From an uncultured archaeon (GTDB lineage Archaea; Altiarchaeota; Altiarchaeia; IMC4; SCGC-AAA252-I15), in assembly GCA_902384455.1 (NCBI GenBank), contig CABMCB010000020.1:1-21273 (forward strand): DNA of 21,273 bases. Reading direction: 5' to 3'. A program made the translations under genes and the position numbers. The notes beneath the pieces were generated by a model, which was not told the origin of the DNA, did no database searches, and saw nothing but the letters and a program-made list of their open reading frames with translations. This document shows positions 1 to 21,273 of this stretch, piece after piece (positions within the stretch are counted from its first letter, which is position 1; every line of letters begins with the position of its first letter).

Positions 1-3000
1 ACGTCTTGTTCTTCATCGTCTTCCTCAACGTCTGTTTCTTCCCCGAGTACTACTACGTCTTTTTCTTCTACGTCCACTTCTACGTCTGTTTCTTCTACGA
101 GTACTTCTACGTCTGTTTCTTCCACCAGTACTTCAACGAGTTCATCCACCTCCTCAACGTCCGTTCCGGTCTGCGAAGGGGATAGTGGTGATCCTTGTGT
201 TTGTACCGATGCCAGCCCCCCAGATCCCCAAGACCGCTGCAATGACTGTAACAGATGCACTAACGATTTCGACAACAACGGCGTCTGCGAACATTACCCC
301 ACCGTAGGCGACCCGAACTGCGCAGAAGGCTCCGCCAACGAGGACTGCTGCCACGTCCCACCCTCGTCTACGTCCACTTCTGTGTCTGTGACTTCGACTT
401 CTGTGTCTACGTCCACTTCTGTTTCTGTGACTTGGACGTCTACTTCGACGTCTACTTCTGTGTCTGTGACTTCGACTTCTGTGTCTACGTCTACTTCCGT
501 GTCTGTTACGTCCACTTCCACCTCTACGTCGTTGCCTGAGGCGTGTACTTCTGGTTGTGATTGTAGTGGTGCGCCCGTTTGCGATGATTGTAATAAGTGT
601 AGCGACGACTTCTACGACGGTATTTCATGTTGGCATATGCCTGTTGTGGGCGACCCCAGTTGCAGCGCTGGCGATGAAAACGTGGATTGCTGTAATTTCC
701 CGCCTACTTCCACGTCTACTTCGACGTCTGTGTCTGTGACGTCTACTTCCACGTCTACTTCGACGTCTGTTTCTGTGACTTGGACGTCTACTTCCACGTC
801 TACTTCGACGTCTGTTTCTGTGACTTGGACGTCTACTTCCACGTCTACTTCGACGTCTGTTTCTGTGACTCAGACTTCGGTGACAACATCAACATCTACG
901 TCTACTTCCGTGTCTGTTACGTCCACTTCCACCTCTACGTCGTTGCCTGAGGCGTGTACTTCTGGTTGTGATTGTAGTGGTGCGCCTGTTTGTGATGATT
1001 GTAATAAGTGTAGCGACGACTTCTTTGACGGGTTTTCATGTCATCATTGGCCTGTTTGGGGTGACCCCGGTTGTAGTATTGATGATGCTTATGTGGATTG
1101 CTGTAATTTCCCGCCTACTTCCACGTCTACTTCAACCTCTGTGTCTGTTACGTCCACTTCCACGTCGACTTCAGTCACAATCAACCCGACCTCAACATCG
1201 TCCACGGTGACAGTAACCTTTACAACGACAACTAATCCCTGCTGCGAATGCGACATATGCTACGAAGCATCATCCTGCAACGACTGCAATTCATGCACAT
1301 ACGACTTCCTATCCCCATTCAACGGACAATGCGAACACTGGTTTAGCTGGTTCGTACCCGGCTGCGACGAATGCGGAACAGTAAACTGCTGCACAACCCC
1401 GCCCACATCAACTTCCACCTCAACGTCTGTTACTGTAACTCAAACATCTACGTCCACTTCCACGTCCACTTCCACATCTAAGTCTTTGCCTGATGCGTGA
1501 ACTTCAGCTTGTGATTGTAGTGGTGCGACTGTTTGTTATTATTGTATTAAGTGTAGCGACGAATTCTATGACGGACGCTCATGTCATCATTGGCCTGTTT
1601 GGGGTGACCCCGGTTGTAGTATTGATGATGCTTATGTGGATTGCTGTAATTTCCCGCCTACGTCCACTTCTACGTCCACATCTGTTTCTGTGACTTGGAC
1701 GTCTACTTCCACTTCAACTTCAGTTCCAGTCAACCCAACCTCAACATCGTCCACTGTAACAGTAACCTTCACTACAACAACAAACCCCTGCTGCAGCTGC
1801 GACATATGCCAAGGCCCAATATCCTGCGACGACTGCAACCCCTGCACAGACGACTTCTACGTTGAATTCAACGGACAATGCGAACACTGTCCAAGATGGT
1901 TTGACCCCGCCTGCGACGAATGCTCATCAGCAGACTGCTGCACAACCCCGCCAACATCAACTTCCACCTCCACCTCCATGCCCGTTGTATCCACTTCCTC
2001 GTCTACTTCCACTTCCGTAACCATCGTATCCACTTCCTCATCCACTTCCACTTCCGTAACCATCGTATCCACATCCTCCTCCACTTCCACCTCAATATAC
2101 AGCTCCACATCAACAACACTCTGCATACCAAGCGACATACCCCCATACTGCGAAGACTGCGACCCCTGCACAGACGACCAAGCAACATTCGACTACGAAA
2201 ACTGGATATACATATGCGCCTTCACGCCAAACGGAGCATGCGCCTCAACAACCACATCCACCTCAGTAACAGTCACAATAACAAGCACATCAACAACCAT
2301 ACAAGGATGCAGCTACTGCAACACAGACCAAGACTGCCCACTAGGCGAATGCAGCTGGTGCAACACAACCACCCACTGGTGCCAAGCAGGAGACTGCGGC
2401 AAACCATGCACAACAAACTACGACTGCCAAACAGGATGCCCAACATGCTACAACGGCCACTGCGACGCATGCAGAGGACTAATACTAACCAACACCGAAT
2501 TCGACTGCAAGAAACCAGTATTCAACATAACCGTAATCAACACAGCCCGCGAAATACCCCTACTGGAAATCAACGTAACAGACATACTATACCAACAAAC
2601 ATACATGAACGGCTTCGTAGGTCCCTGGGTAATGCTAGCCAACAGAACATGGAACCACGCAACACCCCTTGAACCAAACGAATCCATCACCTTCACATGG
2701 AGCTACTCCAAGCTGCCGGGACCATACTTCTACCCGCGAAAACAGTTCTTCTGCAGCCTGCCTTTCAACGACCAAACCAACGTCTGCTACATGAACACTC
2801 TACCCCCAACATGCTACAACGAAGTCCAATACGGCAACATAAACGCAAACAACACAGACGCAGTGTTCTGCCCGCCACCAACATGCAACATACTGCTAAT
2901 ATACAACGTGTCCTCCTCCAGCGACATCAAAGAATGCGACGTCTGCCTATGGTCCAACTTCACAGGCAGATGGGAAGGCGCACTAATCACAATGAACAGC

Positions 3001-3252
3001 TCAGCACACAACCACCCAAGCAGTCTATGCCCATCTTTGGGCGGCGGTCTGGGCGAATGGGTTGATCAAGGTTGGGTCATAAATCCAGTTCCTGGGACTA
3101 TGTACCCTGTGAACAACCGCCTGAACAACTTCACTTTATACGGAATGTGGTGCAACGACGGAGACTGGCTGTGGTCTGTGGCATGCAAGAACGACGAAGG
3201 CATGTTTGCCGTAGCAGAGCAACCGTGGCTGATGAAAATAAGGTCTGCTTAA
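1..3252 (+). CDS. 5'-truncated giant extracellular/surface glycoprotein: Thr/Ser-rich linkers alternating with Cys-rich modules, then C-terminal Ig-like domains; one in-frame TGA at 1498-1500
   Basis: Frame +1 is open from base 1 (TSCSSSS...VCEGDSGDPCVC...) to the TGA at 1498-1500 and continues in the same frame to TAA at 3252. Track ORFs 382..1500 and 1636..3252 are therefore one reading frame. It has repeated C-x-D-C-N-x-C-[TS]-x-D-F modules and many N-x-S/T sequons in the C-terminal part. No C-terminal TM anchor is seen. Confidence 0.85.
532..1659 (+). repeat. Three 174-bp (58-aa) Cys-rich type A modules at 532-705, 943-1116 and 1486-1659
   Basis: Direct alignment of LPEACTSGCDCSGAPVCDDCNKCSDDF...CCNFPP. 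The last 81 nt of copies 2 and 3 are identical. A more diverged relative lies at about 172-363. Confidence 0.95.
1234..1953 (+). repeat. Two 171-bp Cys-rich type B modules at 1234-1404 and 1783-1953
   Basis: NPCCxCDIC...CxDCNxCTxDF...FNGQCEH...CDEC...CCTTPP, each preceded by NPTSTSSTVTVTFTTTT. Confidence 0.9.
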
Positions 3253-3303
3253 ATCCGCGCGCATTCCGCTTATAACCAACGCATCCGATTTACACTAAGC
3301 ATA

Positions 3304-4245
3304 ATGCGCGAAACCATTGTTATCAACAGACTTACGCGCGAATTCGAAGAGAATGCGCGCAGATTCTTCCCCCGCAAGAAGACCCGCATAATACGCGCCG
3401 TAGACGACGTGTCGCTGTCCGTCAAAAAAGGCGAAATATACGGTCTACTCGGTCCAAACGGCTCCGGCAAGACAACAACGACCAAAATACTTTCGACGCT
3501 GCTGACCCCCACGTCGGGGGAAGTGAACGTCGCAGGATACGACGTACTAAAACAACCACAGGAAGTCAGAAAAAACATAGGGGTGATGCTGGGGCAACAA
3601 CTGATTTACCACCGGCTTAGCGGCCGCGACAACCTTATGTTGTATGGCGACTTGTATGGTGTGGAAGATGTGGGTGAGCGTATAGAGGAGCTTGCGGGTT
3701 TTTTCGGGTTGTCTGAGCGTCTTGATTCTCTTGTGGAAACTTATTCTACTGGGATGAAGTGTAGGCTTGCGGTTGTTAGGGCGTTGATTCATGATCCTCC
3801 TGTTTTGCTTTTGGATGAGCCTACTTTGGGGCTTGATCCTCAGGCGGCGGTTAAGCTTCGCGAGCAGATTAAGGCGCTGTCTAAGGAAGGTAAGACCATC
3901 TTTTTGTGTACTCACTATATGCTTGAGGCGGAGTATCTGTGCGACAAAGTGGGTATTCTGTCTAAGGGTCGGCTTCTTTTTTCAGGTGACACGCGGCATG
4001 TAGTTACGCAGGTTCCTCACAGTGACGTCCTTGAAGTCAGGTTTACGTCGCAGTCTAAAAAGACGGTTGAGGCGGCGTTGGGCGTCCGCTCGATAGAAGA
4101 CTGCGTTCAAATAGAGTTTTCCGGGGCGCAGCACCTCACGAGTTTACTGCGCAAAATAGCCGAATCCGGCGCTACAGTAACGTCAATGAACGTAAAATCC
4201 CCCACATTAGAAGATGTTTTCGTCTATTTCGCGGAGAATCCGTAG
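3304..4245 (+). CDS. ABC transporter ATP-binding protein (ABC-2/drug-exporter type)
   Basis: Walker A GPNGSGKT, signature YSTGM, Walker B LLLDEP, H-loop CTH, and a C-terminal PTLEDVF motif typical of DrrA/NodI-like ATPases. Confidence 0.95.
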   Translation: MRETIVINRLTREFEENARRFFPRKKTRIIRAVDDVSLSVKKGEIYGLLGPNGSGKTTTTKILSTLLTPTSGEVNVAGYDVLKQPQEVRKNIGVMLGQQLIYHRLSGRDNLMLYGDLYGVEDVGERIEELAGFFGLSERLDSLVETYSTGMKCRLAVVRALIHDPPVLLLDEPTLGLDPQAAVKLREQIKALSKEGKTIFLCTHYMLEAEYLCDKVGILSKGRLLFSGDTRHVVTQVPHSDVLEVRFTSQSKKTVEAALGVRSIEDCVQIEFSGAQHLTSLLRKIAESGATVTSMNVKSPTLEDVFVYFAENP

Positions 4246-5032
4246 AATACTGGCGTTGTCCCTGACGGACTTCAAAGACGAGTACAGGTTTAAACTGCAC
4301 TACGTCACGACCCTATCATACCCTCTGCCAACGCTCGTATTGTTTTTTGTCGCATACGCCAGCGTAATAAACGTATCGGGCATAGGCTCACTCCAGTTCA
4401 TACCCGACGGAAAACTCAACTCCTACCTGCTTTCCGCAGCAATAACGTACGGAATAGTGGGCGTCGTATGGGGCAGAGCCCACTTTCTGAGGGCAAAATA
4501 CATGCAAGTCCTGGAAGGACTCCTTCTTGCGCCAATAAACCGCATATACATGTTTCTGGGCAAAACCCTCAAGGTGCTCATAGAATCATCGCTTGCGCTG
4601 ACCCCCCTAATCCTAATACTCCTCTACGAAACAACACCCCTACCCTCCGCAAAAAACATAATAACCGCACTCCTCATACTACTGCTCACACTAATAATAT
4701 TCCTCTCCCTCGACTTCATGGTCGCCTCAATAGAACTAGCAGAAGAAGGAATAGCATCCATAGCCGTCATATACGGCCAACGATTCTTCCTATTTTTCGG
4801 CTGCCTATACTACCCCATCGACGTCCTGCCTCAAGTGCTGCACCCGCTAGTTTACATGAACCCCCTATACCACTCCATAAACCTGTTCAGATGGAGCCTG
4901 CTCAATTTCCCCCCAACAACAGACCCAACAATATCTATGGCCTATCTTATTGCGCTATCCTTAACCCTGCCTCTGCTATCCGTAAAACTGCTGGAACACG
5001 TGTTTGTCCGATACGGCATACGCGGATACTAA
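4214..5032 (+). CDS. ABC-2 type transporter permease
   Basis: About six hydrophobic segments, LEGLLLAPI and YYPIDVLP...NPLYH motifs of ABC-2 permeases; overlaps the ATPase gene. Confidence 0.9.
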   Translation: MFSSISRRIRRILALSLTDFKDEYRFKLHYVTTLSYPLPTLVLFFVAYASVINVSGIGSLQFIPDGKLNSYLLSAAITYGIVGVVWGRAHFLRAKYMQVLEGLLLAPINRIYMFLGKTLKVLIESSLALTPLILILLYETTPLPSAKNIITALLILLLTLIIFLSLDFMVASIELAEEGIASIAVIYGQRFFLFFGCLYYPIDVLPQVLHPLVYMNPLYHSINLFRWSLLNFPPTTDPTISMAYLIALSLTLPLLSVKLLEHVFVRYGIRGY

Positions 5033-5568
5033 AACTGCGCCCGCTTCATCCTCCTTCTGCGCACAAACGAAACGCAAAAAGGCACGATAAAAAACAAGGC
5101 AGACAAACAAAATTCCGCGGCAAATCCGAAAGAAAAATTCCAGGCCGGCGAAACAAGCCACCCCACCAGGCAGCCGAGTGCCGCGCCCACGGCAACACCC
5201 AAAACCGAGTGAAAACCCAAAGCAAGCCGGGAAAGCAGGTAAAAGATTCCTATAGGCAAAAGCGCAATACCCCAGACGGGATTCAAACCGAAGACGAACG
5301 CCGAAATGCCCCAAGACAACATCGTGTGGATGCTAGGGACGTCATACAAAGTCCAGTAAAAACCTCCGTAATACGCCTTAGGCCTGGGCGTCTTAAGCAG
5401 AGCCTTGACCGTAATTCCCGCTGCCAGGCAAATCCACAGGAAAAGCGAGGTATGCGATAGGATGAACGCTGCGTTTGAGTGGCCAAGCAGAATCAAATAA
5501 ACGCCTAAAACAAAGTAAGGCGCCTCAGGATACCTCTCGATACCCCAATATAAGCGCGAAAAAAACAT
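5029..5568 (-). CDS. PAP2-family membrane lipid-phosphate phosphatase (possibly a polyprenyl/dolichyl-diphosphatase)
   Basis: Three PAP2 motifs are recognisable: K-x6-RP (KALLKTPRP), PSIH (consensus PSGH) and SR-x5-H (SRLALGFH). Multiple TM segments. The start overlaps the TPR gene stop (TGATG). Confidence 0.8.
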   Translation of the reverse strand: MFFSRLYWGIERYPEAPYFVLGVYLILLGHSNAAFILSHTSLFLWICLAAGITVKALLKTPRPKAYYGGFYWTLYDVPSIHTMLSWGISAFVFGLNPVWGIALLPIGIFYLLSRLALGFHSVLGVAVGAALGCLVGWLVSPAWNFSFGFAAEFCLSALFFIVPFCVSFVRRRRMKRAQF

Positions 5569-5960
5569 CAGTCGTTCCCTGATTTCTTAAGGAGAATAAT
5601 CCTGTACTGCTCCTGCGCCTCGTCGTAATCCGGGTTGATTCGGACGGCGGACTCATAGTCCTTAACGGCCGCCTCATAGTTGCGCAAGTACTCGTGCAAA
5701 AGACCTCGCGTGTAATATGCTTCCGCAAGTTCGGGCTGAAGCTCAATAACGCGCGTGTGGTCTGATATGGCCCTCTCGAAATTCTGTAGTCGCGCGTAAG
5801 CGAGGCCTCTGTTGAAGTATGCTTCGCTTAAGTCGGGCTTGATTTCAATTGCTTTGGAGTAGTGTTCAACCGCCTTCTTGAAGTCGCCGAGCCGGTAGAA
5901 GTCGTTCGCCAGATTATGATGCTCCCAGTCTAATCCCGGATTAACCACGCTTAAATCCAC
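5568..5960 (-). CDS. Tetratricopeptide repeat protein (about 3 TPRs)
   Basis: Canonical TPR repeats (EAYFNRGLAYARL...; EAYYTRGLLHEYL...). The start was moved from the track's 6023 to an in-frame GTG at 5960, because the longer version overlaps the divergent gene and its AT-rich promoter. Confidence 0.85.
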   Translation of the reverse strand: MDLSVVNPGLDWEHHNLANDFYRLGDFKKAVEHYSKAIEIKPDLSEAYFNRGLAYARLQNFERAISDHTRVIELQPELAEAYYTRGLLHEYLRNYEAAVKDYESAVRINPDYDEAQEQYRIILLKKSGND

Positions 5961-5978
5961 CCTCAAACTACCTTGGGA

Positions 5979-5995
5979 AATTAAATAATATAAAC
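5979..5995. promoter_or_regulatory. AT-rich TATA-like core of the divergent promoter between the TPR gene and the 599-aa gene
   Basis: AATTAAATAATATAAAC lies between divergent starts at 5960 and 6015. Confidence 0.5.
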
Positions 5996-6014
5996 TCGCA
6001 TCTGTAAACTCAGC

Positions 6015-7814
6015 ATGCGCCAATTTACGATACTTATCCTGCTCTTGGTTCTCTACCTCCTTACCACTTCAGTTTCCGCAACAAGCATAATACAGCAAAA
6101 CTGGCGCATACCGCTGATTTCAGGAGTAGACTACATAACCGTTCAAGACGCAGGAAACGGGGAAAAAGAAATAATCGCCGTATCCGGCCTCAGAGGAGCG
6201 CGAACGACGATATACAAAATCACCCCCTCAGGCGAACCGATAGAAGACTTCCTCATACCACGCTTCTACTCATACGCCTACCCCACAGAAGTGCACGTCC
6301 TAGTCAGACCCGCCCAAATAGACGGCACAACAAAATACATAACCGCATCCGAAGCGATAGGCCAGGCGACGATAGCCCACAACCTATATCTGGCTGAAAG
6401 AACATACTCACGGGAAAAATCCGCCGTAACGACGGAAATGGCGTGGGCCTACCGTGAATCCGGCCTCACAACAGACGCTTTGGTTTCATCTGAAAACGGC
6501 TCTTCCGAGATATTCACGGTAAGCGAAGACACTTTCGTTAGGATTCTTAGCGCCGACGGCAACCTGATTTTAAATCGCACTTTAGGCGAACCAATCTGGA
6601 TGATAGCGAAGCTGCCTCCTAAGTTCAACAGAACTTCAGAATACGTTGCGGGCTCATCCAGCCACCTATTCATAATAAACCAAAGCTTGGACGTAGTCCG
6701 CAAAGTTCCGTCACCCTCCCGGCCCCGCAGGCTGATAGCATTCAACGACACGTCAGGGGCGCAGATACTCGCATTATTCGCCGATTCAGCAATCCTATAC
6801 GACACAGAACTTGAACCCAAAACAGTGCTCCCCATAACTCAAATGCAGGCGGCTGTCGCATCCGACATAAACGAAGACAATGAGACCGAGCTGGTGATGT
6901 CCACAGACTACGACCTGCTGGTTCTATCCACCGCCGGAGACGTGATACTAAACCAGACTCTCCCCGAAAAGACCGTCGACTTGCTTACCGCAGAAACCAA
7001 CAACGCCAAGCAGATAATCGTCGGCACTCACGATTCCATCGTCGCCTACACAATAAACGTCCAGCCGCTGTACGCGACAAAAGCAGAACTGCTTTCCGGC
7101 AAAGCCGAAATAAGCGCCCAAAAAAACATGCACCAAAACTCCGCCGACCAATACAGTCACGCCGCGGAATTATTCCTCAAAGCAGGCATGCCTACGCAAG
7201 CGCAGGAAGCCTTAACTAAAGCGGACGTTCAGTTGAAGGAAAAAGCGGCGATTCAAGCTGTTGACGCCATAAAGAACGCATTAAAGTCAGGCGACGTGGA
7301 CGGTGCCCGCCGGCTGTATTACGAGGCCCTCTCTAACGCCGGCGACACAGCAGACATTGCTCCTTACGTTAAAGACGTCAGAGCGCTTGAGGCCTCAATA
7401 AACTCCGCAGAAAAAGCCGACGCAGTATACGCTAATGCGAGCGAAAGTTATGTTGCGTCGAATTACGCGGACGCATTGGCAAAAGCAGATGAGGCGATAC
7501 GACTATACGTGGAAGTTGACAATCAAGTGGGAATAAACAAGGCGCGGTCGCTTAAGTCTCTTGTCGAACGCAGAACGTCCGAGGAGAACCTCGCCCAATC
7601 AAAGCCGGTCTCATACTCCACAACAACGATAAAACCCAAGCAGACGCAAGAGGCGCCGGCCACCGAAAATAATGCGATAATAGCAATCCTTCTCGCAGTG
7701 GTCCTACTGGCGATACTTCTTGCCCTCCTAAAGCTGCGCTACAGAAGCCCCCCAAAAAGGAACGATAAAACACTCAAAAGCCCAACAGAAACTAAACCAG
7801 CTACTTCTTCTTAA
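6015..7814 (+). CDS. Membrane-anchored extracellular protein: signal peptide, beta-rich (propeller/FG-GAP-like) region, helical TPR-like region, C-terminal TM helix with basic tail
   Basis: Hydrophobic N-terminus (FTILILLLVLYLL...SVSA), a DINEDNETELV FG-GAP-like motif, Ala-rich helical repeats, and IIAILLAVVLLAILLALL followed by KLRYR. Confidence 0.8.
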   Translation: MRQFTILILLLVLYLLTTSVSATSIIQQNWRIPLISGVDYITVQDAGNGEKEIIAVSGLRGARTTIYKITPSGEPIEDFLIPRFYSYAYPTEVHVLVRPAQIDGTTKYITASEAIGQATIAHNLYLAERTYSREKSAVTTEMAWAYRESGLTTDALVSSENGSSEIFTVSEDTFVRILSADGNLILNRTLGEPIWMIAKLPPKFNRTSEYVAGSSSHLFIINQSLDVVRKVPSPSRPRRLIAFNDTSGAQILALFADSAILYDTELEPKTVLPITQMQAAVASDINEDNETELVMSTDYDLLVLSTAGDVILNQTLPEKTVDLLTAETNNAKQIIVGTHDSIVAYTINVQPLYATKAELLSGKAEISAQKNMHQNSADQYSHAAELFLKAGMPTQAQEALTKADVQLKEKAAIQAVDAIKNALKSGDVDGARRLYYEALSNAGDTADIAPYVKDVRALEASINSAEKADAVYANASESYVASNYADALAKADEAIRLYVEVDNQVGINKARSLKSLVERRTSEENLAQSKPVSYSTTTIKPKQTQEAPATENNAIIAILLAVVLLAILLALLKLRYRSPPKRNDKTLKSPTETKPATSS

Positions 7815-7893
7815 GGTGACGTAGCCTACGCCTACGCTTCTTCAGCTTGTGCTTGTTCATCTGGGCGCGCTTGCGCTTGCGTCCACACGGCAT
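7801..7893 (-). CDS. 30-aa basic peptide resembling ribosomal protein bS22/mS38 (AURKAIP1/COX24, DUF1713 domain)
   Basis: Hand translation gives MPCGRKRKRAQMNKHKLKKRRRRLRHLKKK*, with ATG at 7893 and TAG at 7803-7801. This matches the MPxG[KR]KRKR..M..HK.KKR.R..RH.KK pattern recalled for this family. A TATA-like TTTATAT lies about 25 nt upstream. It is below the ORF-track cutoff. Confidence 0.8.
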   Translation of the reverse strand: MPCGRKRKRAQMNKHKLKKRRRRLRHLKKK

Positions 7894-7914
7894 ACTACCT
7901 ACTTACGAGGCAAG

Positions 7915-7924
7915 AATATAAATA
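7915..7924. promoter_or_regulatory. TATA box in the divergent promoter region of the bS22-like gene and the lipoprotein gene
   Basis: AATATAAATA (TATTTATATT on the - strand), about 25-30 nt from both start codons. Confidence 0.55.
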
Positions 7925-7953
7925 CTCACCAACAATTGATTAGCTGAAACCAG

Positions 7954-8664
7954 ATGCGCAAAACACTCCTAATTCTCTGCCTTACAGTAGCCATATCAGC
8001 ATGCCTATCCCAAACATCCGACTACTCCATAAACGGCCAAGTCAAATGGCCCACATCCCTAACGCGGCAACAGCAGCAATCTGAAATCACAAGGCTACTG
8101 ACACTTGGAACAGAAGAAGTAGGATACACATGCAACATAGTCTCAATACCATCATGGGGCCAAAACATCACCGCAGACTACGCAGTAAGCGGAAAAAGAA
8201 TCCGCATGGTACAAACGAACCCGCAAACAAACATAACCACAGTAGGCCTGCAAAACGAAGACGGCCTCTTCATTTTTGATCCCGTAAATAAGTCGGGAAT
8301 CAAAATCGTGGATTCCTCTCAGATGCCTTCCTACACCAGTATTTCCAGTCAGATGGCGGTGGACACTTCCGGGGCGAGCATTGTAGGCGAAGACATGTTT
8401 GACAACCGGAGGGTTGTGGTTATAGACCTGGATTACCCCTCTGCGAAAGGGCGAGTATGGCTGTGGAAGGACCACGGAGTCCCTCTTAGAATCGTCACCC
8501 GGGAAGAACGGGGGCTGTCTGAATTCAACTGCTTTGACGCCAAAATAAACCCCCCCGAAAAATTATTTCTGATTCCGGACGACGTGGAAATCAAAGATGT
8601 TTCGCCATTGCTAACTCAGATGGTGCGGCAAAACAGCAGCTTAGGGCCCACAGTAACTAGGTGA
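7954..8664 (+). CDS. Putative lipoprotein with LolA/DUF4412-like beta fold
   Basis: Signal peptide ending in lipobox-like ISAC. The C-terminal RVWLWKDHGVPLRI...PPEKLFLIP pattern is typical of LolA-like/DUF4412 proteins (fold call is inference). Confidence 0.7.
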   Translation: MRKTLLILCLTVAISACLSQTSDYSINGQVKWPTSLTRQQQQSEITRLLTLGTEEVGYTCNIVSIPSWGQNITADYAVSGKRIRMVQTNPQTNITTVGLQNEDGLFIFDPVNKSGIKIVDSSQMPSYTSISSQMAVDTSGASIVGEDMFDNRRVVVIDLDYPSAKGRVWLWKDHGVPLRIVTREERGLSEFNCFDAKINPPEKLFLIPDDVEIKDVSPLLTQMVRQNSSLGPTVTR

Positions 8665-9523
8665 TCAAAACCCCGCCGTAACCGACGACCTGATTAATGT
8701 CTCCCGTGGATTCCGCAGAAGTCCTATAATCAACAAGCTCAGATTTCTTAGCGCCCAACGCCTTGGCGGCATACAAAGCTGCCGCAACCGCGCCGAAGCC
8801 GCACATGCTGATGTCGTACTCGCTTACGGCGTTAAAGAGCTTTTCAGGAGAAAGCGCCAGAATCTCCTTCAATGCGTACTTGTCCTGGTTGCGGGCGAAT
8901 TCGTCGGCGCTCATGCCGGAAGGCGGCATCTGATTATACATCGCCCCCGCATGAGTCATATCCGAAGAAGCCACAACAGTCACCCTAAGGCCTGTTTCCT
9001 TCACTGCTTTAGCGACCGCCTCACCCAAGTCCCTGCAAATCTTAAGGAACATTCCGTCCGGACTCAAATGGGCTACAGTCACAGGAACGAAGCTGAACGG
9101 CTGCTTGAAACTCTGAAGCAAAGGCAACTGAACCTCAATGGAATGCTCTTGGCTATGAGCTACAACATCCTCAGCAAGATACTTGCTGTTGCCAAGCATC
9201 GCGTCAGCAAGCTTAGAATCCACATCAACATCACCCAAAGGCGTCCTAAAAGCACCCTGCCTAACGACCGCAAAATGCTCGCCCATACCCGTATGATTAG
9301 GCCCGAAAATCACGAACGCAGGAGGAAAACGAATCTTACCATAAACTTTAGCTGCACAACCACCCGAATAAACATAACCTGCATGAGGCACCATCACCGC
9401 CAAAGCATCCAAAGATACGCGCTCAGGCGCAGGCTTAATCCTACCCAAAAGATTAGTAAGCAAACCCACATCCCGCGGATAAAAACTCCCCGCCACAACA
9501 GGAGGCCGAATATACTTCTCCAC
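8657..9523 (-). CDS. amrB: AmmeMemoRadiSam system protein B (MEMO1 family)
   Basis: RPPVVAGSFYP, PHAGYVYSG, GPNHTG, EHSIEVQLP, SSDMTH, SMCG and VVGYG motifs. Confidence 0.95.
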   Translation of the reverse strand: MEKYIRPPVVAGSFYPRDVGLLTNLLGRIKPAPERVSLDALAVMVPHAGYVYSGGCAAKVYGKIRFPPAFVIFGPNHTGMGEHFAVVRQGAFRTPLGDVDVDSKLADAMLGNSKYLAEDVVAHSQEHSIEVQLPLLQSFKQPFSFVPVTVAHLSPDGMFLKICRDLGEAVAKAVKETGLRVTVVASSDMTHAGAMYNQMPPSGMSADEFARNQDKYALKEILALSPEKLFNAVSEYDISMCGFGAVAAALYAAKALGAKKSELVDYRTSAESTGDINQVVGYGGVLIT

Positions 9524-9559
9524 GTTATTTTAATGGCCAAAGTAAAATAAAAGAGCGGT

Positions 9560-9775
9560 ATGAACGAACTGCCCCTTGCGCCAGTCAAAAGGATATTAAA
9601 GAACGCCAACGACGACAGCCCAGTAAGCGACGACGCAGTCGCAGCCATGGCAGAAGCCATGGAGGAATGGGCGATGAAAGTCGGCCGCAGGGCGCAGGAG
9701 TTGGTGCGTCACCGAGACAAGGTGACGATAGAGGAAAAAGACGTGCGCTTGGCGCTTAAGACGCTGAAGGAATAA
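9560..9775 (+). CDS. Archaeal histone (HMf family), divergent variant
   Basis: ELPLAPVKRILK...VSDDA...RH..K.TI...DV.LA aligns with the HMfA/HMfB histone fold; 71 aa. Confidence 0.92.
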   Translation: MNELPLAPVKRILKNANDDSPVSDDAVAAMAEAMEEWAMKVGRRAQELVRHRDKVTIEEKDVRLALKTLKE

Positions 9776-9777
9776 AC

Positions 9778-11001
9778 TTAATTTTGCGGTTCCTGGGCCG
9801 TGATGTTGTGTTTCACCACACTTCCTGCTTCGACCGTCGCGTGGGGGTAGATGCATCGGCCTGGCATTATGCTGACGTTTATGCCGGTTTTGACGTAGTC
9901 GCCCATTATGCAGCCGAGTTTTCTGCGTCCGCTTCCCATCATTTTTCCTTGGATTTCGACGTGGACTTCGCCGTCGTCGAATCTTAGGTTGGCGACTTTG
10001 GTTCCTGCGCCGAAGTTGCAGTGTTCTCCTATTACGCTGTCGCCTACGTAGCTTAGGTGGCCTACGTGTGTGTGGTTCATTATTATGCTGTTTTTGATTT
10101 CAACTGCGTTTCCGACGCGGCATTTGTCGCCTATGACTGTGTAGGGGCGTATGTAGCAGTTTGGTCCTAAGTCGCAGTTTTTGCCTATTAATACGGGTCC
10201 TTCCACGTAGACGCCGCTTCTTATGCGTGTTCCCTCTCCTACGCTGACTGGTCCTTTAAGTGTGGCGTGCTCCTCCAGTTCCGCTTTCTTGCTGACCTGG
10301 AATGTCTGGTCTTTCATCAGCTTCTCGTTTACGTTCAGCATGTCCCACGGCAAACCCACTTCAAGAGGCTTGTTTACGAGGCGGTACGCTTTGACGTCCC
10401 CGTCCTTTATGATGTCCCGCACGGCGTCAGTAAGCTCTATTTCCCCCCTAGGAGAAGTCCCAACGGAAGAAAGCCGCTTAAAGACATCTTCATTGAAACG
10501 GTACAGCCCAGCATTCACAAGATTAGATTTAGGCCTCTCAGGCTTCTCCACCAAACTCTTTATCCTGCCTCCGACGACCTCAACGACGCCAAACCGCGAG
10601 GGGTCCTGCACCTCAGAAACGCACAACGCAGCATCGCCCCCCTTTACGGCGGCAAAAGCCTTAACGTCAGATGAATCAACAATTACGTCGCCGTTTACGA
10701 CCAAAAAATCACCCTTAACGCGGCCTTCAGCGCGCGCCACAGCGTCTCCAGTGCCCGTCTGCTTCTTCTGCACTACGTACTCCAATGTGACGCCGTCATA
10801 CGACGAACCAAAGTACCCCTCGATAATCTCCCTCCTATATCCGACGACGACGACAGCCTTCTTGACTCCCGCCTTCTTCAAACCATCAAGAACCCACGCA
10901 AGAATAGGCTTGCCTGCGACAGGAATCATCGGCTTAGGCCTAGTCAAAGTAAGCGGATGCAGGCGCTTGCCTTCTCCGGCCGCCAAAACAACTGCGTCCA
11001 T
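9778..11001 (-). CDS. glmU: Bifunctional sugar-1-phosphate nucleotidylyltransferase/acetyltransferase (archaeal GlmU)
   Basis: LAAGEGKRLHPLT..RPKPM, VEKP, GEIELTD, and a left-handed beta-helix with HLSYVGDS and GAGTKVANLRFD. Confidence 0.93.
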   Translation of the reverse strand: MDAVVLAAGEGKRLHPLTLTRPKPMIPVAGKPILAWVLDGLKKAGVKKAVVVVGYRREIIEGYFGSSYDGVTLEYVVQKKQTGTGDAVARAEGRVKGDFLVVNGDVIVDSSDVKAFAAVKGGDAALCVSEVQDPSRFGVVEVVGGRIKSLVEKPERPKSNLVNAGLYRFNEDVFKRLSSVGTSPRGEIELTDAVRDIIKDGDVKAYRLVNKPLEVGLPWDMLNVNEKLMKDQTFQVSKKAELEEHATLKGPVSVGEGTRIRSGVYVEGPVLIGKNCDLGPNCYIRPYTVIGDKCRVGNAVEIKNSIIMNHTHVGHLSYVGDSVIGEHCNFGAGTKVANLRFDDGEVHVEIQGKMMGSGRRKLGCIMGDYVKTGINVSIMPGRCIYPHATVEAGSVVKHNITAQEPQN

Positions 11002-11007
11002 AATTAA

Positions 11008-11244
11008 TTAAGGCGCCTTTTCGGCCACGATAAAGTCGTCGTCTACTTTAGGCGCAAGTTTCTTGAATTTATCCGGGAAACCCTTGCATTCCACGGGCTT
11101 ATTGTCCTTGCGCCACACGTTCTTCACGTCGACGACGTAATGAGTCTCGGCGGTATCGGGAATGCCTTCAAGAGCAGTCGAAAACTCTTCAAGGAGTTTG
11201 ACTCCCTCCTTCTGTATCCGCTCGGCATCAACGTTAGTCGCCAT
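11008..11244 (-). CDS. gatC: Asp-tRNA(Asn) amidotransferase subunit GatC (archaeal type)
   Basis: 78 aa with LLEEFS.AL..IP...ETHYVVD..NVWRKD and a C-terminal APK...FIVAEK, like archaeal GatC. Confidence 0.8.
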   Translation of the reverse strand: MATNVDAERIQKEGVKLLEEFSTALEGIPDTAETHYVVDVKNVWRKDNKPVECKGFPDKFKKLAPKVDDDFIVAEKAP

Positions 11245-11331
11245 CGCTTACCCAATTTGATTTAAAGACTAAAAACCCAGCCTCGCCAACAACATACCCC
11301 ACCAAAAGGCGATTAAATCCGCAGTAACGCG

Positions 11332-11340
11332 TTTATATAA
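11332..11340 (+). promoter_or_regulatory. TATA box of the eif1A-rio1-DUF371 operon
   Basis: TTTATATAA lies 23-31 nt before the ATG at 11363, consistent with a leaderless or short-leader transcript. Confidence 0.6.
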
Positions 11341-11362
11341 CCCCCCTACCTCTTCTAATCCA

Positions 11363-11728
11363 ATGCGAAATTTCAAAGAGCGCGTGGAACCAGGAACCGA
11401 ATTCGGCAGCATGGAATCCGTCGGCGAAGACGGCCAACCCCAGATAATCCGAGTCCGCCTGCCACGGAAAGGTCAGATGCTTGGCGAAGTGGAACAGCTC
11501 CTTGGAGACCGCAGGATGAGGGTGAAATGCACCGACGGCTTAATCCGCCTATGCCGGATACCCGGTAAAATACGCCGCCGAATATGGATAAAAGAAGGCA
11601 ACATAGTCCTCATAGAACCCTGGGAAGTCCAAGCCCACGAACGCGGCGACATCCTCATGCGATACACGCCCCAGCAGGCCAACTGGCTAAGAGACAGAGG
11701 ATACACCAAAGGCATAGACGAAGCATAA
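11363..11728 (+). CDS. eif1A: Translation initiation factor aIF-1A
   Basis: RVRLP, LLGDRRMRVKC.DG..RLCRIPGKIRRRIWI and RGDI..RY motifs. Confidence 0.97.
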   Translation: MRNFKERVEPGTEFGSMESVGEDGQPQIIRVRLPRKGQMLGEVEQLLGDRRMRVKCTDGLIRLCRIPGKIRRRIWIKEGNIVLIEPWEVQAHERGDILMRYTPQQANWLRDRGYTKGIDEA

Positions 11729-11735
11729 CCCCTTT

Positions 11736-12497
11736 ATGGCCGATGGAAACGACTTCTACTTAAGCCGCCATGAAAAGCGCGGATTAAAACGGGAAAAACC
11801 AAGGTCCGGCGTCGAAGACCGAAACGTAAGCGAAGGCGTATTCGACCGGCGGACTCTTGCGGCGCTTGACAAGGCGATGCGGCGAGGATTCATAGACGAG
11901 CTTGTGGGAATAATTGCTACCGGAAAAGAAGCCAACGTCTACCGCGGCATAAGAGACGGCCGCTCGGTGGCGGTGAAGATTTACGCTGTGGAGGCCGCCG
12001 ACTTCACGCGGATGACTGAGTACGTGCGGGGCGATGTCCGTTTCGGAGGGTGGAAGAACCGCAGGCAGCTCATCAACACGTGGGCTAAGAAGGAATACAG
12101 CAACCTGATGCTTGCTTCAAGAGCGAAAGTGCCATGCCCCGCGACAATCGGGTTCATGGAAAACATCCTCTTCATGCAGTTCATAGGGGAAAAAGGAAAG
12201 CCGGCGCCCAGAATGAAAGATTCTCCGCCGAAAAACTCCCAGAAAGCATACGATACCACAGTTGACGGAATCAAAAAAATGTGGAAAGGAGGCCTCGTTC
12301 ACGGAGACTTATCGGAATACAACATACTAAACGACGCGGAAAAACCAGTGTTCATAGACTTCAGCCAAGGACTACTCACAACACACCCAAACGCTCAAAA
12401 CCTCCTAGAGCGCGACATAGCAAACATCGCCAAATACTTCAGAAACCAAGGAGTAGAATCCGACGAAAAAGAAATCCTGCAAAAAGTGACCAAATGA
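11736..12497 (+). CDS. rio1: RIO1 family serine protein kinase
   Basis: TGKEANVY, AVKIY, WAKKEY.NL, HGDLSEYNIL and IDFSQ; conserved position after eif1A. Confidence 0.95.
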   Translation: MADGNDFYLSRHEKRGLKREKPRSGVEDRNVSEGVFDRRTLAALDKAMRRGFIDELVGIIATGKEANVYRGIRDGRSVAVKIYAVEAADFTRMTEYVRGDVRFGGWKNRRQLINTWAKKEYSNLMLASRAKVPCPATIGFMENILFMQFIGEKGKPAPRMKDSPPKNSQKAYDTTVDGIKKMWKGGLVHGDLSEYNILNDAEKPVFIDFSQGLLTTHPNAQNLLERDIANIAKYFRNQGVESDEKEILQKVTK

Positions 12498-12961
12498 AAA
12501 TAAAATACGAAGGAAAAGGCCACGAAAACGTAAGAAGCACACACAAAATGACGTTGGAATTCACAAAAGACGGCCACCTCACGCCCCGCGGAGACTGCAT
12601 CGTAGCCGTTTCGTTCCCAATAGGATGCGCCCAATTGCCGCCGGAATTCAAGAAACTGCTTTCTAACGACAACGCGGCATTACGCATCCGGATTTCCTGC
12701 GGCGGCGAAACGGACGAAATACACGCGCAAGGAAGCAAAGAACTAAAACTCACCCACCCAACAGACATCGTAATACGAAAAAGCACATTCATAGACGACA
12801 GAACACTCGCAATAAACGCCAACAAAGCGGCATCCGACCTCAAAAAGGCGCTTGTGGAAAACCTCAAAAAAAACATCCCAGTTGAAGTCGAATTCGAAGT
12901 GAGACACAGCGCCATGGAAGAAGAGCGCCATCTGCCACTGGATTTCCTGGAAAACCCCTAA
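12494..12961 (+). CDS. DUF371 (MTH639-like) protein
   Basis: GHENVRSTHKMTLEFTKD.HLTPRGDCIV and DIVIRKS.FIDDRTLAI.ANKAA motifs. The real start is the ATG at 12494, overlapping the rio1 stop (ATGA), not the track's 12281. Confidence 0.92.
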   Translation: MKIKYEGKGHENVRSTHKMTLEFTKDGHLTPRGDCIVAVSFPIGCAQLPPEFKKLLSNDNAALRIRISCGGETDEIHAQGSKELKLTHPTDIVIRKSTFIDDRTLAINANKAASDLKKALVENLKKNIPVEVEFEVRHSAMEEERHLPLDFLENP

Positions 12962-13011
12962 ACTCCTCAGTCAACTAATTTATACCCCTGCGCCGGTAAT
13001 TTAATTCTGTC

Positions 13012-13932
13012 ATGAACACGGACTACGACGTCATAGTCATCGGCGGAGGAGGCGCGGGAATGACCGCGGCATTATACTGCGCAAGAAGAGCGCTCAAAAC
13101 CGTCGTCATAGAAAAAACAGCCCTCGGCGGGCAGCTGCTTCTCACCGACAAAATAGAAAACTACAGCGCAGTATACTCCGCGTCAGGCCAAGAACTATCC
13201 GACGTAATGGAAAAACAATGCCTGCGGGACGGCGTAGAATTCAAGTACGAAGAAGTAACTTCAATCGACGTCAAAGATGACGTCAAAAAAATATTCACAA
13301 GCAAAAAAACATACACGTCAAAAGCAGTAATCCTAGCAACAGGCGGCTCACACAGGCGCCTCAAAGTTCCCGGCGAAGAAAAATACGAAGGACTCGGCGT
13401 AAGCTACTGCGCCACATGCGACGGCCCCCTGTTCAAGAAAAAGCGCATCGCAGTCGTCGGAGGAGGAAGCACCGCCTTTGAGGACGCTCTTTACCTCTCG
13501 GACATCGCGGGAGAATGCTACCTCATCCACCGCCGAGACACGTTCAGGGCCGAGGAATGCAAGGTGGAGCGGCTTAGGAAGACAAAGACTAAGTTCATAA
13601 CAGACACAGTAGTCACCGAGATTCTTGGCAAAGGCAAAGTTGAGTCGCTTAAGCTCAAAAACGTCAAGACCGGCTCGGAATCCGAGCTTCCGGTAGACGC
13701 GGTGTTCGTCGCGGTTGGAATCAACCCGCAGACAGATTTCGCAAAGGCCGCGGGAATAGGCGTGAACGAAAGAGGCTACTTGAATGTGGACTCTAAGATG
13801 CACACGAATGTTCCTGGCGTTTTTGCGTGCGGTGACGTCACAGGTGGAATACTCCAGTTTTCGACTGCTGTGGGCGGCGGATGCACCGCGGCATACTCGG
13901 CTTACGAGTACGTAAAGGCGAAATTCATCTGA
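13012..13932 (+). CDS. trxB: Thioredoxin-disulfide reductase
   Basis: GGGGAG FAD motif, CATCDG active site, HRRDTFRA NADPH-binding motif, FACGD. A TATA-like TTTATAC lies at 12979-12985. Confidence 0.93.
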   Translation: MNTDYDVIVIGGGGAGMTAALYCARRALKTVVIEKTALGGQLLLTDKIENYSAVYSASGQELSDVMEKQCLRDGVEFKYEEVTSIDVKDDVKKIFTSKKTYTSKAVILATGGSHRRLKVPGEEKYEGLGVSYCATCDGPLFKKKRIAVVGGGSTAFEDALYLSDIAGECYLIHRRDTFRAEECKVERLRKTKTKFITDTVVTEILGKGKVESLKLKNVKTGSESELPVDAVFVAVGINPQTDFAKAAGIGVNERGYLNVDSKMHTNVPGVFACGDVTGGILQFSTAVGGGCTAAYSAYEYVKAKFI

Positions 13933-13966
13933 ACTTTTTTTCCAGTAGAACAAGAAACAATAGACT

Positions 13967-14122
13967 TTACTGTACGCTGCTTCGCCGCCAGTTGCGCCCT
14001 GTCTGAGGGCTGCCCCGCACCTTCCTGTTGGTTTTCACGTACACCCATACGGGAGCACGCTTGCGGGTCCTGTTGGCGCTGACAAGCATTGCCTTCTTCG
14101 CCGGAGTCTTAGCGCGAGCCAT
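13967..14122 (-). CDS. rpl39e: 50S ribosomal protein L39e (eL39)
   Basis: Hand translation gives the 51-aa MARAKTPAKKAMLVSANRTRKRAPVWVYVKTNRKVRGSPQTGRNWRRSSVQ*, with the eL39 hallmarks P.WV..KT and R.WRR. It is not in the ORF track. Confidence 0.93.
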   Translation of the reverse strand: MARAKTPAKKAMLVSANRTRKRAPVWVYVKTNRKVRGSPQTGRNWRRSSVQ

Positions 14123-14146
14123 GGTTTAAACTTAAGGCAAGGACCC

Positions 14147-14154
14147 TATATAAA
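14147..14154 (-). promoter_or_regulatory. TATA box for rpl39e in the 46-bp divergent rpl39e/nmd3 gap
   Basis: TTTATATA on the - strand, 25 nt upstream of the rpl39e ATG. Confidence 0.55.
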
Positions 14155-14168
14155 CGTACTGCAAAACA

Positions 14169-15113
14169 ATGAAATGCCCCAAGTGCGGAAAACACGAAGT
14201 ATCCACCGGCGTATGCGGAGTATGCTTCATCGCGGAACACCCTCCCAAAGTCAAACCATTCACTCTTACTCAGTCTAAGGACGGCCGGTTCCAGATTAAG
14301 GAGTCTTGGACCAAAGACCACGAGGAGCCGCTTCAGTATGAAATAAGGAAAAACCTTAATGCTGCGCACCCGCTGACAGTTAAAAAACTTGTTTTGACTT
14401 CTTCTGAAGCAGACGAAAAAGACGTTTCCTGGACGGCTAACGCGCATATGGATTACTTGGGCCACGAGCATCAGGTTCAACTTTCCGGCATGGCTCCGAT
14501 AAAAGGGGTCATAACCCTTGAGGAGTCCCGGCGGGCGGGAAACGCATACCAGGCGGTGCTTCAGCTGAGGGAGCCGATGTTGCTTGACGAAATAGAAAAA
14601 ACATACGTAAGCCAAGTCCGTAAGGTGCAAGGCGGATTCGACGTCTACCTCATAAGCAAAAGCTACGCCCGCCAATGCGCCTCAAACTTCAAAAACAAAG
14701 GATACATCACCGTCGAATCAACATCCCACGGCGGAGTCAAAGAAGGCCACGAAGTAACCCGCCTATACATAGCAGTCAAAAAACCGCACATAGAACCCGG
14801 CGACATACTCAACGTAGAAGGCCGGACCTACATGCTTTTGTCTTTGGGGAGCACGTCAAAGCTTGTTGACGTCGCAAACCGCAGGGAAAGGGTGGTGTCC
14901 AAGCCGAACATCATGAAGGCGGACGTCATCGCAAAACGCCGTGAACTCGAAGAGGTGACTGTAGCATCCAAGAGCCCGCGCGGCGTAGACGTACTCGACG
15001 GCAAATATCAAAGCCGGCATTTCACTGGCGAATACCCGCTGCTTAAGGAAGGCGGAAAAGCGCTCTTACTGCGGCTCAACAACCTGGCGTACCTGCTGCC
15101 GCCGATTGAATAA
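14169..15113 (+). CDS. nmd3: NMD3 family large-subunit biogenesis protein
   Basis: N-terminal CPKCG...CGVCF, SRRAGNAYQAVLQLR (NMD3 YxAxxQxR), GGFDVYL and a C-terminal PGDI SH3/OB-like region. Confidence 0.85.
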   Translation: MKCPKCGKHEVSTGVCGVCFIAEHPPKVKPFTLTQSKDGRFQIKESWTKDHEEPLQYEIRKNLNAAHPLTVKKLVLTSSEADEKDVSWTANAHMDYLGHEHQVQLSGMAPIKGVITLEESRRAGNAYQAVLQLREPMLLDEIEKTYVSQVRKVQGGFDVYLISKSYARQCASNFKNKGYITVESTSHGGVKEGHEVTRLYIAVKKPHIEPGDILNVEGRTYMLLSLGSTSKLVDVANRRERVVSKPNIMKADVIAKRRELEEVTVASKSPRGVDVLDGKYQSRHFTGEYPLLKEGGKALLLRLNNLAYLLPPIE

Positions 15114-15124
15114 ATAATTACTCC

Positions 15125-16462
15125 TCAGGACAGCTCCTTCACAGCCTTATCCACCTGCTGCCTCGCCGTGCCGACATAGTTCTCAGGCTTCATCGCCTCG
15201 TCGATTTCCTTAACCGAAAGAAGCTTCCGCACACTCTTGTCCGCGACAAGATACTTCTTCAGAGGCTTACCCTCCTTAAAGCTCCTCATAGAAAGCTTCC
15301 TCACCAACTCATGCGCGTCCTGACGGCCCAATCCCTTCTGAGTCAGCCGAATCATCACCGACTCCGCCATAATGCGGCCGCCCTCCATATTAAGGTTTTC
15401 CTGTATGCGCTTCTCGTTGAACACGAGGCCGTCCACTAGGTCTATGGTGAGGTTTAGTATGTAGTCTGCGAGTATGCTTGCTTCGGGGAGTATTACGCGT
15501 TCGGGGCTGCTGTTTGTGAGGTCGCGCTCATGCCAGAGCGGCACGTTGTCTAAAGCCACGAAGGAGTCTGCTTTTACTACGCGCGCCAGTCCGCATATGC
15601 GTTCAGCGAGTATGGGGTTTCTCTTGTGCGGCATCGTGGAGCTGCCCACCTGATTCTTGCCGAAACCTTCCGCGACTTCCCCAATCTCAGTCCTCTGCAG
15701 ATTCCTTATTTCCAAAGCAATCTTATAGAGCGTCTGCGAAACGAGAGCCAAAAACAAGAAGAACTCGGCGTGCCTATCACGCTGAACAACCTGATTGCTA
15801 ACCAAAGCCGACTTAACCCCCAAATCATCCATAACCAACTCCTGAATCTCAACCGCACACTCACCCAAAGCAGCCTGCGTACCCACAGCACCACTCATCT
15901 TACCCACCAAAAGCCGAGGCCTCAACTGCCTAAGCCGCTCCAGATGCCTGCCCACCTCAGACGCCCAAATGGCGAACTTAAGGCCGTACGTCGTGGGAAC
16001 AGCGTGCTGCCCGTGGGTTCGGCCTACGCAGACGAGGTTTCGTCGGCGTTTAGCCTGAGATAGCAGGCTCTTTTTGAGGCGCAAAACGTCGTCCTCAAGG
16101 TAATCCAAGTATTCCTTAAGCTGAAGCGCAGTCGCAGTATCCAAGACATCGTTGCTTGTGGCGCCAAGGTGGACGTATCGGCCAGCGCCTCCGCTGCATT
16201 GCTCAGTAAGCGCCTTAACCACGGCCATTACGTCGTGGTTGATTTCCTTCTCTATTTTGGCTACGCGCGCGAGCTTTACGTATTTGACGGACGCCTTCTT
16301 GCTGACTTCCTTGGCCGCGTCAGCAGGCACGTTGCCTACTTTCGCGTGGGCGCGAACCAACGCCGCCTCCACCTTAAGGATGTTGTCTAGCTTTGTCTCT
16401 TCGTCGAAAATGCGCCTGACTTCAGGCCTCCCATACCTTGATTCTATCGGGTGAACGCTCAT
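15125..16462 (-). CDS. purB: Adenylosuccinate lyase
   Basis: HPIESRYG, HDVMA, HLGATSND, GRTHGQHA, GSSTMPHKRNP and HERDLTNS. Confidence 0.97.
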   Translation of the reverse strand: MSVHPIESRYGRPEVRRIFDEETKLDNILKVEAALVRAHAKVGNVPADAAKEVSKKASVKYVKLARVAKIEKEINHDVMAVVKALTEQCSGGAGRYVHLGATSNDVLDTATALQLKEYLDYLEDDVLRLKKSLLSQAKRRRNLVCVGRTHGQHAVPTTYGLKFAIWASEVGRHLERLRQLRPRLLVGKMSGAVGTQAALGECAVEIQELVMDDLGVKSALVSNQVVQRDRHAEFFLFLALVSQTLYKIALEIRNLQRTEIGEVAEGFGKNQVGSSTMPHKRNPILAERICGLARVVKADSFVALDNVPLWHERDLTNSSPERVILPEASILADYILNLTIDLVDGLVFNEKRIQENLNMEGGRIMAESVMIRLTQKGLGRQDAHELVRKLSMRSFKEGKPLKKYLVADKSVRKLLSVKEIDEAMKPENYVGTARQQVDKAVKELS

Positions 16463-16485
16463 TTTTTTTATCCCCCTAAATGATT

Positions 16486-17028
16486 CTATTTTTTCTTGCC
16501 TTTCTTCTGGCGCATGGCGTCGTGCAAGTCGATGTAGTAGACGCCTTCCTCAATCCGGACTATGACGGGGTTGCCGCCCATCAATGAAGAAACGTCTATG
16601 TCGTATTTGCCCTCCTCCAGGATGCGAATAGTCTCTATTGAAAGCTTAACTGGCACTCCTACGCCCTTAACGCGGCTCAGCTCCTTACCCAACCAATCAA
16701 GAGTATCCTTAGGCTCAACAAGCGGCTCAATAACAGGCCGAGCATCCTCCTTAGGCTGCGGCGCGAAAGGCTCAGAAGAAGGCTCCTTCTTGCCGTTTAT
16801 TGCGGCTGCTACCTCATTCAATTCCTCCTTTCCGCCAGCGTCGGCGGAATCCTGCATGTCCCGCATCCTCTGGTAGTTCTTTTCCCACTTGGCGACTTCG
16901 GCGCTGCCGGGCCTCAGATACATAAGAAACCGTTTGCCGCAGCGGCACGCTCCATGCTTCATCACCCTCTGAAGTCCCTCAGAGCCCTCCACATAGACGG
17001 CCCCACAAACGTTGCAGGCGTAAGGCAT
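16486..17028 (-). CDS. oapC: OapC/ArvC family Zn-ribbon protein (DUF2072)
   Basis: MPYAC..CG.....GS.......C.CG.RF.Y N-terminus and IETIRILEEGKYDIDV.SL...GVYYIDL C-terminus; third gene of the operon (TAATG overlap). Confidence 0.88.
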   Translation of the reverse strand: MPYACNVCGAVYVEGSEGLQRVMKHGACRCGKRFLMYLRPGSAEVAKWEKNYQRMRDMQDSADAGGKEELNEVAAAINGKKEPSSEPFAPQPKEDARPVIEPLVEPKDTLDWLGKELSRVKGVGVPVKLSIETIRILEEGKYDIDVSSLMGGNPVIVRIEEGVYYIDLHDAMRQKKGKKK

Positions 17029-17411
17029 TATCTCTTCTTCTTGTCTTCCTCGTCGGATTCGGACAAAGCAAGCATGCTAATCTTCTGAGGCTCCTTCTTG
17101 ATGTCCCTAATGAGTTTGCTGGGGCCTATGACCGTCAATCCGCCCGTAGTTCCTCCAAGCATCTTAATCAGGCGCTCCCTTATTCCGAAGGCTCCGCGCT
17201 CCCTTAACGTGCTGACTTCGATGCCGGGAAACTTCTTTGAAACCTCCTTCATAGTGGCCTCAATCAGCCGGCTCTCTTCGACGTGAGTCAGACTCTCCTC
17301 CACAACGAGAATCTTGTTCTTCTTGACGTGCTCCAGAATGTAGCCCATCTTTTCCTCCTCAGTCATGTTGGAAAGCACGTCCGACGAAAGGAATTCTAGT
17401 TCAACGCTCAT
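17028..17411 (-). CDS. oapB: OapB/ArvB family protein (DUF2073)
   Basis: EESRLIEATM, FPGIEV and GLTVIGPS motifs; lies between the GTPase and the Zn-ribbon gene. Confidence 0.9.
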   Translation of the reverse strand: MSVELEFLSSDVLSNMTEEEKMGYILEHVKKNKILVVEESLTHVEESRLIEATMKEVSKKFPGIEVSTLRERGAFGIRERLIKMLGGTTGGLTVIGPSKLIRDIKKEPQKISMLALSESDEEDKKKR

Positions 17412-17415
17412 AAAG

Positions 17416-18039
17416 TCACCTCGAATGCTTGGCTATCGCCCTGTAAAGGTCGTCGACGTGAAGGCCCTCCTTAGCGCTTATCCCAACGACAGGGTGCTGC
17501 GGGAAGGCCTCCTTAATCTGTTCTATGTTGGAGTTCTTCAAATCCACCTTGTTGGCGACGATTATCACGGGAATCTCCCTCGCCTCGAGGTTGCCGATAA
17601 TAGTTATGTTAACCTGAGTGTAAGGGTCTTTGGTGGAGTCCAACACGACAAGCGCAGTATCAACGTGCTCAAGAAACTTGATGGCCTCAATAACGCCCTT
17701 AGTCGCCTCCTTCGCCCTAAGGCGCGCATCCTTCTCCTTCATACCAAAAGAAAGAAACTCCTCATAATCAATCTTAGTGGCAATACCCGGCATATCCAAA
17801 ATGCTCATGTCAATGGTCCTCCCGTCAGTCTTAACCATCACATGCTCCTTCTTCTGCACCGCACGCGTCTCATGAGGAATCTCGCTTACAGTACCAACAG
17901 GCTCGCCAGTCCAATCAACGCTAATCTTATTGGCCAACGTAGTCTTACCCGCATTAGGCGGCCCGTACAAGCCAAGCCGAATCTTCTTTTTGCTACCGAA
18001 AATGTTCTTAAACCAACCTAAAATCTTGTGAAAAGGCAC
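17416..18039 (-). CDS. oapA: Era-like small GTPase OapA/ArvA
   Basis: G1 GPPNAGKT, PHETR, G3 DMPG, G4 NKVD, G5 SA, and family motifs RAKEATKG and DPYTQVN. The start is set at GTG 18039, preceded by a GGAGGGG Shine-Dalgarno; the track start at 18105 runs through the promoter. Confidence 0.92.
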   Translation of the reverse strand: MPFHKILGWFKNIFGSKKKIRLGLYGPPNAGKTTLANKISVDWTGEPVGTVSEIPHETRAVQKKEHVMVKTDGRTIDMSILDMPGIATKIDYEEFLSFGMKEKDARLRAKEATKGVIEAIKFLEHVDTALVVLDSTKDPYTQVNITIIGNLEAREIPVIIVANKVDLKNSNIEQIKEAFPQHPVVGISAKEGLHVDDLYRAIAKHSR

Positions 18040-18141
18040 AGCAAACCCCTCCAAACTCCATAACCTATGCGCGCCAAACTTAATAAAGCGGACGCGCCCA
18101 CACAAAGCGTTTTTAAGTCAAGACGCCTCCATATATGGTAC

Positions 18142-18189
18142 TCCCGCTTGGAAATGTACGCCACAGAAGGGCGTGAATCCGCAAAGGGA
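18142..18189 (+). promoter_or_regulatory. Structured 5' leader of rpl15e (candidate eL15 autoregulatory r-leader)
   Basis: Nested pairings TCCC(18142-45)/GGGA(18186-89), GGA(18150-52)/TCC(18178-80) and TACGCC(18157-62)/GGCGTG(18170-75). They lie between a TTTTTAA TATA (18110-16) and the AGGTGA SD (18205-10). Confidence 0.55.
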
Positions 18190-18215
18190 ACGAAATCTTT
18201 AAACAGGTGAACAAC

Positions 18216-18821
18216 ATGGGATACCTAAAGTACGTAAAAAAACTATACCAAAACATCCGGCAAGAAGCCAAAAACCCTAAAAACCAGGAAATACGCGCCC
18301 TAATCGCAGAACGCAAAAAAGAATGGCGAAGAGGATCCAGCGTAGTCCGACTAGAACACCCAACACGACCCGACGCCGCAAGACGCCTAGGATACCGCGC
18401 CAAACAAGGCATCATCGTAGCCCGAGTACGCGTAAGAGCAGGCGGCCTACACAAAAGCCGCGCCAACAAAGCCCGCGTACCCCGCAAAATGGGTATGGCC
18501 AAAATCACAGCCGAAAAAAGCATCCAACGCATAGCAGAAGAACGCGCCAGCAAAAACTTCCCAAACATGGAAGCACTAGCAAGCTACTGGATAATGGAAG
18601 ACGGCAAAAACCACTGGTACGAAGTAATACTCATAGACCCCAGCCACCCCGTAATCGCAGCGGACAAAAACCTAAGCTGGATGACCAAAAACGAAAACAA
18701 AGGACGCGCAGAACGCGGCCTAACACCAGCAGGCAAAAAAGGCCGAGGACAAATGAAACGCGGAACCGGCACGGAAAAGAACCGCCCCAGCATACGCGCA
18801 CACGGCCGAGCAGGAAAATAA
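18216..18821 (+). CDS. rpl15e: 50S ribosomal protein L15e (eL15)
   Basis: PTRPDAARRLGYRAKQG, IAEERA..KFPNME and WYEVILIDP.HP. The ATG at 18216 follows an AGGTGA SD; the track's GTG start is part of that SD. Confidence 0.97.
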   Translation: MGYLKYVKKLYQNIRQEAKNPKNQEIRALIAERKKEWRRGSSVVRLEHPTRPDAARRLGYRAKQGIIVARVRVRAGGLHKSRANKARVPRKMGMAKITAEKSIQRIAEERASKNFPNMEALASYWIMEDGKNHWYEVILIDPSHPVIAADKNLSWMTKNENKGRAERGLTPAGKKGRGQMKRGTGTEKNRPSIRAHGRAGK

Positions 18822-18830
18822 AGGCCATTT

Positions 18831-18870
18831 AGGGGCAGCTTAAGCCGGCTGCCTCCTCCCACATTTTTTT
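18831..18870 (+). terminator. Hairpin plus T-tract downstream of rpl15e
   Basis: AGGGGCAGC...GCTGCCTCCT stem followed by TTTTTTT (18864-18870). Confidence 0.55.
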
Positions 18871-18877
18871 AATCTCA

Positions 18878-18917
18878 AAAACCCCATTACAAACCTTAAC
18901 TGCCTTGGTAGCTTAGT
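18878..18917 (+). repeat. Partial direct repeat of the tRNA-Asn upstream region and 5' end (offset 104 bp)
   Basis: TGCCTTGGTAGCTTAGT (18901-17) matches TGCCTTGGTAGCTCAGT (19005-21) at 16/17. AAAACCCCAT occurs at 18878-87 and 18982-91, the same 104-bp offset. Confidence 0.8.
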
Positions 18918-19005
18918 CTGCAGCCCTTTCTTTGAAAAGAAAGCGCTGGCGGAAAGAAACCAAAGGAAAAATATAAGCAGGAAAACCCCATCATACACAA
19001 TCAAT

Positions 19006-19078
19006 GCCTTGGTAGCTCAGTTGGTAGAGCGCTCGACTGTTAATCGAGTGGTCGCAGGTTCAAGTCCTGTCCAAGGCG
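19006..19078 (+). tRNA. tRNA-Asn (GTT), intronless, CCA not encoded
   Basis: Acceptor stem GCCTTGG/CCAAGGC plus discriminator G, D arm GCTC/GAGC, anticodon arm CTCGA-CTGTTAA-TCGAG, T arm GCAGG-TTCAAGT-CCTGT. Confidence 0.97.
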
Positions 19079-19089
19079 CTTTGGCGTAA

Positions 19090-19464
19090 ATGAAAAATTA
19101 CGGCGCAAAAGACGTTGACGCTTACATTGCCAGTGCGGCCGTAGACGCCCGCCCGAAGCTTAAAGAACTTAGGAAACTGATAAAGTCGACTATCCCCGAC
19201 GCGGAAGAAAGCATAAGCTGGGGCGTGCCATTCTACAAATACTATGGTGTTCTCGCCGGATTTGCCTCATTTAAGAACCACGTCAGCTTCGGCCTCGTGA
19301 CCGTGCTTGAAGACGAAGACCGCAAGATGCTTGAGGAAAAAGGTTACGTGACCGGGAAAAAAATCATACAAATAAAATTCGACCAAAAAGTGCCGGCAAC
19401 AACGATAAAGCAGATTCTAAAAACAAAAGCAAAAACGAACGAAGCCAAAAAACGGAAAAAATAA
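19090..19464 (+). CDS. DUF1801 (YdhG-like) domain protein
   Basis: VDAYIA...LKELRKLIK...PDAEESISWGVPFY...FASFKNHVSF pattern. Confidence 0.88.
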   Translation: MKNYGAKDVDAYIASAAVDARPKLKELRKLIKSTIPDAEESISWGVPFYKYYGVLAGFASFKNHVSFGLVTVLEDEDRKMLEEKGYVTGKKIIQIKFDQKVPATTIKQILKTKAKTNEAKKRKK

Positions 19465-19530
19465 GTTTGCTCGAGAAAAAGGACTATTTAACCAAAACCA
19501 CATTGCGTGCTCAAGGCGCCTCTATCCTCT

Positions 19531-20607
19531 CTACGCTTTTCTTGTTGTGCGTGTCCTGTTGTTTGGAGGCTCAATCTGCAGTGTCTCCAATGGCGATAGG
19601 TCCATAAGTCTCTTCTTCCAAGTGCTCTCAAAAGGCAGGTCAGTGAGGCATCTCACAACAAGTTTCCTTACGTCGGCGTCCCCTATCGACGCAATACGCG
19701 CAACACAACGCTCCATGCCAACGTCGTCAAGGCGCGAAGTAGACAAAGTGGGGCCCTGCCCCGGGCCGAACCTGCATAATGCGGCCATGAAGCTGATTTC
19801 GTGGGGGCGGGTGGAGTCTATGGCTTCCTGCAGCGTATGCTGCATCCTCAGCGCCCCTCGTGTGTTGCCGTTTTCCACTGAGCGGGCAAGTTCGTGGACT
19901 ACCGGCAAAAACATGTTCGCCATGCCGGAGGTCACTCCCGCTGCCTTGAAGAATATGTCGTCTGCGTGGAAGCCTTCTAGCGCCGAAAGCATTAAGGTGT
20001 CATTTCCGCAGTAAACCGACAGCCACGGAAACTTTGTGGCATACACCCTAAACCTCTCCTTGAAGTCAGGCGAAGAATCCTTGATTCCAGCAGTATTCCC
20101 CCTCAAACCTGCGTCTTCCCCTATGAGGGCAAGCACTTTAAAAGGCAGTTCAAAACCCGTCTTCTGAGGGATGTTATATACGTACACTGGCAACGGCGAG
20201 TGGGAGATAAGCGGCCGATAGTAAGAGGTAAACAAATCCTGCGCAGACATGTTTCCTGTAGGCGGCCGCAGCATGACTTCGTCGTATCCTGCTTTAGTTG
20301 CTGCGTCTATGAGCGCTTTGGCGCCGTCGGTCGTGTCCCAGCCGACGCCAGCAATCAACCTGACGTTGGCAGGTATCTTACCTTCTCTTCTTAATGCTCC
20401 CACTCTATCCAGAACCGCTATATTCTGTTCAAGAGTGTAGTCGAAGTTGCCGCCTGTGGTGCCTGAAACTACCAGGCCGTCCAGCATGCGGGCGCCTTTT
20501 TCATCGCGGCTTCCCGCAAGGTGGAGTGCGAGTTCCTCGAGTTTAGCGAGATCCGGACTTCCATCCCTGCCGGAGGGTGTGGCCAAAGCCACATTCACAA
20601 GCGCCAT
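19531..20607 (-). CDS. Dihydrodipicolinate synthase (DapA)-family class I aldolase, divergent
   Basis: ALATP, GTTG, IAGVG, YNIP..TG, Schiff-base GIKDSS, G.D and GVTSGMAN motifs; atypical C-terminus. Confidence 0.8.
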   Translation of the reverse strand: MALVNVALATPSGRDGSPDLAKLEELALHLAGSRDEKGARMLDGLVVSGTTGGNFDYTLEQNIAVLDRVGALRREGKIPANVRLIAGVGWDTTDGAKALIDAATKAGYDEVMLRPPTGNMSAQDLFTSYYRPLISHSPLPVYVYNIPQKTGFELPFKVLALIGEDAGLRGNTAGIKDSSPDFKERFRVYATKFPWLSVYCGNDTLMLSALEGFHADDIFFKAAGVTSGMANMFLPVVHELARSVENGNTRGALRMQHTLQEAIDSTRPHEISFMAALCRFGPGQGPTLSTSRLDDVGMERCVARIASIGDADVRKLVVRCLTDLPFESTWKKRLMDLSPLETLQIEPPNNRTRTTRKA

Positions 20608-20648
20608 CGCAGTATCCTAGGGAGCATAGAGTTAAAATCGGTCGAAGC

Positions 20649-21273
<625 letters not shown>

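What the first reader, a model, noticed from the sequence alone, without database searches (positions are those of the whole stretch)
7801..7893. Hidden 30-aa gene resembling bacterial/mitochondrial ribosomal protein bS22/mS38 in an archaeon
Seen: an apparently intergenic gap encodes MPCGRKRKRAQMNKHKLKKRRRRLRHLKKK on the - strand. It has an ATG start, a TATA box about 25 nt upstream and a 14-nt convergent overlap with the neighbouring gene. Established: Bacteroidota-type bS22 (AURKAIP1/COX24, DUF1713) peptides read roughly MPxGKKRKRHKxxTHKRKKRLRKNRHKKK. bS22/mS38 occupies the small-subunit pocket that eL41/eS32 fills in eukaryotes and some archaea, and archaeal eL41 has a different Trp-containing pattern (RWKWxKKR). 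Inference: this archaeon carries a bacterial-type peptide in an otherwise archaeal housekeeping region, possibly replacing eL41 on its ribosome. Standard gene callers would miss it.
Basis: partly seen in the sequence, partly recalled or inferred. Interest (0 to 1): 0.82.

Follow-up and report, generated by a model that had tools for sequence, protein, structure and literature searches.

The report
Bacterial-type bS22 ribosomal peptide in archaea
A real, strongly conserved 30-residue gene in an Altiarchaeota genome belongs to the tiny ribosomal protein family bS22/mS38, known so far from bacteria and mitochondria, and it occurs in archaeal groups where the usual archaeal peptide of that ribosome pocket (eL41) was not found.

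Summary
The ORF at 7801-7893 (-) exists as described: ATG, 30 codons, TAG, a TTTATATT box at -29..-22, and a 14-nt overlap with the convergent 599-aa ORF.

It is a real gene. Intact copies were extracted from 37 of the 41 related genomes searched. The profile hits 48 of 61 genomes of the phylum, named Altiarchaeota from relatives' record titles. pS exceeds pN in 630 of 630 pairs, and a TATA-like box sits at a fixed distance in 31 of 36 upstream regions.

It aligns end to end with solved bS22 chains (8fmw_V, E 5.6e-7 with the archaeal profile). A broader profile hits only bS22/mS38/DUF1713 chains in the PDB (16 of 16). 0 of 2000 shuffles reach the real score against a bacterial-only HMM. It falls below Pfam's COX24_C cut-off (14.3 vs 23 bits).

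An archaeal eL41 profile finds no native copy in 61 Altiarchaeota or 151 Halobacteriota-sample genomes, but 116 of 151 Thermoplasmatota. The bS22-like peptide shows the reverse pattern (48/61, 25/151, 0/151).

Best reading: a bS22-family small-subunit protein filling the h44/h45 pocket. Ribosome binding is inferred, and the origin (transfer or ancient) is unresolved. My searches found no paper reporting bS22 in archaea.

The parts
7801..7893 (-). Coding sequence of the 30-aa bS22-like peptide (ATG at 7893..7891, TAG at 7803..7801)
   Evidence: Searches give the sequence and ORF. Searches show conservation. One search shows purifying selection. Searches show full-length similarity to solved bS22 chains.
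7915..7922 (-). TATA-like box TTTATATT at -29..-22 from the start codon. This spacing implies a leaderless or nearly leaderless mRNA. No Shine-Dalgarno-like motif was found in the last 18 nt.
   Evidence: One search gives the sequence. In one search, 31 of 36 distinct Altiarchaeota upstream regions have a match of at least 6/8 to TTTATATA starting at -34..-26, against 4-12 in six other windows of equal width. At 7/8 or better the counts are 22 against 0-2.
7801..7814 (.). 14-nt overlap of the 3' ends of the peptide gene and the convergent 599-aa ORF (6015..7814 +)
   Evidence: Homologues of the 599-aa ORF lie convergent downstream of the peptide gene in 11 loci.
6015..7814 (+). Context: convergent neighbour, a 599-aa ORF with no Pfam family
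7954..8664 (+). Context: divergent upstream neighbour, a 236-aa ORF with no Pfam family. The 60-nt gap (7894..7953) between it and the peptide gene holds the TATA box.
   Evidence: Homologues lie upstream on the opposite strand in 8 loci.
8657..9523 (-). Context: Memo-like protein gene on the same strand, further upstream
   Evidence: PF01875, E 1.5e-66. Homologues lie upstream on the same strand in 11 loci.

Best explanation
The ORF is a stand-alone gene with its own archaeal TATA promoter, transcribed as a leaderless or nearly leaderless mRNA. It encodes a member of the bS22/mS38 (AURKAIP1/COX24, DUF1713) family of very basic 28-33-residue small-subunit ribosomal proteins.

By homology, the peptide has a short extended N-terminus followed by one long helix. 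It should insert into the 16S rRNA pocket formed by h27, h44 and h45 beside the decoding centre, and touch the large subunit. Archaeal eL41/eS32 fills this pocket in other archaea.

Altiarchaeota, like the sampled Halobacteriota, have no detectable eL41, so this peptide most likely fills the pocket in their ribosomes.

Shown: the gene is real, it is under purifying selection, its promoter geometry is conserved, it belongs to the family by sequence, and its distribution mirrors that of eL41. Inferred: ribosome binding, the pocket, and the functional replacement of eL41.
For: (1) Conservation. A match was found in 38 of 41 genomes with the single peptide. 37 intact ORFs were extracted. 48 of 61 genomes of the phylum match the profile, including 13 of 13 that are at least 90% complete.

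(2) Selection. pS > pN in 630 of 630 pairs. Median dN/dS is 0.145 in the 114 unsaturated pairs. Diversity by codon position is 0.20/0.16/0.47.

(3) Promoter. A TATA-like box starts at -34..-26 in 31 of 36 upstream regions, against 4-12 in control windows.

(4) Family, PDB searches.
- The archaeal profile A1 hits 8fmw_V (bS22) at E 5.6e-7, 9i5v_10 at 4.3e-5 and 7jil_5 at 2e-4, each over residues 1-28 or 1-29. The only other hit is an mS38 chain.
- The broad profile A3 gives 16 hits at E <= 10, and all are bS22/mS38/AURKAIP1/DUF1713 chains.
- The eL41 profile A2 gives 30 hits, all eL41/eS32.

(5) Family, alignment. A3 is a gap-free alignment of 35 archaeal and bacterial peptides with K6, H15, K16, K18 and K19 invariant.

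(6) Composition control. Against an HMM built only from 12 bacterial peptides, the real peptide scores 45.4 bits. 2000 shuffles give mean -4.0, sd 3.0 and maximum 13.5, so 0 of 2000 reach it.

(7) Fold. AlphaFold2 predicts residues 1-4 extended and a helix at 5-29, with pLDDT 88.8.

(8) eL41 counts. The archaeal eL41 profile finds 0 native hits in 61 Altiarchaeota, 0 of 151 in the Halobacteriota sample and 116 of 151 in the Thermoplasmatota sample.

(9) bS22-like counts. The bS22-like peptide is found in 48/61, 25/151 and 0/151 of the same three groups.

Against: - There is no direct evidence of expression or ribosome association. No RNA run was available.
- The Pfam COX24_C score is below the curated cut-off (14.3 vs 23 bits for the peptide). 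25 of 37 members match at E <= 1, with a best E of 0.0034. The genome-wide E is 0.5. NCBIfam gives no match.
- The peptide is low-complexity. HMMER reports about 24 bits of bias.
- The bacterial peptides used for the control HMM were retrieved by similarity to the archaeal ones, so that control is partly circular. The PDB hits are not.
- Against an HMM of the MGSV-type bacterial peptides, the window peptide scores only 2.1 bits, and 39 of 2000 shuffles reach it.
- 126 of 151 sampled Halobacteriota genomes and 8 of 8 genomes of the third Altiarchaeota order show neither peptide (5 of the 8 were also tested with A3). The pocket therefore need not be filled, and 'replacement' is not forced.
- The complementary pattern rests on very few independent lineages.
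- Foldseek found nothing for the 30-residue helix.
Confidence: 0.75

Rival explanations
1. The gene and function are as above, but the family is ancient in Archaea. It was inherited vertically from an early archaeal or pre-domain ancestor and lost many times, rather than acquired from Bacteria.
For: The AU test does not reject a tree with all 96 archaeal peptides on one side of a branch (p 0.68; the constrained tree was 11.3 log-likelihood units better than the free search). Archaeal peptides from two phyla share the core KMRKHKLKKRRKKMR. Gene context is stable within one Altiarchaeota family.
Against: - The peptide was not found in 151 Thermoplasmatota, 151 Thermoproteota, 151 genomes of the phylum holding a Woesearchaeota MAG, or 40 genomes of the Methanocaldococcus phylum.
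- It is absent from most sampled Halobacteriota (126 of 151) and from the third Altiarchaeota order (0 of 8).
- The family is spread over many bacterial phyla.
- 29 alignment columns cannot resolve the tree: 59 of 95 inner branches are unsupported.
Confidence: 0.15
2. The peptide is a very divergent archaeal eL41/eS32, that is, the same family as eL41. Its likeness to bacterial bS22 is convergence imposed by the same rRNA pocket.
For: hhalign aligns K..MRkHKlKKRR with K.gMRWKWiKKRiRR in the same register (36% identity over 22 columns). The papers read describe bS22, mS38 and eL41 as structurally analogous.
Against: The hhalign probability is 5%. Neither A1, A3 nor the single peptide hits any eL41 chain in the PDB, and A2 hits no bS22 chain. 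The N-terminus MPCGRKRK matches 8fmw_V residue for residue. The peptide has no tryptophan.
Confidence: 0.05
3. It is a conserved basic peptide with a non-ribosomal role, for example a nucleic-acid chaperone or a protamine-like DNA binder.
For: No ribosomal gene neighbourhood was seen. The neighbours are a Memo-like gene and two ORFs of unknown family. Binding was not tested.
Against: Full-length, register-exact similarity to peptides seen inside solved ribosomes. Bacterial bS22 genes are also stand-alone and unannotated (PMC10618245).
Confidence: 0.04
4. It is not a gene of this organism: a chance ORF, or bacterial DNA joined or binned into an archaeal contig.
For: The MAG does hold at least one foreign contig. 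G000:C6 carries a bacterial 16S rRNA gene.
Against: Archaeal genes lie on both sides of the ORF within the 21-kb contig. Flanks are conserved in other Altiarchaeota. An archaeal TATA box sits at a conserved distance. The peptide is present in 13 of 13 high-quality genomes of the phylum. The dN/dS result also argues against a chance ORF.
Confidence: 0.01

Closest known systems
bS22 in PDB 8fmw chain V. I recall this entry as the Borreliella burgdorferi 70S ribosome of PMC10618245; the search output gives only the molecule name.
   Same: The length is 28 aa against 30 aa. The N-terminus MPCGRKRK is identical. H15-K16 and K18-K19 are in the same register, and the tail is R-H-K-K. About 60% of residues are K or R. 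The Borrelia gene was not annotated and was found by translated search.
   Different: The host here is an archaeon. The core reads (K/Q)M(R/N)KHKLKKRR rather than KISTHKRKKK. The window gene has an ATG behind a TATA box with no leader, whereas the Borrelia gene uses a GUG start.
Bacteroidota-type bS22: 7jil chain 5 (Flavobacterium johnsoniae according to PMC12123416) and 9i5v chain 10 (named AURKAIP1/COX24 domain-containing protein)
   Same: Both are 30 aa and align from residue 1 to 29-30 without gaps. They have the MPxGKKRK start, HK and KK, and the RHKKK end. They sit between h44 and h45 and contact H70.
   Different: They have S or N instead of C at position 3, and THKRKKR instead of KHKLKKRR. 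The hosts are bacterial.
Actinobacterial bS22 (for example 5o5j, 5o61, 8crx) and mitochondrial mS38/AURKAIP1/Cox24
   Same: They belong to the same profile family. With the broad profile A3 they score E 0.03-0.09 (bS22) and 0.016-0.9 (mS38). Bacterial MGSVIKKRRKKMRKHK(Y/H)KKLR peptides share the KMRKHK core with the archaeal ones.
   Different: They are much weaker matches. A1 alone does not reach the actinobacterial chains. mS38 is a longer protein with the motif at its C-terminus.
Archaeal eL41/eS32 (for example 6sw9 chain 0, 6skf chain Bk, 9fny chain A2)
   Same: According to the papers read, it has the same pocket and the same kind of molecule: a 25-37 aa basic helix with an N-terminal tail reaching toward the P site. 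Non-AUG starts are common (TTG in Thermoplasmata MAGs, ATA in a Methanocaldococcus MAG).
   Different: It has the Trp-containing core MRWKW.KKR.RRLKR. There is no significant profile similarity. Its distribution was complementary in the groups sampled.

Membership tests
bS22 / mS38 (Pfam PF08213 COX24_C, formerly DUF1713; AURKAIP1/COX24) | Score at or above Pfam's gathering cut-off (23 bits) | tested here: not met
   The peptide scores 14.3 bits, E 0.038. 25 of 37 archaeal members match at E <= 1, with a best E of 0.0034. The same model passed its cut-off in only 1 of 14 control genomes and did not ring in Bacteroides thetaiotaomicron. The model may therefore be insensitive to the MPxG type. 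That B. thetaiotaomicron has a bS22 gene is assumed from its phylum and was not tested.
bS22 / mS38 (Pfam PF08213 COX24_C, formerly DUF1713; AURKAIP1/COX24) | Significant full-length sequence similarity to peptides seen as bS22 in solved ribosomes | tested here: met
   A1 hits 8fmw_V at 5.6e-7, 9i5v_10 at 4.3e-5 and 7jil_5 at 2e-4. With A3 all 16 hits are family members, the best at 3e-9. The single peptide hits 8fmw_V at 7.8e-4. 0 of 2000 shuffles reach the real score against a bacterial-only HMM.
bS22 / mS38 (Pfam PF08213 COX24_C, formerly DUF1713; AURKAIP1/COX24) | Size of 28-33 residues, more than half K or R, with conserved H-K and K-K positions | tested here: met
   The peptide is 30 aa with 17 K or R. 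The alignment of 35 archaeal and bacterial peptides is gap-free with K6, H15, K16, K18 and K19 invariant.
bS22 / mS38 (Pfam PF08213 COX24_C, formerly DUF1713; AURKAIP1/COX24) | Short extended N-terminus followed by a long, in-situ bent, alpha-helix | tested here: inconclusive
   AlphaFold2 predicts coil at 1-4 and a helix at 5-29, with pLDDT 88.8. This is compatible, but a single helix is not diagnostic. Foldseek found no match.
bS22 / mS38 (Pfam PF08213 COX24_C, formerly DUF1713; AURKAIP1/COX24) | Bound in the small-subunit pocket of h27/h44/h45, bridging to the large subunit | not testable with these tools
   This needs ribosome purification with mass spectrometry or cryo-EM.
bS22 / mS38 (Pfam PF08213 COX24_C, formerly DUF1713; AURKAIP1/COX24) | Bacterial or mitochondrial host (the 'b' and 'm' prefixes) | tested here: not met
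   The host contig is archaeal. This is the point of the finding. The prefix is a naming convention, not a property of the protein.
eL41 / eS32 (Pfam PF05162 Ribosomal_L41) | Trp-containing core (MRWKW.KKR.RRLKR in archaea) and a match to eL41 profiles | tested here: not met
   The peptide has no Trp. hhalign of A1 against A2 gives probability 5%. PF05162 does not hit the ORF, and no hit in the phylum is over the cut-off. A2 gives no hit at E <= 1 anywhere in G000.

The most novel reading that the evidence does not exclude
The peptide that plugs the h44/h45 pocket next to the decoding centre may be an exchangeable module. On this reading, archaeal lineages that had lost eL41/eS32 (Altiarchaeota, ANME-1/Syntropharchaeia, Methanocellales) refilled the pocket by capturing a bacterial bS22 gene. 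That would be a cross-domain transfer of a ribosomal protein fixed across whole orders and then re-fitted with archaeal expression signals.

In ANME-1-type genomes the gene starts with a conserved AUU behind a strong Shine-Dalgarno sequence. This would make its synthesis depend on start-codon stringency, a possible feedback loop for a protein that sits beside the P site.
Probability: 0.3. Interest if true: 0.8.

Novelty: new member of a known kind. Interest (0 to 1): 0.62.

Why it matters
bS22 carries a 'b' prefix because it was known only from bacteria, with mS38 in mitochondria. The papers I read list Actinobacteria, Bacteroidota and Borrelia, and treat archaea as eL41 territory with unexplained gaps (PMC7005279, PMC10618245, PMC12123416; passages read).

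The family is in fact encoded, conserved and properly promoted in whole archaeal orders, in groups where eL41 was not found. Three things follow.
- It offers a candidate occupant of the pocket for part of the archaea in which eL41 has not been identified.
- It supports the suggestion that these pocket peptides deserve one universal name.
- It gives a rare candidate for inter-domain exchange of a ribosomal protein.

It also matters for annotation, since a 30-codon gene with ATG, GTG or ATT starts is easy to miss. It matters too for any structural work on ribosomes of Altiarchaeota, ANME-1 or Methanocellales.

Tried and rejected
I therefore could not check whether public annotations call or name the gene.
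- The look-up of sequencing runs listed four DNA runs with small shares of the words and no RNA holder. Read laying was therefore not used, and nothing can be said about expression.
- NCBIfam gave no match.
- PF05162 (eukaryote-type eL41 model) gave only scattered sub-threshold hits in the phylum and was not over its cut-off even in control archaea. I replaced it with my own archaeal eL41 profile A2, which the PDB search confirmed as eL41-specific.
- A naive list of K/R-rich small frames in G000 gave 298 candidates, mostly off-frame noise. It was abandoned.
It is not a census.
- Foldseek against the PDB gave no match for the 30-residue helix.
- The sigma-70 promoter and terminator scan found nothing in 7600-8100, as expected for an archaeon.
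- The peptide tree (156 rows, 29 columns) is unresolved and gives no donor or direction.
- The search of protein representatives found only 19 representatives at E <= 0.001, without taxonomy.
- The single eL41 hit in the phylum (G005:C397) was rejected as native. It lies about 240 nt upstream of a 16S gene that is 71-73% identical to Altiarchaeota 16S genes. G005's other 16S (C174) is 82-86% identical to those of its family.
- Supplementary files of papers were closed. Supplementary Note 1 and Table 4 of PMC10618245 and Supplementary Fig. 6 of PMC7005279 may hold distribution data that bear on novelty.
- Complex prediction was not used, because it cannot take rRNA.
Full report
**Observation**

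On the minus strand of the window, 7893..7801 reads ATG, 29 further codons, then TAG. It translates to MPCGRKRKRAQMNKHKLKKRRRRLRHLKKK.
- The 8-mer TTTATATT lies at 7922..7915, which is -29..-22 from the start codon.
- The 599-aa + strand ORF 6015..7814 ends 14 nt inside the gene.

**Host**

The contig is archaeal on both sides of the ORF. It carries:
- an archaeal histone (9560-9775);
- aIF1A (11363-11728);
- a RIO1 kinase, NMD3, and OapC and OapB;
- a Memo-like gene.

The adenylosuccinate lyase of the window finds its closest relatives (57-68% identity) in records titled Candidatus Altiarchaeota, Altiarchaeales or Altarchaeum. The genome search places the genome (G000: 2.41 Mb, 103 contigs, 91.9% complete, 0.9% contamination) in a phylum of 61 species genomes with one class.

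**Is it a gene?**

- Single-peptide search: the peptide matched 38 of 41 genomes, G000 included.
- Intact ORFs: I extracted complete copies from 37 loci.
- Alignment: the copies align without internal gaps. The consensus is MPCGRKRKxQKMRKHKLKKRRKKxRHxKK, and M1, K6, H15, K16 and R20 are invariant.
- N-terminal variant: two genera of the same family carry MGVSRKKKR in place of MPCGRKRK.
- Profile search: the profile matches 48 of 61 genomes of the phylum. That is 44 of 49 in the window's order, 4 of 4 in a second order (f8) and 0 of 8 in a third (f9). It includes all 13 genomes that are at least 90% complete and at most 5% contaminated. The five misses in the first order are 70-83% complete.
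- Selection: among 36 distinct coding sequences, mean pairwise difference by codon position is 0.20, 0.16 and 0.47. pS exceeds pN in 630 of 630 pairs. Median dN/dS is 0.145 in the 114 pairs with unsaturated pS.
- Promoter: 31 of 36 distinct upstream regions have a match of at least 6/8 to TTTATATA starting between -34 and -26. Six other windows of the same width have 4-12. At 7/8 or better the counts are 22 against 0-2.
- Leader: only three loci show a Shine-Dalgarno-like motif. This geometry is that of an archaeal leaderless mRNA.
- Context: homologues of the Memo-like gene, the 236-aa ORF and the convergent 599-aa ORF flank the peptide gene in 11, 8 and 11 loci. Other families show other contexts, and none is a ribosomal-protein operon.

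The gene is real, single-copy and independently promoted.

**What family?**

*Curated libraries.* Pfam gives COX24_C (PF08213) at E 0.038 and 14.3 bits, below the 23-bit cut-off. 25 of 37 members match at E <= 1. NCBIfam gives nothing. The Pfam model passed its own cut-off in only one of 14 control genomes and did not ring in Bacteroides thetaiotaomicron, so it is a poor judge of the MPxG type.

*Solved structures.*
- The archaeal profile A1 hits four distinct chain sequences at E <= 10: 8fmw_V '30S ribosomal protein bS22' (5.6e-7, residues 1-28 to 1-28, with MPCGRKRK identical), 9i5v_10 (4.3e-5), 7jil_5 (2e-4) and an mS38 chain (6.3).
- The window peptide alone hits the same three bS22 chains and nothing else (7.8e-4, 0.02, 0.11).
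- The broad alignment A3 has 35 archaeal and bacterial peptides, is gap-free, and has K6, H15, K16, K18 and K19 invariant. It hits 16 distinct chain sequences at E <= 10. All are bS22, mS38, AURKAIP1 or DUF1713 proteins, including the mycobacterial type.

*Composition control.* I built an HMM from 12 distinct bacterial peptides only. The real peptide scores 45.4 bits. 2000 composition-preserving shuffles give mean -4.0, sd 3.0 and maximum 13.5, so 0 of 2000 reach it. Against an HMM of 32 MGSV-type bacterial peptides the window peptide scores only 2.1 bits, and 39 of 2000 shuffles reach it. The bacterial peptides had been retrieved by likeness to the archaeal ones, so this control is partly circular. 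The PDB result is not.

*Fold.* AlphaFold2 predicts four extended residues followed by a helix at 5-29, with pLDDT 88.8. Foldseek finds no match for so small a model.

**Relation to eL41**

I made an archaeal eL41 profile (A2, 28 distinct peptides) from loci found with a short DNA pattern. The loci came from Thermococci, Thermoplasmata, Micrarchaeota, Bathyarchaeota, Asgard, DHVE2 and Methanocaldococcus MAGs. In the PDB it hits 30 distinct chain sequences at E <= 1, all eL41/eS32 and none bS22. hhalign of A1 against A2 gives 5% probability, although the cores align in one register.

| Group searched | eL41 profile A2 | bS22-like profile |
|---|---|---|
| Thermoplasmatota sample | 116 of 151 | 0 of 151 (A1) |
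| Phylum containing a Methanoperedens MAG* | 0 of 151 | 25 of 151 (A1) |
| Altiarchaeota | 1 of 61 significant | 48 of 61 (A1) |
| Phylum of a Bathyarchaeota MAG | not run | 0 of 151 (A3) |
| Phylum of a Woesearchaeota MAG | not run | 0 of 151 (A3) |
| Phylum of a Methanocaldococcus MAG | not run | 0 of 40 (A3) |

*I call this phylum Halobacteriota from recall of GTDB.

The single Altiarchaeota eL41 hit is on a 1.6-kb stretch of contig G005:C397, about 240 nt upstream of an archaeal 16S gene.
- That 16S is 71-73% identical to Altiarchaeota 16S genes.
- G005's second 16S (C174) is 82-86% identical to those of its family.
- G005 is 6% contaminated.

I read this contig as mis-binned.

A3 recovered 5 of 5 positive genomes and the window's own gene. 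In what was sampled, the two peptides are therefore complementary. These are few independent lineages. Most sampled Halobacteriota (126 of 151) and the third Altiarchaeota order show neither peptide (5 of the 8 were also negative with A3 at E <= 10).

**Wider distribution**

- Archaeal hits were in MAGs titled Altiarchaeota or Altiarchaeales, ANME-1, Methanophagales or Methanophagaceae, Methanoxibalbensis, Methanospirareceae, Syntrophoarchaeum, and Methanocellales or Methanocellaceae. A few were labelled Methanosarcinales, Methanomicrobia or Halobacteria.
- Bacterial hits were in MAGs titled Sumerlaeota, Desulfomonile, Nitrospirota, Thermodesulfovibrionales, Myxococcota, Dehalococcoidia, Actinomycetes and others. 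These carry MGSVIKKRRKKMRKHK(Y/H)KKLR.

MPCG-type bacterial peptides were found in MAGs titled Planctomycetales, Omnitrophota, WOR-3, Marinimicrobia, Calditrichota and Cardinium.

Expression signals differ by archaeal lineage.
- Altiarchaeota: TATA box plus leaderless ATG.
- Methanocellales type: GGGAGG, 6 nt, then GTG.
- ANME-1 type: GGTGGTGA, 5-6 nt, then ATT. This holds in 26 of 27 distinct loci. In 24 of those 27, no ATG, GTG or TTG is available between the in-frame stop and the ATT.

**Origin**

A tree of 156 peptides on 29 columns is largely unresolved: 59 of 95 inner branches are unsupported. An AU test does not reject all 96 archaeal rows forming one side of a branch (p 0.68). A single entry into Archaea is therefore possible but not shown.

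The breadth of the family in Bacteria and its patchiness in Archaea favour transfer from Bacteria. Direction and number of events remain open.

**Literature**

I read passages from the following papers.
- PMC7005279: eL41 sits in the h27/h44/h45 cavity of the Pyrococcus 30S. [quoted passage not shown]
- PMC10618245: Borrelia bS22 was unannotated, uses GUG, is an essential-gene candidate, and was expected in 'other bacterial species'. The authors suggest a universal name.
- PMC12123416: Porphyromonas bS22 is a 30-aa 'hypothetical protein' between h44 and h45 that contacts H70.
- PMC3353972: L41e is present in 53 or fewer of 87 archaeal genomes, with several independent losses.

Three full-text searches found no paper reporting a bS22/mS38-family gene in archaea: bS22 + archaea; eL41 + bS22 + mS38; and DUF1713/COX24/AURKAIP1/archaea. 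For most hits I judged from titles, abstracts and the passages read. Supplements were closed.

**Verdict**

The gene is best explained as an archaeal member of the bS22/mS38 family that fills the eL41 pocket of the small subunit (confidence 0.75). Ribosome binding is inferred from homology only.

It is a new member of a known kind found in an unexpected domain. It has lineage-specific expression signals and an unresolved, possibly inter-domain, history.

Noticed in passing
Loci L095-L108, L122, L127, L133, L135, L151, L155, L160, L168, L175, L176, L180, L190, L198 (ANME-1-type genomes): In these genomes the bS22-like gene begins with ATT where Altiarchaeota have ATG (27 distinct loci). In 24 of the 27, no ATG, GTG or TTG lies between the in-frame stop and the ATT. 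26 of the 27 have GGTGGTGA 5-6 nt upstream. This is a conserved AUU start behind a strong Shine-Dalgarno sequence, reminiscent of infC autoregulation in bacteria (recalled).
   Followed up: partly
G000 contig C6 (locus L381, 1103-2424 minus strand; 790-877): This 2.9-kb contig of the window's own MAG carries a bacterial SSU rRNA gene (Rfam RF00177, 1242 bits) and a group II intron D1-D4 fragment. At least this contig of the archaeal bin is foreign. No archaeal 16S of G000 turned up in the 16S search.
   Followed up: partly
G005 contig C397 (L378, 39-137 and 378-1637); G020 contig C82 (L385): An eL41-like gene (MKRSSRRWKKK...MRWKW...) lies directly upstream of an archaeal 16S gene. That 16S is only 71-73% identical to Altiarchaeota 16S genes, while G005 has a second, family-typical 16S on C174. 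The contig is probably mis-binned from another archaeal lineage. G020:C82 holds an 81% identical 16S fragment.
   Followed up: yes
Loci L261-L330 (Thermoplasmata MAGs), L334 (Methanocaldococcus MAG): Archaeal eL41 genes in these MAGs begin with TTG (most Thermoplasmata loci) or ATA (Methanocaldococcus locus) behind GGTG-type Shine-Dalgarno motifs. Non-AUG starts seem common for both kinds of pocket peptide.
   Followed up: no
G039:C123:1962-1994 and 2117-2149 (locus L022): There are two extra matches to the first 11 residues of the peptide about 150 and 300 nt upstream of the intact gene. This suggests short duplicated 5' fragments.
   Followed up: no
window 1-1500 and 1987-2090: There are several imperfect tandem arrays (periods 27, 39, 45, 54, 78 and 90; 79-94% matches) inside the long + strand ORFs 1-1500 and 1636-3252. 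These ORFs have no Pfam family and are probably repetitive surface proteins.
   Followed up: no
window 16486-18105: OapC (16486-17028), OapB (17028-17411) and a GTPase (17416-18105) lie in a row on the minus strand. This is the origin-associated gene cluster, so a replication origin may lie nearby.
   Followed up: no
Altiarchaeota family f9 (G053-G060): The third order of the phylum shows neither the bS22-like peptide nor eL41 (0 of 8 for each; completeness 63-87%). Its 16S is only 74-76% identical to those of the other orders.
   Followed up: partly
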